Part shown: piece after piece, positions 1-42,167 of the stretch
How the letters are laid out: each line of letters opens with the position of its first letter
Numbering within the stretch: the first letter of the stretch is position 1
Virus record (IMG/VR): IMGVR_UViG_2693429605_000013
DNA: 42,167 nt
Direction: 5' to 3' (one strand)
From: a virus
Taxonomy: Duplodnaviria > Heunggongvirae > Uroviricota > Caudoviricetes
Notes under the pieces: model-generated
Told to the model about the DNA's origin: nothing
Databases searched by the model: none
Seen by the model: only the letters and a program-made list of their open reading frames with translations
Translations under genes and position numbers: made by a program

Positions 1-74
1 CCCGTAACGCCTCTGCCACGCGCGTAACGTGACAGGGATTAAGGGTAAACTAATTGATTTTGCAAGTTTTTATT

Positions 75-1361
75 TTACCCTGCTTTCTTATGGGGCATAC
101 ATGGGACACTTTCAGATAGTCTTTTGTTAAGGAGTTCTATCTGTTCGTGATTGTTGTCTTTCATCCATGCTCCGTAAACATTGAATACCATTTGTGCGTT
201 TGTGTGGCCCATCTGGCTTGCGATAAAACTAGGATTAGCTCCTGCGGCAAGTGACCAGCATGCATAAGTATGCCTGGATTGGTACGATTTTCTGTGTCTC
301 AGACCTGCGCGTTTTAAGATACTTGTCCATGACTCCCTGATGGAGTCAACCTTGTAGTGAGGTCCGGACAACTGCTGCTGTTTTGTTACCTGAGGACTAA
401 AAACAAAAGTGCATTTATGCACAGCAGTTCTCCCATATTCCCTCTGCTTCACCTCTACAGAATGTTGCTTTCCAAGCATGGTCATTTCCGCCTGGCTTTT
501 AAGAGCATCAATAGCTGGTTGAACCAGATGAATTGTCCTTCCGGTGCCTGCATCGGTTTTTGGTGGAGTGAATTCGCCAAGTTTTGTATAATTTCTACGG
601 ATGGTTATAGTCCTTGCTTTAAGGTCTATATCTTCCCATGCCAGCGATACCAACTCCCCGTGACGAATACCCGTGTATACAGCGAGAATCCACAGGTTTT
701 TTGTTTGTTGATGACGGCAAGCCTCAATAAAACGAATAAATTCGTCACGGGTGAGAGGATCTGGTTTTACCTTGGACTTTTTTAAGGGAGCCAGACCGTT
801 AAATGGGTTTCCTGAGGTATAACCATTATCTGTTGCAAATTGAAACATTCCAGCTATGGTTGTCATATAGTAGTTTACCGTGACCACTGAGCGCCCTTTT
901 ATGGAAGAAGTCTTTCCATTAGAAAGCTTTTGGTAACCGGTCAACAAATCTCTCCTTACGAAAAGTAAATCCTCTTTTGTTATGGATGAAACCAGTTTTT
1001 TTTCACCTAACATTGGTAACATGTTTTTAATTACTGACTGGTAACGGTTAAGTGCATTCGCACAAATCTCAATTTTCTTAAGGTCCAACCATTTTTCCGA
1101 AAGTGCCTTAACGGTTATCTCTCTTTTTCCCAGACCAAAGTGTTTCAGGTTAGGGGAATTAGGGAACTGCGCGGCGTAGTCGAAACTCCCCATTCTGATT
1201 GCAAAACAAACGGAAGTGCGAAGTTCACCAGCGATCTTCCGGTTTTTGGCTGTGTCAGGAACACCGAGGTTTTCTCTGACACGTTTGCCATTATAGTGAA
1301 ACCATATACGGAGTGATCCTCCATGGTTTTCAACGCCTGTCGGGTATGATTCGTTACTCAT
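75..1361 (-). CDS. int: Tyrosine recombinase / phage integrase
   Basis: 428-aa ORF with a C-terminal catalytic region typical of lambda-family integrases (…RHTYACWSLAAGANPSFIASQMGHTNAQMVFNVYGAW). ATG at 1361 preceded by GGAGG. Confidence 0.9.
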   Translation of the reverse strand: MSNESYPTGVENHGGSLRIWFHYNGKRVRENLGVPDTAKNRKIAGELRTSVCFAIRMGSFDYAAQFPNSPNLKHFGLGKREITVKALSEKWLDLKKIEICANALNRYQSVIKNMLPMLGEKKLVSSITKEDLLFVRRDLLTGYQKLSNGKTSSIKGRSVVTVNYYMTTIAGMFQFATDNGYTSGNPFNGLAPLKKSKVKPDPLTRDEFIRFIEACRHQQTKNLWILAVYTGIRHGELVSLAWEDIDLKARTITIRRNYTKLGEFTPPKTDAGTGRTIHLVQPAIDALKSQAEMTMLGKQHSVEVKQREYGRTAVHKCTFVFSPQVTKQQQLSGPHYKVDSIRESWTSILKRAGLRHRKSYQSRHTYACWSLAAGANPSFIASQMGHTNAQMVFNVYGAWMKDNNHEQIELLNKRLSESVPCMPHKKAG

Positions 1362-1394
1362 TAAACCTCCCAGACGTCCAGGAGCATTAACAGG

Positions 1395-1649
1395 TTAACC
1401 GGAACTTGCATTTTTGGCACCTGGTTGTTTCTGGTTTTCGATCCATCGCATAATTTCTTCGATGTTGTACAGGCATTCACTGTAATGCCCAGGATCACCT
1501 TCTACAGCGTAATGGCGGTATTCTTTTCCCTGCATCCATGACTTTCTTCTGGCCCGCTCGATGGTGCCGGGCTTTAGCCCTGTTGATGCAATAAGGACTC
1601 TCTCCGTACACCATTTGCTGGGGGTTATCTGATAGATGATTGTCTGCAT
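1395..1649 (-). CDS. xis: Excisionase-like DNA-binding protein
   Basis: 84-aa ORF immediately upstream of int on the same strand; size and position fit a lambdoid Xis. Call is by position and size. Confidence 0.6.
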   Translation of the reverse strand: MQTIIYQITPSKWCTERVLIASTGLKPGTIERARRKSWMQGKEYRHYAVEGDPGHYSECLYNIEEIMRWIENQKQPGAKNASSG

Positions 1650-1667
1650 GCCAACCTCATAAAACTT

Positions 1668-1802
1668 TCATCCACGGCAGTGGCACCACACGTCAAACAT
1701 TCGTTTCACAACTTCACGGCAGTAGAAGCCGTCGACATCACGGGTCAGGTCGTAGCGATTGCCGAATGTCTTGCGAACCCAGAACTCAAAAGCCGTATGC
1801 AT
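1668..1802 (-). CDS. Small hypothetical protein (44 aa)
   Basis: ATG preceded by strong SD GGAGGTGA; begins 3 nt after the stop of the upstream gene. Not in the supplied ORF track (below its size cutoff). Confidence 0.35.
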   Translation of the reverse strand: MHTAFEFWVRKTFGNRYDLTRDVDGFYCREVVKRMFDVWCHCRG

Positions 1803-1805
1803 GTA

Positions 1806-2048
1806 TCACCTCCGTTGCATTGCGCGTAATTTTTTCAGGCGCATTTCCTGCTCAGTGCCCGCCAGAATTTTGCGGTACTCCTGTTGGTCAATATGTTCGA
1901 ACAGGTTGTTGAACTCACCAATGCGTACCCGTCCGGAGCGCCCGTCCATGCGTCGAAAGAACACTGAGTGCTGAGTACTGCGAGTAATCACCACAGGGTA
2001 TCCGGCTCTGTCCGTGTATATCTGACCACGTTGAATCAGAGCGAACAT
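1806..2048 (-). CDS. Hypothetical phage protein (80 aa)
   Basis: ATG start with AAGGA SD; sits in the early-left operon. Confidence 0.5.
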   Translation of the reverse strand: MFALIQRGQIYTDRAGYPVVITRSTQHSVFFRRMDGRSGRVRIGEFNNLFEHIDQQEYRKILAGTEQEMRLKKLRAMQRR

Positions 2049-2052
2049 TCCT

Positions 2053-2139
2053 TTATCCCCAGCGGAAAAGCGAATACAGAATAAATGCCACCGCTATTGC
2101 AACTCCAACTGCGGTGAATGCTTCAGGCCAATTCATCAT
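2053..2139 (-). CDS. Small hydrophobic peptide (28 aa, one predicted TM segment)
   Basis: Tandem ATG ATG preceded by GGAGGTGA; overlaps the stop of the DUF551 gene. Translation MMNWPEAFTAVGVAIAVAFILYSLFRWG. Confidence 0.3.
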   Translation of the reverse strand: MMNWPEAFTAVGVAIAVAFILYSLFRWG

Positions 2140-2792
2140 TTCACCTCCTGAGGCGGTTCTGGTAGAGGCATCCAGTGTGACGGTTTCCACGACGCACCAG
2201 GAATTATCCACCCATCATTAGCGTCAGGATGCCCCGGGATGTAAGTCGCCCATTTCATTCGCCAGTCACCTTTCCTATCAAACTCCCTGGCAACAAGAAC
2301 GGCTGTTTTGCTATCCGGCATTCGCTCACTACAGCTTATCCAACCATCCGGAGTTACCGGAGAGTTGCCCGACAGCTCGTTCAACTTGTAAGTCTGGCTT
2401 ACAGGTTCGGCACCATGAAGCATGGCTGCACGGCAGGCGTTCCATCCTCTCACCTCTGCAATAGCGGCAACAGCATCAACCGCGTACATTTTAAGAGGGT
2501 TGGGCATTGGTTTTTCTTCAGGTACTACTGGCATTGGAGGGGCGGCGTATACTTCAATAATCCCATTATCAATAGGCCATTCCCCATCCTTGATGTAGTC
2601 ACTTGTGCCATCGACCTGCTGTTCTGCAATGTGGAAAGCACCTATTGGTTTTGCTTCCAGCGATGCCAGTGCAATTTTTAATGCGGTAAGCATGTTGTTT
2701 TGATCTTCATCGAGTCCGAACGGTATTTCATCCCGTGCTGACTCAATGCTGGTAATCGTGTTCTGTAACCATTCTTTGGTAAGAGTATTCAT
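2136..2792 (-). CDS. DUF551-domain phage protein
   Basis: 218-aa ORF; C-terminal DGWI…PSHWMPLPEPP resembles the DUF551 signature common in enterobacterial prophage early regions. Confidence 0.7.
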   Translation of the reverse strand: MNTLTKEWLQNTITSIESARDEIPFGLDEDQNNMLTALKIALASLEAKPIGAFHIAEQQVDGTSDYIKDGEWPIDNGIIEVYAAPPMPVVPEEKPMPNPLKMYAVDAVAAIAEVRGWNACRAAMLHGAEPVSQTYKLNELSGNSPVTPDGWISCSERMPDSKTAVLVAREFDRKGDWRMKWATYIPGHPDANDGWIIPGASWKPSHWMPLPEPPQEVK

Positions 2793-2794
2793 AA

Positions 2795-2986
2795 CTATTT
2801 CACTTTAATCTCAATATTTCGCAGCTTTATGTCTACTGGTAGGTCTGACTTTCCTGTTAACGCTAATGCGAGATTTTCTGGAGTAATGAGAGCAGTTATT
2901 GTTTTCCCCATCGCCAGACGAATAATCAGTCGTATCTCGCGATCGTCACATGCTCCCGGTCGAACAATTGATATTTGTCCGATCAT
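2795..2986 (-). CDS. Small hypothetical phage protein (63 aa)
   Basis: Internal ATG at 2986 with AAGGAGAG SD, abutting the stop of the upstream gene. The longer track ORF 2795..3067 would overlap the upstream gene by 80 nt. Confidence 0.45.
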   Translation of the reverse strand: MIGQISIVRPGACDDREIRLIIRLAMGKTITALITPENLALALTGKSDLPVDIKLRNIEIKVK

Positions 2987-2987
2987 C

Positions 2988-3686
2988 TCACTCTCCTTTG
3001 ATGCGAATGCCTGCGGCGCGTGGCACATTAACTTCCACGATGCGCACTGTTGGTTTGTACATCTCAATCGCTGTCAACCAGTCAGCTCCTGTCATGCGCT
3101 TTTCCGCATCGCCATTAGTCCACTGAACCGGTACACCAATAGCCTTCATCGCGATTTCTATTTCCCCGGCAATGGCGCTTTTTCCGCAACCAGTAAAACC
3201 AGAAACAACGACAAGAACTTCACCTTTGGCTGGTTTTATTTCCCGTGCTTCCAGTTCTGCAATGCGCTTACTTCCATCCGAGATAACACCTTCGTAATAC
3301 TCACGCTGCTCGTTGAGTTTTGATTTTGCTGCTTCAAGCTCAACGCGCAGCTTCCCAACCGTAAGCGCAATATCCTCGTTCTCCTGGTCGCGGCGTTTGA
3401 TGTATTGCTGGTTTCTTTCCCGTTCATCCAGAAGCGCCAGCACGGTAGCTGGACTGGCTGCGGCGATGAATTCAGCGTTGGCCTGCTGTTCCATTTGGAA
3501 ATCTTCATCGAAACCGCTTTCTGGATGCGCTCCTTCAATTCTGCAAATGGGAAGATATCCAACAACTTCACGATGAATTAGTGCATCACCAGCATCAAAT
3601 CTCTCCTCTCCATATTCGAGCGACCACACACCACACGTTGCTTTTTCTGCCTTAGCACGCAGTGCCTGATAGTCAATCTTGCTCAC
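2988..3686 (-). CDS. Ead/Ea22-like phage protein
   Basis: 232-aa ORF with a central coiled-coil region and C-terminal GFTGCGKS motif, resembling lambda Ea22-family proteins. GTG start overlapping the upstream stop (GTGA). Confidence 0.65.
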   Translation of the reverse strand: MSKIDYQALRAKAEKATCGVWSLEYGEERFDAGDALIHREVVGYLPICRIEGAHPESGFDEDFQMEQQANAEFIAAASPATVLALLDERERNQQYIKRRDQENEDIALTVGKLRVELEAAKSKLNEQREYYEGVISDGSKRIAELEAREIKPAKGEVLVVVSGFTGCGKSAIAGEIEIAMKAIGVPVQWTNGDAEKRMTGADWLTAIEMYKPTVRIVEVNVPRAAGIRIKGE

Positions 3687-3922
3687 TGGTTGCCTCCTTT
3701 ACGGATCTGCGCTGCGATGCGCGAAAAAAAAGACTCCCGCGTATGACTGTTAAGAGCTGGCGCGAACGCTGCGTTAAGAACGGCAGCATCACAGCCGTCA
3801 TCGATATAGAGCGCAATTTTTTTCTCCAGGCGCGCTTTGGCTTCCTGCAACTGCATACCCCGGCACGCACGCGGGATATACTCAGCAATTTGAGCGATAG
3901 ATTTTTCGTTCTGTTTAAACAT
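3683..3922 (-). CDS. Hypothetical phage protein (79 aa)
   Basis: ATG with GAGGTGA SD; translationally coupled within the early-left operon. Confidence 0.5.
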   Translation of the reverse strand: MFKQNEKSIAQIAEYIPRACRGMQLQEAKARLEKKIALYIDDGCDAAVLNAAFAPALNSHTRESFFSRIAAQIRKGGNQ

Positions 3923-4118
3923 GCTTCACCTCGATAGGCTTGATGCTGTCGATCAGCAGTCGGCGGCGCGTATTTTCTGCAAAGTGGCGGCGTCCGGTTT
4001 CTTTGTGGTAAAACTCGTTTTTTCCGACGACCCACATCCGCTTTGTCTGGTGCAGTTTTTTTACCTGCGGACCGTCTCGGGTGATAACAATTCCTGTATG
4101 AGTTTTTATCACGCTCAT
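3915..4118 (-). CDS. Hypothetical phage protein (67 aa)
   Basis: ATG start overlapping the upstream stop (ATGA); operon context. Confidence 0.45.
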   Translation of the reverse strand: MSVIKTHTGIVITRDGPQVKKLHQTKRMWVVGKNEFYHKETGRRHFAENTRRRLLIDSIKPIEVKHV

Positions 4119-4477
4119 TTCTTATTCTCCGGTGCTTTCGGCATTACTGCCCAGTGAGTGATATTGACGTTTTCAAGGTCCCCGACCTGAAATATCCACT
4201 GCCATTCTCCGGTTTCTTTTTGTCCCCAGGTGTACCAGAGAGAACGCCAGCCAATCAGCCAGCCTTCTCCATTAGCATCAAATAACAGAACACTTTCATT
4301 TGCTGGTGGCAGTTCAGCTGACACTGGTATTATTTTGTTTTCCAGTGCCGCACATTTAGCTTCAAGCGCGTCGAATTTACGTACCAGGTACTCAGCATTT
4401 GTTTCGTTCACTTTCAGATCTCGCGGTACACATTTCCCGCGAAGAAACCCTTCCATTTCGAAAACATTCATGCGCAT
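4115..4477 (-). CDS. Hypothetical phage protein (120 aa), possibly DUF551-related
   Basis: ORF in operon; C-terminal NITHWAVMPKAPE resembles the DUF551-type tail. Confidence 0.5.
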   Translation of the reverse strand: MRMNVFEMEGFLRGKCVPRDLKVNETNAEYLVRKFDALEAKCAALENKIIPVSAELPPANESVLLFDANGEGWLIGWRSLWYTWGQKETGEWQWIFQVGDLENVNITHWAVMPKAPENKK

Positions 4478-5004
4478 TTGCGTAACTCCGATAACTCGTT
4501 AAAACGTTCCATAAACATCCCGTAGGCATGGCCCGGTGCCAGTGGAATCACGTTGAACATCTCTGTTGCCGGGATGCCTTCCAGTACAGGCCAGAAAGAG
4601 CCATCATCAAGCCCGAGATCGCGGCGTTCGGTTGCCAGCATGATGAGATCGGCATATTTCACAGGCGTGCTCATAACCGGGGGTAACCCGTATTTCTCAC
4701 GGATTACGGCGTCTATTTTTTCTTCCATCCGTTTATAGTCAGGAAGAAGGCGTTTCAGTGGTGCGGGGATGTCCTGGCAATATGCTTCTGTTGCATCATG
4801 CATTAACGCTTCAAAAGCAAATTCCTGCGGTACCAGCTGGCTGCAAAGCACCGCATGTTGGGCGACGCTGTAGAAGTGTGAAAGATGTCCTGCAAAGCGA
4901 CAGATATTTGAAAGGGAAACCGCGATATCGTTAATAACGATGTCGTCTTTATTTATCTTGTCATAATAAAAATGCTTCCCGGAAAAAGTTTTAATAAATG
5001 ACAT
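4468..5004 (-). CDS. HD-domain phosphohydrolase (YfdR-like 5'-deoxynucleotidase family)
   Basis: H…HD metal-binding signature (AQHAV…MHDATEA). Start taken as the ATG at 5004 with GGAGA SD; the track's longer ORF begins at a non-ATG codon at 5031. Confidence 0.7.
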   Translation of the reverse strand: MSFIKTFSGKHFYYDKINKDDIVINDIAVSLSNICRFAGHLSHFYSVAQHAVLCSQLVPQEFAFEALMHDATEAYCQDIPAPLKRLLPDYKRMEEKIDAVIREKYGLPPVMSTPVKYADLIMLATERRDLGLDDGSFWPVLEGIPATEMFNVIPLAPGHAYGMFMERFNELSELRKCA

Positions 5005-5131
5005 TTTGTTCTCCACGTATATGCGCTGCACCGCGCTGAATTCTGGTAAAAGGAAGCCCTCACCATCCGGCGATTATTGAGTAAATTATGTTTCCATAAA
5101 TGCCCCCGCAGGGGCATTTGCAGTAATGAAA

Positions 5132-5956
5132 TCAGGCGGTGAAAGTACCAATAAAGGTTTCTACTTTGCTGTCTTTAAATTTCTCAACAAGCAGATCACG
5201 AAATTCGTTAGCCATTTCTTCCTGCACCGCTTCCAGCTGAATAATGCGCAGAACCAGTACAGGACGATCGCCAGTGATAATGCTGAGGCGTAATTTAAAC
5301 GGACGTTCTTTCAGGCCTTCAAACGGAACGCATTTAAATTCAAATGCCACTGGCATAATGTCTTTGGTCTTCGCTTCGACAGACTCCATCAGGGAGCGTT
5401 TGCCGCTGAAGTCATTGTCTTCAAAATCAGCGGTCTGGTTCGCTTCAATTGTGATTTTACGGATCGCCGCAGCCGCTTTGGTTGCCTGAATGGCGTCACC
5501 ATTAGCATCAAAGCCCACAAGGTAGTCGGCCCAGTCTTCAATCCATTCTGCCAGTGACTTTTGGGAGTTACGCTCGCCATTAACAGACAACAGAGCAGAG
5601 AACGGTGCTGTCTTTTTCAGTTTGAGAGTGGCGGTGTTATCTGCGTGACCTGGTTCATCAATAGTACCCAGGTTAAGCACACTGACGGCACGCATATTAT
5701 CGGCATCGATAAAGCAGCGGGTGCCTTCATCTGCAAGATCTTTAGAATAACGGGTAAAGTCATCGATGCTGGCAGTGGAAAGCGCACCACGGAAACGGAA
5801 GCGATTTAAATTAAATTTTTCCAGATCATGAATGCGGAAATTCTCAGGCAATGCCACAGCATCGGCACCAATCTTACTAATAATTTCATTAACACCCTGA
5901 GCAGAAATAAGGGCATGGATTTGATTAATTGCGGTTGCGTCTAAGTTCTGAGACAT
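5132..5956 (-). CDS. DUF2303 / YfdQ-like phage protein
   Basis: 274-aa ORF with GTGAGGA SD; family assignment recalled from CPS-53-type prophages where it neighbours the HD hydrolase. Confidence 0.6.
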
Positions 5957-6021
5957 AATAAGTCCTCACTATATAAGGATATTCAGTGATGAGATAAATA
6001 ATCAGTTAATTAAGAACGATA

Positions 6022-6384
6022 TTAATGACCTGCTGCGCGGAGTTTTCCGTCAGGTTCACCGGCAAGAGTCAGTAATTGTCCCTGGTCTTCCTGCAGAATA
6101 GTCAGGCGACCACCGCGATTGACATACATCGGCGTTTCGGTGGTGTCTTCTTCGGAAATTTTCCCGCGGTTAGTCGGACGAACATATGAGAGTTTGTGTT
6201 TTATTTTCACACGGTTCTCATCAAACGGTTCGATTTCCAGGTTGAGCGAGACCTTCCCTTTGGTTTTCGTGTTCATCACACCTGAAGCGACTTCACTGAG
6301 AACAGCGCCGATTTTGGTTTCAAATACGCCGCCGTCCAGCTCCCCGATAAATGCCTGCACATCAGTACTGCGTTCGCTAGCCAT
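6022..6384 (-). CDS. Hypothetical phage protein (120 aa); first gene of the leftward operon
   Basis: Start set at the ATG at 6384 with GAGGAG SD. The track's longer N-terminal extension to 6570 runs through a region of long inverted repeats. Confidence 0.5.
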   Translation of the reverse strand: MASERSTDVQAFIGELDGGVFETKIGAVLSEVASGVMNTKTKGKVSLNLEIEPFDENRVKIKHKLSYVRPTNRGKISEEDTTETPMYVNRGGRLTILQEDQGQLLTLAGEPDGKLRAAGH

Positions 6385-6432
6385 TTTGCTGCTCCTCATC
6401 ATATCGACCCTGCAAGGTCGGTTGGTTTCTCC

Positions 6433-6566
6433 ACAAAACAGAGAAGAGCACCTGCGGTGGCAGCCGCCCGGGTGGATTGGGTTATGAGCCCGTCGTCCGG
6501 TGATGCTCTTCTCTGTTTTGTAAAAAGAGCGGTACCAGCCGGAAGCAAGTGTACAAACTGGTACCG
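6433..6566 (-). ncRNA. Candidate structured RNA leader: 18-bp perfect inverted repeat (6433-6450 / 6504-6521) plus 9-bp inverted repeat (6530-6538 / 6558-6566)
   Basis: Inverted repeats read directly from the sequence, between the putative pL region and the first leftward gene. Not followed by a U-run on either strand, so not a simple terminator. Confidence 0.3.
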
Positions 6567-6972
6567 CCAAAGCAGTGGCTGTTGTGGTGACCGGTGCTGA
6601 TCTCCGGCTTGCGGTTATTTCAGACTCTCACGGGCGTTTAATTGCCCCGCCGAACAGCTCTTTTCCGCAATAGCTGCAATGTCTTTCGCGCATCAGCCTG
6701 CGCATTCACCACAACGCTGAGAGCACTTAGCCAGTTACGGCACCACACTTTGTCGCGGTTCCATAAATGCCCTCATCGTTGCACCCTGGTCTCTTCCCAG
6801 GCGTCAAACCGAATCGCCACGCTGGTTAGGCGTCTTATCAGCATCCTCATTGACTTGCACATTCCGGCTACCTGGTTTGTTTGCCCGAGCAAGGAGTGGA
6901 TTGTCCCCTTTAACGTCCCCAGACCGCTAACGACGCATGTGCCATACGCCGTGTTACAACCAACCTTTCGTT

Positions 6973-7020
6973 AACAACAGTCTGTTGTTTGTTCAGATAA
7001 TGATGCTACTAAAAGTAGCA
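6973..7020. promoter_or_regulatory. Putative OL operator region: palindromes AACAACAG-T-CTGTTGTT (6973-6989) and TGCTACT-AAA-AGTAGCA (7004-7020)
   Basis: The second palindrome shares the core CTA…AAGTAG with the direct repeats next to cI (9379-9414). Location matches lambda OL relative to cI. Confidence 0.4.
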
Positions 7021-7255
7021 AAAATCAACAACAAAAAGTAGAAGTGTGTATTTAATTTTTAGTTTTCTATATAACGTTATGAATTAAAAGGTTTTTCACA
7101 GATGGGGTGATGTGGCGTAGTTACGTATAGAAAATATCGAGTGTCTTTTGTTTTGGTTTAATTATTAGGTTAATTAGATAGTAATAATTTGGGGGAAAAT
7201 AGTGGGAACTATGGATACAACGGGTCAGGAACAGTGTTATTAAGCAGGCTACGAG

Positions 7256-7280
7256 TATAAAACCCGACCGGTTGGTCGGG
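7256..7280 (-). terminator. Rho-independent terminator downstream of the ParA-like gene
   Basis: Perfect 7-bp stem CCCGACC/GGTCGGG with 4-nt loop, followed on the minus strand by UUUUAUAC; about 40 nt after the stop at 7317. Confidence 0.6.
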
Positions 7281-7316
7281 CGAGAATTATGTTCGTTCTA
7301 AATCATGGTTATTGTA

Positions 7317-8402
7317 TTACAGACACTTGACTACTGTTGAAACATCAGATTCTAGTGCTTCAATTTGTGCTCTATTAGCTTGGGTCGCCATACCATAGAT
7401 AGTGTAACTCTTATGCTGCAGCCTACTTAAAGGGCATCCCTCATGGTTTATTATTGCTGCAAGAGTATTACCATCTTTGACATTTTGAACTCTCTCGAAA
7501 GTAGCCACATTTGTGAACAGATGAGGATGTGTATTTAACAGGTCATCCGTGATTCTTTTGATCTCTTCTGCATGTGATTTGAATGCTTTTGCTGCATCAC
7601 TTTCATTAGTTCTTGAGCGGTTTTGTACGAAAAGGTGTAGTTCAGGTAGTTCGATAAGGTTTTGCTTTGCTTCTTTGTTGAAATCTAAGAACATTTCATC
7701 TTGTTCTGACTTGTCAATAGACACTCCATAAATAAGTTTAACAAGGTTTTTTATTCCGCGAATTGATGCAGCATCGGCAGTGCAAGGGATAATTATTCTA
7801 TTTGCCGCGACTACTCCCAATTCTGTGTAGCTGGCAAAACTTGGATTACAATCAATAAAAAATGTTTTTGCTCTGTCAGAAATGTTTTTATCGGCTTCAA
7901 AAGATGCTATTAGATCTACCAGCAAAGATCGGCTTTTCTTCCATGCTTCTTTTACTGGGGATGAGCCAATGTGAGATATTAAGCGTGAACAGATATCAAG
8001 ATCGACATCACCAGGAAGAATATATAAGTTCTCTGGCATTTTTGCATTAACATCATGGGCTCGTACAAAGTAAGAAGATTCATTTCCTAAACGAGACAAA
8101 GGAGATTTGCTAAAACGCTCCTTGATATAACCTGCGATTGTAACATTTCTGTCTCGCAATTTATTTAGATTTTCTTCCCCGGTACCATTGCCACCAAGAA
8201 TAATTTCTGAAACGTTTGATTGAGGGCATGAGTCAATAACCACAACATCTTGATCCGGATGAGATATAGCAAACTCAACGGCAAGATTATATGTAAGAAA
8301 AGTTTTTCCTACACCACCTTTGTTGTTCCATACTAAATATTTTGTATTGGTGGAAATCATATCTGCTACCCCATCTGTCGCTTCAGTACGTTCATTAATC
8401 AT
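7317..8402 (-). CDS. ParA/MinD-family deviant Walker-A ATPase with C-terminal extension; orphan gene at the rexAB-equivalent locus
   Basis: KGGVGKT deviant Walker A, VIDSCPQSN, and FFIDCNPSFA Walker-B-like motif. 361 aa (alternative ATG at 8360 gives a typical ParA N-terminus). Markedly AT-rich, in an AT-rich island between OL and cI, with its own terminator. Confidence 0.8.
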   Translation of the reverse strand: MINERTEATDGVADMISTNTKYLVWNNKGGVGKTFLTYNLAVEFAISHPDQDVVVIDSCPQSNVSEIILGGNGTGEENLNKLRDRNVTIAGYIKERFSKSPLSRLGNESSYFVRAHDVNAKMPENLYILPGDVDLDICSRLISHIGSSPVKEAWKKSRSLLVDLIASFEADKNISDRAKTFFIDCNPSFASYTELGVVAANRIIIPCTADAASIRGIKNLVKLIYGVSIDKSEQDEMFLDFNKEAKQNLIELPELHLFVQNRSRTNESDAAKAFKSHAEEIKRITDDLLNTHPHLFTNVATFERVQNVKDGNTLAAIINHEGCPLSRLQHKSYTIYGMATQANRAQIEALESDVSTVVKCL

Positions 8403-8635
8403 TATCGTATCCTGTTGTATAGAATTGTCTATTATTTATGTTTTATTTTGGTTTTTTTGTGTTAGTAACGCACCCAAAGATAACATATGGTCTTTATCTT
8501 TTCTTACTTAGGGTAACAGCTCAGTGTTAATCCATTTTTATGGACCAATGTGCCAAATAAAATTTGTATAAAGATTTTCTATCCTTATCTTTTATCATCT
8601 GTGCTCGTTTGCTTTAACGATTGCTAGATGCCTAA

Positions 8636-9376
8636 TTAAAGTCGATTATATTTAATCGACTCATGAATCAGTGCCTTACCCATAACATAAAGCTGATCTT
8701 GCGACTTCTCATCAATGTACCATTTCTCATAGGCGGGGTTATCCGAAAGAACAGCTAGTTTGTTGCCTTGCATTTGTAGACGTTTAACATGGAAAGTCTT
8801 ACCGTAAACGAAAGAGTAAACTCCATCAGTCTGGAAGTGGCGAACGGAAATGTCGACAAACAATCGATCCCCGGAAACAAGAGTTGGGGACATACTATCT
8901 CCATTTACCGTCATAACTTTTATATCATTCTGAGAACGGTTTCCGAAAAGAGAACGGGCATGTTCAGTTGTGAACTCAATGGCGTAGAGCACATCAACAT
9001 AGTCTGAAAGCATATAGGTCCCAGGTCCTGCGCTAACGCTAAGATCCAAAACTTCTATCCTGTATACATCGGGCTTTGTTGGATTGGGGATGCTTGCCAT
9101 TTCCTTACATTCCTCTCTATCTCCAACACCATATTCTAGATATGAAGCTGATACTCCAAGAGCCAACGCAAGTTTACTCATGACAGAGACACGTGGCTTC
9201 GCTGCGCCGATTGTGTATCGACGAGCCATTTCATATGTAACGCCCACAAGACTTTTGAGTTGAGTGACAGAGATTCCTTTGATTGTCATCAATTCGTTTA
9301 GTCTCTTGGCGAAATCTGGATACTTCTGTTCTTCTACCATAGGTAGAAGATTACTCACATCACACGCGCTAGTCAT
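8636..9376 (-). CDS. CI-like prophage repressor (HTH XRE domain + LexA/S24 peptidase-like domain)
   Basis: N-terminal HTH (…IKGISVTQLKSLVGVTYEMARRY…) and C-terminal S24-like autocleavage domain (…VNGDSMSPTL…HVKRL…). Start taken at ATG 9376 (alternative ATG 9340); no SD, consistent with a leaderless PRM-type transcript. Track start at 9397 is TTG. Confidence 0.85.
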   Translation of the reverse strand: MTSACDVSNLLPMVEEQKYPDFAKRLNELMTIKGISVTQLKSLVGVTYEMARRYTIGAAKPRVSVMSKLALALGVSASYLEYGVGDREECKEMASIPNPTKPDVYRIEVLDLSVSAGPGTYMLSDYVDVLYAIEFTTEHARSLFGNRSQNDIKVMTVNGDSMSPTLVSGDRLFVDISVRHFQTDGVYSFVYGKTFHVKRLQMQGNKLAVLSDNPAYEKWYIDEKSQDQLYVMGKALIHESIKYNRL

Positions 9377-9378
9377 TT

Positions 9379-9438
9379 CTATTTTAAGTAGTTGCAATTT
9401 GCTATTTTAAGTAGCATCATCCCTCTGAATTTCAGAGG
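9379..9438. promoter_or_regulatory. Putative OR/PR-PRM operator region: two direct copies of CTATTTTAAGTAG (9379-9391, 9402-9414) and a perfect palindrome CCTCTGAA-T-TTCAGAGG (9422-9438)
   Basis: Repeats read directly from the sequence in the 70-bp divergent intergenic region between cI and cro; the palindrome overlaps the cro SD. Confidence 0.5.
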
Positions 9439-9446
9439 AGAAAGGT

Positions 9447-9710
9447 ATGTCATCTCAAAACTACACAGAGAAAGCAGTAAAGGCTGCGGGAAAGTCTTTA
9501 TCTGAAGTAGCCCGTCGCTTTGGTTTTAAGTCCACTCAATCCGTCGCCAATTGGGTAATTAACAATCAAGTCCCGTCAGAACGGGTTTTACAACTTTGTG
9601 AGTTGGGAAACTGGTCCGTGACCCCTCATGAACTGCGTCCTGATATTTACCCCAATCCAAATGATGGATTACCTGAGTGCTATTCAAAAGTTAGCGGTTC
9701 AACTGCGTAA
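9447..9710 (+). CDS. cro: Cro-like HTH regulator (YdaS-like)
   Basis: 87-aa ORF divergent from cI with AGGAGAAAGG SD and an HTH-like region (…SLSEVARRFGFKSTQSVANWV…). Confidence 0.7.
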   Translation: MSSQNYTEKAVKAAGKSLSEVARRFGFKSTQSVANWVINNQVPSERVLQLCELGNWSVTPHELRPDIYPNPNDGLPECYSKVSGSTA

Positions 9711-9738
9711 ACGTAACCACAGAAACGAGGAATGAACC

Positions 9739-10323
9739 GTGGGTAAAGAACCTGAATGGAAAGTTGATAAGCAACCAGCATGGCTGGTGGCAGCAATACG
9801 AAGAACGATTGCTGATTTACCTCATGGCTATGAGGAAGCAGCGGAAATTCTTGGTTTGTATAAATCTGATGATATCACCCCAGCGAAAGATCAATTGCAT
9901 AACAGACTGCGTAGCGGTGGGGATCAAATTTTTCCACTTGAGTGGGCCATGGTTTTACAGGATGCCAGTGGTACCAGGCATGTAACGGATGCGATAGCGC
10001 GTCGTAGTAATGGGGTGTTTGTGCCGCTGGTGGACATTGATGACATTGACAATGGTGACATTAATCAGCGGCTGATGGAGTCAATAGAATGGATTGGCAA
10101 GCATTCCCAGTACTTACGCAAGGCAACTGCTGATGGAGTTATTGACCAGGCTGAGCGTGAGCAAATCGAAGAGAACAGCTACCAAGTAATGGCGAAGTGG
10201 CAGGAGCATTTAACACTGTTATTTCGTGTTTTTTGTGCGCCGGAAAAGAGTAACGCCCGCGAGTGTGCAGCTCCGGGCGTCGTGGCGTCGATTGCTTCTG
10301 GTTGTGGAGAAACTAACGCATGA
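9739..10323 (+). CDS. CII-like / YdaT-family regulatory protein
   Basis: 194-aa ORF directly downstream of cro (the cII position); GTG start with GAGG SD. Family assignment is by position and size. Confidence 0.45.
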
Positions 10324-10658
10324 ACAGTTTAACAACACACTACCGTCGCTCGCAACTGATTGCGCTTCCTGTACCGGGTGGAAAAGCGAAGGTGGAGTAT
10401 TGCTATGCGGTGAATGTACCAGGTGACAGGGAAATTGTAACCCACAGCTTTGCAGAGTGGGCTGTGGGTGATTTCAACCGGCAGAAGGAGACAGTCCTTT
10501 GCAACAAGTTAACCGCTGGTTCAAAGATCACTACGGAGTGCCCGTCAGAGTCATTCGTTGGGAACCGGAAACACAACGGGTTATCTACCTCCGCGAAGGC
10601 TATGAGCATGAGTGCTTCAGCCCGCTCGAACAGTTTCGTCGTAAATTCAGGGAAATAG
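10320..10658 (+). CDS. Hypothetical protein (112 aa); C-terminal third may be out of frame
   Basis: ATG overlaps the upstream stop (ATGA). The C-terminal part is low-complexity, while the alternative frame 10499-10678 reads as a more protein-like sequence with its own SD. Confidence 0.35.
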
Positions 10659-10667
10659 AGGTCGGTC

Positions 10668-11609
10668 ATGAGCACTAAATTAACCGGCTATGTATGGGAT
10701 GGTTGCGCTGCGTCAGGCATGAAGTTATCCAGCGTGGCAATTATGGCCCGCCTGGCTGATTTCAGTAATGACGAAGGTGTGTGCTGGCCATCAATTGAAA
10801 CCATTGCCCGCCAGATTGGCGCGGGGATGAGCACCGTCAGAACGGCTATCGCACGGCTGGAAGCAGAAGGCTGGTTAACGCGTAAGGCGCGTCGCCAGGG
10901 TAACCGCAATGCGTCGAATGTTTATCAGCTTAACGTTGCGAAGCTTCAGGCAGCGGCATTTTCTCAACTGTCAGATTCTGACCCGTCAAAATCTGACGCA
11001 TCAAAATCTGACCAGTCAAAATTTGATGCGTCGAAATCTGGCAAAAAAGCGGGTTTTCACCCGTCAGAATCTGGCGGGGATCCGTCAGTAAAATCAAAAC
11101 ATGATCCGTCAGATAAAAAAACTTCTCGTCCGGACGCTTCGCAACCGGACACGCAGACGGCTGAACAGGAGTTTTTAACTCGCCATCCTGATGCGGTTGT
11201 ATTCAGCCCTAAAAAGCGCCAGTGGGGAACGCAGGATGATTTGACCTGCGCACAGTGGCTCTGGAAAAAAATCATCGCCCTGTACGAGCAGGCCGCCGAA
11301 TGTGACGGCGAGGTGGTTCGTCCCAAAGAACCGAACTGGACAGCCTGGGCAAACGAAATTCGCCTTATGTGTGTGCAGGATGGTCGTACTCACAAACAAA
11401 TCTGCGAGATGTACAGCCGCGTCAGCCGCGATCCGTTCTGGTGCCGTAACGTGCTCAGCCCGTCGAAGCTGCGGGAAAAATGGGATGAGCTTTCCCTGCG
11501 CTTATCGCCGTCCGTCAGCACGTACACCGAAAAACGCGAAGACCCGTACTTCAAATCCAGTTACGACAACGTGGACTACAGCCAGATCCCGGCAGGATTC
11601 AGGGGGTGA
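10668..11609 (+). CDS. Replication initiator, lambda O-like (N-terminal HTH, internal iteron region)
   Basis: 313-aa ORF; N-terminal HTH/winged-helix region; internal DNA iterons encode the repetitive SDSDPSKSDASKSDQSKFDASKS segment, as in lambda O/ori. Confidence 0.75.
   Translation: MSTKLTGYVWDGCAASGMKLSSVAIMARLADFSNDEGVCWPSIETIARQIGAGMSTVRTAIARLEAEGWLTRKARRQGNRNASNVYQLNVAKLQAAAFSQLSDSDPSKSDASKSDQSKFDASKSGKKAGFHPSESGGDPSVKSKHDPSDKKTSRPDASQPDTQTAEQEFLTRHPDAVVFSPKKRQWGTQDDLTCAQWLWKKIIALYEQAAECDGEVVRPKEPNWTAWANEIRLMCVQDGRTHKQICEMYSRVSRDPFWCRNVLSPSKLREKWDELSLRLSPSVSTYTEKREDPYFKSSYDNVDYSQIPAGFRG
10969..11125. repeat. Putative origin of replication: about six iterons of GTCAAAATCTGAC-like sequence at ~15-bp spacing, followed by an A-rich stretch
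   Basis: Direct repeats read from the sequence (GTCAGATTCTGAC, GTCAAAATCTGAC, ATCAAAATCTGAC, GTCAAAATTTGAT, GTCGAAATCTGGC, GTCAGAATCTGGC), then AGATAAAAAAA. Embedded in the O-like gene. Confidence 0.55.
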
Positions 11610-11611
11610 TC

Positions 11612-12100
11612 ATGAGTCTGTTAAATGACGTTCAGAAATTCATTGAAGCCCATCCGGGGTGTACTTCCGGAGACATTGCGGATGCTTTTACAGGTTACTC
11701 ACGGCAGCGCGTTCTGCAGTCAGCAAGCAAGTTACGTCAGAGTGGGCGTGTGGCTCACCGTTGTGAAGGAGATACACGCAGACATTTCCCGCGTCTGACT
11801 GAGAGAGCGCAGGAACCGGAACCACAACCAGTTCGTGAAACCAGACCTGTGCGCAATTTCTATGTCGGCACTAACGATCCCCGTGTGATTTTGTGCCTGA
11901 CCCGCCAGGCTGAAGAACTGGAGTCCAGGGGCTTATACCGTCGTGCTGCAACGGTGTGGATGGCGGCATTCCGTGAAAGCCACTCCCAGCCAGAACGAAA
12001 CAATTTTCTGGCACGTCGTGAGCGGTGCTTACGGAAAAGCAGCAAGCGCGCTGCATCGGGTGAAGAGTGGTATCTGTCAGGGAATTTCGTGGGGGCTTAA
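11612..12100 (+). CDS. Putative PerC-family transcriptional regulator with N-terminal winged-helix-like region
   Basis: C-terminal motif …LESRGLYRRAATVWMAAF… resembles the PerC/Pch family. ATG 11612 preferred over the track's GTG at 11606. Confidence 0.45.
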   Translation: MSLLNDVQKFIEAHPGCTSGDIADAFTGYSRQRVLQSASKLRQSGRVAHRCEGDTRRHFPRLTERAQEPEPQPVRETRPVRNFYVGTNDPRVILCLTRQAEELESRGLYRRAATVWMAAFRESHSQPERNNFLARRERCLRKSSKRAASGEEWYLSGNFVGA

Positions 12101-12753
12101 TGAGTAATAAATATTGCCAGGCGCTGGTGGAACTGCGGAACAAACCAGCCCATGAACTGAAGGAAGTGGGCGATCAGTGGCGCACGCCGGACAACATTTT
12201 CTGGGGAATTAACACCCTGTTTGGCCCGTTTGTTCTGGATCTGTTCACTGACGGTGATAACGCCAAATGTGCTGCGTATTACACGGCGGAAGACAACGCG
12301 CTGGCGCATGACTGGTCAGAACGTCTTGCGGAGCTTAAAGGGGCTGCCTTTGGTAATCCCCCATACAGCCGCGCCAGTCAGCATGAGGGGCAATACATCA
12401 CCGGCATGCGTTACATCATGAAACATGCCAGTGCCATGCGTGATAAGGGGGGGCGCTATGTTTTCCTGATCAAAGCTGCCACCAGCGAAGTGTGGTGGCC
12501 GGAAGATGCGGACCATATTGCTTTTATTCGAGGGCGTATTGGTTTTGAACTGCCTGCCTGGTTTATCCCGAAAGACGAGAAGCAGGTACCGACAGGCGCT
12601 TTCTTCGCTGGTGCTATTGCTGTTTTCGACAAGACCTGGAAGGGACCGGCAATCAGCTACATCGGGCGCGATGAACTTGAGGCATGTGGTGAGGCCTTTC
12701 TGGCGCAGGTTCGCCAGCAGGCAGAAAAACTGGTCAGGGAGATGGCGGCATGA
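12100..12753 (+). CDS. Phage Dam-family DNA N6-adenine methyltransferase (orphan)
   Basis: Contains the FGNPPY catalytic motif. ATG at 12100 overlaps the upstream stop (TAATG); no adjacent restriction endonuclease gene. Confidence 0.75.
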   Translation: MSNKYCQALVELRNKPAHELKEVGDQWRTPDNIFWGINTLFGPFVLDLFTDGDNAKCAAYYTAEDNALAHDWSERLAELKGAAFGNPPYSRASQHEGQYITGMRYIMKHASAMRDKGGRYVFLIKAATSEVWWPEDADHIAFIRGRIGFELPAWFIPKDEKQVPTGAFFAGAIAVFDKTWKGPAISYIGRDELEACGEAFLAQVRQQAEKLVREMAA

Positions 12754-13076
12754 CGACGTTAACTCAATGCCAGCAGCAGGTGCTGGATATGCTGATTTCT
12801 TATCAGAAAGAACGTGGCTTCCCGCCAACCAATCAGGAGGTGGCAACCATGCTGGGATACCGTTCAGTGAATGCAGCGGTGGAGCATCTTCGCGCACTGG
12901 AGAAAAAAGGCGTCATCACGATAAAGCGTGGTGTGGCCCGGGGGATCACGCTTCATACCGCAGTGAAGGACGACGACAGCGAAGCGGTCGGGATTATCCG
13001 CTCACTGCTTGCCGGTGAGGAAAACGCAAGGCTGCGTGCAACTCACTGGTTACATGAGAGAGGCCTGAAAGTATGA
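12750..13076 (+). CDS. LexA-N-terminal-like DNA-binding protein
   Basis: 108-aa ORF resembling the LexA winged-helix DNA-binding domain (…LISYQKERGFPPTNQEVATMLGYRSVNAAVEHLRALEKKGVI…) with no peptidase domain. Confidence 0.55.
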   Translation: MTTLTQCQQQVLDMLISYQKERGFPPTNQEVATMLGYRSVNAAVEHLRALEKKGVITIKRGVARGITLHTAVKDDDSEAVGIIRSLLAGEENARLRATHWLHERGLKV

Positions 13077-13462
13077 AGCTGATCCTGCCTTTCCCGCCCA
13101 GCGTGAACACGTACTGGCGACACCCCAACAAAGGGGCATTTGCTGGTAAGAGCCTGATAAGCGCGGCGGGGCGAAAATTTCAGAGCGCGGCGTGTGCAGC
13201 AATAGTTGAGCAGTTACGTCGTCTGCCAAAACCAACGTCGGCACCTGCTTCAGTGGAGATCGTGTTGTTTCCTCCTGATAACAGGATCCGCGATCTGGAC
13301 AACTATAACAAGGCACTGTTTGACGCCCTGACACACGCGGGTGTGTGGGAAGACGACAGCCAGGTGAAAAGAATGCTGGTGGAGTGGGGACCGGTTATCC
13401 CGGAAGGGAAGGTCGAGATCACTATCAGTAAGTACGAGAAAACGGCGGGTGCAGCCGCCTGA
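13073..13462 (+). CDS. rusA: RusA-family Holliday junction resolvase
   Basis: N-terminus MKLILPFPPSVNTYWR is characteristic of RusA; 129 aa. Confidence 0.9.
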   Translation: MKLILPFPPSVNTYWRHPNKGAFAGKSLISAAGRKFQSAACAAIVEQLRRLPKPTSAPASVEIVLFPPDNRIRDLDNYNKALFDALTHAGVWEDDSQVKRMLVEWGPVIPEGKVEITISKYEKTAGAAA

Positions 13463-13481
13463 TTAAGAGGAGAAACGAAGT

Positions 13482-14291
13482 ATGAATAATCTGATGGTCA
13501 TTGATGGTATTGAAGTTCGTCGTGATGCTTATGGGCGTTACAGCCTGAACGATCTGCATCGCGCAGCAGTAGCATCTGGTGCAAATGCCAGAACCAAGGA
13601 GCCAGGAAAGTTTCTTTCCAGCCAACAAACTGTTGAGCTTGTTCATGAATTGACCAACACCCAGAATTTGGGTGTTGACCCGGTGAGTGTGATTCATGGG
13701 GGAAATGAACGGGGAACGTATGTCTGTAAGGAACTGGTGTATGCCTATGCAATGTGGATCAGCCCGTCATTCCATCTGAAGGTGATCCGTACTTTCGACA
13801 TGGTAACCAGCGCACCGGAAAAATTATCCGGGCAGGCTGCTGACAAGATGCAGGCTGGTGTGATTCTGCTGGACTTTATGCGTCGGGAGTTAAACCTGTC
13901 TAACTCATCTGTGCTTGGTGCCTGTCAGAAACTCCAGGAGGCTGTTGGCTTACCGAATCTGGCACCGCGCTATGCCATTGATGCTCCTGCTGACGCGCCT
14001 GATGGCTCAAGTCGCCCCACGCTGTCGCTGAGTGCACTGCTGAAGCAATATGGTATCCGCCTGACGGCTAATCAGGCATATCACCAGATGGCGAAGCTGG
14101 GGATCGTTGAACAACGCGAACGATACAGCCGTACCGCGATTAACAACATCAAAAAATTCTGGTCGCTGACGGCGAAAGGCTGCATGTTCGGCAAGAACAT
14201 CACCAGTCCTGCAAATCCGCGCGAGACGCAGCCGCATTTCTTCGAATCCCGATTCCCTGAGCTGTTAAAGCTGCTCGATACCGTTCACTGA
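13482..14291 (+). CDS. KilA-N domain-containing protein
   Basis: N-terminal KilA-N-like region (…IDGIEVRRDAYGRYSLNDLHRAA…YAMWISPSFHLKVIRTFD…); strong SD AAGAGGAGA. Confidence 0.7.
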   Translation: MNNLMVIDGIEVRRDAYGRYSLNDLHRAAVASGANARTKEPGKFLSSQQTVELVHELTNTQNLGVDPVSVIHGGNERGTYVCKELVYAYAMWISPSFHLKVIRTFDMVTSAPEKLSGQAADKMQAGVILLDFMRRELNLSNSSVLGACQKLQEAVGLPNLAPRYAIDAPADAPDGSSRPTLSLSALLKQYGIRLTANQAYHQMAKLGIVEQRERYSRTAINNIKKFWSLTAKGCMFGKNITSPANPRETQPHFFESRFPELLKLLDTVH

Positions 14292-14306
14292 TGGGAGGCG
14301 TGGAGC

Positions 14307-14822
14307 ATGAGAATTACACCACCCCATCTGCAGCCAGTTTTATCCAGGGTTAAACGTTTTGTTGAACGAATGCCGGAAGGCGCAATACTGACCCAGATAT
14401 CACAGAAAGTGCAGGCGTACAGTCTGCTGAATAAAAGGGATAAGGAGATACTCATTGGCATTATCCGCGACAGTGGACTTCTGGTCGTTGCGAATGATGG
14501 AAGAACTACAACGTTACATCATCCTAAATTTGGACATCAGGCAGTAAATAGTGAAATACCAGTAAAAACAGAGGAACCCGTTGTGATTAAAAAGACCGTT
14601 ACTCCGGATGAATTACGCAGGCATGCTGAGGAGCTGATCAGGGCTGCGGAAGAAGCAGAGAAGAAATTTAATGATCGTGCGGAAATTAAAAAGCAACTGG
14701 ATCCTCTGAGACTGGAAATCCTCCAGGCGTATGGAATGGCAAGTCGTAAATTTGATGAGTTTGTTGATGCTATGGCGGATATGGGGAAAGCGGTACAGAA
14801 ACTGAAACAGATTGTGCTGTGA
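14307..14822 (+). CDS. Hypothetical phage protein (171 aa)
   Basis: ORF with GGGAGG SD in the nin-like region. Confidence 0.5.
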   Translation: MRITPPHLQPVLSRVKRFVERMPEGAILTQISQKVQAYSLLNKRDKEILIGIIRDSGLLVVANDGRTTTLHHPKFGHQAVNSEIPVKTEEPVVIKKTVTPDELRRHAEELIRAAEEAEKKFNDRAEIKKQLDPLRLEILQAYGMASRKFDEFVDAMADMGKAVQKLKQIVL

Positions 14823-14831
14823 GGTTCTACG

Positions 14832-15821
14832 TTGAGAGCACTACTGCCCCCTGAAATTGCCCCACGTATGGGGATCGTGTTGTTCAGGCCAGGTTCAGAG
14901 CTGATGCCCCTGTTTATGCAGGGGCGTGTCCTGCTGGAGCCTGAGCCGGAACGTTATTCATCTTTCGCCAGTGGTGCCGTTCCGGCGGCATCACAACCGC
15001 TGGCGGATGATCCTGTCGTTCGGGCCGTGTTCCGCAATGAGGCAGTGATCCGTCGTGCTGGTGGCGTGGAATGCCTTGAAAGCTGGTTACTTCGTGAAAA
15101 GGGCTGTCAGTGGCCTCATTCCGACTGGCACAGCGAGAACATGACCACAATGCGACACGCGCCGGGCGCAATCCGTCTGTGCTGGCACTGCGATAACCAG
15201 CTGCGTGATCAGTTCACGGAACGGCTGGAGTCAATGGCAACGGATAACTGTGCCCGCTGGGTGTTGTCTGTCGTGCGTCGGGATCTCGGTTTTGATGACA
15301 GTCACGTTGTGACAATGCCGGAACTGTGCTGGTGGCTGATTCGTAATGATCTGGCGGATGCCTTACCGGAAAGTGCAGCCCGTAAGGCACTGAGATTACC
15401 GAAGCCTGTTGTGCCGTCTGTCACCCGGGAAAGTGACCTTGTGCCTTCGGTTCCTGCCACCAGCATCATCCAGGATAAGGCAAAAAAGGTGCTGGCGCTG
15501 AAAGTGGATCCGGAGTCGCCGGAGTCTTTTATGTTACGCCCAAAACGTCGCCGCTGGGTTAATGAAAAGTACACGCGATGGGTTAAGACGCAGCCGTGCG
15601 CATGTTGTGGAAAACCTGCTGATGATCCCCACCACCTGATAGGTCACGGTCAGGGTGGAATGGCTACAAAAGCGCATGACCTCTTTGTGTTGCCTTTGTG
15701 CAGAAAGCATCACGACGAGCTGCATGCGGATACCGTGGCATTTGAAGAGAAGTATGGCTCCCAGCTGGAGCTGATATTTCGTTTTATCGATCGTGCACTG
15801 GCAATTGGCGTGCTGGCCTGA
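14832..15821 (+). CDS. DUF968-family protein with HNH-like C-terminal motif
   Basis: C-terminal Cys/His cluster (…CACCGKPADDPHHLIGHGQGGMATKAHDLFVLPLCRKHHDELH…); TTG start with GAGG SD. Confidence 0.65.
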   Translation: MRALLPPEIAPRMGIVLFRPGSELMPLFMQGRVLLEPEPERYSSFASGAVPAASQPLADDPVVRAVFRNEAVIRRAGGVECLESWLLREKGCQWPHSDWHSENMTTMRHAPGAIRLCWHCDNQLRDQFTERLESMATDNCARWVLSVVRRDLGFDDSHVVTMPELCWWLIRNDLADALPESAARKALRLPKPVVPSVTRESDLVPSVPATSIIQDKAKKVLALKVDPESPESFMLRPKRRRWVNEKYTRWVKTQPCACCGKPADDPHHLIGHGQGGMATKAHDLFVLPLCRKHHDELHADTVAFEEKYGSQLELIFRFIDRALAIGVLA

Positions 15822-15838
15822 TTTTGTGGAGAAAGTTG

Positions 15839-16180
15839 ATGCGTGATATGTATGAAGTATTGGACCGCTGGGGTGCATGGGCTGCAGCAGATAACAGTGG
15901 TGTGGACTGGCAGCCTGTTGCTGCAGGGTTTAAAGGTTTACTACCTCATGGAAAGAAAACACGCCAACAATGCGATGATGATGAAGGAATCATGATTGAC
16001 AGCTGTGTTGCGCGATTGCGGAAATATAAGCCCGAAGAGTATGAGTTGGTTATTGCTCATTTTGTTATCGGCATCTCACTAAGAACTATTGCAAAGAAGC
16101 AGAAGTGTTCTGATGGGACAATAAGAAAAGAGTTGCAAACAGCTCTTGGTTTTCTGGATGGTGTGCTTTCAATGTTGTAA
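15839..16180 (+). CDS. Q-like late-gene antitermination protein (short form with sigma-70 region-4-like HTH)
   Basis: Position immediately upstream of the late region; C-terminal HTH-like segment (…ELVIAHFVIGISLRTIAKKQKCSDGTIRKELQ…). ATG at 15839 with GGAG SD. Confidence 0.55.
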   Translation: MRDMYEVLDRWGAWAAADNSGVDWQPVAAGFKGLLPHGKKTRQQCDDDEGIMIDSCVARLRKYKPEEYELVIAHFVIGISLRTIAKKQKCSDGTIRKELQTALGFLDGVLSML

Positions 16181-16185
16181 TATTA

Positions 16186-16208
16186 GGGGGAATTACCCCC
16201 CTTTTTTT
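16186..16208 (+). terminator. Rho-independent terminator (GGGGG-AATTA-CCCCC plus T7), possibly bidirectional
   Basis: Perfect GC stem followed by a T-run directly after the Q-like gene; overlaps the stop codon of the convergent membrane-protein gene. Confidence 0.6.
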
Positions 16209-16741
16209 CTCTGTTGCTTTAATAAAATTTTAATATTTTGTCTGATTATGATGAGGCAATGTAATAAAAGAAATACCGTTAGTATTGCAAGCCATACGCA
16301 AAATAAGCATGCATATAAATTAGTTGAAAGTCCAATAGTGAATTGTGCAATTGCTGTTGTGATAGAACATAATATTGATGTATTAATAAATGAGGATAAA
16401 TTGTCTAAAGGTTTATAAAGTACACTATCATTGATTTTGTCAATAGGTATACCAGTGGCAATGCTATAAATTTCCTTATATTCCTGAGTTGCAAAAACCT
16501 TATCGCGTAAATTTATTATGACAAAGGTATGCAGGCTCAATAAAAATGAGCCCACGGAAATAAAACCGGAGAAGAGATAGCCTCGTAAGTTTTTATGATA
16601 AAAATCAAAAAAGTTAACACTTACTTTAGGTGTGTTTCTGTACAATAGGTAAAGTGCAAGCAATGCCAGGATCGAGAATGCAAGCAGTGTAAGGTACTGA
16701 TACCTCAATCTTTTATTTATTAGCCATTCATATAAAGGCAT
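16193..16741 (-). CDS. Polytopic membrane protein (four predicted TM helices); second gene of AT-rich two-gene cassette
   Basis: 182-aa ORF with four hydrophobic stretches and a basic C-terminus (…RQNIKILLKQQRKKGG). ATG start overlaps the upstream gene by 14 nt. Very low GC. Confidence 0.7.
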   Translation of the reverse strand: MPLYEWLINKRLRYQYLTLLAFSILALLALYLLYRNTPKVSVNFFDFYHKNLRGYLFSGFISVGSFLLSLHTFVIINLRDKVFATQEYKEIYSIATGIPIDKINDSVLYKPLDNLSSFINTSILCSITTAIAQFTIGLSTNLYACLFCVWLAILTVFLLLHCLIIIRQNIKILLKQQRKKGG

Positions 16742-17654
16742 TTTTATTCGTCCCGTTCAGCATTTCTTCTTTTATCATATCAAAAACAGGGTTTGTTGTA
16801 TAATTATCGTTTGTCAATCCATTGACTTTATCGGCAATTATATCGAAATCGTATGTTTCAAAAAAAACAGGGCAGTTCATAAAATCAATGGTTTTTTCTA
16901 TTCCTGCATGGTTTACTGCAATAACCTGTGCTTTAGCAACTCCACTCATAGAATTATAAATATTTGAAAGATTCTGAGATAGTTGTTGCACTTTTGTTCT
17001 GTCGCTAGAATTAAAATTCATATCTATTGTGGTGGTGTTAACAAATTGTTCAAGCGCAGTCATTGGTCCACCTTTAAAATCTATATAATTAAATTTAAAG
17101 CTTGTGCTTTTAATCTCTTTGAATTGACATAAAACACTCTGAATGTTGTTTTTATTTGTCATAAGGCTGAAAGTCAGTCTTTCTTTGTATTTTTTATTTA
17201 TTGCAGTTACTTCTTTTTGTTTTGGTTTATCACCAAGTTTTTTTATTTCTTCTTTATTTTGATTTCTGATAAATTCATTACTTATTGTTTCTAAATGAGA
17301 AAAGAGAGTGTTCAGACTGCATGAACCGTGGTGATACATATAGAGACCAGAAAGATTAGATTTTTTAATTAAGAAAAAGTTGAAATTAGCAAGTTTGTCA
17401 CTTCCTTGAAGATCTTCAATTTTAAGCTGGAATTTACCATCAACAAATTGCGACTTACAGTTCTTTTTTTGGTTTCTGAATGTGACAACTAATCCATAAT
17501 AGAAATCATTCACATCCGAAATGAGAATTTTACGAGTATAGTCTGTGCGACTGTGTTCTCTGTTTGATGCGTTGATAAAAGCATTCATTACGTCAACGGT
17601 ATTAATATTTTTGTTATTGTTATTTATTGTAAATCCTATGCTTCTAACTTTCAT
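16728..17654 (-). CDS. Hypothetical soluble protein (308 aa), Asn/Lys-rich; first gene of AT-rich two-gene cassette
   Basis: Long uninterrupted ORF with ATG start; no motif I recognise. About 20-30% GC by eye versus about 50-55% in flanking phage genes. Confidence 0.7.
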   Translation of the reverse strand: MKVRSIGFTINNNNKNINTVDVMNAFINASNREHSRTDYTRKILISDVNDFYYGLVVTFRNQKKNCKSQFVDGKFQLKIEDLQGSDKLANFNFFLIKKSNLSGLYMYHHGSCSLNTLFSHLETISNEFIRNQNKEEIKKLGDKPKQKEVTAINKKYKERLTFSLMTNKNNIQSVLCQFKEIKSTSFKFNYIDFKGGPMTALEQFVNTTTIDMNFNSSDRTKVQQLSQNLSNIYNSMSGVAKAQVIAVNHAGIEKTIDFMNCPVFFETYDFDIIADKVNGLTNDNYTTNPVFDMIKEEMLNGTNKNAFI

Positions 17655-17772
17655 GTGTATTCTAGGACCGACTAAAGATAGCGAGAATGGGGACGCATAG
17701 TTTATAAAAATCCTAACGCGTACGCAAAAAGTATTATATCGTGTTAAGAGTGGTTACTTCGCCACACAACTT

Positions 17773-17798
17773 AAACCCGCCGCTGAGCGGGTTTTTCT
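17773..17798 (+). terminator. Rho-independent terminator-like hairpin (candidate tR'-type)
   Basis: ACCCGC…GCGGGT stem followed by TTTTT. Confidence 0.45.
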
Positions 17799-17979
17799 GT
17801 ACCCGGAATTCTGTGGCTATCCAGAAAGCTCATGGAAAGAGGAGAAAGGCAATAATTTATAACAAAATCTTAAAGATCGCCTTGTATACTATTAGTTTTG
17901 TAAATATTGTGTATTTTGAGTATTGCAGGATAACCCTGTGACGAAGTTAGTGTAACAACACTTTTGCTCTACGAGTTTC

Positions 17980-18009
17980 GCCAGCCTCCCCCAGTGGCTG
18001 GCTTTTTTA
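17980..18009 (+). terminator. Rho-independent terminator
   Basis: GCCAGCC…GGCTGGC 7-bp stem followed by TTTTTT. Confidence 0.55.
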
Positions 18010-18010
18010 T

Positions 18011-18130
18011 GTCCGTAGCGTCAAAGCAGCAATGGCGCTGGGGCGTCGTGCAATTGGCGTTGAGCTGGAGAGCGGGCGTTTTGAGCAGACGGTCAGGGAA
18101 GTTCAGAATGTAGTCAGTCAGAACGGATGA
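18011..18130 (+). pseudogene. 3' remnant of a DNA methyltransferase gene (C-terminal ~35 codons only)
   Basis: Frame reads …VKAAMALGRRAIGVELESGRFEQTVREVQNVVSQNG*, resembling the C-terminus of N4/N6 DNA methylases; no upstream body is present. Confidence 0.4.
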
Positions 18131-18170
18131 TATTGCAGAATTAGTTACGTACCGTTATTATCCTGCGCCC

Positions 18171-18246
18171 GGCCCTTTAGCTCAGTGGTGAGAGCGAGCG
18201 ACTCATAATCGCCAGGTCGCTGGTTCAAATCCAGCAAGGGCCACCA
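18171..18246 (+). tRNA. ileZ: tRNA with CAT anticodon, most similar to tRNA-Ile2 (lysidine type; ileZ-like)
   Basis: Cloverleaf read by hand: acceptor GGCCCTT/AAGGGCC, anticodon loop CTCATAA, T-loop GGTTCAAATCC, 3' CCA. Near-identical to E. coli tRNA-Ile2 as recalled. Confidence 0.85.
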
Positions 18247-18253
18247 TCACATA

Positions 18254-18330
18254 CCGCCATTAGCTCATCGGGATAGAGCGTCAGCCTTCGAAGCTGGCTG
18301 TGCGGGGTTCAAGTCCCCGATGGCGGTCCA
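18254..18330 (+). tRNA. argN: tRNA-Arg (anticodon TCG by manual fold), C1-G72 acceptor end
   Basis: Acceptor CCGCCAT/ATGGCGG, D-arm GCTC…GAGC, anticodon stem TCAGC/GCTGG with loop CTTCGAA, T-loop GGTTCAAGTCC, 3' CCA. Anticodon assignment depends on the hand fold. Confidence 0.75.
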
Positions 18331-18343
18331 TTATCAGCATCAT

Positions 18344-18420
18344 GCGTTGTTAGCTCAGTCGGACAGAGCAATTGCCTTCTAAGCAATCGGTCACTGGTTC
18401 GAATCCAGTACAACGCGCCA
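18344..18420 (+). tRNA. argO: tRNA-Arg (anticodon TCT)
   Basis: Acceptor GCGTTGT/ACAACGC, anticodon loop CTTCTAA, T-loop GGTTCGAATCC, 3' CCA. Confidence 0.85.
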
Positions 18421-18433
18421 TATTTATTTACTT

Positions 18434-18459
18434 GGCTCGCTTTTGCGGGCCTTTTTTTG
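18434..18459 (+). terminator. Rho-independent terminator after the tRNA cluster
   Basis: GGCTCGC-TTTT-GCGGGCC hairpin followed by T7. Confidence 0.6.
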
Positions 18460-18510
18460 TATCTGCGTTACACCATTAACTAATAAATCGAGTGCTTATC
18501 AGGAGGCTAT

Positions 18511-18735
18511 GTGAAAAAACTGATGGTGACGATTGGTCCGTTCGAAACAGAAGTTAGTTTTCGTGTTGTTCAGGGGGAGAGTGTACTTGTTGAAGATGTA
18601 TTTCATGGAAAATCAACAGGTCCTTATGTAAAAGAATATCTTATCGACGCCACGGATGAAAATATTGAGGTGGTGTACGATTCCGTCAATCACCCTGATT
18701 TGATCATTAAGGCAAAATTGAAGCCACTTTATTGA
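18511..18735 (+). CDS. Hypothetical small protein (74 aa)
   Basis: GTG start 4 nt after a perfect AGGAGG SD; first ORF downstream of the tRNA trio. Confidence 0.5.
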   Translation: MKKLMVTIGPFETEVSFRVVQGESVLVEDVFHGKSTGPYVKEYLIDATDENIEVVYDSVNHPDLIIKAKLKPLY

Positions 18736-18787
18736 TCTGACCGGGAGCAATCATAAAATATCTCTGGGTACCCACAAGGAGATAAAT

Positions 18788-18997
18788 ATGTTTGTTTCTG
18801 AAGTGTTAATGGAAGATAAGGACAACAAAGGATGGGTTAAAGGTTGGGCTGTGGTAAGAAGCTCGCCCTGGCATCTTGTTGGGGTTTTTGCGACAGAGGA
18901 AGACGCAGAAACGGAAGCAAGAAAGATGGGAGATAAGTACGAGGTTCACTATGGCTCGCATCGAACAGGAAGTGATGATTTTGTCTGGGGGGAGTAA
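18788..18997 (+). CDS. Hypothetical small acidic protein (69 aa)
   Basis: ATG with AAGGAGA SD; followed by a terminator. Confidence 0.55.
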   Translation: MFVSEVLMEDKDNKGWVKGWAVVRSSPWHLVGVFATEEDAETEARKMGDKYEVHYGSHRTGSDDFVWGE

Positions 18998-19031
18998 CAG
19001 TCGTTTAACCCCAGAATAATCCCGTAACTGA

Positions 19032-19055
19032 GGTCGCTATTGGCGGCCTTTTTTG
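19032..19055 (+). terminator. Rho-independent terminator
   Basis: GGTCGC-TATTG-GCGGCC hairpin followed by TTTTTT. Confidence 0.55.
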
Positions 19056-19186
19056 TATCCGCGCCACGCCCGGCGCATATCAACCACAGAGCCTTTCGGG
19101 GGTGAGCTTACGGAGTGGTCAGTGTGACTTTCTCTGTGGGCAGATCGCTCCCGGGCGTTGGCTCACCCACCCAAAGGAACGTCACG

Positions 19187-19618
19187 ATGTTTGGTATTTT
19201 TGGTAAAAAAGCCCGCCGAGCGGCAGTGGAAATTAAAAAGTTTGAGAAACGTGATCTGGCACAGGCGGTTATTAATGCTGCCTATCTGGTGGCCTATGCA
19301 GATGGTGAATGTGAGGCTTCAGAGAAAGCGAAGATCGAGCAGATCTTGCGTAACCAGCCTGCGTTGTCCGCGTTTACGTCAGAAATTAATGCGATTAGCG
19401 CAACCATTATCGGTCAGCTGGATACCAATTTTAAAATTGGTCGTCGTGCCGCGTTACGCGAGATTGAGGATGTGAAACACGATACGCGTGAAGCGGAAGA
19501 TGTGCTGGATGTGGCGGTGGCCATTGCGGAGGCAGACGGCGAAATTGAGCCGGAAGAGCGCAAGGTGCTGGAAGAGATTGCCGGTGTTCTGGGTCTTCGT
19601 CTGGAGAATCACCTGTGA
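19187..19618 (+). CDS. TerB-like (tellurite-resistance TerB family) protein
   Basis: Two acidic helical segments typical of TerB (…AAYLVAYADGECEASEKAKI… and …VAVAIAEADGEIEPEERKVLEEIAGVLGL…). ATG at 19187 with AAAGGA SD preferred over the track's start at 19115. Confidence 0.6.
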   Translation: MFGIFGKKARRAAVEIKKFEKRDLAQAVINAAYLVAYADGECEASEKAKIEQILRNQPALSAFTSEINAISATIIGQLDTNFKIGRRAALREIEDVKHDTREAEDVLDVAVAIAEADGEIEPEERKVLEEIAGVLGLRLENHL

Positions 19619-19782
19619 CGGTAAAACTGCGCCTGGCTGTGGCTGCACTCCTGCTGTTTCTGGTGGTGATGGTGGATTTCACCACCAGAATCATGTCGGT
19701 GCTGGCGGATGGGGTGCTGGTCTGCGGCATTGTGGTATTGCTGTGGCCGGTGATAAAAAGAAACAGCCTGCATAATGCTTGA
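19615..19782 (+). CDS. Small membrane protein (55 aa, two hydrophobic segments)
   Basis: GTG start overlapping the TerB stop (GTGA). Translation MTVKLRLAVAALLLFLVVMVDFTTRIMSVLADGVLVCGIVVLLWPVIKRNSLHNA. Below the track's size cutoff. Confidence 0.4.
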   Translation: MTVKLRLAVAALLLFLVVMVDFTTRIMSVLADGVLVCGIVVLLWPVIKRNSLHNA

Positions 19783-19961
19783 TTTTTTTATTTGCTGTTT
19801 ATTAAAAACACTTCTGCATGGTGAATCCCCCTGTGCGGAGGGGCGACTGGTGTAGGTAGCATTTATTATGTTATAGGCAAGCCGACGCGGGTTCAGTGAC
19901 ACCGGCTGAATTCACCGGGAGGCACCCGGCACCATGCAAGAAAAAGAATGTGCATGCAAAC

Positions 19962-19991
19962 ATGCCCCTCTCCGGAGGGGCATTTTTTATG
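19962..19991 (+). terminator. Rho-independent terminator (ATGCCCCTC-TCCG-GAGGGGCAT plus T6)
   Basis: Perfect 9-bp stem followed by TTTTTTAT. Immediately followed by a second hairpin (GCCCGAA-TGGGT-TTCGGGC, 19998-20020) preceded by an A-run, which would terminate minus-strand transcripts. Confidence 0.65.
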
Positions 19992-20115
19992 GGTAAAAAA
20001 TGCCCGAATGGGTTCGGGCAATAGCATGAGATACTGATATTGTTGTGTTGTTATCGTGTGGATTTTAACCAGGGTTTATCAGGCTGCGCAACTGCGTGGC
20101 CTTTTTTCATTTCTT

Positions 20116-20160
20116 GGGCTGTAGTCCCCGTGTGTCATTCAGGCTTCCGGACTACAGCCC
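20116..20160 (+). promoter_or_regulatory. 12-bp perfect inverted repeat GGGCTGTAGTCC…GGACTACAGCCC with 21-nt loop, 43 nt upstream of the esterase start
   Basis: Read directly from the sequence; lies in the 5' leader of the 617-aa esterase gene. Confidence 0.4.
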
Positions 20161-20203
20161 ACTCCATATCTGATTTAATACACTATCCCGGCCGGGAGGA
20201 ATA

Positions 20204-22057
20204 ATGACATTTAAACATTATGATGTTGTCAGGGCGGCGTCGCCGTCAGACCTTGCGGAAAAGCTGACACACAAACTGAAAGAGGGCTGGCAGCCGTTTG
20301 GTAGTCCGGTGGCCATAACCCCTTATACCCTGATGCAGGCGATTACAGCAGAAGGTGATGTGGTGGTCAGTGGTGCAACTGAGCCGGATTGGTACTACGT
20401 CATCGTACTGGCCGGGCAGTCCAATGCCATGGCTTACGGTGAAGGGCTTCCGCTGCCGGATTCATACGATGCTCCGGATCCGCGCATTAAACAGCTGGCG
20501 CGCCGCAGTACAGTTACGCCGGGTGGGGCTGCCTGCAGATATAACGATATTATTCCGGCCGACCACTGCCTGCATGATGTGCAGGATATGAGTACGCTGA
20601 ATCATCCGAAGGCAGACCTGAGCAAAGGGCAGTACGGCTGTGTCGGCCAGGGCTTACATATTGCCAAAAAACTGCTCCCGTATATCCCGAATAACGCGGG
20701 GATCCTGCTGGTACCATGCTGTCGTGGTGGTTCTGCATTCACCCAGGGCGCTGAGGGGACATTCAGTGCGGACACGGGGGCCAGCCAGGATTCGGCACGC
20801 TGGGGTGTGGGTAAACCGTTATATCAGGACCTGATTGCGCGCACTAAAGCTGCATTACAGAAGAACCCGAAAAATGTGTTGCTGGCGGTGTGCTGGATGC
20901 AGGGAGAGTTTGACATGAGCGCCGCCACCCACGCACAGCAACCTGCGCTGTTTACAGCCATGCTGACACAGTTTCGTGCTGACCTCTCCGTGTTTAACGC
21001 GCAGTGCCATGGTGGCAGTGCTGCAGATGTGCCGTGGATTTGTGGTGACACGACGTATTACTGGAAAAATACATACGCTACCCAGTACGACACCGTGTAC
21101 GGCGGGTATAAAAACAGGGAGAGTGAGGGCGTTTATTTTGTGCCCTTCATGACAGACGGTAACGGCGTCAATACCGCCACTAACGCGCCGGCAGAAGATC
21201 CGGATATTCCGGCATCAGGATATTACGGTGCGGCATCGAGAACGAATGGAAACCAGGTATCATCAAACCGCCCGACACATTTCAGTTCATGGGCGCGCAG
21301 GAGCATTATTCCGGATCGTCTGGCAACCGCTATTCTGAACGCAGCCGGGCGCACCTCAGCCTTCATCAGTGGTAAGGCACCGGAAATCAAACCCTCGCCC
21401 GGCGGCAACACGCCATCGGGTCCGTTTGCAGATACGTCCGTTCGCACAATCTCCCTGCTGCCGGCAGCCGGAGAGGCTGCTGCGCAGGGCTGGAGCATTA
21501 AGGATGGCGGAATTCAGTTGTCAGATGGTGTATTTAAGATCACCAAGCAGAGCAATAAAACCTGGTCCCTGACGCATCCGGTGGATGACGCAATTACCCT
21601 GCTGACACAGGGCGGCAGACTGACCTGTAAGTTCCGCCTGTCAGGCGCACTGACCAACAATCAGTTCGGGCTGGGGATTTATCTGTATACGGATGCTCCC
21701 GTTCCTGATGGTGTGGCGATGACGGGTACCGGTAATCCGTTCCTGATGTCGTACTTCACTCAGACCACTGACGGCAGAGTGAATCTGATGCATCACAGGA
21801 AAGCCGGAAACACGAAGCTGGGGGAGTTCGGCGATTACGGTAACGACTGGCAGACGCTGGAGCTGGTGTTCACCGCCGGCAGTGCCACGGTTACTCCGAA
21901 ACTGAATGGAGTGGCTGGCCCGGCATTCCAGGTTATAAAAGACAGTCTGACACTGGGACTGAATGCGCTGACGCTGACGGATGTTACAAAAAATGCAGCG
22001 TATGGCGTTGAGATAGAAAGTCTGGTGCTGGAGATAAATGCACCGGCATCATCATAA
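20204..22057 (+). CDS. Prophage-encoded sialate O-acetylesterase, NanS-p type (DUF1737 N-terminal domain + SASA/SGNH esterase domain)
   Basis: [14 protein letters not shown] matches the GQSN catalytic block of SASA-family esterases; N-terminal MTFKHYDVV…EGWQPFGSP resembles DUF1737. Sits between the tRNAs and the holin, as in Stx phages. ATG with GGGAGGA SD. Confidence 0.8.
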
Positions 22058-22206
22058 AAAGTGAGCCAGTCAAATGGAAGGTATCGTTAAACTCACCGGT
22101 AGTGTCAGTGGATCGTCTGAGACGCTTGCATGAGTTATCAGAGCCATCAGTAGTTAACTGGTGGCTTTTTTATTGTTGTCAGCTTCCGGATAACGGGAGA
22201 CGGGGT

Positions 22207-22422
22207 ATGTACCAGATGGAAAAAATCACAACGGGTGTGTCATACACCACGTCAGCGGTGGGGACGGGCTACTGGTTCCTGCAGCTGCTGGACAAAGTCT
22301 CTCCGTCCCAGTGGGTGGCAATAGGTGTGCTGGGGAGTCTGCTGTTTGGCCTGCTGACGTATCTGACAAACCTTTATTTCAAGATTAAAGAAGATAAGCG
22401 TAAGGCGGCGCGGGGAGAGTAA
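22207..22422 (+). CDS. S: Holin S (Stx-phage/lambdoid type) with dual-start motif
   Basis: 71-aa product [13 protein letters not shown]… with two TM segments and a charged C-terminus; two in-frame ATGs three codons apart (holin/antiholin arrangement). The track ORF begins further upstream at 22102. Confidence 0.8.
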
Positions 22423-22426
22423 AGCG

Positions 22427-22771
22427 ATGAAGAAAAAATACGAACTGGTTGTTAAAGGGATAAATAATTACCCGGATAAGATTACTGTTACTGTGGCACT
22501 GGAAATTGGTGGGTATCCGTCACTGTTGTTGCCAGATGTGGCGATTAGTCTTGACCGTACTGAAGGTGCCACGCTGGAGTTTTACGAAGCTGAGGCGAAA
22601 AAGCAGGCGAAGCAGTTTTTCATGGATGTTGCTGCCGGGTTATGTGAAGGGGATGGTCCGTTGCCGGAAAAGCGGCCCATCATTTTAGAGGCGCAGGATG
22701 TGTTGATAACCTACAGAGGAAACCTACCGGGAATAATTACTGGTTCTCTGAAGACTCCACCGCTGGCCTGA
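22427..22771 (+). CDS. Hypothetical protein (114 aa) between holin and endolysin
   Basis: ATG with GGAGAG SD. Confidence 0.5.
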   Translation: MKKKYELVVKGINNYPDKITVTVALEIGGYPSLLLPDVAISLDRTEGATLEFYEAEAKKQAKQFFMDVAAGLCEGDGPLPEKRPIILEAQDVLITYRGNLPGIITGSLKTPPLA

Positions 22772-22821
22772 AGACTTAATATATCCAGGGATTTGAAATC
22801 GATAAACCCTGATAAATATCC

Positions 22822-23355
22822 ATGAACGCAAAAATCAGATACGGCCTGTCGGCTGCCGTTCTGGCGCTGATTGGTGCAGGGGCGTCTGCGCCTGAAATCC
22901 TCGACCAGTTTCTTGACGAAAAAGAAGGTAACCACACCACGGCATACCGTGATGGTGCGGGTATCTGGACCATCTGCCGCGGTGCCATCCTGGTGGATGG
23001 TAAACCTGTCGTTCCGGGCATGAAGTTGTCGAAGGAAAAATGCGACCGGGTTAACGCCATTGAGCGTGATAAGGCGCTGGCATGGGTGGCGAAAAACATC
23101 AAAGTGCCACTGACTGAACCCCAGAAAGCGGGTATTGCGTCATTCTGTCCTTACAACATTGGCCCAGGTAAGTGTTTCCCGTCGACGTTTTATAAACGAA
23201 TTAATGCAGGAGATCGAAAAGGTGCCTGCGAAGCGATTCGCTGGTGGATTAAGGACGGTGGCAGAGACTGCCGTATTCGCTCAAATAACTGTTATGGTCA
23301 GGTATCCCGTCGTGACCAGGAGAGCGCTCTGGCGTGCTGGGGAATCGACAGATAA
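22822..23355 (+). CDS. R: Endolysin, GH24 (T4-type) lysozyme with N-terminal signal-anchor-release-like segment
   Basis: Catalytic E…D…T spacing (…EGNHTTAYRDGAGIWTIC…) of T4-lysozyme-family enzymes; hydrophobic, Gly/Ala-rich N-terminus. Confidence 0.85.
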   Translation: MNAKIRYGLSAAVLALIGAGASAPEILDQFLDEKEGNHTTAYRDGAGIWTICRGAILVDGKPVVPGMKLSKEKCDRVNAIERDKALAWVAKNIKVPLTEPQKAGIASFCPYNIGPGKCFPSTFYKRINAGDRKGACEAIRWWIKDGGRDCRIRSNNCYGQVSRRDQESALACWGIDR

Positions 23356-23464
23356 GCAGAATATTTTGCTGAAAAATGACGTTGGCCAGCGCGGGCGGAT
23401 AACACGAAATCCTGCGAACTGGCAAAATGTAAGTGAATAAAGTTAGGCAGATTATTTCACGCAG

Positions 23465-23492
23465 AGGCACCGTAATGGTGCCTTTGTCATTT
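23465..23492 (+). terminator. Terminator-like hairpin after the endolysin gene
   Basis: AGGCACC-GTAAT-GGTGCCT stem followed by a T-rich stretch. Confidence 0.45.
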
Positions 23493-23628
23493 CTGCGCTT
23501 CGCACAAGCGTAAATAAACCAAAGAACCTTTCAGGATGAGCCCTGGTGGATAACCGGCAGTGGTCTGGTTAACCCTCTTTGGGCTGGTTATTCCTGTGCG
23601 CAGGGTTCATCACTAAAAGGAATCAACC

Positions 23629-24323
23629 ATGAAAGAGATGATTTCTGTCGATCATGAAATATCCATGAGTAGTCTGGATTTTCTGAATAACATTATTAAT
23701 CCAGCCCGGGCAGAAGCCGGAGAAGTCCCTCATGAACCGCGTAAGTTTCTTGCAAAAATTGAGGATGAGCTAGAGCTTGATGGAACCGGAAAAAAATTCC
23801 GGTTAAACAATAACCAAACAAGAACGGCATACTATGATCTGGATTTTGACCAGATGATGCTCGTTGGCATGAGGGAGTCAAAGGCCGTTCGTCGTTCTGT
23901 GCTGGCAAGACTCAAAGCGATGCATGGTATTCAGATCCCCCGGACTTTACCTGAGGCGTTGCGATTTGCGGCAAAACTGGCTGAACAGAAAGCAGTGCTG
24001 GAAAATCAACTGGCAATAGCAGCGCCGAAGGCTGAATTTGTTGATAACTATGTTGAAGCATCTGGTCTGATGGGATTCCGGGAAGTTGCTAAGTTACTCG
24101 GTATCAAAGAAACCGATTTCCGGCTGTTTTTGTTGGAGAACGGAATAATGTATCGCCTCGCTGGAAAATGACGCCTTACTCGCATCACCTGGATGCGGGG
24201 CGGTTTAGCGTGAAAACGGGCGAGGCGGGCAATGGTCATGCTTTTACGCAGGTTACATTCACCCCAAAAGGTGTTCAGTGGATTGCTGGTCTGCTTGCTG
24301 CATGGAGAGCTACCGCAGCATGA
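23629..24323 (+). pseudogene. Antirepressor-like protein with KilAC domain, interrupted by a -1 frameshift at an A4 run (24165-24168)
   Basis: The ORF ends at 24171 mid-domain (…NGIMYRLAGK*); the -1 frame continues as …MTPYSHHLDAGRFSVKTGEAGNGHAFTQVTFTPKGVQWIAGLLAAWRATAA* to 24323, which looks like the rest of a KilAC domain. One extra A would restore a single ~229-aa ORF. Confidence 0.55.
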
Positions 24324-24415
24324 AGATGATAAAAACGGACTGGAAATTTTTGCTGGTCTGGCTGATTCCGTTTTTATGGGTGGTTGCCCGGTTAATTACT
24401 GCTATTAAGGGGTAA
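24320..24415 (+). CDS. Possible small hydrophobic peptide (31 aa)
   Basis: ATG overlaps the preceding stop (ATGA). Translation MKMIKTDWKFLLVWLIPFLWVVARLITAIKG. Weak evidence. Confidence 0.25.
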   Translation: MKMIKTDWKFLLVWLIPFLWVVARLITAIKG

Positions 24416-24417
24416 AG

Positions 24418-24549
24418 ATGTCAGACAAACTCATAATGCTGGCGAAGGGCCTTTGTGTAATCGTCGGTATTTCATTTTCACTAATGCTGGTTGTTCTTTT
24501 TCTTTCCATAACCTGGATGGCGTTGACTTCGGCAGGGCTGGTGGGGTGA
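24418..24549 (+). CDS. Possible small membrane peptide (43 aa)
   Basis: ATG with GGGG…AAAG upstream. Translation MSDKLIMLAKGLCVIVGISFSLMLVVLFLSITWMALTSAGLVG. Directly upstream of Rz. Confidence 0.3.
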   Translation: MSDKLIMLAKGLCVIVGISFSLMLVVLFLSITWMALTSAGLVG

Positions 24550-24560
24550 GCATAAACCGA

Positions 24561-25019
24561 ATGCTTTCCGCGTTTACCGTTATTCTGCTGGTGGTCTGTG
24601 GTGCGCTTAGTCTGGGGCTGAATCATTACCGCGATAACGTCATCACCTACAAAGCGCAGCGCGATAAAAAAGCCAGAGAACTGGAGTTGGCAAACGCAAC
24701 CATTACTGATATGCAGGTGCGCCAGCGCGATGTTGCTGCGCTCGATGCAAAATACTCGAGGGAATTAGCCGATGCGAGAGCTGAAAATGAAACTCTGCGT
24801 GCTGATGTTGCCGCTGGTCGTAAGCGCCTGCGGATCAACGCCACCTGCTCCGGTACCGTGCGTGAAGCCACCGGCACCTCCGGCGTGGATAATGCAACCG
24901 GCCCCCGACTGGCAGACACCGCTGAACGGGATTATTTCATCCTCAGAGAACGGTTGATGACAATGCAGAAGCAGCTGGAAGGGGCACAGGACTATATCCG
25001 CACTCAGTGCCTGAACTAA
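24561..25019 (+). CDS. Rz: Rz-like inner-membrane spanin (i-spanin)
   Basis: 152-aa product with N-terminal TM segment (MLSAFTVILLVVCGALSLGL) and coiled-coil periplasmic domain. Start taken at ATG 24561 rather than the track's TTG at 24453. Confidence 0.75.
   Translation: MLSAFTVILLVVCGALSLGLNHYRDNVITYKAQRDKKARELELANATITDMQVRQRDVAALDAKYSRELADARAENETLRADVAAGRKRLRINATCSGTVREATGTSGVDNATGPRLADTAERDYFILRERLMTMQKQLEGAQDYIRTQCLN
24787..24957 (+). CDS. Rz1: Rz1-like outer-membrane lipoprotein spanin (o-spanin), embedded in Rz in the +1 frame
   Basis: Lipobox LVVSAC followed by a proline-rich mature region (…PPAPVPCVKPPAPPAW…); entirely within Rz, as in lambda Rz/Rz1. Confidence 0.7.
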   Translation: MKLCVLMLPLVVSACGSTPPAPVPCVKPPAPPAWIMQPAPDWQTPLNGIISSSENG

Positions 25020-25351
25020 GTTTTGCTGATGCGCCGTATCGTCGCTGTATTCCCTCATTAACAGAGACCGCAGCCCGACAGGGAGACTCCTCTGCGCGAG
25101 TGTGCGGGGAGAATCAAAAACGATACGCACCGGGGTTTACCGCGTTAACGGAGCGCGGCGTTGTCCCCTCATGGTCGCTGGTTCGGTGCGATGGTGGAAG
25201 AAACCGGACGATGTGTTACCTCGCAAGATCTGTTATGTCATGTGTCTGATTTGTGATTTAAGTCGGATAATTGTCGTTGCCATTAAGCAGAGGATTGATG
25301 GCCGACAGGGTGGCATTGTTAGAATAAGACTTATTCTTATCTGTGCCGGGA

Positions 25352-25684
25352 ATGAAAATGAAAAGAAATCTTCCGTTAATTATTTTGTTGTCTTCTCTGG
25401 TTATGGGCTGTACGCAACATAAAACAGATATGCCCCGACAGTTGGTTAAGGCATTACCACAATATCCGGCCTATGCAGCGGCAAATTATATAAAGGGACG
25501 GGTTGATGTGAAGTTTGATATTGGTGCTGATGGTACTGTCACCCGAATTGAGTTTATCCGTTCAGAGCCGCACCATCTGTTTGATGAGCAGGTTGTAAAG
25601 GCGATGGCAAAATGGCGATTTGAGAAGGACAGGCCGCGTAAAGGCGTGAAGAAAACGTTTATCTTTAGTCCTTCTGCACCCTGA
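25352..25684 (+). CDS. Lipoprotein with TonB-C-terminal-like domain
   Basis: Signal peptide with lipobox LVMGC, then a domain resembling the TonB C-terminal fold (…YPAYAAANYIKGRVDVKFDIGADGTVTRIEFIRSEP…). Start ambiguous (ATG 25352 or 25358). Confidence 0.55.
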   Translation: MKMKRNLPLIILLSSLVMGCTQHKTDMPRQLVKALPQYPAYAAANYIKGRVDVKFDIGADGTVTRIEFIRSEPHHLFDEQVVKAMAKWRFEKDRPRKGVKKTFIFSPSAP

Positions 25685-25815
25685 TTATTTCATCAGAAAT
25701 TAATTATCACTCTGTTGTTATTCTGTACATTCCGGCTGGGTAAGTCTTGTTCCGCCGGGTATGAAGATGAAATATTGTTGGAGGACAGTGGGTACCTGCT
25801 CCTGTAACCGAACGT

Positions 25816-26016
25816 TCATTTCTCGTTATTTGTCATGCTGGCCGGACGCAGATGCGTTGCATCTGTTGCCAGCCTTCTCCTGCAGGCTTCAATAACCCAC
25901 GCTGAAAAGTTACCGGAACCTTTATGTTCAAGGGCGATATTGATCTGTTCAATCATGTGATTGGGGAAACGGATATTGCGGGTTGTGGTTCTGCGGGTCC
26001 GGTTTTTCGATGACAT
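25816..26016 (-). CDS. YlcI-like small DNA-binding protein (DUF3950-type, ribbon-helix-helix-like)
   Basis: Product MSSKNRTRRTTTRNIRFPNHMIEQINIALEHKGSGNFSAWVIEACRRRL… closely resembles DLP12-prophage YlcI as recalled. ATG 26016 with AAGGAAA SD; the track ORF extends further upstream. Confidence 0.6.
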   Translation of the reverse strand: MSSKNRTRRTTTRNIRFPNHMIEQINIALEHKGSGNFSAWVIEACRRRLATDATHLRPASMTNNEK

Positions 26017-26057
26017 ATTTATTTCCTTTACTGATTGCCATATGACGGGGATTTTAC

Positions 26058-26423
26058 ATGGCTGAGCTTCGTACACTCCAGAGCAGAATCAAAACACTGA
26101 ATACCCGACGGGTGAATATTCTGAAGGGTGAACAGCGTCGTGTCAGTGGCAGTGCACGTGTTTCCCTCAAGCGTCATATCTGGCTCAGGGATGCCGGGCA
26201 GTGCTGTCTCTGTGGTCGTGTGGTTGACCTCTGTGACAGTGAACTCGATCACCGAATTGCACTTCAGTTCGGTGGTGGTAATGAGGAGACGAATCTCTGG
26301 ACGCTCTGTACCGAATGCCATCGACAAAAGTCTGCTCGTGAAGCGGCGGGTGGTATGCCGGACCCGACGCTGCCGGAGGTGTCCGGAGGTAGTGGCAGAG
26401 CGGACGACATCATCGGACTGTAA
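26058..26423 (+). CDS. HNH endonuclease (terminase-associated type)
   Basis: HNH/zinc-finger motif (…CCLCGRVVDLCDSELDHRIALQFGGGNEETNLWTLCTECHRQK…); located just upstream of cos and terminase. Confidence 0.8.
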   Translation: MAELRTLQSRIKTLNTRRVNILKGEQRRVSGSARVSLKRHIWLRDAGQCCLCGRVVDLCDSELDHRIALQFGGGNEETNLWTLCTECHRQKSAREAAGGMPDPTLPEVSGGSGRADDIIGL

Positions 26424-26519
26424 CCCGAGCGGGGGGGTATCATCCGGCGTAAAAAACGATCGCTCCGGACACCGCGCCCCCTCTCACGCAGAGAAAAAAT
26501 TCCCGTTTCAGGGCAGTTA

Positions 26520-26655
26520 ACATGTTAACTGGCTGTCCGGGCATTTTTGCGGTTTTTATCTTTATTATTCAGTTTGTTGTGCGGAAAAAATGTTAACTGG
26601 CTTTTTCAGCAAATGTTAACCAGGCAGCAGTTAACATTTGCGGCATGAGACGCCG
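26520..26655. repeat. Putative cos/terminase recognition region: four copies of AATGTTAAC-like elements in direct and inverted orientation
   Basis: CATGTTAACTGGC (26521), AATGTTAACTGGC (26589), AAATGTTAACCAGG (26621) and inverted CAGTTAACATTTG (26638), between the HNH gene and the terminase small subunit. Confidence 0.45.
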
Positions 26656-26711
26656 GGAAAAATGGGCTGAACCATACCCGGCTGAGTGCGTTCTGGACCC
26701 GGGAGGAGGCT

Positions 26712-27275
26712 GTGCTGACAACGCAAAAACGAAAATTTGCGCTGGCGCTCATGTCCGGGAAAAACAAAACAGCGTCAGCCATTGCCGCTGGTTATTCGGC
26801 GAAGACCGCCAGGGTTAAAGGCTCGCAGCTGGCAAAAGATCCGGAGGTGCTTGCGTTTATAGCCCGTAAACAATGCGAGACGGTGGAGGTGGATGAGGTT
26901 CCTGTTTACCGGCAGAAAAAATCAGAGCAGGAGGATAAACCCCGTCGCCGTGAGGCGGCTGCAATACCACAGCCGGACGAAAACAATCCGGAGATGCCAC
27001 CGTCCGCGGTGATGTCTCCTGGTATTGAATATATGGAGGATGGTCTTCCCGATCCGGTGAAAGCGATGGGGCGTCTTCTGGTGGAGAACATTAATACAGA
27101 CCCCAGGCTGGCGCTGGATGCGGCTTATAAGCTGGCGCAGTTCACGCACCATAAAAAAGGGGATGCCGGTAAAAAATCGGCAAAAGGTGACGCGGCGAAA
27201 AAAGCGGCTAACCGTTTTGCGGTGCCACCACCACCCCGCCTGGTGGTGAATAATGATAATGAGGGCAACGGATGA
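26712..27275 (+). CDS. Terminase small subunit
   Basis: N-terminal region fits the small-terminase HTH pattern (…KRKFALALMSGKNKTASAIAAGYSAKTA…); directly precedes and overlaps TerL (ATGA). GTG start after GGAGG. Confidence 0.7.
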   Translation: MLTTQKRKFALALMSGKNKTASAIAAGYSAKTARVKGSQLAKDPEVLAFIARKQCETVEVDEVPVYRQKKSEQEDKPRRREAAAIPQPDENNPEMPPSAVMSPGIEYMEDGLPDPVKAMGRLLVENINTDPRLALDAAYKLAQFTHHKKGDAGKKSAKGDAAKKAANRFAVPPPPRLVVNNDNEGNG

Positions 27276-28933
27276 TACCTGTGTGGAGCACGGCCTGCCC
27301 GGACTGGGCAGAGCGCCTGAAAAAGGGGCTGTCGATTATTCCGGCTCCGATTTATCCGGACCAGGCTGCACATGCACTGGCGATTTTTAAACAACTGCGA
27401 ATTGTGGATGCACCGGGTAGCCCGACATTCGGGGAGTCCTGTGCACCGTGGGTGTTTGACCTGGTGGCGGCCCTGTTTGGCTCCTACGATGCGCAGACCG
27501 GTGTTCGCCATATCAAGGAAGTGTTTATCCTTATCCCCAAGAAAAACAGTAAGTCCACGCTGGCTGCGGGGATCATGATGACGGCGCTGTTACTGAACTG
27601 GCGGCAGGCGGCGGGCTACACCATTCTGGCCCCGACCGTGGAGGTGGCGGCTAACGCCTTCAACCCTGCCAGGGATATGGTACGACGGGACGATGATCTG
27701 GATGACCTCTGTCAGGTGCAGACACATATCCGGACCATCACCCATCGGGTGACGGACACCACCCTGAAGGTGGTGGCAGCCGATCCGAATACGGTGTCCG
27801 GTATCAAGTCCGTGGGGACACTGATTGATGAACTGTGGCTGTTTGGCAAGCAGTACAAGGCGGAAGACATGCTACGTGAAGCCATCGGCGGGCTTGCCTC
27901 CCGTCCGGAAGGGTTTGTGGTGTATACGACCACCCAGTCGAATGAACCGCCCGCCGGGGTGTTCAGACAGAAACTGCAGTATGCCCGGGATGTCCGTGAC
28001 GGCAAAATTCATGATCCGCACTTTCTGCCGGTGATTTTTGAGCATCCTCCTGAAATGGTGGAAAGCGGGGCTCACCTGCTGATGGAAAACCTCGCCATGG
28101 TTAACCCGAATCTCGGTTATTCGGTGGATGAGGCTTTTCTGTACCGGGAGTATCGTAAAGCCCGGGAGGCTGGTGAGGAAGCATTTCGTGGCTTCATGTC
28201 AAAACATGCCAATGTGGAAATTGGTCTTGCCCTGCGTTCTGACCGCTGGGCGGGTGCGGATTTCTGGGAGCAGCAGGGCAGGCGCGTCAGCCTGGACGAT
28301 ATCCTGCAGCGCGCTGATGTGGTGACGGTGGGGATTGACGGCGGGGGCCTGGATGATCTGCTGGGAATGTACGTGATTGGCCGTGACAGGGAAACCCGCG
28401 AATGGCTGGGCTGGGGCCATGCCTGGGCGCATGAAACCGCGGTGGTCAGACGGAAGAGTGAGGCATCCCGTTTTCAGGATTTTGTGGCCTGTGGAGACAT
28501 GACGATTGTCCGTCGGGTCGGGGATGACACGGCGGAAGTGGCGGAGTATGTGCGTCGTATTCATGAGGCTGAGTTACTGGAGCATATCGGTATTGACCCG
28601 TCAGGTGTGGGGCAGATTCTGGATTCACTGGCGGAAGCCGGGATCCCCGACGGAATTGTTGTGGGGATAAGCCAGGGCTGGAAGCTGGGCGGGGCCATAA
28701 AAACCACCGAGCGCAAACTGGCTGAGGGAGTACTGGTGCATGGTGGTCAGCCACTGATGGCCTGGTGCGTTGGCAATGCCCGGGTGGAGCCTAAAGGTAA
28801 CGCCATTCTTATCACCAAACAGGCCAGCGGACGGGGAAAAATTGACCCGCTGATGGCGCTCTTCAATGCGGTGTCCCTGATGTCCCTGAATCCGGAACCG
28901 AAAAAGAAAGCGTATGAGGTTTTTTTCATATAA
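27272..28933 (+). CDS. Terminase large subunit
   Basis: 553-aa ORF with ATPase and nuclease-like regions; canonical position after TerS. Confidence 0.9.
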   Translation: MIPVWSTACPDWAERLKKGLSIIPAPIYPDQAAHALAIFKQLRIVDAPGSPTFGESCAPWVFDLVAALFGSYDAQTGVRHIKEVFILIPKKNSKSTLAAGIMMTALLLNWRQAAGYTILAPTVEVAANAFNPARDMVRRDDDLDDLCQVQTHIRTITHRVTDTTLKVVAADPNTVSGIKSVGTLIDELWLFGKQYKAEDMLREAIGGLASRPEGFVVYTTTQSNEPPAGVFRQKLQYARDVRDGKIHDPHFLPVIFEHPPEMVESGAHLLMENLAMVNPNLGYSVDEAFLYREYRKAREAGEEAFRGFMSKHANVEIGLALRSDRWAGADFWEQQGRRVSLDDILQRADVVTVGIDGGGLDDLLGMYVIGRDRETREWLGWGHAWAHETAVVRRKSEASRFQDFVACGDMTIVRRVGDDTAEVAEYVRRIHEAELLEHIGIDPSGVGQILDSLAEAGIPDGIVVGISQGWKLGGAIKTTERKLAEGVLVHGGQPLMAWCVGNARVEPKGNAILITKQASGRGKIDPLMALFNAVSLMSLNPEPKKKAYEVFFI

Positions 28934-28996
28934 CCCTGCTCACCCTGTAACCATCATGAACCGCTGCGGCGGTTTTTTTATTTTCAGGAGGCTGAT

Positions 28997-30934
28997 GTGA
29001 CTCTTAAACGGGCCTGTTCCCTGCTGACGGTGAAATCCTTCAGCGAGGATGAACGGGTGATCACCGGGATTGCGTCAACGCCTTCTCCGGATCGGGATGG
29101 TGACATCCTGGAGCCGGAGGGGGCGGAGTTTGGCAGTACGATCCCGTTTCTCTGGCAGCATGACCATTCCCGCCCTGTAGGCCAGTGTACGGTGCGTCGG
29201 GTCAGGGAAGGGCTGGAAATCACGGCAATGCTGGTGAAGCCGGAGCCGGGGATGCCCTCCCAGATGGCAGCCCGGCTGGATGAGGCCTGGGCTGCCATTA
29301 AGACCGGGCTGGTCAGGGGGCTTTCTGTGGGCTTCCGGCCCCATGAATACACTTATCTGGACGGAGGCGGACTGCATTTTCTGCGCTGGGAGCTGATGGA
29401 GGTGTCTGCCGTCACCGTGCCCGCGAATGCGGAATGCACCATCCGGACCATTAAATATTTCGACCGCCCGTTTTCTGCCGCGTCCGGCAACCGGAAACCG
29501 GTGGTGAAAATCGCATCTTCTGCCGGCGCTTCGGCACAGTCAATAACCTCTTTTCATAAGGAAAAGTCAGCAATGAATACTGGTGAACAGATTAAAAGTT
29601 TTGAAAACAAGCGTGCGGCGCTGGCAGCCTCCCTTGAGGAGATCATGAACAAAGCCGCAGAGGAAGGCCGCACACTGGATGTGGAAGAGGAAGAGCACTA
29701 CGACAACACCGCAGCGGAAATCCGTCAGGTGGATGCGCACCTGAAGCGTCTGCGTGAACTGGAAACCAGTAAGGCCGCCACGGCACAGCCGGTGAAACAG
29801 GCCGGTAACGGGAATGTGGCCACGGTGGCTTCAGCGCCGGTGATCCGTGTTGAGCAGAAACTGGAGAAGGGGATTGGTTTCGCCCGCTTTGCCAAATCAC
29901 TGGCCGCGGCTAAAGGTGTCCGCTCTGAAGCCCTGGAAGTGGCCCGTCGTCAGTATCCGGATGACAGCCGTCTGCATCATGTCCTGAAATCGGCGGTGGG
30001 GGCAGGGACCACCACGGACCCGCAGTGGGCAGGCAGCCTGTCTGAATACCAGGAATATGCGCAGGACTTTATTGATTACCTGCGTCCGCAGACCATTATC
30101 GGGCGATTTGGTCAGGGCGGGATCCCTGCACTTCGTCAGGTGCCGTTCAATATCCGCGTGCATGCCCAGGTGTCCGGTGGTGCTGCCGGCTGGGTGGGGG
30201 AGGGTAAGGCCAGACCCCTGACGAAGTTTGATTTTGAATCCATCACCTTCAGTCATGCGAAGGTGTCGGCCATTGCGGTACTGACGGAAGAGCTGATCCG
30301 TTTTTCCAGCCCGGCAGCTGATGCGCTGGTCCGTAATGCGCTGGCAGAAGCGGTGGTGGCGCGTCTGGACACAGACTTTGTGGACCCGAAAAAAGCGGCG
30401 GTGGCGGATGTCTCCCCGGCGTCCATCACCCATGATGTGAAGGGCACGGCATCAACCGGTAACCCGGATGCGGATGCCGAGGCCGCGTTTGGCCAGTTTG
30501 TGACGGCAAATCTGCAGCCCACCGGTGCGGTCTGGCTGATGTCCAGCACGAATGCCCTGGCGCTGTCCATGCGTAAAAATGCGCTGGGGCAGAAGGAATA
30601 TCCGGACATGACCTTGCTGGGCGGGACCTTCCAGGGGCTTCCGGTGATTGTCTCCCAGTATGTGGGTGACCAGCTGGTACTGGTGAATGCACCGGATATT
30701 TATCTGGCTGATGACGGCGGTGTGGCGGTGGATATGTCCCGTGAAGCGTCACTGGAGATGCAGTCTGAACCGACCAGCGACAGCAGCACACCGTCACCGG
30801 TGGAACTGGTCTCCATGTTTCAGACCGGCAGCGTGGCCATCCGTGCGGAGCGCTGGATCAACTGGCGTCGTCGCCGTACCGCGGCAGTGGCGGTGATCAC
30901 CGGTGTGAACTACGGAACTGCGTCCGGTGGCTGA
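28997..30934 (+). CDS. Fused HK97-family prohead protease / major capsid protein
   Basis: N-terminal ~180 aa resemble a prohead protease (…ITGIASTPSPDRDGDILEP…) and the C-terminal ~400 aa an HK97-fold major capsid protein. GTG start 5 nt after AGGAGG. Confidence 0.75.
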   Translation: MTLKRACSLLTVKSFSEDERVITGIASTPSPDRDGDILEPEGAEFGSTIPFLWQHDHSRPVGQCTVRRVREGLEITAMLVKPEPGMPSQMAARLDEAWAAIKTGLVRGLSVGFRPHEYTYLDGGGLHFLRWELMEVSAVTVPANAECTIRTIKYFDRPFSAASGNRKPVVKIASSAGASAQSITSFHKEKSAMNTGEQIKSFENKRAALAASLEEIMNKAAEEGRTLDVEEEEHYDNTAAEIRQVDAHLKRLRELETSKAATAQPVKQAGNGNVATVASAPVIRVEQKLEKGIGFARFAKSLAAAKGVRSEALEVARRQYPDDSRLHHVLKSAVGAGTTTDPQWAGSLSEYQEYAQDFIDYLRPQTIIGRFGQGGIPALRQVPFNIRVHAQVSGGAAGWVGEGKARPLTKFDFESITFSHAKVSAIAVLTEELIRFSSPAADALVRNALAEAVVARLDTDFVDPKKAAVADVSPASITHDVKGTASTGNPDADAEAAFGQFVTANLQPTGAVWLMSSTNALALSMRKNALGQKEYPDMTLLGGTFQGLPVIVSQYVGDQLVLVNAPDIYLADDGGVAVDMSREASLEMQSEPTSDSSTPSPVELVSMFQTGSVAIRAERWINWRRRRTAAVAVITGVNYGTASGG

Positions 30935-31145
30935 GTCTGATGAGGAGGGCGGGAGGCGCGAGCTTCCCGCAGTAACAGATGGCAAAAATCCAGTATCTGC
31001 AGGGCACGCATGATGCCCGGGCCGGGGATATCCGTGATGTGGCACAGCCGTGTGCGGAGGTGCTGGTTCGCCTGGGGAAGGCGGAGTACATCACAGCGCG
31101 ACGTCCGGCAGGTCAGAAAAAGACACGTGATGCGGAGCATGGCGA

Positions 31146-32510
31146 ATGTGGAACCTTTTGCGGCGAACCCGAAAAAACCAGAAATCAGGACGTGACGTAA
31201 GAGAAGTGGGCTGGCGGTCCCTGTTTCAGGCGGTGGCTGAGCCTTTTGCCGGTGCCTGGCAGCAGGGTGTGAAAGCCGATCCGGAAACCGTTTTGTCCTT
31301 TCACGCGGTGTTTTCTTGCATTTCGCTGATATCCCAGGATATCGCCAAAATGCGACTGCGCCTGATGCAGACCGATACACAGGGGATCCGCCGTGAAAAA
31401 CGGCAGGGGGATATTGCCCGTCTCTGTCGTCGTCCCAATGCACAGCAGAATCGTATCCAGTTTTTTGAACTGTGGCTGAACGCCAAACTGCGTCACGGCA
31501 ATACGGTGGTGCTGAAAATCCGTAACTCCCGGGGGCAGATCAAAGAACTGCGTATTCTGGACTGGAACCGGGTTGAACCTCTGGTGGCGGATGACGGCGA
31601 GGTGTTCTATCGCATCACGCCGGACCGGAACTGCGGGATCACGGAGGCGGTGACGGTGCCTGCCCGGGAAGTGATCCACGACCGGTTTAACTGTTTTTTT
31701 CATCCGCTTGTGGGGCTGCCGCCGGTGTATGCCGCCGGGCTGGCGGCCATGCAGGGGCATCATATTCAGGCAAATTCGACGTATTTTTTCAGAAATGGCG
31801 GCAGGCCGTCCGGGGTGATTGAGGTCCCCGGCAGTATTACGGAAGAAAACGCGAAAAAACTGAAGGGGAACTGGGACAGCGGATATACGGGCGAAAATGC
31901 CGGGAAGACGGCCATACTGAGCAACGGGGCAAAATACAGCCCCACGACGTTTTCACCGGTGGATGCGCAGACGGTGGAACAACTGAAAATGACGGCTGAA
32001 ATTGTCTGTTCGGTGTTCCGTGTCCCGGCCTACAAGATTGGCGTTGGCCACCCGCCTTCCAGTGACAACGTGGAGGCGCTGGAGCAGCAGTATTATTCCC
32101 AGTGTCTGCAGACGCTGATTGAGTCCATTGAGCTGTTACTGGATGAGGCGCTGGAAACGGGGGAAAACGAGAGCACGGAGTTTGACGTCACCACGCTGCT
32201 GAGAATGGACAGCGAACGGCGCATGAAAACACTGGGGGATGCGGTGAAAAATACGCTTCTCACGCCCAATGAGGCCCGTAAACGTGAGAACCTGCCGCCC
32301 CTTGCCGGCGGTGATGCACTGTATCTTCAGCAGCAGAACTACAGTCTGGAGGCGCTGTCCCGTCGTGATGCCCGTGAGGACCCGTTCGCGTCGGCCGGGA
32401 AAACAGTTTCAGCACAACTGCCTGACGGCGCATCTGACGGTAATAAGGCAATCAGTGAAACAGAGCATGATGCAGTGAAAGCGATGTTCAGGGGGATACT
32501 GAGAAAATGA
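31146..32510 (+). CDS. Portal protein (HK97 family)
   Basis: 454-aa ORF with conserved portal core (…FFRNGGRPSGVIEVPGSITEENAKKLKGNWDSGYTGENAGKTAILSNGAKY…). Confidence 0.8.
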   Translation: MWNLLRRTRKNQKSGRDVREVGWRSLFQAVAEPFAGAWQQGVKADPETVLSFHAVFSCISLISQDIAKMRLRLMQTDTQGIRREKRQGDIARLCRRPNAQQNRIQFFELWLNAKLRHGNTVVLKIRNSRGQIKELRILDWNRVEPLVADDGEVFYRITPDRNCGITEAVTVPAREVIHDRFNCFFHPLVGLPPVYAAGLAAMQGHHIQANSTYFFRNGGRPSGVIEVPGSITEENAKKLKGNWDSGYTGENAGKTAILSNGAKYSPTTFSPVDAQTVEQLKMTAEIVCSVFRVPAYKIGVGHPPSSDNVEALEQQYYSQCLQTLIESIELLLDEALETGENESTEFDVTTLLRMDSERRMKTLGDAVKNTLLTPNEARKRENLPPLAGGDALYLQQQNYSLEALSRRDAREDPFASAGKTVSAQLPDGASDGNKAISETEHDAVKAMFRGILRK

Positions 32511-33568
32511 CGGAACGGGAACTGTCCATTATTCGTGCACTGGGCGAAGAATTCGCCACGGTGCTGGCGGATTTACAGCGCACATTTGAGGGGAAGATGG
32601 CCGCGCAGGCACAAGCGTTTGAAGAGAAACTGGCTTCCCTGTCGGCGGTATTACAGAAGCATGTGACGGTGGATGAGGTACATCCGGTTCTGCAGGCGAT
32701 GGTGGATGACGCTGTGGGGACCATTCCGGTACCGCGTGATGGTCGTGATTATGATCCGGATGTACTGCAGCAGGCGGTGAATGATGCGGTTGCGAATATT
32801 CCGGTACCGGCGGACGGCAAAAGTATCACCCCCGATGATGTGCGTCCGATGCTTGAGCAGATGGTGAAAGAGGCTGTAAGCCATATCCCTGCTCCGCGTG
32901 ACGGTCGTGATTATGATCCGGAAGTACTGAAGCAGGCGGTGAATGATGCGGTTGCGAATATTCCGGTACCGGCGGACGGCAAAAGTATCACCCCCGATGA
33001 TGTGCGTCCGATGCTTGAGCAGATGGTGAAAGAGGCCGTAAGCCATATCCCTGCTCCGCGTGATGGTCGTGATTACGATCCGGAAGTACTGAAGCAGGCG
33101 GTTCTGGAGGCGGTGAATGCCCTTCCGGCTCCGCAGGACGGGCGTGATGCCACGGCACTGGAGGTGCTCCCCGCTATTGACGATCAAAAATCCTTTCCCC
33201 GGGGCACGTATGCCACACACCTGGGTGGACTCTGGCGGGCGTATGAAAAAACGCACGGGATGCGGGGATGGGAATGCCTGGTTGACGGGGTGGCGGATAT
33301 CGACGTCAGCATGACGGATGAGCGGTTGTTCTCTGTGGTGATCCGGCAGAGCAGTGGCCAGTGTACGGAAAAAACATTTTCCCTGCCGGTGATGCTCTAC
33401 CGCGGTGTGTTCAGAGCCGGTGAAACCTACCACCCCGGCGATACGGTGACGTGGGGGGGCTCGCTGTGGCACTGCAACAGTATGACCGGTGATAAACCCG
33501 GAGAAGCTCATTCATCAGGCTGGACCCTGGCTGCAAAACGTGGACGGGATGCAGGAGGCGGAAAATGA
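32507..33568 (+). CDS. Phage head-module protein with internal ~50-aa tandem repeats
   Basis: ATG overlaps the portal stop (ATGA). Contains 2.3 copies of a 150-bp repeat encoding PRDGRDYDP(D/E)VL(Q/K)QAVNDAVANIPVPADGKSITPDDVRPMLEQMVKEAVSHIPA. Confidence 0.6.
   Translation: MTERELSIIRALGEEFATVLADLQRTFEGKMAAQAQAFEEKLASLSAVLQKHVTVDEVHPVLQAMVDDAVGTIPVPRDGRDYDPDVLQQAVNDAVANIPVPADGKSITPDDVRPMLEQMVKEAVSHIPAPRDGRDYDPEVLKQAVNDAVANIPVPADGKSITPDDVRPMLEQMVKEAVSHIPAPRDGRDYDPEVLKQAVLEAVNALPAPQDGRDATALEVLPAIDDQKSFPRGTYATHLGGLWRAYEKTHGMRGWECLVDGVADIDVSMTDERLFSVVIRQSSGQCTEKTFSLPVMLYRGVFRAGETYHPGDTVTWGGSLWHCNSMTGDKPGEAHSSGWTLAAKRGRDAGGGK
32736..33090 (+). repeat. In-frame tandem repeat, 150-bp unit, about 2.3 copies
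   Basis: Copies start at about 32736, 32886 and 33036 and are nearly identical with a few substitutions. Confidence 0.8.
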
Positions 33569-33891
33569 CGGCATTACTGACACTGGAAGAGATCAAGGCA
33601 CATCTGCGTGTTGACCATGACGCGGATGATGACATGCTGATGGACAAGGTTCGTCAGGCTACCGCCGTGCTGCTGGCCTACATTCAGGGTAGCCGGGATA
33701 AAGTGATTCGTGAGGACGGTGAGCTGATCCCGGGCGAGGCATTAACCCGGATGAAGGGGGCTGCCATGCGACTGACCGGGATGCTGTACCGGAATCCGGA
33801 TCTTGCTGAGCGGGAAGACCTCGTGCAGGGGGAACTGCCGTTTTCTGTGTCCGTGCTGATTTACGATTTGCGTTGTCCGACGGTGTTATGA
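33565..33891 (+). CDS. Head-tail connector protein (gp6-like)
   Basis: N-terminal …LTLEEIKAHLRVDHDADDDML… is typical of the gp6-like connector family; ATG overlaps the upstream stop. Confidence 0.7.
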   Translation: MTALLTLEEIKAHLRVDHDADDDMLMDKVRQATAVLLAYIQGSRDKVIREDGELIPGEALTRMKGAAMRLTGMLYRNPDLAEREDLVQGELPFSVSVLIYDLRCPTVL

Positions 33892-33901
33892 GGAGGGAGG
33901 A

Positions 33902-34252
33902 ATGGCAATATCTGCAGGTCGTCTGACACAGATGATAAGTGTTCTGAAGCCGGTGTTAACCCGTAATGCTGCCGGAGAAATGACGGAAGAATGGGTGTCA
34001 TGCGGGAAAATTCATGCGGATATCCGTGGCAGGAGCAGCCGGGAGCGGATGCAGTCCGGTGCGGAAATGGCGCAGGCGGAAATCCGCATCTGGGTGCGCG
34101 GTCAGTCCGGTCGGGAAATCACGGCAGCGTCACGACTTCATGTGCTGAGTGGTCCCTGGCGTGACCGGATCCTGAACGTTGTCGGGCTGCCCGTGCCGGA
34201 TGCGACCGGCGGACGTCTGGAAATTCTCTGTCGGCTGGGAGGTGAAAAATGA
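33902..34252 (+). CDS. Head closure / head-tail adaptor protein (gp7-like)
   Basis: Size, position and strong SD AGGAGGGAGG. Confidence 0.6.
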   Translation: MAISAGRLTQMISVLKPVLTRNAAGEMTEEWVSCGKIHADIRGRSSRERMQSGAEMAQAEIRIWVRGQSGREITAASRLHVLSGPWRDRILNVVGLPVPDATGGRLEILCRLGGEK

Positions 34253-34695
34253 TCGAAACCCTGCTGGATTTTTCGGGGCTGGAGGACATCAGCCGCGATT
34301 TGCAGCTTCTGAGTGGTGCAGAAAATAACCGGGTGCTGCGTGAGGCAACCCGTGCGGGTGCGAATGTGCTGAAAGAAGAAGTGGTGTCACGGGCACCGGT
34401 ACGCAGGGGAAAACTGCGCCGCAATGTGGTGGTCCTTTCCCGGCGCTCCCGCGATGGCGGGATGGAATCCGGTGTGCATATCCGGGGTGTTAATCCGGAC
34501 ACCGGTAACAGCGATAACACCATGAAGGCGGATAACCCGCGCAACGCTTTCTACTGGCGGTTTGTGGAAATGGGGACCGTGAATATGCCACCGCACCCGT
34601 TTGTGCGTCCGGCGTTTGATGTGCGCAGTGAACAGGCAGCGCAAGTGGCGATTGCTCGGATGAACCGGGCCATTGATGAGGTACTGAGACGATGA
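34249..34695 (+). CDS. HK97 gp10-family tail-completion protein
   Basis: Position and size in the head-tail joining module; ATGA overlap. Confidence 0.6.
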   Translation: MIETLLDFSGLEDISRDLQLLSGAENNRVLREATRAGANVLKEEVVSRAPVRRGKLRRNVVVLSRRSRDGGMESGVHIRGVNPDTGNSDNTMKADNPRNAFYWRFVEMGTVNMPPHPFVRPAFDVRSEQAAQVAIARMNRAIDEVLRR

Positions 34696-35036
34696 CGGAG
34701 GCGGATTTGTATCCTCATCTGGCGCATCTTGCCGGCGGGCAGGGGTACCCGTATGTGGTCCCCCTGCTGGGTGGCAGGCCGTCGGTGGCGCTTCCGTGGG
34801 TGGTTTTCAGCCTGATTTCATCGGTGTCTGCGGACGTGATGGGCGGGCAGGCGGAGTCCTCAGTGTCGGTGCAGATAGACGTTTATGCCGGGACTGTGAC
34901 GCAGGCGCGTCAGATACGTCAGGACGCCCGTGAAGCCATAATGCTGCTGGCCCCGGGATCCGTCAGTGAAATGCAGGACTATATTCCGGAAAACCGCTGT
35001 TACCGTGCAACCCTGGAGTTTCAGGTCACGGTGTGA
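34692..35036 (+). CDS. Tail terminator protein (DUF3168-like)
   Basis: Position immediately upstream of the major tail protein; ATGA overlap. Confidence 0.55.
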   Translation: MTEADLYPHLAHLAGGQGYPYVVPLLGGRPSVALPWVVFSLISSVSADVMGGQAESSVSVQIDVYAGTVTQARQIRQDAREAIMLLAPGSVSEMQDYIPENRCYRATLEFQVTV

Positions 35037-35061
35037 CTTTTTCTTTTTTTCTACAAAACCC

Positions 35062-35088
35062 ATACCCCGCCGCGTGCGGGTTTTTTAT
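35062..35088 (+). terminator. Rho-independent terminator / attenuator between head-tail joining genes and the major tail gene
   Basis: CCCGC-CGCGT-GCGGG stem followed by TTTTTT. Confidence 0.55.
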
Positions 35089-35102
35089 TATCAGGAGGCA
35101 GA

Positions 35103-35819
35103 ATGTCTGCTTTGTATGAACGCTCACAGCTGACGCAGGTGATGATTTCATCTGCCCCGGCGACTGCTGAAACTATGGATAAGGCGGAATATCTGCGCCT
35201 GGACTGCACCATCAAGGAAGTCCAGTTCACCGCCGGTCAGAAACAGGATATTGATGTGACCACGCTCTGCTCCACCGAGCAGGAGAACATCAACGGTCTG
35301 GGGGCGTCGTCTGAGATTTCCATGTCGGGTAATTTTTATCTGAATCAGGCCCAGAACGCCCTGCGTGATGCCTATGACAATGACGCGTTGTATGCGTTTA
35401 AGGTGCTGTTTCCGTCCGGTAAGGGCTTTAAGTTCCTGGCGGAAGTGCGTCAGCACACCTGGTCATCCGGTACCAACGGCGTGGTGGCAGCAACGTTTTC
35501 ACTGCGTATGAAAGGCAAACCGGTGTCCTTTGTGGTACCGCTGGCGTTTGTGAAAAATCTGGATAAAACACTTACCGTGAATACAGGTGCGCTGCTGACA
35601 ATGTCAGTCAGTGCCAACGGGGGAACGCCGCCGTATAAATACGCCTGGAAGAAGGATGGTCAGCCGGTTGACGGGCAGACGACAGACACCTTCAGTAAGC
35701 CAGGTGCGCAGTCCGCTGATGCGGGGAAATATACCTGCGTGGTGACCGATTCGGCAGAGAAAGCACAGAGTGTGACGTCTGTTGAATGCACCGTGACAGT
35801 GAGCGCAGCCGCCGGATAA
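35103..35819 (+). CDS. Major tail protein with C-terminal Ig-like domain
   Basis: 238-aa ORF with CAGGAGG SD; C-terminal ~90 aa (…TVNTGALLTMSVSANGGTPPYKYAWKKDGQPVDGQTTDTFSKPGAQSADAGKYTCVVTD…) resembles an Ig-like domain. Confidence 0.75.
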   Translation: MSALYERSQLTQVMISSAPATAETMDKAEYLRLDCTIKEVQFTAGQKQDIDVTTLCSTEQENINGLGASSEISMSGNFYLNQAQNALRDAYDNDALYAFKVLFPSGKGFKFLAEVRQHTWSSGTNGVVAATFSLRMKGKPVSFVVPLAFVKNLDKTLTVNTGALLTMSVSANGGTPPYKYAWKKDGQPVDGQTTDTFSKPGAQSADAGKYTCVVTDSAEKAQSVTSVECTVTVSAAAG

Positions 35820-35833
35820 GGGGATGGGTCATC

Positions 35834-36208
35834 ATGAAAAAGGATCTGAAAACGCTGGCGCTGGCCAGACTGTCAGGGTTTCGTCATAAAACGGTGAAGG
35901 TGCCGGAATGGGGTAATGTCAGCGTGGTGCTGCGGGAGCCTTCGGCAGAGGCCTGGTATCTGTGGCAGGAAGTGCTCAATGGTGATGGAGAGGATGACGA
36001 TACCCTGTCGGTGGTGGCGAAAACCCGCCGTAACCTGGAAGCGGATGTGACGCTGTTCTGCGATGTCCTGTGTGATACGGATCTGCAGCGGGTGTTCGCT
36101 CCGGACGACCGTGAGCAGGTGCTGGCCGTCTATGGTCCGGTACATGCCCGGTTGCTGCGTCAGGCACTGGAACTGATCGCTGATGCAGAGTCGGCCAGAA
36201 AAAAGTAG
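35834..36208 (+). CDS. Tail assembly chaperone (lambda gpG-like)
   Basis: Position between major tail and tape measure genes; ends at TAG directly after the slippery heptamer A_AAA_AAG. ATG 35834 preferred over the track's upstream start. Confidence 0.7.
   Translation: MKKDLKTLALARLSGFRHKTVKVPEWGNVSVVLREPSAEAWYLWQEVLNGDGEDDDTLSVVAKTRRNLEADVTLFCDVLCDTDLQRVFAPDDREQVLAVYGPVHARLLRQALELIADAESARKK
36199..36205 (+). other. Programmed -1 ribosomal frameshift site (slippery heptamer A AAA AAG) giving a G-T fusion chaperone
   Basis: Heptamer is in X_XXY_YYZ register in the G frame, one codon before the stop; the -1 frame opens directly into ORF 36232-36513. Confidence 0.6.
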
Positions 36209-36231
36209 CCCGCCCGGAAATTCGCTTTCTG

Positions 36232-36513
36232 ATGCGACTTGCGCTCCGTCTGGGGCGCACCTTATCCGAACTGCGGCACAGCCTGAGTGTGAGCGAGGCG
36301 ATGATGTGGATGGAGTTCGACAGGGTATCCCCGCTGGGTGATGAGCGCGGGGATATCCGTAATGCACAGATCGTGAAAGCGGTTTTTGGGGCACAGGGGA
36401 TGAATGTTGCACTGAAGGACGCCATGCTCTGCTGGGGCGAGGATGAGGATAAGCCGGAGGTGGATCCGTTTGCGGCGCTGGAAGACGCGCTGAGCTTCGC
36501 AGCACAGTCATGA
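36232..36513 (+). CDS. gpT-like extension of tail assembly chaperone (expressed as G-T fusion via -1 frameshift)
   Basis: ORF in the -1 frame relative to G, contiguous with the slippery site; canonical position before the tape measure gene. Confidence 0.6.
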   Translation: MRLALRLGRTLSELRHSLSVSEAMMWMEFDRVSPLGDERGDIRNAQIVKAVFGAQGMNVALKDAMLCWGEDEDKPEVDPFAALEDALSFAAQS

Positions 36514-36560
36514 ATGATGAGAACCGCTGAGGCGGTTTTTTTACGCCCGGAGAAAGGTGA

Positions 36561-39500
36561 ATGGCGACGTTACGTGAACTGATTATCAAAATTTCGGCAA
36601 ATTCGCAGTCATTCCAGTCGGAGATCCAGCGGGCTTCCCGCATGGGCAGTGAATATTACCGGACCCTGCAGAATGGCGGGCGTCAGGCTGCCGCAGTCGC
36701 CCGGGAGCAGCGACGCGCCCTGGCTGAGCTGAACAGCCAGTTGACGGAAATCCGCGCTTCAGCTGCCGGAACGGCGGGGGCATTTGCAGGTGCCTTTGCC
36801 ACCGGACACCTGATTTCTCTGGCCGATGAATGGAGTTCCGTGAATGCCCGACTGAAACAGGCGTCGCAGTCATCCGATGAATTTTCGTCATCACAGAAAG
36901 TGCTGATGGATATCAGCCAGCGGATGGGCACGGCATTTTCAGATAATGCGGCCCTGTTTGCCCGCTCGGCAGCCTCAATGCGTGAATATGGTTACAGTGC
37001 TGATGATGTGCTGAAGGTGACGGAGGCCATTTCCACGGGGCTGAAAATCTCCGGTGCCAGTACGGCAGAGGCGGGCTCGGTGATCACCCAGTTCAGCCAG
37101 GCGCTGGCACAGGGTGTGTTACGCGGTGAGGAATTTAATTCGGTCAATGAAAGCGGAGACCGGATCGTACGTGCACTGGCTGCGGGTATGGGCGTGGCCC
37201 GTAAAGACCTTAAGGCGATGGCGGACGACGGCAAACTGACGGCGGATAAAGTCGTTCCTGCGTTAATCAGCCAGCTGGGGGTATTGCGTGATGAATATGC
37301 CGCCATGCCGGAAACGGTCTCTGACGGGATCACAAAGGTGGAAAACGCCTTTATGGCCTGGGTGGGTGGCGCGAATGAAGCCAGCGGGGTGACAAAAACG
37401 CTCTCCGGCGTGCTGAACGGTGTTGCCGGTAATATTGATAATGTGGCAACAGCCGCGGGGGCGCTGGTTGCCGTCGGGGTTGCCCGGTACTTTGGCAATA
37501 TGGCCTCCGGAGCGGTGTCTGCCACGGCAGGACTTGTGACGGCAGCACGTAATGAAGTGGCACTGGCGGAAGCACAGCTCAGGGGGACGCAGATTGCCAC
37601 GGCGCGGGCAAGGGCAGCCGTGTACCGTGCACAGCAGGCTGTGGCGGCAGCCCGCGGGACGGAGATGCAGATTGCTGCAGAAGCCCGTCTGGCGGCCACA
37701 CAGGAACGCCTGAACAGAAATATTGCTGCCAGAACCGCAGCCCAGAATGAGCTGAACAGTACAACGGCGGTGGGCTCACGTCTGATGACTGGTGCGTTGG
37801 GACTGGTTGGTGGCGTACCCGGACTGGTGATGCTGGGGGCAGCAGCATGGTATACGCTGTACCAGAATCAGGAGCAGGCCAGGGAGTCAGCGCGCCAGTA
37901 TGCACTGACGATAGATGAAATCGCGCATAAAACGCCGTCAATGTCTTTGCCTGAAGCCTCAGATAATGAAGGACGAACACGGGCGGCGCTGGCAGAGCAG
38001 AACCGGCTGATTGATGAACAGGCCAGCCGGGTGAAATCCCTGCAGGAAAAAATCGCTGGATATCAGTATGTTCTGGCTAACCCTGGCTGGACAACCGGTG
38101 ACGGATTCATGATAAACCATCTGACATCGGTGAAGACCGTGACGGAAGGGCTTTCTCAGGCAACAGAGCAGCTTGCCGTTGAGCAGTCCCGTCTGGCACA
38201 GATGCAGGAAAAAGTGCAGTCCATTCAGGATGTGCTTGCCGGGCTGGAAGACCGTCGTGTGGCGTTAATTCGTCAGCAGGCGGCAGAGCAGAATAAGGTG
38301 TACCAGTCCATGCTGGTTATGAACGGTCAGCATACGGAATTCAACCGTCTGCTGGGGCTGGGGAATGAACTGCTTCAGCAGCGTCAGGGACTGGTGAATG
38401 TACCGTTACGGCTGCCGCAGGCCACCCTGGATGATAAACAGCAGAGCGCCCTGACAAAAACAGAACGTGAGCTGGCCCTGTCCCGACTGAAGGGGGAGGA
38501 AAAAGAGCGTGCCCGGCTGGGGTATGCGGCGGATGACCTTGGTTTTGTGGGGGATTCGTATCAGGAGGCGAGACAGCGTTATATCAGTAATGCTCTGGAA
38601 GCCTGGCGTAATAACGAGGCGAACAAACCTAAATCCCGGGGTGGAAAATCAGAGACGGAAAAAGCGGAAGACAGTTTTTCCCGGCTACTGAAGCAGCAGA
38701 AAGAGCAACTGGCACTGGCGGGTCAGAATACAGAGCTGGCGAAGCTGAAGTACCAGACTGCGCAGGGCGAACTGAAAACCCTGACGGAGATGCAGAAGCA
38801 GGAACTGCTGCGTAACGCGGCCCTGATTGACCAGCAAAAAATCCGGGAACAGTTGCGATCCCGGGAAGAGACCCTGAAGAATGATAATGTGGCTGCGCGT
38901 GCATCAAATGAAGCCGAACTGCTGGGATACGGGCAGGGAGAACGAGCCAGGGAACGCATGCGGGAGTTGCAGCAGATCCGCGACAGCTTCCGCCAGAAGG
39001 ATGCGGACCTTCAGTCTCAGTATCAGACCGGGGATATCAGTGAGGATTTTTACAGACAGGCACGGGCACAGAACGCGCAGTATCTGAGCGAACGCCTTAA
39101 GGACCAGGCAGCCTTTTATGCCGAATCGGATGCGCAGCGTGCGGACTGGCAGAAAGGCTTGCAGGAGGGGCTCAGTAACTGGGTGGACAATGCATCCGAT
39201 TACGCTTCACAGGCAGCACAGCTTGCGACGGAGGGTATCTCAGGGATGGTGAATAACATCACGGAGATGCTGAACGGAAACAAAGTGGAATGGCGCAACT
39301 GGGCCTCATCCGTACTGCAGGAAATCTCAAAAGTTCTTATGAATGCCGCGATTGTCAACGGAATTAAGACGGCGGCAAACGGTATGTCCGGTGCGGGAGG
39401 ATTTATTGGCAGCATTGGTGACTGGCTGGGCGGTGCGGTGGCCAATGCAAAAGGCGGCGTGTATACCTCGGCAAACCTGAGTGCGTACAGCAACAGCATT

Positions 39501-39803
39501 GTGGACACGCCCACGTACTTTGCGTTTGCAAAAGGGGCCGGGCTGATGGGGGAAGCCGGACCTGAAGCCATTATGCCCCTGACCCGGGCGGCGGATGGCT
39601 CGCTGGGCGTACGCGCGGTGGGCAGTATGAACGGCAGTGCCGGTCTGGTGTATTCCCCGGTCTACCACATCGCCATTCAGAATGACGGGGCTAACGGACA
39701 GATAGGGGCGGAGGCGGCAGGCAGTCTTGTGCAGCTGATTGACCAGCGGGTGCAGGCGGTGATGCTGTCCATGCGACGTGACGGAGGAATGCTGAGTGGC
39801 TGA
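36561..39803 (+). CDS. Tail tape measure protein
   Basis: 1080-aa ORF, Ala/Gln-rich with extended helical segments; canonical position; ATG with GGAGAAAGGTGA SD. Confidence 0.9.
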   Translation: MATLRELIIKISANSQSFQSEIQRASRMGSEYYRTLQNGGRQAAAVAREQRRALAELNSQLTEIRASAAGTAGAFAGAFATGHLISLADEWSSVNARLKQASQSSDEFSSSQKVLMDISQRMGTAFSDNAALFARSAASMREYGYSADDVLKVTEAISTGLKISGASTAEAGSVITQFSQALAQGVLRGEEFNSVNESGDRIVRALAAGMGVARKDLKAMADDGKLTADKVVPALISQLGVLRDEYAAMPETVSDGITKVENAFMAWVGGANEASGVTKTLSGVLNGVAGNIDNVATAAGALVAVGVARYFGNMASGAVSATAGLVTAARNEVALAEAQLRGTQIATARARAAVYRAQQAVAAARGTEMQIAAEARLAATQERLNRNIAARTAAQNELNSTTAVGSRLMTGALGLVGGVPGLVMLGAAAWYTLYQNQEQARESARQYALTIDEIAHKTPSMSLPEASDNEGRTRAALAEQNRLIDEQASRVKSLQEKIAGYQYVLANPGWTTGDGFMINHLTSVKTVTEGLSQATEQLAVEQSRLAQMQEKVQSIQDVLAGLEDRRVALIRQQAAEQNKVYQSMLVMNGQHTEFNRLLGLGNELLQQRQGLVNVPLRLPQATLDDKQQSALTKTERELALSRLKGEEKERARLGYAADDLGFVGDSYQEARQRYISNALEAWRNNEANKPKSRGGKSETEKAEDSFSRLLKQQKEQLALAGQNTELAKLKYQTAQGELKTLTEMQKQELLRNAALIDQQKIREQLRSREETLKNDNVAARASNEAELLGYGQGERARERMRELQQIRDSFRQKDADLQSQYQTGDISEDFYRQARAQNAQYLSERLKDQAAFYAESDAQRADWQKGLQEGLSNWVDNASDYASQAAQLATEGISGMVNNITEMLNGNKVEWRNWASSVLQEISKVLMNAAIVNGIKTAANGMSGAGGFIGSIGDWLGGAVANAKGGVYTSANLSAYSNSIVDTPTYFAFAKGAGLMGEAGPEAIMPLTRAADGSLGVRAVGSMNGSAGLVYSPVYHIAIQNDGANGQIGAEAAGSLVQLIDQRVQAVMLSMRRDGGMLSG

Positions 39804-40137
39804 GATAAAAACGCTGCATCTGGTCCCGCGTGAAGGGATGCAGGTGAGTGAGAAACCGTCGGTGGTGAGGGTTCGGTTTGGTGACGGTTATGAACAGCGC
39901 CGACCGACGGGACTTAATGCCAGACTGAAGACGTTTCAGGCGGTGTTCCGGGTGACGGATGAACCAACCCGGCGCTGGCTGGATGAATTTTTATCCTGGC
40001 ATGGTGGTTACCGTGCCTTTTTGTGGCGACCGCCGAAACATAACCGGACGGTGAGGGTGGTGTGCCGGGAGTGGAGCGTCACAGATAACGCCAGGTACAG
40101 TGATTTCAGTTGTACGATTGAGCAGGTGGTGAACTGA
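39796..40137 (+). CDS. Minor tail protein (lambda gpM-like)
   Basis: 113-aa ORF directly after the tape measure gene; GTG start overlapping its stop, with GGAGGA SD. Confidence 0.75.
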   Translation: MAEIKTLHLVPREGMQVSEKPSVVRVRFGDGYEQRRPTGLNARLKTFQAVFRVTDEPTRRWLDEFLSWHGGYRAFLWRPPKHNRTVRVVCREWSVTDNARYSDFSCTIEQVVN

Positions 40138-40835
40138 TGCAGGATATTCGCGAAGAAAGTCTGAACGAGTCGGTTAAGTCAGAGCAGTCACCGCGGGTGG
40201 TACTCTGGGAAATCGACCTGACGGTACAGGGTGGTGAGCGGTATTTTTTCTGTAATGAGCTGAATGAAAAAGGGGAGCCGGTCACCTGGCAGGGGCGTAA
40301 GTATGAGGCATACCCGATTGACGGCAGCGGCTTTGAGATGAACGGCCGGGGCAGCAGTGCCCGCCCGTCGCTGACGGTGTCCAATCTGTTTGGCCTTGTC
40401 ACCGGGATGGCGGAGGACCTGCAGAGTCTGGTGGGGGCCACGGTGGTCCGCCGCCGGGTGTATGCCCGTTTTCTGGATGCGGTGAATTTCGTTGCGGGCA
40501 ATCCGGAGGCGGACCCGGAGCAGGAGCTGAGTGACCGCTGGGTGGTGGAGCAGATGTCGCAGCTGACAGCCATGACGGCCTCGTTTGTGCTGGCTACACC
40601 GACCGAGACGGATGGGGCGCTGTTTCCCGGTCGCATCATGCTGGCGAACACCTGTATGTGGGATTACCGGGGAGATGAATGCGGGTATAACGGTCCTGCG
40701 GTGGCGGATGAGTTCGACAACCCCACCACGGATATCCGTAAGGACAGATGCAGCAAGTGCATGCGCGGGTGTGAACTGCGCAGGAATGTCGGCAATTTTG
40801 GCGGTTTCCTTTCCATTAATAAACTTTCGCAGTAA
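40137..40835 (+). CDS. Minor tail protein (lambda gpL-like)
   Basis: 232-aa ORF with a C-terminal Cys cluster (…CMWDYRGDECGYNG…CSKCMRGC…) as in gpL. Confidence 0.8.
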   Translation: MQDIREESLNESVKSEQSPRVVLWEIDLTVQGGERYFFCNELNEKGEPVTWQGRKYEAYPIDGSGFEMNGRGSSARPSLTVSNLFGLVTGMAEDLQSLVGATVVRRRVYARFLDAVNFVAGNPEADPEQELSDRWVVEQMSQLTAMTASFVLATPTETDGALFPGRIMLANTCMWDYRGDECGYNGPAVADEFDNPTTDIRKDRCSKCMRGCELRRNVGNFGGFLSINKLSQ

Positions 40836-40845
40836 ATCCCGGTTT

Positions 40846-41589
40846 ATGACACAGACTGAATCAGCGATTCTGGCGCATGCCCGGCGGTGTGCGCCTGCGG
40901 AGTCGTGCGGCTTCGTGATAAGCACGCCGGAGGGGGAGTGGTATATCCCTTGTGTGAATATTTCTGCAGAGCCGGAGGCGTATTTTCGTATCGCACCGGA
41001 AGACTGGCTGCGGGCAGAGATGCAGGGGGAGATTGTGGCACTGGTCCACAGTCATCCCGGTGGTCTGCCCTGGCTGAGCGAGGCCGACCGGCGGCTGCAG
41101 ATAAAAAGTGCACTGTCCTGGTGGCTGGTCTGCCGGGGGGACATTCATAAATTCCGCTGTGTGCCACATCTGACAGGACGGCGCTTTGAGCACGGGGTGA
41201 CGGACTGTTACACGCTGTTCCGGGATGCCTACCATCTGGCGGGAATTGATATGCCGGATTTTGAGCGTGAGGATGACTGGTGGCGCAACGGCCAGAACCT
41301 GTACCTGGACAACCTGGCGGAAAACGGCTTTTGCCGGGTGTCTCCGTCCTCTGCACAGGCAGGCGATATCCTGCTGTGCTGCTTTGGCGCATCGGTGGCC
41401 AATCATGCCGCCATTTACTGTGGCAACGGTGAACTGCTTCACCATATACCTGAACAACTGAGTAAACGGGAGAGGTATTCTGAAAAATGGCAACGACGAA
41501 CGCATTCTGTCTGGCGTCACCGCCACTGGTCCGCATCTGCCTTCACGGGGATTTACAACGATTTGGTCGCCGCATCAGCCTGTATGTGA
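40846..41589 (+). CDS. Tail assembly protein (lambda gpK-like; MPN/JAB-like + NlpC/P60-like domains)
   Basis: N-terminal …EIVALVHSHPGG… (JAB/MPN-like metal site) and C-terminal Cys/His papain-like region. ATG 40846 directly after the gpL stop; the track ORF starts far upstream in an overlapping frame. Confidence 0.8.
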   Translation: MTQTESAILAHARRCAPAESCGFVISTPEGEWYIPCVNISAEPEAYFRIAPEDWLRAEMQGEIVALVHSHPGGLPWLSEADRRLQIKSALSWWLVCRGDIHKFRCVPHLTGRRFEHGVTDCYTLFRDAYHLAGIDMPDFEREDDWWRNGQNLYLDNLAENGFCRVSPSSAQAGDILLCCFGASVANHAAIYCGNGELLHHIPEQLSKRERYSEKWQRRTHSVWRHRHWSASAFTGIYNDLVAASACM

Positions 41590-42167
41590 ACACGGCAGCG
41601 GAGGCCATCCGTGCCCTGTCGCTGCAGGTGCCGGGATTCCGCGGTCAGATGAACGAAGGCTGGTACCAGATACGTATTGCCGGTGAGGATACCGCGTCGG
41701 AGGCGGTGTATGCCCGTCTTCATGAGCCACTGAGCGGGAGGGCCGTGATTCATATTGTACCGCGGCTGGCAGGGGCCGGAAAGGGCGGACTGCAGATTGT
41801 GCTGGGGGCGGCAGCCATCGTGGGGTCGTTCTTCACGGCCGGGGCATCAATGGTGTTATGGGGTTCAGCCCTGGCAGCCGGTGGTTTTTCTGCCACCACG
41901 ATGCTGTTTTCTCTGGGGGCCAGCATGATTCTGGGTGGTGTGGCTCAGATGCTGGCCCCGAAGGCTAAAGTACCGGAGTACAAAAGCACGGATAACGGCA
42001 GACAGAACACGTACTTTTCCTCGCTGGATAACATGATTGCCCAGGGGAACCCGATGCCGGTGCCTTACGGTGAAATGCTGGTTGGCTCCCGCCGTATATC
42101 CCAGGACATCAGTACCCGTGATGAAGGCGGTGACGGGAAGGTGGTGGTTATCGGGCGGCAGGCATAA
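41487..42167 (+). CDS. Tail assembly protein (lambda gpI-like)
   Basis: 226-aa ORF overlapping the 3' end of the gpK-like gene as in lambda; Gly/Ala-rich hydrophobic C-terminal half; ends at the last base of the window. Confidence 0.75.
   Translation: MATTNAFCLASPPLVRICLHGDLQRFGRRISLYVNTAAEAIRALSLQVPGFRGQMNEGWYQIRIAGEDTASEAVYARLHEPLSGRAVIHIVPRLAGAGKGGLQIVLGAAAIVGSFFTAGASMVLWGSALAAGGFSATTMLFSLGASMILGGVAQMLAPKAKVPEYKSTDNGRQNTYFSSLDNMIAQGNPMPVPYGEMLVGSRRISQDISTRDEGGDGKVVVIGRQA

Follow-up and report, generated by a model that had tools for sequence, protein, structure and literature searches.

RESULTS

Organization of the leftward early leader

The window is the whole 42,167-nt stretch of Caudoviricetes DNA in IMG/VR record IMGVR_UViG_2693429605_000013. 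Its leftward early region contains the following features, listed in the direction of transcription.

7006-7018 and 7029-7041, minus strand (context 7000-7041): OL operator-like repeats CTACTTTTAGTAG, matching the OR repeats
7000-7005, minus strand: -10-like CATCAT of the putative pL, with a predicted start near 6993
6523-6716, minus strand: sRNA-17, a published 193-nt prophage sRNA
6522-6568, minus strand: intrinsic terminator of sRNA-17 (stem 6558-6568 with 6528-6538, loop 6539-6557, tail 6528-6522)
6427-6526, minus strand: Y-shaped post-terminator leader RNA (the Y-element), about 100 nt, described by covariance model R1
6392-6397, minus strand: Shine-Dalgarno sequence GAGGAG of the yfdP-like gene
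6022-6384, minus strand: yfdP/sb37-like gene, the first early-left gene, with its ATG at 6382-6384

The operator-like repeat of OL is also found in OR, at 9379-9391 and 9402-9414 between the cI-like and cro-like genes. A TTG...-N17-CATCAT layout is common to OL/pL and OR (12 matches versus 5.2 expected). The assignment of pL is putative and comes from reading the sequence. The initial annotation had described two inverted repeats between OL/pL and the first leftward gene, and this placement was correct. Its 18-bp perfect repeat (6433-6450/6504-6521) was recovered in a repeat search as the core of 25-nt arms (6433-6457/6497-6521) that are 88% complementary. Its 9-bp repeat (6530-6538/6558-6566) is also present and is really a perfect 10-bp repeat (6529-6538/6558-6567), which a G·U pair (6568/6528) extends to 11 bp. 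The two repeats had been treated as one element, which they are not: the small repeat is a simple terminator at the mapped 3' end of sRNA-17. The interval comprises two separate parts of the untranslated leader, about 600 nt long, of the leftward (minus-strand) early transcript.

Minus-strand RNA from 6385 to 6600 folded with a free energy of -89.2 kcal/mol (z = -5.4), and none of 200 shuffles was equally stable. Both hairpins appeared in the MFE and centroid folds. Pairing in the large and small repeats is conserved with compensatory changes in relatives and is therefore far above chance. The folding and covariance checks suggested with the initial annotation thus recovered both hairpins, and its central proposal, that the leader of the leftward early operon carries a conserved, structured, cis-encoded RNA, held.

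A Rho-independent terminator ends sRNA-17

sRNA-17 was described in Escherichia coli K1 RS218 as an sRNA of an mEp460-type prophage, detected by Northern blotting and with its 3' end determined by RACE (PMC7719688). It was placed on the window by means of its published primers and probe: in Table S2 of that study, the primers for the full-length RNA, the probe for Northern blotting and the primers for RACE all matched 6523-6716 with 0 mismatches and the expected polarity. The 5' end of sRNA-17, GUUGUGGUGA (6715-6706), pairs with UCACCACAAC (6590-6581) to form a closing helix, which was found as an inverted repeat in the repeat search.

The initial annotation stated that neither repeat is followed by a U-run. 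This is true of the large hairpin and untrue of the small one, which on the transcribed (minus) strand is directly followed by UCUUUUUAC (6528-6520). Its 11-bp stem and 19-nt loop lead into the tail UCUUUUU, and the published RACE 3' end of sRNA-17 corresponds to position 6523, in the U-run. A simple terminator scanner misses this hairpin because the 19-nt loop exceeds the scanner's limit of 8. The stem covaries among relatives (GGCGGUACC/GGUACCGCC, GUCGGCGUC/GACGCCGAC and GCGGCAUC/GAUGCCGC), and all 56 distinct homologous upstream sequences have a GC-rich hairpin of 11 to 22 pairs located 1 to 2 nt before a run of 4 to 8 U. These data establish 6522-6568 as a Rho-independent terminator that ends sRNA-17. 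The Shine-Dalgarno sequence plus AUG present in the terminator loop of some relatives was dismissed as part of an extended bipartite hairpin. An ops/RfaH reading was likewise dismissed by eye: GGCGGTA in the terminator stem fits 7 of 12 ops positions, and the rest are absent.

In the lysogen, this terminator silences the early-left operon (yfdP/Q/R ... xis, int). In RNA-seq of a lysogen carrying a near-identical prophage, which is not the present strain, yfdP had 0.49 reads and yfdR had 0. The published account of sRNA-17 concerns the same locus, and the 3' end of sRNA-17 is our small hairpin. That account describes neither the terminator as such nor the large hairpin, which begins 1 nt past the sRNA-17 3' end. 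Our data correct the picture of sRNA-17 to that of the terminated leader of a phage operon, and therefore sRNA-17 deletions likely act in cis on yfdP and yfdR. In an sRNA-17 deletion mutant yfdP rises, an observation whose interpretation hinges on the state of the resistance cassette.

sRNA-17 is a diverged relative of STnc100 and PasD

In SfV, ST64B and e14, the RNA that precedes the large hairpin aligns with STnc100 over its full length, terminator included. The closing helix (G/C)AUGGUG...CACCA is common to these RNAs and STnc100, as is the CCGGGAGGCACCCGG hairpin. Against the Rfam STnc100 family (RF02076), for which the gathering score is 47, the homologues from SfV, ST64B and e14 scored 39.5, 35.1 and 29.2 bits, respectively, and sRNA-17 of the window gave no match at an E value of ≤10. 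sRNA-17 is a relative of STnc100 but not a member by the Rfam rule. A bona fide STnc100 lies elsewhere in the window, at 19790-19994 (Rfam). STnc100 and PasD sit near Q and the late genes, whereas the sRNA-17 copy sits in the pL leader; sRNA-17 is a promoter-proximal, diverged STnc100/PasD-type RNA.

The large hairpin is a conserved Y-shaped RNA

The Y-element and its flanks consist of the following parts, in 5'-to-3' order.

6502-6521, minus strand: 5' arm of P1, ACAAAACAGAGAAGAGCAUC, starting at the first base after the terminator U-tract
6468-6500, minus strand: P2 arm, with the helix CCGGA/(C)CCGG plus a G-C pair
6474-6494, minus strand: invariant P2 tip GACGGGCUCAUAACCCAAUCC, which holds GGG-CUCAUAA-CCC (6479-6491)
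6454-6467, minus strand: P3 hairpin GCGG-CUGCCA-CCGC, whose length and sequence differ among relatives
6433-6452, minus strand: 3' arm of P1, GGUGCUCUUCUCUGUUUUGU, which pairs with 6502-6521
6421-6432, minus strand: single-stranded tail GUGGAGAAACCAAC, a motif that overlaps the P1 end
6405-6420, minus strand: P4, a small GC hairpin (CGACC-UUGCAG-GGUCG) seen in the fold between the tail and the ribosome-binding site

In an alignment of 29 diverse sequences, 93.9% of cells were paired, versus 35 to 53% after the partners were slid. Both-side changes occurred at 13 pairs, compared with 6.7 ± 1.3 in shuffles (0/500), and the covariation score was 0.212 versus 0.100. P1 contains 20 pairs (20 to 25 bp), with 94.3% of cells paired and both-side changes at 6 pairs. 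A U·G pair at alignment columns 30/109 is kept in 23 of the 29 sequences, and a conserved C·C or C·U mismatch is present at the center of P1 in 22, including most variants from outside E. coli. Both sides had changed at 4 of 6 pairs in P2 and at 3 of 4 in P3. In relatives, P3 has inserts of up to 27 nt and its loop is often (C/A)UUCCUAA; in one locus (L169) P3 is swapped for an unrelated hairpin. The tail is kept in all relatives, even the hairpin-less L013 and L047, and the position of P4 is occupied by GGCGG-UGGCA-GCCGCC and similar hairpins.

The G·U wobbles are compatible with the minus strand alone, which fixes the Y-element as a minus-strand RNA. Model R1 gave 115 bits (E = 1e-29) for the minus strand and 50 bits for the plus strand, and this was its sole match in the window. 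Rfam 15 was searched with the window at the gathering threshold and with 5900-7400 at an E value of ≤10, as the initial annotation had recommended. Within the interval only noise was returned, and the large hairpin matches no family. These data establish the structure, strand and conservation of the Y-element, and we conclude that the large hairpin is a leader RNA of Y shape that is widely conserved and has not been described before.

We also considered that the conserved unit is not an RNA but a small protein gene, or a palindrome that acts as DNA (a protein-binding site or MITE). The region does contain a 49-aa open reading frame on the minus strand (6399-6548) and a 47-aa frame on the plus strand (6457-6600), the latter annotated in mEp460, and frames here are called hypothetical proteins in some records. 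Relatives have elements of 100 to 131 nt, whose lengths do not differ in steps of three, and U-runs of 4 to 8, and with such changes in length no frame is preserved. The small frames were rejected for this inconsistency, and the substitutions in the stems are compensatory. Against a DNA palindrome, the G·U wobbles occur on one strand only, A·C pairs are absent from P1, and each prophage has a single copy, at a syntenic position. We therefore give these readings almost no weight.

An invariant core flanked by a P1 and P3 of variable length is the typical pattern of a riboswitch-like aptamer, in which the three-way junction, conserved at junction and loop nucleotides and variable in its outer stems, would sense a ligand or protein and control the adjacent ribosome-binding region. 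However, no expression platform is recognizable, and in the folds neither P4 nor the Shine-Dalgarno sequence is mutually exclusive with P1. Riboswitch matches were absent from the Rfam results and no candidate ligand is known, and an aptamer is very unlikely.

The Y-element is shared among operons with different first genes

The 236-bp region from 6385 to 6620 matched 2,914 of 5,426 complete E. coli genomes, 1,367 of which contain ≥80% of it. The Y-element is also found in prophages of Shigella, Salmonella, Klebsiella, Citrobacter and other Enterobacterales, Stx-converting phages included. Its distribution is modular. At least four kinds of first early-left gene stand behind it (yfdP-like, RdgC-like, yfdR and xis); in one relative (L148) it directly follows the promoter, and in another (L047) it precedes an STnc100-like RNA. 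The P2 core recurs in other lambdoid phages between a tR'-like terminator and holin genes. There the Q gene, a promoter and the terminator precede the core, holin genes of three families follow it, and P1 is only 5 bp. The window's own late leader (20081-20161) has a terminator, then a long hairpin, then the first gene.

This placement bears on a fail-safe silencer, which would render unmodified read-through transcripts unproductive, for example through Rho acting on the C-rich P2 tip CUCAUAACCCAAUCCACCC or through a block to first-cistron initiation, and which a termination-resistant polymerase (Q in late operons, some device at pL) would ignore. The element is always found directly between a promoter-proximal terminator and genes that would harm a lysogen (xis in e14, holins in late operons), the lysogen shows next to no expression of the downstream genes, and the tip is rich in C and poor in G. 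Unlike rut sites, however, the C-rich stretch is short and lies within structure, and such phages have no known pL antiterminator. We consider silencing of this kind rather unlikely.

The P2 tip resembles the anticodon arm of initiator tRNA

The 21-nt P2 tip matches the anticodon arm of E. coli tRNA-fMet (positions 26 to 42) at 16 of 17 positions, with a score of 29 versus 13.3 ± 2.0 in shuffles (0/500). The pairing register of P2 is kept amid unrelated flanks (CUGUCU/GGGCAG, CUACCU/GGGUAG and GGCGGC/GCCGCC). ARAGORN identified no tRNA at the Y-element in seven relatives, and the Rfam tRNA matches in the window were confined to 18171-18417. A tRNA-like gene was rejected on the ARAGORN result; the copy is limited to the anticodon arm.

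The P2 tip may instead be a functional replica of the anticodon arm of initiator tRNA, possibly derived from a tRNA-fMet gene, at the head of post-terminator operons. Such a copy would engage a reader of tRNA-fMet, be it the P site of the 30S subunit with IF3, MetRS, or an anticodon nuclease such as the toxin VapC. It would work either by gating the first cistron as a translational operator or by acting as decoy or sensor for tRNA-targeting defence. The match covers three G-C pairs plus the CUCAUAA loop, and the tip is unchanged across lineages in which P1, P3 and the flanks differ. In the late context, AAUCCGG after a 16-nt gap matches the tRNA T-arm, which suggests descent from a tRNA gene, and such leaders commonly carry tRNA genes (as in L023 and at 18171-18417 of the window). 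The thrS operator likewise places a copy of a tRNA anticodon arm in a leader hairpin. Nevertheless, of the 5 pairs in the stem of the tRNA arm, P2 can make only 3; the loop of some relatives reads CUCAUUC or CUCAUUA, which puts a pyrimidine in place of the conserved purine 37; and ARAGORN sees no tRNA-like gene. In addition, a single copy per transcript would be a weak decoy, and the resemblance was spotted post hoc. Mimicry of the initiator tRNA is unlikely on this evidence.

The structured immunity RNAs c4 of phage P1 and CI of phage P4 are processed from the leader of the operon that they control. An antisense role of this type was rejected, as complements of the P2 tip elsewhere in the window were limited to Shine-Dalgarno-type purine runs and to matches at chance level. 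By eye, the P2 and P3 loops showed no convincing or covarying complementarity to the downstream ribosome-binding region, and the Rfam c4 family had no match in the window.

The Y-element is neither an HK022-type put site nor a nut site

Like the Y-element, the putL and putR RNAs of HK022 are structured, act in cis and lie close to the promoter in the early leader of a lambdoid phage that lacks N, and put-like antitermination was one function suggested in the initial annotation. This suggestion failed on similarity to HK022, on copy number and on position relative to terminators. Model R1 found nothing in the HK022 pL and pR regions, and a blastn comparison of the complete window leader with those of HK022 gave only E values of >1. 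A 9-mer near pL that is shared with HK022 (CATGCGTCG) was discounted as chance (12 matches versus 12.1 expected). The model detected no second copy in the window, the pR leader included. HK022 put is a pair of short stem-loops, together about 70 nt, which is present at pL and again at pR and precedes the terminators that it suppresses, whereas the Y-element is a single 100-nt Y shape of unlike sequence, present on the left side only and downstream of the leader's only strong terminator.

The absence of an N-like open reading frame from the interval, noted initially, was borne out by the frame list and by Pfam, neither of which gave an N match, and no conventional N gene or nut site was found. 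A boxA-like UGCUCUU is present but base-paired within P1, and a 15-nt boxB-type hairpin is absent from the leader sequence and its folds. The Y-element is thus not an HK022-type put site and not a nut site. PADLOC returned no match for the ParA-like gene and two further accessory genes.

The Y-element could still resemble put in function rather than sequence, binding RNA polymerase so that it resists downstream terminators or Rho across the left operon. It lies near the promoter in a lambdoid phage without N, it occurs irrespective of which gene comes next, it directly follows the promoter in L148, and put-like RNA has already been speculated in related N-less phages (PMC12315714). Yet the HK022 leaders are unlike it, and there is one copy, with none in the pR leader. 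The element also lies past the sole strong terminator of the leader, while a terminator scan of the tightly packed left operon (minus strand, 1-6400) gave weak consensus matches only, and in the late context Q already antiterminates. Polymerase modification by the Y-element is quite unlikely.

DISCUSSION

The reading that we favor, with somewhat less than even confidence, is a leader built of a terminator plus the Y-element, in which the Y-element would act in cis on read-through transcripts. It begins just past the U-tract and stops about 30 nt short of the Shine-Dalgarno sequence, so that read-through transcripts alone contain it. A processing site, the alternative offered in the initial annotation, is in our inference the most plausible role for the large hairpin. 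The P1 duplex (20 to 25 bp) is long enough to serve as an RNase III substrate. Cleavage there would free the mRNA of the sRNA/terminator part and define its 5' end, which in turn could influence mRNA stability and translation. The invariant P2 tip would be a recognition site for some factor. RNase III accommodates about 22 bp (PMC6212723). With an 18-bp perfect core that can be extended to 25 bp, P1 reaches the size, about 20 to 22 bp or more, of an RNase III substrate.

Processing at P1 does not account for the whole family. The long duplex is not kept family-wide, given the short P1 of the late variants and the central mismatch in 22 of 29 early-left variants. Because P1 is just 5 bp in late operons, the long duplex cannot be the universal function, and because the late-operon version keeps P2 alone, P2 must carry the core function. 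RNase III leaves the invariant 21-nt P2 tip unexplained.

The proposed arrangement has counterparts in the known RNase III sites of lambda tI/sib, the lambda N-leader hairpin and the metY-rimP leader of E. coli, in each of which a long leader duplex adjoins a terminator or a small stable RNA gene. The complete site is therefore formed only in extended transcripts. The long hairpin after the tRNA in the metY leader was confirmed in the sequence. By analogy with these systems, P1 may be an RNase III site. None of the three has sequence homology with the Y-element except for the tRNA-like 17-mer, and the conserved P2 tip has no counterpart in them. Capture of the host metY-rimP leader was rejected, the 17-nt anticodon-arm match being all that the two have in common.

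The Y-element sits where the expression of excision and recombination genes or, in relatives, lysis genes is decided. It offers a concrete mutational handle on early-left control in N-less phages of the SfV, ST64B, e14 and mEp460 types. That handle is a defined RNA, supported by covariation and carrying an invariant tRNA-like tip.

The leader of the leftward operon

The window is a lambdoid prophage, and the surroundings of both hairpins match E. coli O145:H28 RM12761 at 100% identity. The features of its early region and of sRNA-17 are as follows.

6022-6384: first leftward gene, yfdP/sb37-like, followed by DUF2303/yfdQ and yfdR
6523-6716 (-): sRNA-17, placed by the primers and probe of PMC7719688
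7006-7018 and 7029-7041: operator-like repeats in an AT-rich stretch, matching the OR repeats at 9379-9391 and 9402-9414
7262-7281: terminator of the ParA/MinD-like gene
7317-8402 (-): accessory gene for a ParA/MinD-like ATPase (361 aa), next leftward from cI
8636-9397 (-): cI-like repressor, S24 peptidase type
9447-9710: cro-like gene
9739-10323: CII-like gene
15824-16180: Q (PF06530)

The 7006-7041 region shares a TTG..-N17-CATCAT layout with OR, and we read it as a putative OL/pL with a predicted transcription start at ~6993. The ~600 nt separating this start from the yfdP/sb37-like gene contain no credible ORF, in agreement with the leader location proposed in the initial annotation. The leader block shares 98.8% identity with phage mEp460, and 2914 of the 5426 complete E. 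coli genomes hold matches to a 236-bp stretch spanning both hairpins (6385-6620). The ParA/MinD-like gene occupies the rexAB position, between cI and the putative OL/pL, and PADLOC gives no match for it. This gene is absent from mEp460, since the mEp460 repressor gene lies only ~136 bp from the conserved leader block.

The small hairpin is the terminator of sRNA-17

A repeat search found both inverted repeats where they had been described, and folding of the minus strand gave just these two hairpins in the MFE and centroid structures (-89.2 kcal/mol, z = -5.4). The further claim that neither repeat is followed by a U-run can stand only for the large hairpin, since the small hairpin (6522-6568, -) ends GGCGGUACCAG-(19 nt)-CUGGUACCGC-UCUUUUUAC on the transcribed strand. 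sRNA-17, a 193-nt RNA, was mapped by 5'/3' RACE in an mEp460-type prophage of E. coli K1 RS218 (PMC7719688, 2020). Table S2 of that paper lists full-length primers, a Northern probe, RACE primers and deletion arms; all have 0 mismatches to the window, and the primers and probe place the 3' end of the RNA within the U-tract that follows the small hairpin. This hairpin is a known terminator, that of sRNA-17. A GC-rich hairpin of 11 to 22 pairs, with compensatory stem variants, is present in 56 distinct homologous sequences, followed by 1 or 2 nt and then 4 to 8 U.

In the RS218 lysogen, yfdP had 0.49 reads and yfdR 0 reads, and sRNA-17 was visible on Northern blots (PMC7719688); the terminator therefore works in vivo. 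The strongest "targets" in the sRNA-17 deletion mutant were yfdP (log2 6.6) and yfdR (PMC7719688, Table 1), which are the genes immediately 3' of sRNA-17, in cis. This is more suggestive of a polar or cis effect on the leader than of regulation in trans. Many relatives outside E. coli (e.g., L011 2290-2360, L026 and L003, which is ST64B) carry a bipartite form of the sRNA terminator hairpin, ~61 to 65 nt, in which the internal segment GAUGAAGAUA(A/G)UGUUCUG is conserved and the apical loop holds GGAGGA; in E. coli versions the loop is a simple one of 19 nt.

sRNA-17 and the STnc100/PasD group

By sequence, sRNA-17 is a relative, diverged and mosaic, of the STnc100/PasD group, the subject of a 2026 preprint, because the RNAs ending at the homologous terminator in SfV, ST64B and e14 align full-length, at sub-threshold scores, with Rfam STnc100, and because STnc100 itself is found in the window. 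The features of the late-gene leader are as follows.

19790-19994 (+): bona fide STnc100 (155.8 bits)
19995-20056 (-): AgvB (96.5 bits), back to back with STnc100
20081-20108 (+): intrinsic terminator (GGCUGCGCAACUGCGUGGCC then U6), resembling the tR'-like terminator of loci L162 and L169
20115-20161 (+): 13-bp hairpin, 7 nt past the terminator; the first late gene follows, with its ATG at 20205

The STnc100 promoter/start (TTTATTAAAAACACTTCTGCATGGTG) resembles the promoter-proximal sequence 3' of Q in other phages (L163, L167 and L168), which suggests that STnc100 may be the terminated transcript of the late promoter.

The 3' part of sRNA-17 (6580-6640) has 86 to 98% matches to short stretches of many unrelated phages, including P1-like phage-plasmids near plp, ~47-kb Klebsiella phages and an Aeromonas phage; these are probably additional members of the STnc100/PasD superfamily. 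The 5' boundary of sRNA-17, AAGUGCUCUCAGCGUUGUGGUGAA (6700-6727, -), repeats, in direct orientation and diverged form, the 3' arm of P1 plus its tail, AGGUGCUCUUCUCUGUUUUGUGGAGAA (6427-6455, -). Both copies contain a boxA-like UGCUCU and a boxC-like UGUGG, and UCACCACAA (6590-6582) is able to pair with either (repeats D2, I7 and I8).

A conserved RNA structure in the large hairpin

The large hairpin, here called the Y-element (6427-6526, -), was collected from phages SfV, ST64B, phiNP, mEp460 and Kp4866-6, K-12 e14, IMG/VR contigs and 31 GTDB loci located via the yfdP-like protein, whose named hosts include Mangrovibacter, Enterobacter, Kosakonia, Phytobacter, Leclercia and Providencia. The set holds 51 distinct versions. 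When 29 diverse versions are aligned, four helices emerge: P1 (20 pairs), P2 (five plus one), a 3-bp apical stem and P3 (4 pairs). Paired cells amount to 93.9%, compared with 35 to 53% when the 3' partners are slid by 1 to 3 columns. Thirteen pairs changed on both sides (6.7 ± 1.3 in shuffles; 0/500), the covariation score was 0.212 versus 0.100, and RNAalifold recovered P1 and P3 unaided. These data establish the fold and its conservation.

A DNA palindrome is ruled out: all wobbles are G.U when read as the minus strand (one U.G is retained in 23 of 29), P1 contains no A.C pairs in this alignment, and with the covariance model the minus strand reaches 115 bits and the plus strand 50 bits. ORFs annotated at the Y-element in some records were also excluded, since length differences are not multiples of three and the U-run is not of constant length. 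The Y-element is thus a conserved structured RNA of the leftward transcript. No Rfam family matches it, and no description was found in the literature searched.

P1 begins at the first base past the terminator U-tract, and the Y-element is present only in read-through RNA. Mid-P1, a C.C or C.U mismatch is conserved in 22 of 29 versions (most non-E. coli versions); the window copy is fully paired there. P3 is variable, with inserts of up to 27 nt and a loop that is frequently UUCCUAA, and has been swapped outright in one lineage.

The Y-element is a module of post-terminator leaders

The first gene 3' of the Y-element varies (yfdP-like, RdgC-like, yfdR or xis). Its neighbors vary as well: one locus (L148) has the promoter/operator region and then the Y-element, with sRNA and terminator absent; another (L047) has the Y-element 5' of an STnc100-like RNA; and a third (L013) carries the sRNA together with the conserved tail GUGGAGAA, terminator and hairpin both being absent. 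In 12 IMG/VR contigs the P2 core, joined to a P1 of only 5 bp, lies ~120 nt 5' of the lysis cassette. On its 5' side are a Q gene (PF03589 or PF06323), an STnc100-like promoter/start and an intrinsic terminator, and on its 3' side are holins of families PF16083, PF16931 and PF16080 with their endolysins. Therefore, the Y-element is a module of untranslated leaders just past the promoter-proximal terminator, early-left here and in the Q-dependent late operon elsewhere. The late leader of the window is laid out in the same way, in a sequence that is unrelated.

In K-12 e14 (L002 3002-4017), ymfH spans the Y-element and STnc100-like RNA. The homologous non-coding leader lies under ymfH, and probably under ymfI as well, so both annotations are likely spurious ORFs. 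In a Phytobacter prophage (L023 2222-2300; also L028), a tRNA-Ile gene (anticodon AAU) lies in the early-left leader, with the sRNA-type terminator and then the Y-element just 3' of it. This leader thus carries tRNA genes as cargo, as do late leaders (window tRNAs, 18171-18417).

The P2 tip resembles initiator tRNA

The closing helix of P2 covaries and keeps its register in unrelated backgrounds (CCGGA/UCCGG, CUGUCU/GGGCAG, CUACCU/GGGUAG and GGCGGC/GCCGCC). Its tip is invariant.

6474-6494: invariant P2 tip, GACGGGCUCAUAACCCAAUCC

Within the tip, CGACGGGCUCAUAACCC matches positions 26 to 42 of E. coli initiator tRNA, checked against metZWV and metY, at 16 of 17 positions, taking in three G-C pairs and the CUCAUAA loop (alignment score, 29 versus 13.3 ± 2.0 for shuffles; 0/500). 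In e14 this loop is altered to UUAAUAA. In a second phage group a gap of 16 nt is followed by renewed matching, at the T-arm sequence AAUCCGG, which hints that the core may have descended from a tRNA-fMet gene. The Y-element as a tRNA gene was rejected; that it serves as a tRNA-fMet mimic or decoy, as the match might invite, is unlikely. The invariant tip must presumably be recognized by some partner, and we consider it very unlikely that the Y-element is an aptamer.

The Y-element is not an HK022-type put or a nut site

The initial annotation raised put-like antitermination. Neither the covariance model nor blastn matched the pL and pR leaders of HK022, whose put sites are antiterminator RNA stem-loops. 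The window has one copy, with none in the pR leader, and that copy lies 3' of the only strong terminator in the leader; in the left operon (1-6400, -) the terminator scan reports weak consensus matches only. An HK022-type put was rejected, and a processive antiterminator of any kind is quite unlikely. A nut site was rejected too: neither an N gene nor a boxB hairpin was found, and UGCUCUU, which is boxA-like, is taken up in the pairing of P1. For the related N-less phage LLS, the authors of a 2025 paper only speculate on put-like control (PMC12315714).

A separate conserved element, AACAGGCAGGACGCCCACGAAGUAGCCGCC-hairpin-GGGAUGAUUCGC, lies directly 3' of pL in phages of the SfV, e14, ST64B and phiNP type (SfV, L006 ~3400-3470; ST64B, L003 ~3090-3160; L005, L002 and L047 9790-9860). 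Its stem covaries (CCCGG/CCGGG, CCGGU/ACCGG and CCUGG/CCAGG). It is found in neither the window nor mEp460, and may be the true site of antitermination or loading in those phages.

Possible action and meaning

In its order (small stable RNA, terminator, long duplex, mRNA) the arrangement resembles lambda tI/sib and the metY-rimP leader, at both of which RNase III acts. P1 of the window (18 bp perfect, extendable to 25 bp) falls within the size that RNase III accommodates, ~22 bp (PMC6212723). Because of this size and layout, the most likely action of the Y-element would be processing or setting the fate of read-through transcripts. RNase III cannot be the whole explanation, since late-operon versions without a long P1 and the tRNA-like invariant tip are left unexplained. 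A Rho or translation fail-safe has a small but real chance of being the function instead.

Both hairpins are real and of more interest than a mere hairpin pair. Half of the finding, the sRNA-17 part, was already published; the large hairpin is an undescribed and very widespread phage leader RNA.

Follow-up and report, generated by a model that had tools for sequence, protein, structure and literature searches.

The ParA-like gene at 7317..8402 on the minus strand of the window (the whole 42,167 nucleotide stretch analysed here, IMG/VR record IMGVR_UViG_2693429605_000013) is, in all likelihood, the Escherichia coli ortholog of GiPD474 and encodes a stand-alone, prophage-encoded anti-phage defence protein. 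GiPD474 (STM474_RS13505, WP_000368620.1) is carried by Gifsy-1 in Salmonella Typhimurium 4/74 and by Gifsy-3 in strain 14028s (Bosma, Noireaux and Bowden, Appl Environ Microbiol, November 2025; PMC12724215). That the gene would be an exclusion or defence gene in the position equivalent to lambda rexAB had been proposed from the DNA letters in a sequence-only reading; this proposal is supported, since a protein 93% identical to the window protein lies in the same slot and restricts phages, but it has already been published for GiPD474.

Results

A ParA-like gene lies between cI and OL

The prophage is a CPS-53/KpLE1-like lambdoid element integrated at mlrA in E. coli. It encodes an integrase, whose gene adjoins mlrA, and an excisionase, and its portal gene is annotated as frameshifted. 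Its immunity region contains the following features.

7000..7046, no strand: OL region, with operator sites at 7006-7018 (a perfect palindrome) and 7029-7041
7252..7281, minus strand: intrinsic terminator, GCCCGACC-AACC-GGTCGGGT followed by TTTTAT (terminator scan)
7317..8402, minus strand: GiPD474-type ParA-like ATPase gene, 361 aa, ATG start (ORF list)
8403..8635, minus strand: AT-rich cI-to-ParA spacer, 233 bp (sequence and terminator scan)
8636..9340, open frame to 9397, minus strand: cI-type repressor gene, HTH_3 and Peptidase_S24, 234 aa according to RefSeq
9334..9414, no strand: OR region, with operator sites at 9379-9391 and 9402-9414
9447..9710, plus strand: cro-like gene (YdaS family HTH), bounding the immunity module on the right
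9739-10323: cII-like gene, diverging from cI as does the cro-like gene

The operator motif CTACTnnnnGTAG occurs twice on the left and twice on the right, with a spacing of 23 bp within each pair, and a third operator-like palindrome (9334-9346) overlaps the annotated cI start codon. A 47 nt inverted repeat joins the OL and OR sides (7000-7046 versus 9374-9420, 79% complementary). By eye, a leftward PL is predicted towards yfdP/yfdQ/yfdR (TTGATT-N17-CATCAT), together with a rightward PR (TTGCAA-N17-CATCAT). The operator pairs at 7006-7041 and 9379-9414 therefore place the ParA-like gene between cI and OL, the slot to which it had been assigned from the letters. The range singled out at that stage, 7256-8635, comprises the ORF plus its flanks, and the description of a 361-aa deviant Walker A ATPase (KGGVGKT) encoded on the same strand as cI is confirmed.

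The slot also has the AT-rich composition that had been noted, with a GC content of 0.367–0.370 at 7001-9000 as against 0.44–0.52 in the flanks, and the terminator attributed to the gene was recovered in our scan as a hairpin (7281..7262) of 8 pairs, GC in 6, directly 3' of the gene. This terminator is predicted to insulate the gene from OL/PL. The scan found no terminator in the 233-bp spacer between cI and the gene, and the spacer contains only a weak promoter-like site (TAGACA-16-TACGAT, 8431..8404). Transcription of the gene could arise from PRM, from its own promoter, or from both.

The window gene is orthologous to GiPD474

RefSeq holds the window protein as WP_000606712.1, labelled ‘ParA family protein’. 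Its ORF ends with the stop codon at 7317-7319. Distant homologs have their N-terminus at M15 (ATG at 8360-8358), an alternative start from which some database entries also run (e.g. P0121); residues 1–14 are weakly conserved and were modelled with a pLDDT below 50. The Walker A motif, NNK28-GGVGK33-T34, is of the deviant type with a signature lysine. The protein matches Pfam AAA_31 (3e-16), CbiA and PHROG 164, ‘ParA-like partition protein’ (2e-46), and the intact ORF retains every family-invariant residue. Family-specific conserved insertions include LGGNGxG, TIAGYIKxR, LPGDxDLDxCS and VKDGNTLAAIINHEG, and the C-terminus reads ...ALESDVSTVVKCL (also given as ...QIEALESDVSTVVKCL). Four cysteines are invariant in the family (C59, C138, C185 and C207), C138 being lost in distant relatives; in the window protein these might form a metal site.

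The knockout-primer arms published for GiPD474 (Table S2) translate to DNGRVEATDRPTE and ALESDVSTVVKC, which match the Salmonella proteins P0132 and P0133. The window protein is identical to P0133 at 335 of 360 positions (93%), and the primer arms thereby connect it to GiPD474. In the GiPD474 paper, homologs were defined by a minimum of 70% in both identity and coverage relative to WP_000368620.1, and the 335/360 match to P0133 lies well above this; the other properties by which the family is recognized, namely an AAA_31 domain and an immunity region with repressor, cro and cII, with the integrase further along, are also found. The window gene and GiPD474 (by the coordinates in the paper) are both 1086 bp in length and encode 361 aa with GGVGKT at residues 29–34, and the 25 substitutions fall mainly at residues 2–18 and 296–301, in the N-terminal tail and a single loop. 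The two genes share synteny with repressor, cro and cII at the same position of the immunity region, each forming a single-gene unit that follows the prophage repressor and opposes cro/cII; the prophage backbone is Gifsy in the one case and CPS-53/KpLE1-like, at mlrA, in the other.

Deletion and complementation experiments, together with heterologous expression in E. coli K-12, have shown that GiPD474 restricts Felix O1, Alf5 and T4 (PMC12724215). On its own on a low-copy plasmid in K-12, GiPD474 lowered plating of T4 and Alf5 by ∼5 logs; Felix O1 was restricted in Salmonella, while T7, SP6, S16, Jbel and VpaE1 were unaffected (PMC12724215). Judged by eye, the cloned Salmonella fragment held little more than the GiPD474 ORF: its upstream cloning primer ends ACACAGGATACG, a near-match to the window sequence just 5' of the ATG. 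Clade I of the GiPD474 phylogeny already includes E. coli homologs (PMC12724215). Our literature search, which covered ParA-like defence genes, orphan ParA and WP_000606712.1, found no further functional work.

The protein is a single ParA-fold domain with insertions

The sequence-only reading had the C-terminal ∼120 aa extending beyond a ParA fold. This holds at the level of sequence, where the AAA_31 match ends at residue 227 and the hhalign alignment to Soj at residue 222, but not at the level of fold: the predicted model is one ParA-fold domain with insertions, and on structure comparison we rejected a C-terminal accessory domain. An NRSRTN motif, considered as a counterpart of the DNA-binding arginine of Soj, was also dropped, being beyond the reach of the hhalign alignment and having lost the arginine in relatives from phi297 and IncY elements.

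The closest Foldseek match is the delta protein of pSM19035 (2oze), with ParA 8ray also close, and the protein combines the ParA/Soj fold with the deviant Walker A motif by which ParABS-type ATPases are defined. It nevertheless differs from the Type Ib partition ATPases and their relatives (Soj/ParA 8ray, McdA 6noo and pSM19035 delta 2oze), to which it is only 13–21% identical, in having ∼100 extra residues as conserved insertions, in having neither a ParB, McdB or omega partner nor a centromere, and in scoring below all curated family cut-offs: 48.9 bits against a cut-off of 180 for NCBIfam ParA_partition (NF041546), and 15.9 bits against 212.9 for MinD (TIGR01968). The biology demonstrated for its ortholog, moreover, is phage defence. 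By eye, the protein has no basic amphipathic C-terminal tail of the MinD type. No nuclease, membrane or other effector domain was found in it, and 10 longer distant relatives show only AAA_31/CbiA, with no recognizable fused domain. In the viral structure library BFVD, no entry is nearer to it than a generic ParA. PADLOC-DB v2, which covers known and candidate defence systems, has no model for the GiPD474 family; none of its models matched the window protein significantly, and the one weak hit was to Drt5 (E 0.007).

Other occupants of the slot

A survey of what fills the cI-to-OL slot, proposed in the sequence-only reading, turned up a different long ParA-like family there in 133 E. coli genomes. 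The 358-aa ‘ParA family protein’ WP_000167381.1, of the L016 type and encoded behind a 92% identical cI allele, was considered as a diverged allele of the window gene and rejected; at 25% identity it belongs to a family resembling PDB 3pg5 (DIP2308 of Corynebacterium diphtheriae, an uncharacterized structural-genomics target). 3pg5 itself is 18% identical to the window protein and much nearer to the L016 protein of the other slot family (E 1e-21).

In lambda, the same slot holds rexAB, which is likewise expressed in the lysogen, has its own terminator and excludes T4-type phages. RexA and RexB, however, form a two-protein system of a sensor and a membrane protein, whereas the window gene is single; the window protein has no sequence or fold relationship to them, and only position is shared. 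Also compared with the window gene, at the level of description, is RemAIN (STM14_3218-3220) of Gifsy-1 in S. Typhimurium 14028s, which is reported as a lysogen-expressed anti-phage defence cargo of a lambdoid immunity region. Its RemA, like the window protein, is a ParA-like ATPase without ParB. RemAIN consists of three genes, encoding the ATPase RemA (840 bp), the immunity protein RemI and the HEPN anticodon nuclease RemN, whereas the window gene is larger and alone, with neither a nuclease nor an immunity gene: no RemI- or RemN-like ORF of at least 40 aa lies between it and OL or cI, and RefSeq annotates nothing there. The GiPD474 and RemAIN regions are reported to lack homology (PMC12724215), and we rejected STM14_3218, an 840 bp gene of a three-gene system reported as non-homologous, as the equivalent of the window gene. 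A Nature paper on HepS was likewise set aside, as it concerns a different Gifsy-1 gene.

The family extends far beyond the Enterobacteriaceae

The gene is present at at least 99% nucleotide identity in 71 of 5426 complete E. coli genomes, in 70 of them on the chromosome and in one on a plasmid. Comparison of the window allele with that of a Klebsiella phage gives a pN of 0.11 and a (saturated) pS of 0.80, and therefore indicates purifying selection on the gene. Its surroundings are not shared between the two: the cI-to-ParA spacer is not conserved, an unrelated hairpin and T-run stands at the place of the terminator in the Klebsiella phage, and, the flanks being unrelated, we rejected the possibility that a promoter, ncRNA or terminator moves with the gene. 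It thus appears to be mobile as a single ORF, with no co-transfer of its flanks.

Homologs with 54–68% identity to the window protein occur in Campylobacter, Acinetobacter, Azospirillum and cable bacteria, and this reach far outside the Enterobacteriaceae, as seen in sequence comparisons, is one of four new observations made here, the others being the single-gene occurrence and the relatives in phi297 and IncY elements, both described below, and the other slot family described above. The family occurs as a single gene throughout, frequently within a defence island or a cargo slot of a prophage, and no neighbour is conserved across the E. coli, Klebsiella, Aggregatibacter, Campylobacter, Acinetobacter, Azospirillum, cable-bacterium and metagenome contexts. 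Defence-like neighbourhoods include a type I R-M/Mrr island, HicAB, ParE/RhuM and prophage cargo slots. Several homologs have housekeeping genes as neighbours and no visible mobile element, and a non-defence cellular role is therefore possible for parts of the family. Repressors are also followed by relatives at 35–38% identity, namely gp27 in Pseudomonas phage phi297 and WP_000220354.1 in IncY phage-plasmids. An identity of 54–68% across phyla is unusually high and is atypical for a direct binder of fast-evolving phage proteins; it may point instead to a conserved cellular or nucleic-acid ligand.

Alternative roles for the gene

A ParA-like protein might be expected to segregate DNA, here the prophage in excised or plasmid form, perhaps with the OL/OR-bound repressor taking the part of a centromere-binding protein. 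In pSM19035 the ParA-like delta works with the repressor omega in just this capacity, and the fold of the window protein is closest to true partition ATPases, delta foremost. Its gene lies 3' of a repressor or HTH gene repeatedly (in the window, the Klebsiella phage, phi297 and IncY phage-plasmids), one E. coli copy is on a plasmid, and the authors describing phi297 speculated on unstable lysogeny. Yet the prophage is integrated, with integrase and excisionase genes, and 70 of 71 copies are chromosomal; the annotation of the whole prophage contains neither a ParB nor a plasmid replicon, and no tandem or iterated, centromere-like repeat array flanks the gene. Many homologs are single genes on chromosomes and lack a neighbouring repressor gene, and GiPD474 confers phage resistance on K-12 without prophage DNA or repressor. 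Given the integrated element, the missing partner and replicon and the sub-cut-off family scores, we reject a partition function, which is highly improbable and already largely refuted; the findings named in the sequence-only reading as counting against an exclusion gene, a ParB/centromere system or a plasmid-prophage lifestyle, were looked for and came back negative, in keeping with the doubts about partition raised there on the grounds of the integrase and of the absent ParB and centromere repeats. Still less credible is that the gene is a passenger, decaying or silent, that now serves no function in the E. coli prophage. The frameshift annotated in the portal gene means that the prophage may be defective, but the ORF is intact with its invariant residues, is conserved at at least 99% in 71 genomes, is under strong purifying selection and is insulated by its own terminator, and the Salmonella ortholog is strongly transcribed in growing lysogens.

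Two further alternatives accept that phages are blocked. The primary role could lie in prophage–prophage competition or in controlling lytic development, and protection against external phages would then be a side effect. Such behaviour is reported for RemAIN, which occupies the same Gifsy-1 slot with a ParA-like RemA and is said to block both foreign phages and the lytic cycles of co-resident prophages (Sargen and Helaine, 2024, as cited in PMC12724215). The strain type in which the window gene is found (STEC O145/O157) is heavily polylysogenic. However, RemAIN depends on RemN and RemI, which have no counterparts beside the window gene, flanked as it is by cI upstream and by a terminator and non-coding DNA downstream; moreover, GiPD474 was assayed only on virulent phages, of which T4, Alf5 and Felix O1 were strongly restricted, and the literature reports no effect of it on temperate phages. 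We consider this role quite unlikely as the primary one, and it overlaps with defence rather than excluding it. Somewhat less improbable, although still unlikely, is that the protein is a sensor or switch only, whose ATP-bound dimer recruits or mislocalizes a conserved host factor (the nucleoid, the division machinery or a host nuclease, for example) and so brings about abortive infection. The lack of an effector domain, the very high cross-phylum conservation, suggestive of a conserved cellular ligand, the usual role of ParA/MinD proteins in positioning partners and the activity of GiPD474 in both Salmonella and E. coli all favour such a switch. Against it, the hosts of the family are as unlike as Campylobacter, Azospirillum and Desulfobulbaceae, which would require a host partner of almost universal occurrence; a MinD-type C-terminal amphipathic helix is absent, and the family proteins, with a pI of 5.6–8.8, are not notably basic.

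Discussion

By its sequence the window gene appears real and functional, and it is already known through the near-identical GiPD474. With the signature lysine K28, the P-loop K33, the Walker A' D57 and the Walker B D184 of the ParA/Soj fold all intact, the protein is most likely an ATP-dependent sandwich-dimer switch. Because there is neither an effector domain nor a conserved partner gene, the ATPase itself is probably both sensor and effector. Its conserved insertions would probably serve as the interface with a phage-specific component or with a conserved target, either a nucleic acid or a host factor, and such engagement, after DNA entry, would stop a subset of myoviruses at replication or assembly. 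This mechanistic half of our proposal is inference, since no Walker mutant, ATPase assay, localization study or escape mutant has been reported.

A more far-reaching reading, which we consider less likely than not, is that long orphan ParA-fold ATPases of ∼340–360 aa constitute a broad, largely unrecognized class of stand-alone immune proteins, repeatedly captured behind temperate-phage repressors. Its members may include the GiPD474 type, the phi297/IncY-plasmid type, the 3pg5-like type and perhaps RemA; the GiPD474 type, with neither nuclease nor membrane effector, would act through ATP-dependent interaction with DNA or another universal target. If this is true, such a target would explain the 54–68% identity that is maintained between hosts as distant as E. 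coli, Campylobacter and cable bacteria.

In practical terms there is an annotation gap. As GiPD474-type genes are missed both by PADLOC-DB v2 and by RefSeq, with its ‘ParA family protein’ label, ∼1.3% of complete E. coli genomes are predicted to carry one unflagged. The predicted carriers of this T4/Felix O1-type resistance gene include STEC O145 and O157 strains, and its presence is relevant to phage biocontrol and typing. The scientific interest lies in how a ParA-fold ATPase with neither partner nor effector stops a phage, and the cross-phylum conservation, the single-ORF mobility and the other ParA-like families of the slot described here provide handles on that mechanism.

The ParA-like gene lies in the position of rexAB

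The prophage in the window is an Escherichia coli lambdoid element integrated beside mlrA (yehV), with early genes (yfdP, yfdQ, yfdR and yfdN) like those of CPS-53/KpLE1. Positions 6900–9500, the stretch compared, are identical to E. coli O145:H28 RM12761. The immunity locus contains the following features.

7006–7018 and 7029–7041: left operators, 13-bp palindromic motif CTACTnnnnGTAG, 23 bp apart
7281–7262: terminator after the ParA-like gene
7317–8402, minus strand: ParA-like ATPase gene, ORF of 361 aa
8636–9340 as annotated, same strand as and upstream of the ParA-like gene: cI-type repressor (HTH_3 and S24 peptidase)
9334–9346: third operator-like palindrome, CTACCATAGGTAG, overlapping the RefSeq-annotated cI ATG (9340–9338)
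9379–9391 and 9402–9414: right operators, 13-bp palindromic motif CTACTnnnnGTAG, 23 bp apart
Divergent from cI: cro-like YdaS gene and cII-like gene

The two operator clusters form a 47-nt inverted repeat. The open frame of cI runs 19 codons beyond its annotated start, up to 9397, and the palindrome over that start points either to a leaderless PRM transcript like that of lambda or to start-codon autoregulation. The order OR/PRM, cI, 233-bp spacer, ParA-like gene, terminator, ∼220 bp of AT-rich non-coding DNA and OL/PL places the ParA-like gene where lambda carries rexAB. The sequence-only reading, which had described a 361-aa deviant Walker-A ATPase between cI and OL, lying in an AT-rich island and having its own terminator, is borne out by the ORF with operators on both sides, by a GC content of 0.37 over 7–9 kb as compared with 0.44–0.52 in the flanks, and by the hairpin at 7281–7262. 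Its claim that the gene lacks a ParB partner and centromere repeats also held: there is no ParB-like gene or plasmid replicon within the prophage, and the sole nearby tandem array (15-bp unit TCTGACCCGTCAAAA, 4.3 copies, 10977–11040) is inside the O-like replication initiator gene (10668–11609), where it probably represents the iterons of the phage origin.

The ∼420 bp from PL/OL to yfdP, the first annotated early-left gene (6571–6995), are free of annotated genes, with minus-strand ORFs of just 25–39 aa; a leader, a nut-like site or a small antiterminator may lie here. Related prophages carry extra variable genes in the interval, for example one for a ClpX-type zinc-finger protein in the E. 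coli prophage locus L017. A second AT-rich island (16193–17654, minus strand, GC 0.33) has the Q antiterminator gene on one side and the tRNA genes on the other, a position at which Stx phages carry cargo. Its two overlapping ORFs (182 and 308 aa), which run against the direction of the late operon, matched no Pfam or PADLOC family. At 32732–33102, 162 bp are duplicated in tandem almost perfectly (2.3 copies, 97% matches) within a gene annotated in RefSeq as encoding a frameshifted portal protein, so the prophage may be defective in particle production.

Orthology with gipd474

A full-text literature search located a report on GiPD474, a single-gene product from the immunity regions of two prophages, Gifsy-1 of S. 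Typhimurium 4/74 and Gifsy-3 of 14028s (Bosma, Noireaux & Bowden, AEM 2025; PMC12724215). The 1086-bp gipd474 adjoins the repressor, cro and cII genes, encodes GGVGKT at residues 29–34 within a protein with an AAA_31 domain, and is highly transcribed in growing cells. Its deletion restored Felix O1 plating. From pWKS30, gipd474 restricted FO1 in LT2, and with LT2 and E. coli K-12 as the test strains T4 fell by ∼5 logs and Alf5 by ∼5.5 logs; T7, SP6, LPST153, Jbel, VpaE1 and S16 were not affected, and the authors suggest post-adsorption action (PMC12724215). Our literature search found no later mention of GiPD474.

In translation, the homology arms of that paper's knockout primers (PMC12724215) read DNGRVEATDRPTE and ALESDVSTVVKC, which are residues 2–14 and 349–360 of the S. 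Typhimurium members of homolog cluster P0001. The window protein is identical to that Salmonella sequence at 335 of 360 residues (93%), with the differences clustered at residues 2–18 and 296–301. Given the primer-arm match and this identity, the window gene is an E. coli ortholog of gipd474; the paper describes its Clade I as Salmonella and E. coli (PMC12724215). The gene is thus already known, as the ortholog of a published defence gene, and the defence or exclusion role proposed for it earlier is supported by the demonstrated restriction of FO1, T4 and Alf5 by its 93%-identical relative (PMC12724215).

Fold and conserved residues

The 361-aa protein (WP_000606712.1, RefSeq 'ParA family protein') has the deviant Walker A motif NNK28-GGVGK33-T34 and matches Pfam AAA_31 (3e-16), CbiA and PHROG 164, 'ParA-like partition protein' (2e-46). 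Its scores for all curated NCBIfam families are far under the cut-offs (ParA_partition, 48.9 vs 180), and PADLOC-DB v2 has no model for it. The sequence-only reading placed a C-terminal region beyond the ParA fold. Sequence profiles do stop at about residue 222–227, seeing only the N-terminal two-thirds (AAA_31, residues 24–227; hhalign to an approximate Soj sequence, used as a guide only, residues 19–222), but the fold continues. A confident AlphaFold2 model (31 homologs; pLDDT 84, pTM 0.85) is a single alpha/beta domain that Foldseek aligns over its full length with Soj, McdA and pSM19035 delta at 13–18% identity, and up to the last helix its secondary-structure elements follow the order of the ParA topology, with an added hairpin at 331–340. 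The supposed extension is therefore the ordinary C-terminal portion of a ParA fold, with ∼100 extra residues distributed among several insertions.

Few parts of the family are as well conserved as these insertions (LGGNGxG, TIAGYIKxR, LPGDxDLDxCS and VKDGNTLAAIINHEG). Four cysteines are shared by all of 31 family members drawn from several phyla: C59 beside Walker A' (DxCPQ), C138 in DLDxCS, C185 in Walker B (DCNPS) and C207 in PCTAD. Three of the four are kept in relatives of 35–38% identity, and the set could form a metal or redox site. The start codon is ambiguous (8358–8402): enterobacterial alleles have a poorly conserved 14-residue N-terminal tail (pLDDT <50), the equivalent of M15 is the N-terminus of all non-enterobacterial homologs and of some database entries (for example P0121, 347 aa), and a weak promoter-like site (8431–8404) would start a transcript downstream of the first ATG.

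A cargo slot behind the repressor

Of 5426 complete E. coli genomes, 71 carry the window gene, with nucleotide identity never below 99% (70 chromosomal copies, one plasmid-borne). A cI allele 99% identical to that of the window is likewise found in 71 genomes, and in 71 the two genes are side by side. A further 133 complete genomes have a cI allele ∼92% identical, behind which lies a 358-aa 'ParA family protein' (WP_000167381.1/WP_023149747.1, beginning MTKSICFFNHKGGVSKT). Between cI and OL, the related prophage loci carry the following.

L016 2756–3829 and L017 2756–3829, minus strand: 358-aa ParA-like gene, equivalent in position to window 7317–8402
L018 3298–3972, minus strand: two small genes (133 and 90 aa) behind an 80%-identical cI, no ParA-like gene; the 90-aa product has only a sub-threshold XhlA-like match

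With just 25% identity, the 358-aa protein is not a diverged allele of the window gene. Hhalign relates it to the window family (98% probability, 22% identity over residues 20–334), its best PDB match is the uncharacterised 3pg5 (E 1e-21), and PADLOC gave only a weak P-loop match to the candidate PDC-M28B. It belongs to a second, distinct long ParA-like family, and its gene is a candidate defence gene in the same slot. The survey of related prophages that had been proposed thus found the window gene, the 358-aa family or two small genes, and this alternation makes the cI-to-OL interval a genuine cargo slot in which at least two ParA-fold ATPase families alternate. In Gifsy-1 of Salmonella 14028s the slot is filled by RemAIN, which combines a ParA-like ATPase, an immunity protein and a HEPN anticodon nuclease; the window gene, in contrast, has no partner gene.

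A wider family

The GiPD474 paper traced homologs down to 70% identity within Enterobacteriaceae (PMC12724215). Full-length homologs of 54–68% identity occur in Campylobacter, Aggregatibacter, Acinetobacter, Moraxella, Alysiella, Gallionella, Azospirillum and cable bacteria, a spread that is new relative to that paper. When 1.84 billion cluster representatives were searched exhaustively with a profile, only 124 proteins matched at E ≤1e-30 and 500 at ≤1e-10; the family is a small, sharply delimited branch of the ParA superfamily. Its genomic contexts are as follows.

Klebsiella prophages and phage: straight behind a different cI
Acinetobacter prophage: cargo slot, next to HicAB
Campylobacter: integrase island with SNase, ParE and RhuM
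Azospirillum: type I R-M/Mrr/IS island
Aggregatibacter, cable bacteria and metagenomic contigs: alone amid housekeeping genes

No neighbouring gene is conserved across these contexts, and the promoter and terminator flanks of the E. coli and Klebsiella prophages are unrelated; the mobile unit is the ORF alone. Between the E. coli and Klebsiella phage alleles, pN was 0.11 and pS 0.80 (saturated); the window gene is under strong purifying selection.

More distant full-length relatives are gp27 of Pseudomonas phage phi297 (38% identity; L020 5010–6062), straight after a CI-like repressor, and a protein of the IncY (P1-type) phage-plasmid pRHB32-C05_4 (35%; L019 6001–7056), whose gene follows an HTH gene near icd and antirepressor (ant) genes; none of the immediate neighbours shown is ParB-like. 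The phi297 literature merely remarks on 'parA without parB'. Tblastn (E <1e-20) found matches on 158 plasmid records, 152 of them below 60% identity.

Possible mode of action

ParA, Soj and MinD undergo ATP-dependent sandwich dimerisation and hydrolysis, and the same is predicted here by K28, K33, D57 and D184, which are invariant in the family. Neither an effector domain nor a membrane helix, a fused domain or a partner gene was found, so the ATPase dimer itself would do the defence work, or would recruit a universal factor; the conserved insertions would be the obvious candidate interaction surface. For the Salmonella ortholog, GiPD474 has been shown to be a single-gene, lysogen-expressed defence against a subset of contractile-tailed phages that works in heterologous hosts. 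It discriminates within phage genera, acting on T4 but sparing S16 and Jbel, and on Alf5 and FO1 but sparing VpaE1, which points to a specific trigger, target or counter-defence in the phage. The unusual conservation across phyla speaks for a conserved ligand, for example DNA. Our best guess, a tentative one that is rather less than an even bet, is that the ATP switch engages an infection intermediate, either nucleic acid or nucleoprotein, and stops replication or packaging; the main alternative is abortive infection through a host target.

The interest that remains lies in this mechanism, in a family that is much wider than described and highly conserved, and in the repeated capture, behind the repressors of phages, of ParA-like genes from several families.

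What the first reader, a model, noticed from the sequence alone, without database searches (positions are those of the whole stretch)
18434..19066. Self-contained two-ORF unit at the position occupied by stxAB in Stx phages
The Q, ileZ-argN-argO-like tRNA trio, NanS-p esterase, S-R-Rz layout matches Stx-converting phages, but no stx genes are present. Directly downstream of the tRNAs, bracketed by two terminators, sit two small ORFs (74 and 69 aa), each with a strong SD. This slot classically carries toxin or other cargo expressed from the late promoter; the products are unrecognised by me.
Basis: partly seen in the sequence, partly recalled or inferred. Interest (0 to 1): 0.5.

Follow-up and report, generated by a model that had tools for sequence, protein, structure and literature searches.

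The report
Conserved two-gene phage cassette in stx slot
Two small genes sit exactly where Shiga-toxin genes sit in related phages, but they are not toxins: they are a widespread, always-paired accessory cassette of lambda-like phages whose function is unknown and may lie in phage-versus-host defence.

Summary
ORF1 (18511-18735, 74 aa) and ORF2 (18788-18997, 69 aa) are real genes under purifying selection, each with a Shine-Dalgarno site. They are bracketed by two terminator hairpins that are copies of one about 45-nt repeat.

The left junction matches that of stx2AB in Stx2 phages to the base. Both cargoes start 91 nt after the argO-like tRNA, after "...TATCTGCG".

The cargo is not toxin-like. 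Both proteins are small, acidic and lack a signal peptide, and no stx is present.

They belong to PHROG families 2571 and 4280, both of unknown function. They form a co-inherited pair: 49 distinct variants, and 77 of 80 viral loci carry both genes. The pair usually lies directly after Rz, before the packaging genes, so it is a mobile late-operon accessory cassette and not cargo specific to the stx slot.

Predicted folds are a generic beta-sandwich (ORF1) and a small alpha/beta domain with no solved relative (ORF2). The ORF2 domain also occurs as the C-terminal module of TIR, trypsin-like protease and Mrr nuclease proteins, some of them next to restriction or other defence genes.

My best guess, at low confidence, is a late-expressed counter-defence pair. 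Interest is moderate to low.

The parts
15824..16180 (+). Q antiterminator (context: drives the late transcript that must read through to the cassette)
   Evidence: PF06530 Phage_antitermQ, E = 2.5e-45
17700..17795 (+). Inferred late promoter region pR' and first terminator tR' (hairpin 17773-17792 within the folded stretch)
   Evidence: Aligns to the region directly after Q in Stx2a phage EH1846. The hairpin folds at -12.6 kcal/mol. Promoter function is inferred, not shown.
18171..18420 (+). tRNA trio (CAT, ileZ-like; Arg-TCG; Arg-TCT)
   Evidence: ARAGORN. Near-identical to the trio upstream of stx2A.
18430..18474 (+). Left copy of the about 45-nt repeat. It holds the intrinsic terminator hairpin 18434-18451 plus U7 and the junction motif GTATCTGCG.
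18511..18735 (+). ORF1: 74 aa, GTG start, SD AGGAGG at 18501-18506. Small acidic all-beta protein of the phrog_2571 family.
18788..18997 (+). ORF2: 69 aa, ATG start, SD AGGAG at 18777-18781. Small acidic alpha/beta protein of the phrog_4280 family, with motif GW(G/A)V.R..PWHL.G...YGSHR.GSDDF.
19027..19070 (+). Right copy of the repeat. It holds terminator hairpin 19030-19050 plus a U-tract and GTATCCGCG, after which the sequence rejoins the 'empty-site' sequence seen in phage JLK-2012.
19187..19782 (+). Downstream neighbours TerB (tciA-like, 19187-19618) and DUF3927 (tciB-like, 19615-19782). These are context, not part of the cassette.

Best explanation
SHOWN. ORF1 and ORF2 form a conserved, co-inherited two-gene accessory cassette of lambdoid phages. 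In this prophage lineage it lies between two copies of the terminator that follows the tRNA array. That is the same junction at which stx2AB is joined in Stx2 phages. In most other phages the same pair lies directly after Rz.

INFERRED (expression). The cassette has no convincing promoter of its own. It is co-oriented with the late operon and lies behind at least three terminators downstream of pR'. It is therefore probably made only when Q-modified RNA polymerase reads through, late in lytic growth.

INFERRED (function, low confidence). The products are two small, acidic, soluble cytoplasmic proteins that work together in phage-host or phage-phage conflict, most likely as a counter-defence.
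- ORF2 is a free-standing copy of a domain that bacteria use as the C-terminal module of single-protein effectors of the abortive-infection type (trypsin-like protease, TIR, Mrr nuclease).
- As a free domain it could compete with, or mimic, that module. It might titrate whatever the module binds, or dock onto the effector.
- ORF1, a beta-sandwich confined to phages of Enterobacterales, would be its lineage-specific partner or adaptor.

Confidence is about 0.9 for the 'conserved late-operon accessory pair, not a toxin' part. It is about 0.3 for the counter-defence mechanism. The number given below is for the mechanism.
For: Pairing:
- 77 of 80 IMG/VR loci retrieved with ORF2 carry an ORF1 homologue immediately upstream on the same strand. 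Two of the three exceptions are cut by a contig end.
- 8 of 10 Enterobacterales genome loci have the pair.
- There are 49 distinct pair variants with a 43-79 nt gap. The two genes' distance matrices correlate: Mantel r = 0.72, with 0 of 2000 permutations as high.

Mobility within the late operon:
- The pair occurs after Rz, after the tRNAs, or after TerB-TciB.
- An empty site exists in JLK-2012.
- The junction is identical to that of stx2A.

Late expression:
- Some ORF1 homologues overlap or abut the Rz stop.
- Terminator hairpins lie upstream.
- Promoter-like sites are no more frequent than in shuffled sequence (12 against 10.3), and none lies before ORF1.

Protein properties:
- pI is about 4.9-5.0 and no hydrophobic segment is present.
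- Both AlphaFold2 models are confident, with pLDDT about 89.

Link to conflict systems:
- The ORF2 domain is C-terminal to Trypsin_2 in at least 7 proteins, to TIR_2 in 2 and to Mrr_cat in 1, and follows Imm53 in 1.
- A trypsin fusion lies immediately after a type I hsdR-M-S locus.
- A TIR fusion lies beside Mrr/NA-iREase and AAA_13 genes.
- The Mrr fusion lies near a ThsB-TIR gene.
- Another trypsin fusion lies beside an integrase.

Precedent: small late-operon proteins neutralise a defence in phi80 (AtiEcA, 76 aa, between Rz and cos; PMC11364771) and in JBD26 (anti-Tab; PMC10884400).
Against: - No experiment or expression data were found for either gene.
- Neither protein resembles any known anti-defence or defence protein by sequence (Pfam, NCBIfam, PADLOC).
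- AtiEcA is not homologous to either protein.
- The domain-fusion argument is indirect and rests on four neighbourhoods.
- The same fusions would equally fit a sensor, adaptor or immunity-like role.
- In Pseudomonas-type phages ORF2 homologues stand alone, on the strand opposite the tail genes. That is the typical layout of a lysogen-expressed defence moron, not of a late counter-defence.
- ORF1 homologues occur without ORF2 in Stx phages, so the two proteins are not strictly interdependent.
Confidence: 0.3

Rival explanations
1. Prophage-encoded defence or superinfection-exclusion moron. The pair, or ORF2 alone, would be expressed in the lysogen and protect it against other phages, in the way of Tab, Tai or HK97 gp15.
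For: - ORF2 homologues in Pseudomonas-type phages are stand-alone genes on the strand opposite the tail genes, a classic position for a lysogen-expressed moron.
- The domain occurs in proteins located next to restriction or other defence genes.
- The cassette's GC content (40-43%) is below that of its flanks (50-54%).
Against: - In Enterobacterales the pair is always co-oriented with the late operon and often abuts Rz.
- In the window it lies directly behind a strong terminator, with no promoter-like site before ORF1.
- There is no PADLOC hit.
Confidence: 0.2
2. Phage housekeeping accessory of the lysis or packaging stage, for example a modulator of spanin function, lysis timing or cos cleavage, given its usual place between Rz and the HNH/terminase genes.
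For: The predominant position is directly after Rz and before HNH-TerS or Nu1. Translational abutment to Rz occurs in some phages.
Against: - The pair is absent from many close relatives, such as Sakai Sp5 (which has bor there) and JLK-2012.
- In the window it is displaced about 6 kb upstream of Rz, while its own post-Rz slot holds a TonB_C ORF.
- It is combined with several different terminase and lysis types.
- Neither protein has a membrane or periplasmic signal.
Confidence: 0.15
3. Virulence or toxin cargo analogous to StxAB: a secreted or released two-subunit toxin made on prophage induction.
For: The junction and the late-operon placement are the same as for stx2AB. It is a two-gene unit of small proteins.
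Against: - Neither protein has a signal peptide, whereas Stx2A and Stx2B start with hydrophobic leaders.
- The pair is common in phages of non-pathogens and insect-associated bacteria, and usually sits after Rz.
Confidence: 0.03
4. Type II toxin-antitoxin or addiction module.
For: Two adjacent small genes, co-inherited.
Against: - Each gene occurs alone in many genomes: ORF1 in Stx phages, and ORF2 outside Enterobacterales.
- The genes are separated by a 43-79 nt gap and do not overlap, and no promoter of their own was found.
- There is no DNA-binding antitoxin fold and no TA-family hit.
Confidence: 0.04

Closest known systems
stx2AB cargo of Stx2-converting lambdoid phages (e.g. Sakai Sp5, Stx2_EH1846)
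   Same: The insertion junction is identical (argO-like tRNA, terminator...TATCTGCG, cargo start 91 nt after the tRNA). Both are two-gene units co-oriented with the late operon, so expression is expected to depend on Q read-through.
   Different: There is no sequence or fold similarity and no signal peptide. The pair is not restricted to this slot or to pathogens, and here it has a right-hand terminator repeat.
Lambdoid 'morons' (lambda bor/lom, HK97 gp15; tciA/tciB = TerB/DUF3927 next door)
   Same: A presence/absence polymorphism between otherwise syntenic phages. The unit is flanked by a terminator, has lower GC than its neighbours, and occupies the two classical late-region cargo slots (after tR'/tRNAs and after Rz).
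   Different: No promoter of its own was detected. The unit is transcribed in the sense of the late operon and in some phages is coupled to Rz.
AtiEcA of phage phi80 and anti-Tab of Pseudomonas phage JBD26 (late-operon counter-defence proteins; PMC11364771, PMC10884400)
   Same: Small proteins (76 aa and similar) encoded in the late operon. AtiEcA lies in the same Rz-to-cos slot. They are made only in the lytic cycle and act by binding a defence protein.
   Different: There is no homology (hhalign probability below 1%). No cognate minus-strand defence gene is adjacent to the pair in the window. The function of the pair is untested.
Effector-plus-C-terminal-module proteins of defence islands (e.g. 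TIR-, protease- or nuclease-SAVED/STING fusions; PrrC-like effectors embedded in type I R-M loci). This comparison is from general knowledge.
   Same: The ORF2 domain follows Trypsin_2, TIR_2 or Mrr_cat domains in single proteins. One such protein lies directly after hsdS.
   Different: The ORF2 domain is only about 55-65 residues and has no detectable relation to SAVED, STING, CARF or any solved fold. Ligand or partner binding has not been shown.
Pfam DUF7336
   Same: Weak similarity over about 24 residues: E = 0.005 for the query, and best E = 3.7e-4 in 2 of 150 family members. It too is a phage domain of unknown function.
   Different: The score is below the gathering threshold (17.1 against 25 bits). 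This is not a membership.

Membership tests
Shiga toxin / AB5 toxin operon | A subunit with a ribosome-inactivating N-glycosidase domain | tested here: not met
   No Pfam or NCBIfam hit for either ORF. tblastn of Stx2A against the window gives a best E of 2.
Shiga toxin / AB5 toxin operon | Sec signal peptides on both subunits and an OB-fold pentameric B subunit | tested here: not met
Shiga toxin / AB5 toxin operon | Location between the tRNAs (ileZ-argN-argO) and nanS-p/lysis genes in the Q-dependent late transcript | tested here: met
   The junction is identical to that of stx2A in EH1846 and Sakai Sp5.
Phage moron (Hendrix/Juhala sense) | Present in some phages and absent from otherwise syntenic relatives | tested here: met
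   JLK-2012 has the empty site. Only 93 of 5426 E. coli genomes hold at least 80% of the unit, while 750 match part of the queried stretch (query bases 611-690 in the four phage hits).
Phage moron (Hendrix/Juhala sense) | Own promoter and own terminator | tested here: inconclusive
   A terminator is present. No promoter-like site lies upstream of ORF1; only one 9/12 match lies at 18732-18759, at the chance level. This was a consensus scan only.
Phage moron (Hendrix/Juhala sense) | Nucleotide composition different from the neighbours | tested here: met
   GC is 0.40-0.43 across the cassette against 0.50-0.54 in the flanks. The difference is modest.
PHROG phrog_2571 (ORF1) and phrog_4280 (ORF2) | Significant match to the family HMM | tested here: met
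   E = 1.9e-26 for ORF1, matching positions 100-171 of a 291-column profile. E = 6.1e-41 for ORF2, full length. Both families are of unknown function.
Type II toxin-antitoxin | Obligate co-occurrence of both genes, a DNA-binding antitoxin, and an autoregulated promoter | tested here: not met
   Each gene occurs alone elsewhere. The folds are a beta-sandwich and a small alpha/beta domain. No TA family is hit.
Known anti-phage defence systems (PADLOC-DB 2.0) | Match to a system protein model | tested here: not met
   No significant hit; the best is E = 0.014, for Cas7c over 26 residues.
Late-operon counter-defence proteins (AtiEcA / anti-Tab type) | Homology to AtiEcA | tested here: not met
   hhalign probability is 0.3% and 0.1%.
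Late-operon counter-defence proteins (AtiEcA / anti-Tab type) | Neutralises a defence protein by binding, and is needed for phage growth when that defence is present | not testable with these tools
   This needs genetics and biochemistry.
Pfam DUF7336 | Score above the gathering threshold (25 bits) | tested here: not met
   17.1 bits, E = 0.005.

The most novel reading that the evidence does not exclude
ORF2 would define an undescribed domain family, absent from Pfam and with no solved relative. The family is shared between phage accessory proteins and the C-termini of bacterial single-protein effectors of the abortive-infection type (trypsin-like protease, TIR, Mrr, possibly HEPN). On this reading, the phage pair ORF1-ORF2 is a new late-expressed anti-defence system. 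The free domain would act as a decoy or sponge for the signal or partner that those effectors sense.
Probability: 0.2. Interest if true: 0.7.

Novelty: new member of a known kind. Interest (0 to 1): 0.35.

Why it matters
- The junction that carries stx in Stx phages is shown here to be a general exchange point. A repeated terminator plus the GTATCYGCG motif bounds the cargo, and other late-operon cargo is swapped in at the same point. This bears on how stx modules move between lambdoid phages.
- The cargo itself is a very common but unstudied gene pair of enterobacterial prophages, including those of O26 and O145 EHEC.
- If the link to TIR, protease and nuclease effector proteins reflects function, the pair would be an entry point to a new defence/counter-defence domain family.
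- If it does not, the pair is simply another conserved hypothetical moron.

Tried and rejected
Searches that found nothing informative:
- Megablast against the phage collection found only the right-hand flank.
- The first word-indexed protein search for ORF1 found only near-identical hits.
- Pfam, NCBIfam and PADLOC scans of both proteins gave nothing significant.
- Foldseek against BFVD gave nothing at E <= 0.001.
- PDB sequence-profile searches found nothing.
- Literature searches for accessions, locus tags and DUF7336 found nothing.

Calls that could not run:
- The afdb50 library was not available.

Ideas tested and dropped:
- The 68-aa ORF after the Mrr fusion is not a second copy of the ORF2 domain.
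- No ORF1 homologue lies near ORF2 relatives or fusion proteins outside Enterobacterales.
- Longer 'fusion' forms of ORF1 are frameshift or read-through artefacts, or a NanS-ORF1 recombinant. They are not informative architectures.
- AtiEcA of phi80 is not a homologue.
- Toxin, TA-module and non-coding readings were rejected for the reasons given under the rival explanations.

Full report
**1. What is in the sequence**

The window is a lambdoid prophage. The stretch 18421-19110 is 100% identical to prophages of E. coli O26:H11 11368, O145:H28 and others. Ninety-three of 5426 complete E. coli genomes hold at least 80% of it, while 750 match some part of the queried stretch. In the four phage hits that shared part was the right-hand flank.

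RefSeq annotates the same CDSs as hypothetical proteins. Both have good Shine-Dalgarno sites: AGGAGG 4 nt before the GTG, and AGGAG 6 nt before the ATG.

The three tRNAs (CAT, TCG, TCT) lie at 18171-18420. The two bracketing hairpins, 18434-18451 and 19030-19050, are stable and each is followed by a U-tract. They fold at -13.8 and -12.7 kcal/mol, with z = -5.5 and -3.4.

The hairpins are more than a pair of terminators. They are two copies of one imperfect direct repeat of about 45 nt, at 18430-18474 and 19027-19070.

The surrounding layout is:
- Q (PF06530), the tRNA trio, then the pair;
- TerB, DUF3927 and a NanS-p-like esterase (matched by BLAST to the SASA-family esterase of the O26 prophage);
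- holin, DUF1327, lysozyme, Ant and Rz.

No stx gene is present.

**2. The junction**

I aligned the window with Stx2a phage EH1846. The two are near-identical from the 3' end of the DNA methylase gene (reduced to a remnant in the window) through the three tRNAs and the terminator, up to "...TTTTTT(G/A)TATCTGCG". They diverge at that point. ORF1 and stx2A each start 91 nt after the last tRNA. Sakai Sp5 has the same spacing.

Phage JLK-2012 shows the empty site. It has a tRNA array, a single terminator, then "GTATCTGCGCCACGCCCGGCGCAT..." and tciA. The window rejoins that sequence after its second terminator copy.

The cassette therefore sits between duplicated terminator/GTATCYGCG motifs, at exactly the point where stx2AB is joined in Stx2 phages. 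All near-identical copies of the cassette show both motif copies wherever the contig reaches.

**3. Are these real genes?**

Yes.
- ORF1 matches phrog_2571 (E = 2e-26) and ORF2 matches phrog_4280 (E = 6e-41). Both families are of unknown function.
- A profile search for ORF1 found 103 protein clusters in Enterobacteriaceae.
- An exhaustive HMMER search for ORF2 found 289 clusters at 50% identity, 128 of them at E <= 1e-10.
- Against diverged homologues, synonymous sites are saturated while non-synonymous change is much lower.

**4. The two genes are a unit, but the stx slot is not their home**

In phage mEp237 the two homologues (genes 060 and 061) lie in the same order directly after the lysis genes.

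The pairing is consistent across collections:
- Of 80 IMG/VR loci retrieved with ORF2, 77 have an ORF1 homologue immediately upstream. Two of the three exceptions are cut by a contig end.
- In species-level genomes the pair is present in 8 of 10 Enterobacterales loci (Xenorhabdus, Yersinia, Pseudocitrobacter, Scandinavium). It is present in 0 of 16 loci outside that order.
- I found 49 distinct pair variants. ORF1 differs by up to 79% and ORF2 by up to 48%. The gap between the genes is 43-79 nt, and the two distance matrices correlate: Mantel r = 0.72, with 0 of 2000 permutations as high.

The position varies. It is most often directly after Rz and before HNH/TerS or Nu1. The tRNA-pair-TerB arrangement occurs only in the set near-identical to the window. 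Other arrangements, such as tRNA-TerB-TciB-pair-TerS, also occur.

ORF1 homologues also occur alone, directly after Rz, in Stx1a, Stx2a and Stx2c phages and in H-19B. There they sometimes overlap the Rz stop. The window itself has no second copy. Its post-Rz slot holds a TonB_C-domain ORF.

The pair is therefore a mobile accessory cassette of the late operon. It uses both classical cargo slots of lambdoid phages.

**5. What the proteins look like**

Both proteins are small and acidic (pI about 4.9-5.0) and have no hydrophobic segment. They are therefore cytoplasmic and lack signal peptides, unlike Stx2A and Stx2B.

AlphaFold2 gives confident models for both:
- ORF1 is a six-stranded all-beta protein (pLDDT 88.7).
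- ORF2 is a beta-beta-alpha-beta core with extra N- and C-terminal strands (pLDDT 88.8).

The fold searches did not identify either protein:
- BFVD (searched for ORF2 only) and PDB sequence profiles add nothing.
- Pfam has no family for either protein. ORF2 has a sub-threshold match to DUF7336.

**6. The one functional lead**

About 30% of the 149 best ORF2-family representatives are longer than 90 aa. In most of the long ones (100 aa or more) the domain is C-terminal. Their N-terminal parts are:
- trypsin-like serine protease (at least 7 proteins, plus one in Bordetella petrii);
- TIR (2 proteins);
- Mrr-type nuclease (1 protein);
- Imm53 (1 protein);
- integrase-like (2 proteins; one of these also carries the trypsin motif);
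- two proteins with an Rx4H motif suggestive of HEPN, judged by eye and not confirmed by Pfam.

I could read four neighbourhoods:
- A trypsin fusion follows hsdR-M-S directly.
- A TIR fusion lies beside Mrr/NA-iREase and AAA_13 genes.
- The Mrr fusion lies near a ThsB-TIR gene.
- A trypsin fusion lies beside an integrase.

This is the architecture of single-protein effectors of the abortive-infection type that carry a C-terminal sensing or docking module. It places the ORF2 domain in biological-conflict systems. It does not say what the free phage protein does.

**7. Expression logic (inferred)**

The region after the AT-rich insert aligns with the post-Q region of the Stx2a phage. This places pR' near 17700-17745 and tR' near 17771-17795. 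Between there and ORF1 lie two further terminators.

No promoter-like site precedes ORF1. Promoter-like sites in the region are at the chance level, 12 against 10.3 in shuffles.

The cassette is therefore most simply expressed only by Q-modified polymerase, late in lytic growth, as stx2 mostly is.

The literature gives direct precedents for small late-operon proteins that act as counter-defences:
- AtiEcA of phi80 is 76 aa and lies between Rz and cos. It neutralises the phage's own Tai protein (PMC11364771).
- Anti-Tab of JBD26 acts in the same way (PMC10884400).

AtiEcA is not homologous to ORF1 or ORF2, so this is an analogy only.

**8. Verdict**

The implied reading, toxin-like cargo peculiar to the stx slot, is not supported.

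The best-supported description is a conserved, co-inherited, late-operon accessory gene pair of lambdoid phages. Confidence in that description is about 0.9.

Its function is unknown. I commit to a late-expressed counter-defence role in which ORF2 is a free copy of an effector-associated domain, at about 0.3. The rivals are:
- a lysogen-expressed defence moron (0.2). This is favoured by the opposite-strand, tail-region position of ORF2 homologues in Pseudomonas-type phages;
- a lysis or packaging accessory (0.15);
- a toxin-antitoxin module (0.04);
- a toxin (0.03).

Both families are already catalogued as unknown-function PHROGs and as RefSeq hypothetical proteins. The finding is therefore a new, uncharacterised member of a known kind of element. 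Interest is moderate to low unless the conflict-system link proves functional.

Noticed in passing
window 16193-17654 (minus strand): An AT-rich (27-34% GC) two-gene insert lies between the Q stop codon and the inferred pR'. It encodes a 308-aa protein (phrog_2802, function unknown) and a 182-aa hydrophobic, apparently membrane-spanning protein (judged from its sequence). Neither has a Pfam, NCBIfam or PADLOC hit. Identical copies occur in phages mEp460_4F5 and vB_EcoS-569R4. In IMG/VR loci the insert occurs at the same place (L013) and before a holin (L111). It looks like a lysogen-expressed moron and is a possible defence candidate.
   Followed up: partly
window 18017-18130: This is the 3' remnant of a DNA methyltransferase gene that is intact (1059 nt) at the same place in Stx2a phage EH1846. 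The rest has been deleted in this lineage.
   Followed up: partly
window 25343-25684: An ORF with a TonB C-terminal domain (PF03544, E = 6e-15) lies just after Rz, in the slot where the ORF1/ORF2 pair usually sits in other phages.
   Followed up: no
window 15500-20300: Terminator-like hairpins are strongly over-represented: 18 found against 4.5 expected. On the late-transcript path they include 17771-17795, 17980-18002, 18434-18451, 19030-19050, 19962-19983 and 20081-20102. Every cargo block between pR' and the lysis genes is thus fenced by terminators.
   Followed up: partly
Loci L137-L164, e.g. L002 6001-6821: In Stx-type phages the lone ORF1 homologue after Rz is regularly followed by a short minus-strand gene (in some phages of the YlcI/YnfO family), then HNH DNase and TerS. 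This layout resembles the 'non-contiguous operon' of the Tai/Ati and Tab/anti-Tab defence/counter-defence pairs.
   Followed up: no
Protein P0026: This is a chimeric protein made of the N-terminal DUF1737 part of NanS-p fused in frame to an ORF1 homologue. It is evidence of recombination between late-region modules.
   Followed up: no
L188 4947-5165 and 5924-8365: In a Caulobacteraceae MAG, a stand-alone ORF2 homologue lies about 760 nt upstream of an 814-aa protein with TIR (ThsB-like) and WD40-like beta-propeller matches (the beta-propeller hits are far below Pfam's cut-offs).
   Followed up: partly
L004 4701-5297 (phage YDC107_1): Here the ORF1 domain is the C-terminal half of a 198-aa protein whose N-terminal part looks helical. 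This explains why ORF1 matches only positions 100-171 of the 291-column phrog_2571 profile.
   Followed up: no

Follow-up and report, generated by a model that had tools for sequence, protein, structure and literature searches.

A spacer of ~420 bp (421 bp, positions 19783-20203) separates the stop codon of a DUF3927 gene (19782) from the start codon of a prophage esterase gene (20204) in the window, the 42,167-nt stretch of lambdoid prophage DNA analysed here. A sequence-only reading had described this spacer as non-coding and rich in hairpins, and had proposed that it holds either a short minus-strand RNA or a regulated leader of the esterase gene. The question is which of these the spacer contains. 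It is indeed non-coding: the ORF list gives only short overlapping frames of 30-54 aa, none with coding support. Our analysis revealed that the spacer is an already described pair of convergent small RNA (sRNA) genes followed by a short conserved esterase leader. We assign a probability of roughly 0.88 to this overall explanation, in which an STnc100/PasD-family sRNA gene converges on the anti-sRNA gene agvB upstream of the leader.

The hairpins in the spacer exceed chance. Between 17500 and 22500, 12 terminator-like sites were observed, compared with 5.5 ± 2.3 in shuffled sequences, and perfect inverted repeats of at least 12 bp with loops of 3-40 nt occurred at four loci in the whole window, against a mean of 0.14 in block shuffles. 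Relative to dinucleotide shuffles, the folds of three sub-regions had z-scores of -3.3 (STnc100), -3.75 (AgvB) and -2.75 (the third sub-region). A terminator scan and a repeat search located all three hairpins that had been named earlier: a strong plus-strand terminator (stem 19962-19983, then a T-run), a minus-strand terminator (stem 20020-20001, followed by a U6 encoded at 20000-19995) and an inverted repeat with a 21-nt loop, the arms of which are perfect over 13 bp (20115-20127/20149-20161) and not 12 bp. Two points had been overlooked, namely a fourth element consisting of a plus-strand hairpin (20081-20102) followed by TTTTTT, and the nature of the first 200 bp, which form an sRNA gene in their own right. 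Elsewhere in the window, one of the four inverted-repeat loci lies inside the DUF3927 ORF (12 bp, 19658-19690, TTCTGGTGGTGA ... TCACCACCAGAA, 9-nt loop), and overlapping perfect repeats of at least 12 bp are found at 26588-26639 and 26609-26641, within 26588-26641.

We scanned the window with Rfam and obtained adjacent matches on opposite strands, both at gathering level. STnc100 (RF02076) matched the plus strand at 19790-19994 with 155.8 bits against a gathering score of 47 (model positions 1-206), and AgvB (RF02702) matched the minus strand at 20056-19995 (62 nt) with 96.5 bits against a gathering score of 56. What had appeared as back-to-back terminators are the 3' ends of the STnc100-family sRNA gene and of the AgvB gene. 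Convergent sRNAs at a moron site downstream of PR' are the layout described by Tree et al. 2014 (PMC4104026). In a permissive scan of 19600-20400, all matches other than STnc100 and AgvB fell below their own gathering scores. Where the two convergent terminators abut, a perfect palindrome of 12 nt (GGGCATTTTTTA/TAAAAAATGCCC, 19978-19989/19994-20005) connects them, and their U-tails are mutually complementary, so that an alternative hairpin is possible in read-through RNA.

The gene context agrees with that of known loci. Upstream of the spacer are the Q antiterminator gene, three tRNA genes (18171-18420), two small ORFs, a terB-family gene and the DUF3927 gene (55 aa), and downstream are the esterase, holin and lysozyme genes. 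The order tRNAs or stx, STnc100, anti-sRNA, esterase and holin is common to O157 prophages and Stx1/Stx2 phages. In related loci, stx1AB, stx2AB or nothing stands in place of terB/DUF3927, and AgvB is replaced by AsxR, an EcOnc03-like variant or a third convergent RNA. The modules recombine independently: STnc100 is found by itself, as tandem copies or paired with any of three anti-sRNAs, and the anti-sRNA is wholly missing from some esterase leaders. On our reading, the spacer is the sRNA module typical of E. coli lambdoid prophages, placed between moron genes downstream of PR', here terB and the DUF3927 gene in place of stx, and the nanS-p esterase and lysis genes, its two convergent genes ending in abutting terminators. 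Among the neighbouring genes, the tRNA at 18171-18246 was called Met (anticodon CAT) by ARAGORN, and its counterpart in strain UTME-9 and in O157:H7 2571 is a tRNA-Ile in RefSeq, suggestive of an ileX-type tRNA with a modified anticodon. Two minus-strand genes at about 16252-17654 separate the Q antiterminator gene from the tRNA cluster; in the UTME-9 region that matches, one is annotated as hypothetical and the other as a DUF6731-family protein. The pair opposes the late operon and resembles an inserted cargo module.

Could the whole 420 bp instead be one cis-acting esterase leader, such as an attenuator, a riboswitch or a thermosensor, whose hairpins are alternative folds of a single plus-strand transcript? 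In favour of this, a single gene follows all the hairpins and shares their strand, the fold of the region is more stable than those of its shuffles, and the palindrome common to the abutting terminators could form an alternative hairpin. However, two independent curated sRNA families on opposite strands account for 19790-20056, and their homologues show primary 5' ends and discrete Northern bands. Moreover, no cis-regulatory Rfam family was found in 19600-20400 even at E ≤ 1, the 13-bp stem is followed by no U-run, and the independent exchange of modules, including esterase leaders without an anti-sRNA, is at odds with a single functional unit. We regard one continuous leader as highly improbable, and the earlier idea of a regulated esterase leader finds no support over most of the spacer, where 19790-20056 is two sRNA genes.

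The minus-strand gene is AgvB. It matched the full-length model (1-62), with the consensus matched at every position, and is 100% identical to AgvB1 and AgvB2 of O157:H7 Sakai (Sp10 and Sp17). The RNA begins at C20056 with a 5' variable region (CGAUAACAACACAACAAUAUC) carrying CACAACA, the target consensus of GcvB R1 (Tree et al., PMC4104026), and its conserved ~42-nt 3' part ends in a Rho-independent terminator with an 8-bp GC-rich stem. Downstream of PR', the gene is flanked by a moron CDS and a conserved phage ORF, and it converges tail to tail on STnc100. The Sakai copies (EcOnc01a/b) share the 62-nt sequence, CACAACA, the terminator, the orientation antisense to PR' and the slot between the terB/DUF3927 moron and the esterase gene; there is no sequence difference, and what differs is the host strain. 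The short minus-strand RNA proposed earlier was thus correct in kind but not in extent, since it spans 20056-19995 (~60 nt) and not 20030-20200.

In O157:H7, AgvB is a ~60-nt Hfq-dependent primary transcript with a TAP-dependent triphosphate 5' end (Tree et al., PMC4104026). Base pairing between its 5' end, which contains CACAACA, and the R1 seed of GcvB, a core sRNA, relieves GcvB repression of targets such as dppA, and deletion of both AgvB copies reduced competitiveness in bovine terminal rectal mucus (PMC4104026). By analogy with this published work on the identical Sakai sequence, from which expression, Hfq binding and function are taken, the window copy would be expressed from the minus strand (20056 to 19995) and would act as an anti-GcvB sRNA. 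AsxR (EcOnc02; RF02703), EcOnc03 and a third-class sRNA (E2348C_1409-1408 IGR / EcOnc08-type) occupy the same slot and orientation in other loci, and AsxR and EcOnc03 share the conserved ~42-nt 3' part. Their 5' variable regions are unlike that of AgvB, so that their targets differ; the AsxR model scored 43 bits on the window, below its gathering score of 63. The text form of the AgvB sequence in the supplement of Tree et al. is without an 'AAC' found in the genome, the Rfam consensus and the window.

A candidate AgvB promoter can be read on the minus strand at 20062-20107. It comprises a -35 element TTGCGC (20091-20086), an 18-nt spacer, a -10 element TAAAAT (20067-20062) and a +1 at 20056, with an A-tract at 20107-20102 (-46 to -51). 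This putative promoter is weak by consensus and falls under the promoter-scan threshold. Loci of the AsxR, EcOnc03 and third-class types preserve its geometry, with TATTAT as the -10 element there.

The plus-strand gene has the fold of the STnc100 family. Its RNA is predicted to extend from about 19816 to about 19990 (~177 nt), on the basis of the PasD2 5'-end alignment and the EcOnc06 size described below. In an alignment of 21 related copies, 11 of 36 consensus pairs showed compensatory changes, and the alignment supported a closing helix (GCAUGGUG/CACCAUGC), three internal hairpins and a terminator. All of these helices are kept in the window copy, which also has the A-rich linker; two of the hairpins are the invariant CCCCC..GGGG and CCGGG..CCCGG, and the third covaries. 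The terminator (19962-19988) has a 9-bp stem, the loop CCGG and a T-run at 19983-19988, and covariation in its stem among relatives includes C-G to U-A and A-U to G-C.

EHEC copies of STnc100 (RF02076; EcOnc27/sRNA103, EcOnc05 and EcOnc06) share this multi-helix core, A-rich linker and intrinsic terminator, and are likewise convergent partners of an anti-sRNA. EcOnc27 adjoins AsxR and measures ~235/247 nt, and EcOnc06 of Sakai Sp17 is ~177 nt on Northern blots, the size predicted here. The EcOnc06 Northern probe maps to the STnc100-like core on the PR' strand, indicating the same RNA class as the window sRNA. A published table lists 11 STnc100 loci in EDL933, nearly all with transcriptome reads and one confirmed by Northern blot, and STnc100 RNA has been detected in STEC vesicles. 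The window copy differs from these relatives in its central variable arm, which matches neither that of the Sakai Sp10 copy nor that of Sp17, and in its score of 155.8 bits, lower than the 176-203 of the best-scoring copies. In addition, the 5' block AAATGTTAAAT..CTCACAATTCAG..GTTGAC.. present in most copies is absent here, where the DUF3927 3' end and a PasD-type flank stand instead and the gene begins right behind the DUF3927 stop codon; the canonical flank, lying at the 5' edge of the Rfam model or beyond it, is not a curated family criterion.

Published coordinates on NC_002695.2 would place EcOnc06 at the equivalent of window positions 20031-20093, antisense to AgvB. We rejected this placement as a version offset, because the AgvB1 coordinates are offset by ~137-146 nt and the probe lies within the STnc100-like core. 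The coordinates in Table S2 and Fig. S4 of Tree et al. 2014 are ~137-146 nt off NC_002695.2, where the AgvB copies are at 1941920-1941981 and 3486386-3486447. STnc100-family genes also occur in head-to-tail arrays among the related loci: L010 carries three consecutive copies at 4461-5169 and a fourth elsewhere, and L007 (2379-2865) and L008 (2214-2687) carry two each, every copy with its own terminator.

The 5' end of the plus-strand RNA was approached through PasD2. The annotated PasD2 5' end (741157 in NC_011601, 172 nt; Table S6 of PMC8550237, Pearl Mizrahi et al. 2021) aligns to G19816, and from this alignment and the size of EcOnc06 the RNA probably starts at that nucleotide. Alignment with PasD2 and with the PasD-like copies in L027 and E. 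albertii L095 places a DUF3927-proximal flank and the 5' end at GCAUGGUG. A putative sigma-70 promoter (19779-19808) consists of a -35 element TTGATT (19779-19784), an 18-nt spacer and a -10 element TAAAAA (19803-19808), and a similar block precedes PasD2 in E2348/69 (TTGACT-18-TAAAAA) and the PasD-like copies in L027 and L095. A stricter sigma-70 scan listed neither sRNA promoter; both were read from the sequence and the alignments. As the plus-strand candidate is weak and its -10 element does not have the conserved final T, the 5' end could instead arise by processing of the terB-DUF3927 transcript.

PasD1 and PasD2 of EPEC E2348/69 resemble the window gene in the upstream DUF3927 gene, the promoter-like block, the aligned 5' end, the first helices and the place upstream of the esterase gene. 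A preprint by Zhu, Shabalina and Storz (2026) states a common ancestry of PasD and STnc100 and places these genes next to the esterase. PasD, however, carries the seed UGUGAG just upstream of the terminator GGCUGCGCAUGGCGCGGCC-U8 at its 3' end. This seed has no match in the window copy, and the PasD-like terminator sequence is not the 3' end of the window sRNA but lies ~90 nt downstream, past the STnc100-type terminator and AgvB. Because the seed is unmatched and the RNA ends at its own STnc100-type terminator, the plus-strand RNA is a relative of PasD and not a PasD. It is a chimera, with a 5' flank and putative promoter of PasD type and a core and terminator of STnc100 type, and would function as an Hfq-type sRNA of the STnc100/PasD family. 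The PasA 3' segment showed no similarity anywhere in the window, including downstream of the esterase gene, where EPEC E2348/69 carries PasA.

The PasD-like terminator sequence is the fourth hairpin of the spacer. This second plus-strand terminator-like element (20081-20108) has the form AGGCTGCGC-AACT-GCGTGGCCT followed by TTTTTT, with its stem at 20081-20102, and it overlaps the candidate -35 element of AgvB. No other element of the leader is so widely conserved. Leader classes A and B both retain it, with ~100 nt between it and the downstream esterase ATG, and PasD-type loci have no other terminator following the sRNA core. The 3' end printed for PasD1/PasD2 (UGUGAG-UUCUGGCUGCGCAUGGCGCG) is matched by this hairpin, and the PasD terminator arm itself is matched over 9 nt only, at 20082-20090. 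The hairpin appears to be homologous to the PasD terminator, as judged from a motif of ~27 nt and the conserved position. It may be a retained PasD-type terminator, now separated from the sRNA core by AgvB and an inserted STnc100-type terminator. On the plus strand it could serve as a back-up terminator, shielding the esterase and lysis genes from sRNA and moron transcription in the lysogen, and on the minus strand it may supply the -35 element and the upstream A-tract to the AgvB promoter.

Downstream of this hairpin, the 5' leader of the esterase gene contains the 13-bp perfect inverted repeat (20115-20161), which forms a stem in the minimum-free-energy fold. Conservation analysis of this repeat, a check named in the earlier reading, showed that 16 distinct class-A leaders retain the stem, 84-94% of the cells being paired. 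Stx2-type leaders have one or two internal mismatches in it, and PasD-type and iraM-type leaders are without it, other sequence taking its place. Covariation is weak, coming essentially from one lineage (L044/L008) with two adjacent compensatory pairs. Distant leaders from species-representative genomes yielded five loci, two of them informative (Escherichia sp. and E. albertii), and none added a stem variant. Among the leaders, G.U pairs numbered 20 when the stem was read on the plus strand and 3 on the minus strand, and the corresponding counts for the second hairpin were 21 and 2, which favours formation in plus-strand RNA. We found no Rfam match to the stem (19600-20400, E ≤ 1), and the promoter scans gave nothing convincing in its vicinity. 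A regulated leader may thus be confined to the last ~100 nt of the spacer, where conservation was observed but neither decisive covariation nor a known family. Our best guess is that the 13-bp stem most likely acts as a processing or stability element on the plus-strand RNA.

The repeat might also act as DNA, either as a binding site for a dimeric protein or as a recombination boundary between phage modules. It is perfect in the window, its conservation is mostly plain sequence identity, and it sits at the junction where leader classes switch. A 21-nt arm spacing and a loop that varies in length (21 to ~27 nt) and in sequence are nevertheless unusual for an operator, and the lineage that keeps pairing through two compensatory changes, together with the plus-strand bias of wobble pairs, argues for a structure in RNA. 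A role at the DNA level thus seems decidedly improbable.

A perfect repeat folds on either strand, and the leader structures could in principle belong to a longer minus-strand RNA that begins within or close to the esterase 5' end, extends to the AgvB terminator and regulates esterase translation as an antisense RNA, with AgvB as its 3' part or as an additional product. A precedent exists in Sakai Sp4, where the minus-strand RNAs EcOnc08/21/42 (~271 nt) cover the equivalent leader region; their Northern probe has the plus-strand sequence of the L028-type leader hairpin region, indicating that these RNAs cover the leader in antisense. In contrast, the AgvB 5' ends were mapped as primary, giving an RNA of ~60 nt (Tree et al., PMC4104026), and the G.U bias points to the plus strand in both leader structures. 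A relaxed scan of 20150-20400 produced only weak minus-strand promoter candidates. A longer antisense RNA is unlikely in our view, although the Sp4-type RNAs leave some probability of a minus-strand role for the stem region.

The esterase gene (20204-22057) encodes a 617-aa prophage sialate O-acetylesterase (NanS-p / SASA), identified from the ORF list and RefSeq/GenBank homologues. Its ribosome-binding region (20186-20203) contains the Shine-Dalgarno sequence GGGAGGA (20194-20200). In the minimum-free-energy fold, a 4-bp hairpin UCCC/GGGA (20186-20189 with 20194-20197) could cover part of the Shine-Dalgarno sequence. The block TATCCCGGCCGGGAGGA is kept in most class-A leaders. Beyond the esterase stop, a terminator-like hairpin with a T-run (22140-22168, plus strand) lies in the interval before the holin gene (22058-22225).

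In lambdoid and Stx phages, intrinsic terminators between Q/PR' and the lysis genes are passed only by Q-modified polymerase. The window likewise has several intrinsic terminators between Q/PR' and the esterase and lysis genes; unlike those of lambda-type control, they double as the 3' ends of autonomous sRNA genes, and one overlaps a putative divergent promoter. Mitomycin C induced nanS-p in most strains tested (PMC10462455), which fits transcription from PR' by Q-modified polymerase and would place the stem in the leader of a late message. The 13-bp stem and the Shine-Dalgarno-proximal hairpin would then form the 5' leader of an esterase message made after induction by a Q-modified, terminator-resistant polymerase.

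The last ~125 nt before the esterase gene, with the PasD-type terminator, the 13-bp stem-loop and the Shine-Dalgarno hairpin, might together constitute an undescribed cis-acting element of the late transcript, a proposal that is doubtful at present. If true, the element might govern processing or stability of the RNA or be targeted by the sRNAs encoded next to it, and it would set the level of the esterase and lysis-gene message in lysogens versus induced cells. Less likely than such an element, read-through of the first terminator could yield a plus-strand RNA of ~19960-20108 that contains an exact antisense copy of AgvB, would resemble the R1 seed of GcvB and could act as an AgvB sponge. As observations on this interval, a sub-threshold GcvB-like Rfam match covers 19960-20108 on the plus strand (20.7 bits, E = 0.032; gathering score 42), and the plus strand between the two plus-strand terminators includes the antisense of AgvB, which resembles the G/U-rich R1 seed of GcvB.

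Finally, we examined how widely the spacer is distributed. Some part of it matched in 2730 of 5426 complete E. coli genomes, and at least 80% of it was present in 644 of the 5426. A 100% identical copy was found in strain UTME-9, a pig isolate, and the 421-bp spacer is 91% identical to Sp10 and 92% identical to Sp17 of O157:H7 Sakai. The module is real, yet ordinary for E. coli lambdoid prophages. RefSeq carries no annotation across the spacer in the identical UTME-9 copy, leaving a gap in annotation although part of the spacer matches in about half of complete E. coli genomes.

These findings show that the host-reprogramming sRNA module of O157:H7 prophages is also present in this stx-negative lambdoid prophage, with an AgvB identical to the copy that improves the competitiveness of EHEC in bovine rectal mucus (Tree et al. 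2014). What is new is small: the plus-strand RNA is a PasD/STnc100 chimera, an apparent PasD-type terminator is reused upstream of the putative AgvB promoter, and the esterase leader contains a conserved stem. These points should be useful mainly for research on the evolution of prophage sRNAs.

Follow-up and report, generated by a model that had tools for sequence, protein, structure and literature searches.

An in-frame variable-number repeat of a lambdoid prophage lies in a gene separate from the portal gene and may set the length of a portal-vertex appendage

The tandem array in the head module of the 42,167-nucleotide stretch of viral DNA analysed here (the window) is a genuine in-frame variable-number tandem repeat, made of near-identical head-to-tail units whose length is a multiple of three bases. 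The gene that carries it, here called EXT, is best explained as encoding a low-copy fibre or appendage of the portal vertex whose stalk length would be reset by unequal recombination, a reading to which we give a probability of about 0.6. The repeat is real and polymorphic in whole units, yet such repeats are ordinary in phage appendage genes; what is new is the corrected size of its unit, the finding that the annotation of this locus as a 'frameshifted portal' is misleading, and a large uncharacterised protein family with a fixed place between the portal and adaptor genes.

The window is a lambdoid E. coli prophage with, in order, an integrase, a replication initiator with iterons, a NanS-p-like esterase, lysozyme, terminase, the head module and an HK97-type tape measure, and its repeat gene is 99.8% identical to those of Stx1a and Stx2a prophages and of an O26:H11 chromosome. 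Within the head module the order is TerS, TerL, a protease-capsid fusion, a small ORF, portal, EXT and the adaptor Ad1, followed 3' of Ad1 by a head closure protein, a gp10-like and a gp17-like protein and a tail tube with an Ig domain (Table 1). EXT overlaps the portal gene on its 5' side and the adaptor gene on its 3' side by four bases each, both overlaps reading ATGA, and the TGA stop of the portal gene (32508-32510) overlaps the ATG of EXT. The capsid gene stands 5' of the portal gene, an unusual order that is kept together with the repeat gene across prophages of Alpha-, Beta- and Gammaproteobacteria. The small ORF between the two (30979-31200, 73 aa) extends about 55 bases past the portal start and is known in RefSeq as the conserved hypothetical protein WP_001063025, with no family match. 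Further downstream, the product of the tail tube gene (35103-35819) has an Ig-like domain (Ig_3/I-set) at its C-terminus, with additional matches to Hoc-like decoration PHROGs; nowhere does the head module diverge more from that of the prophage Stx2a_1447 than at the 3' end of this gene (62-80% identity per 100 bases).

Table 1. Positions of EXT, its parts and the neighbouring head genes in the window.
Feature	Position	Strand	Basis or remark
Protease (Peptidase_S78) and HK97-type major capsid protein, one 645-aa polypeptide	28997-30934		
HK97-family portal gene, 454 aa	31146..32510	+	PF04860 E=7.9e-81; TIGR01537 E=4.8e-108
Poly-G run, G5	32491..32495	+	Comparison with fused loci; 12 bases before EXT start
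EXT, repeat-bearing gene, 353 aa	32507..33568	+	ORF list; separate from portal
Long amphipathic N-terminal helix, aa 3-50, presumed anchor/oligomerisation element	32513..32656	+	AlphaFold2 pLDDT 83-91
Six helix-loop modules of 25 or 29 aa, aa 55-217	32669..33157	+	Protein dissection and AlphaFold2
Near-identical 162-bp tandem array, 2.3 copies	32732..33102	+	Tandem Repeats Finder and copy comparison; part whose copy number changes
Conserved all-beta C-terminal domain with CBM5/12-like modules, aa 218-345	33158..33541	+	
Head-tail adaptor Ad1 (gp6-like)	33565..33891	+	PF05135 and phrog_40; start overlaps EXT stop

The original prediction had placed a near-identical in-frame tandem repeat of about 2.3 copies in this head-module gene, and Tandem Repeats Finder together with the ORF list located it there with the same copy number (97% matches, no indels, score 707). 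The unit, given previously as 150 bp or 50 aa, is 12 bases longer, namely 162 bp or 54 aa. Copies 1 and 2 differ at four of their 162 positions, two of the changes being synonymous and two replacements, and the partial third copy is near-identical for about 47 bases and divergent beyond; identity between the units far exceeds chance. Each 54-aa unit itself falls into two older sub-repeats that have diverged, one of 25 and one of 29 aa (DPEVLKQAVNDAVANIPVPADGKSI and TPDDVRPMLEQMVKEAVSHIPAPRDGRDY); these were seen both as a 75-bp row of Tandem Repeats Finder and in the protein dissection, and a weaker, older periodicity of 162 bases extends over 32672-33157. An antisense ORF that spans the whole repeat region (32651-33511, minus strand, 286 aa) found no support as a gene and is probably a by-product of the repeat and of the codon composition of the sense strand.

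Comparison with related prophages showed that copy number varies among them, as had been proposed, and that it does so in steps of 162 bp. In other E. coli prophages the gene spans 738, 900, 1062, 1224, 1386 or 1710 bases, and protein alleles of 245, 299, 353, 407, 461 and 567-569 aa contain 0, 1, 2, 3, 4 and 6 full units, respectively. Over 7 kb the head modules of Stx2a_1447 and of the window are 99-100% identical, save that Stx2a_1447 holds exactly one extra unit, which shows a recent gain or loss directly. Moreover, units differ at 0-11 of 162 positions within an allele against 14-21 between lineages, a greater likeness within alleles that typifies unequal exchange and concerted evolution. 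Both observations agree with the recent expansion that had been claimed, or with a recent contraction. The number of 162-bp units is a clean, fast-changing marker between near-identical Stx prophages. Recombination within the ORF, with a breakpoint at base 225, was also considered, as many BLAST hits covered bases 226-1062 only, and was rejected when full alignment traced this pattern to the way in which BLAST handles an extra unit.

Structure prediction with AlphaFold2, proposed along with the original prediction, returned an N-terminal helix, six helix-loop modules and a confident beta C-terminal domain. The helix (48 aa) is present in all aligned family members, with varying sequence. In each module a short amphipathic helix leads into an I-P-x-P-x-D-G-x-D loop, with two modules per repeat unit, and the six helices were modelled with lengths of 13-18 aa, separated by loops of 12 aa, at pLDDT values of 46-73. 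Such low values would be expected if the stalk helices needed partners; the model is of a monomer, in which the short amphipathic helices and loops appear at low confidence, and Gly-X-Y tails found in some homologues would imply trimers. Acidic residues outnumber basic ones by 31 to 15 in the repeat region, which makes it strongly acidic. Residues 220-345 form the all-beta C-terminal domain and were predicted at pLDDT above 90. In an alignment of 40 family members this domain measures about 130 aa and carries the motifs YPRGTYAxHxGGLWR and YxxGDxVTWGGSxWHC...KPG, whereas the number of modules varies.

The family is large: in a library clustered at 50% identity, 5600 clusters matched at E ≤ 0.001, of which 642 also passed E ≤ 1e-30. 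Lengths among the best 149 distant representatives run from 85 to 1237 aa (median 390). Despite its names in the databases EXT is not a portal domain. The ORF at 32507-33568 matched neither of the portal profiles PF04860 and TIGR01537, the whole portal domain being contained in the upstream ORF (31146-32510), and EXT bears 'portal protein' names because these were taken from fused alleles. Pfam searches at E ≤ 0.01 gave no hit for the window protein or nine homologues, MuF domains (PF04233, PF06152) included, and NCBIfam has no model for EXT; a PF28083 label is precomputed on EXT homologues. The CBM5/12 profile PF02839 scored 18.6 bits against a gathering threshold of 26.2, and homologues, at 21.9-25.7, also remained below it, while the fold at the tip is a small three-stranded beta fold that can be superposed on known chitin-binding domains. 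Sequence searches of the PDB returned designed helical repeat proteins, an effect of composition, and weak CBM5/12 hits, with no solved relative among them. Matches in a viral structure library were to collagen-repeat and to ChiC_BD proteins from uncultured phages, the C-terminal domain showed weak similarity to phage tail fibres and fibre tips, and some EXT-family members end in collagen-like Gly-X-Y tails. Among cultured phages with an EXT homologue there was none with a characterised product.

The main local feature, overlooked in the original prediction, is the run of G residues shortly before the EXT start, which sets whether EXT is separate from the portal or fused to it. The window has five G residues (G5) and the fused loci have six (G6), and this is the sole difference at the junction: the fused form reads ...AVKAMFRGDTEKMTERE..., whereas in the window the portal ends in ...AVKAMFRGILRK and a stop, and EXT then begins with MTERE.... 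The run lies in the sequence AGGGGGA, which, 10 nt before the ATG, looks like a Shine-Dalgarno site. Many E. coli homologues of EXT are fused to a portal. Intact fused portals have 753, 859-861 or 1021 aa, and one of them occurs in the isolated phage 2851. The exact G5 61-mer is present in 366 and the exact G6 62-mer in 752 of the 1058 E. coli records with the junction, where each count is of records with at least one such copy and a record can hold both. Both states are common, as would be the case for a phase-variable switch, and a tree of 48 loci based on 520 flanking bases calls for at least four changes of state, although the tract is short and recombination could mimic recurrence. One identical 520-nt haplotype carries both G5 and G6.

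We propose that EXT is an accessory appendage of the portal vertex, probably an oligomeric, segmented coiled-coil fibre; we read it as such a fibre because some homologues carry collagen-like tails. Its plan is that of an anchor (the 48-aa helix), a stalk (helices joined by Pro/Asp/Gly loops) and a tip (the CBM5/12-like beta domain), the last being putatively glycan-binding. The stalk is likely to be a spacer, since homologues of 167-200 aa almost lack it. The ATGA overlaps with the portal and adaptor genes suggest coupled translation and, through it, a low copy number similar to that of the portal. Near-identical 162-base units could misalign in replication, by slippage, or in unequal recombination, and each such event would add or remove 54 aa, that is two stalk modules, and leave the anchor helix and the tip untouched.

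That both split and fused forms occur in isolated phages argues that EXT is close to the portal, and because fusion is tolerated in an isolated phage and in most E. coli copies, and arose independently in one distant lineage, the N-terminus of EXT is presumably near the portal C-terminus. In portal structures this C-terminus normally faces the interior of the capsid; as EXT is tolerated as a fusion to it, an interior location is at least as likely as an exterior one. We give EXT about an even chance of lying inside the capsid; a position outside is a real but lesser possibility, and it is improbable that the protein is missing from the virion. Purified virions of EXT-bearing phages have already been analysed by mass spectrometry, which makes presence in the virion directly checkable, and virion proteomics data for the Pankowvirus phi330 are deposited as PRIDE PXD061229; the supplement of the paper on phage phi330 holds no peptide table for that phage.

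The anchor-stalk-tip plan, the collagen-like relatives and the putative glycan-binding modules do look like those of an external fibre. EXT might accordingly be an external head decoration, or a neck or head fibre, that contacts host surface glycans, with the copy number of the repeat tuning its reach and the G6 fusion hiding or inactivating it. This would also accommodate the weak similarity to phage tail fibres and to collagen/ChiC_BD phage proteins, as well as the acidic repeat region, which would be unusual beside packaged DNA. We nevertheless consider it a tentative and rather unlikely alternative. EXT matched no known decoration or whisker family, its gene is coupled to the low-copy portal gene and not to the capsid gene, and fusion to the portal C-terminus, found in an isolated phage, in those 752 of the 1058 genomes with the junction and independently in the distant lineage, makes a strictly external protein hard to reconcile with the data. 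The surface-exposed or decoration-like protein of the original prediction is unsupported on the same grounds, the gene lying between those for the portal and the adaptor. We would go further only speculatively, and think it improbable in full, that EXT represents a class of portal-crown appendage not recognised before, housed within the capsid of HK97-type siphophages of Proteobacteria. About 12 copies would sit on the portal C-termini, each with an acidic stalk of adjustable length, and would leave the capsid before the DNA or together with it, the tips engaging peptidoglycan or another envelope glycan, and in E. coli the mutable G5/G6 run would heritably switch EXT between a free state and a covalent tether to the portal.

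Among known systems, the MuF/SPP1 gp7 group (PF04233 and PF06152, including the MuF polymorphic toxins) may be the closest to EXT in its working, judged by gene position and by the contact with the portal that is presumed for EXT. SPP1 gp7 is a portal-binding protein present at low copy inside the head, and the C-terminal parts of MuF proteins vary (PMC5576092). Like EXT, these proteins are encoded directly 3' of the portal gene; the EXT gene overlaps it here by four bases and keeps this place in about 60 distant loci. Lacking a MuF domain, EXT falls outside the group and consists instead of a long helix, helix-loop repeats and a CBM5/12-like beta domain. T4 fibritin (wac) has an anchor, a segmented helical stalk and a small globular C-terminal domain and is located at the head-tail junction; it shares this layout and the association with the head-tail junction, but EXT has no match to it in sequence or fold, and neither the place of the EXT gene by the portal gene nor the tolerance of portal fusion has a counterpart in fibritin. 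The C-terminal helical barrel of the P22 portal directly extends the portal C-terminus, as the long helix of EXT does in fused G6 alleles; the EXT helix, however, is normally part of a separate protein, measures 48 aa and is followed by about 300 residues that include the beta domain. With CBM5/12 domains (chitin-binding type 3) the EXT tip shares the fold, at a sub-threshold sequence score, but its modules are embedded in a larger beta domain of 130 aa. Finally, in lactococcal neck-passage-structure genes and collagen-like repeat genes, in-frame changes in unit number alter appendage length between close relatives. EXT resembles such variable repeats of phage fibre and neck genes in having long, near-identical in-frame units that change between close relatives, and differs from them in protein family, in genomic position and in its unit of 54 aa with two helix-loop modules.

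The split arrangement of the window is, as judged from sequence comparison, the ancestral and normal two-gene state, and G6 is a derived one-base insertion in E. coli that would tether EXT to the portal C-terminus and that arose or spread there repeatedly. The order TerL, protease-capsid, portal, EXT, Ad1 is kept in 13 viral contigs (47-58% identity) and also, as a scan of genome contigs with a 10-sequence alignment of the C-terminal domain showed, in some 50 genomes of Enterobacterales, Pseudomonas, Caballeronia/Paraburkholderia, Marinobacter, Rhizobium and other Alphaproteobacteria. In these distant loci EXT is always a separate ORF that overlaps, usually by a few bases, or abuts the portal stop. 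The distant relatives have no G run, and their portals end in ...KAMLRGLLTK and a stop with the same ATGA overlap; the end of the window portal, ...KAMFRGILRK and a stop, matches them in the split frame and not in the fused frame. The split allele is also found in phages that form plaques or have been isolated. Lys8385Vzw, which carries it, was induced with mitomycin, purified from a single plaque, propagated and sequenced from a DNase-treated lysate, and the Salmonella phage FSL SP-016 and the Rhizobium phage RHph_X2_26 carry it as well. We place the window in the normal two-gene state because distant loci are split, the portal end is conserved in the split frame and plaque-forming phages are split. 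The converse derivation, in which G5 arose by a one-base deletion that split a long portal, was ruled out by the split distant loci and by the portal C-terminal peptide that is conserved in the split frame only.

Current annotation takes the opposite view. RefSeq/PGAP lists the portal and EXT of the identical O26:H11 locus (4640-7062) as one 'phage portal protein, frameshifted', a label that stems from the many E. coli prophages in which G6 fuses the two, and phrog_2271 is a 'portal' of 859 positions that matches the portal in its first half and EXT in its second. On this basis EXT would be the C-terminal part of a long portal, the window portal a frameshifted, inactive pseudogene and the repeat a feature of a decaying gene, as the intact fused portals of 753-1021 aa might also suggest. 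In addition, the survey of Sakai prophages by Asadulghani et al. marked the portal as defective ('D') in several prophages of this head type, scores for which the portal/EXT junction may be the reason. The pseudogene reading is nonetheless largely refuted, and we hold it to be very unlikely. Separate genes with a short overlap are the rule in relatives from three proteobacterial classes, the last portal residues are conserved in the split frame only, and a portal domain is present in just one of the 149 distant family representatives. G5 haplotypes are diverse, whereas the main G6 clade is almost clonal, and isolated phages carry the split form. At least one split G5 copy is present in about one third of the E. 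coli complete genomes with the module (366 of 1058 records). Such copies are treated as broken portals by annotation pipelines and perhaps by a survey of prophage defects; if the split form is the normal state, the scoring of Stx-type and related prophages as 'defective' changes.

Split and fused products could in principle both come from the G5 allele if a programmed -1 ribosomal frameshift at the G run made a minor portal-EXT fusion, as happens with G/GT of lambda. Slippage of tRNA-Gly by -1 on A-GGG-GG-A would yield exactly the protein of the G6 allele, and E. coli seldom uses the AGG and ATA codons next to the run, which counts in favour of such an event. We regard it as highly improbable, however: the junction lacks a canonical X-XXY-YYZ heptamer, no conserved slippery heptamer was found there, and distant relatives have the ATGA overlap only, with no G run.

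That the 2.3 copies are an artefact of a collapsed or expanded repeat is scarcely credible even though a 162-bp unit exceeds the length of many short reads, because the same 1062-bp allele recurs in many complete and independent records (12 from phages, at 99.7-99.8% identity, and 120 from E. coli, in which the best place is at least 99% identical) and alleles with other copy numbers differ by whole multiples of 162 bp and keep their reading frames open. The original prediction had also warned that the array is a hazard for short-read assembly, which is plausible, and short-read typing may misreport the 162-bp copy number. Of the 120 best database homologues, 114 are on contigs of 15 kb or less, which mostly end inside the portal gene, and the prophages that carry the module are multi-copy, with 2500 places in 1055 E. 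coli genomes and a median of four per genome. In the record of phage vB_EcoS_phi330 (PV189401, 2501-5010), the repeat, gp10-like and tail tube genes are each split into two ORFs, which suggests sequencing or assembly errors of the record and not biology.

Two further observations concern the window outside the head module. A NanS-p-like esterase (DUF1737, SASA and DUF6645), which in Stx phages is located just downstream of stx, is present at 17654-20204 and 20204-22057. The ORF list contains no ORF of the size of the stx A subunit upstream of it, a TerB-domain ORF (19115-19618) being found there instead, and the window may be related to the Stx prophages that it matched without being of the Stx type itself. 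The ORF at 10668-11609 encodes a helix-turn-helix protein similar to replication initiators (PF13730) and contains, at 10977-11040, 4.3 copies of the 15-bp unit TCTGACCCGTCAAAA (also scored as 2.1 copies of 30 bp), which look like lambdoid origin iterons embedded in an O-type gene.
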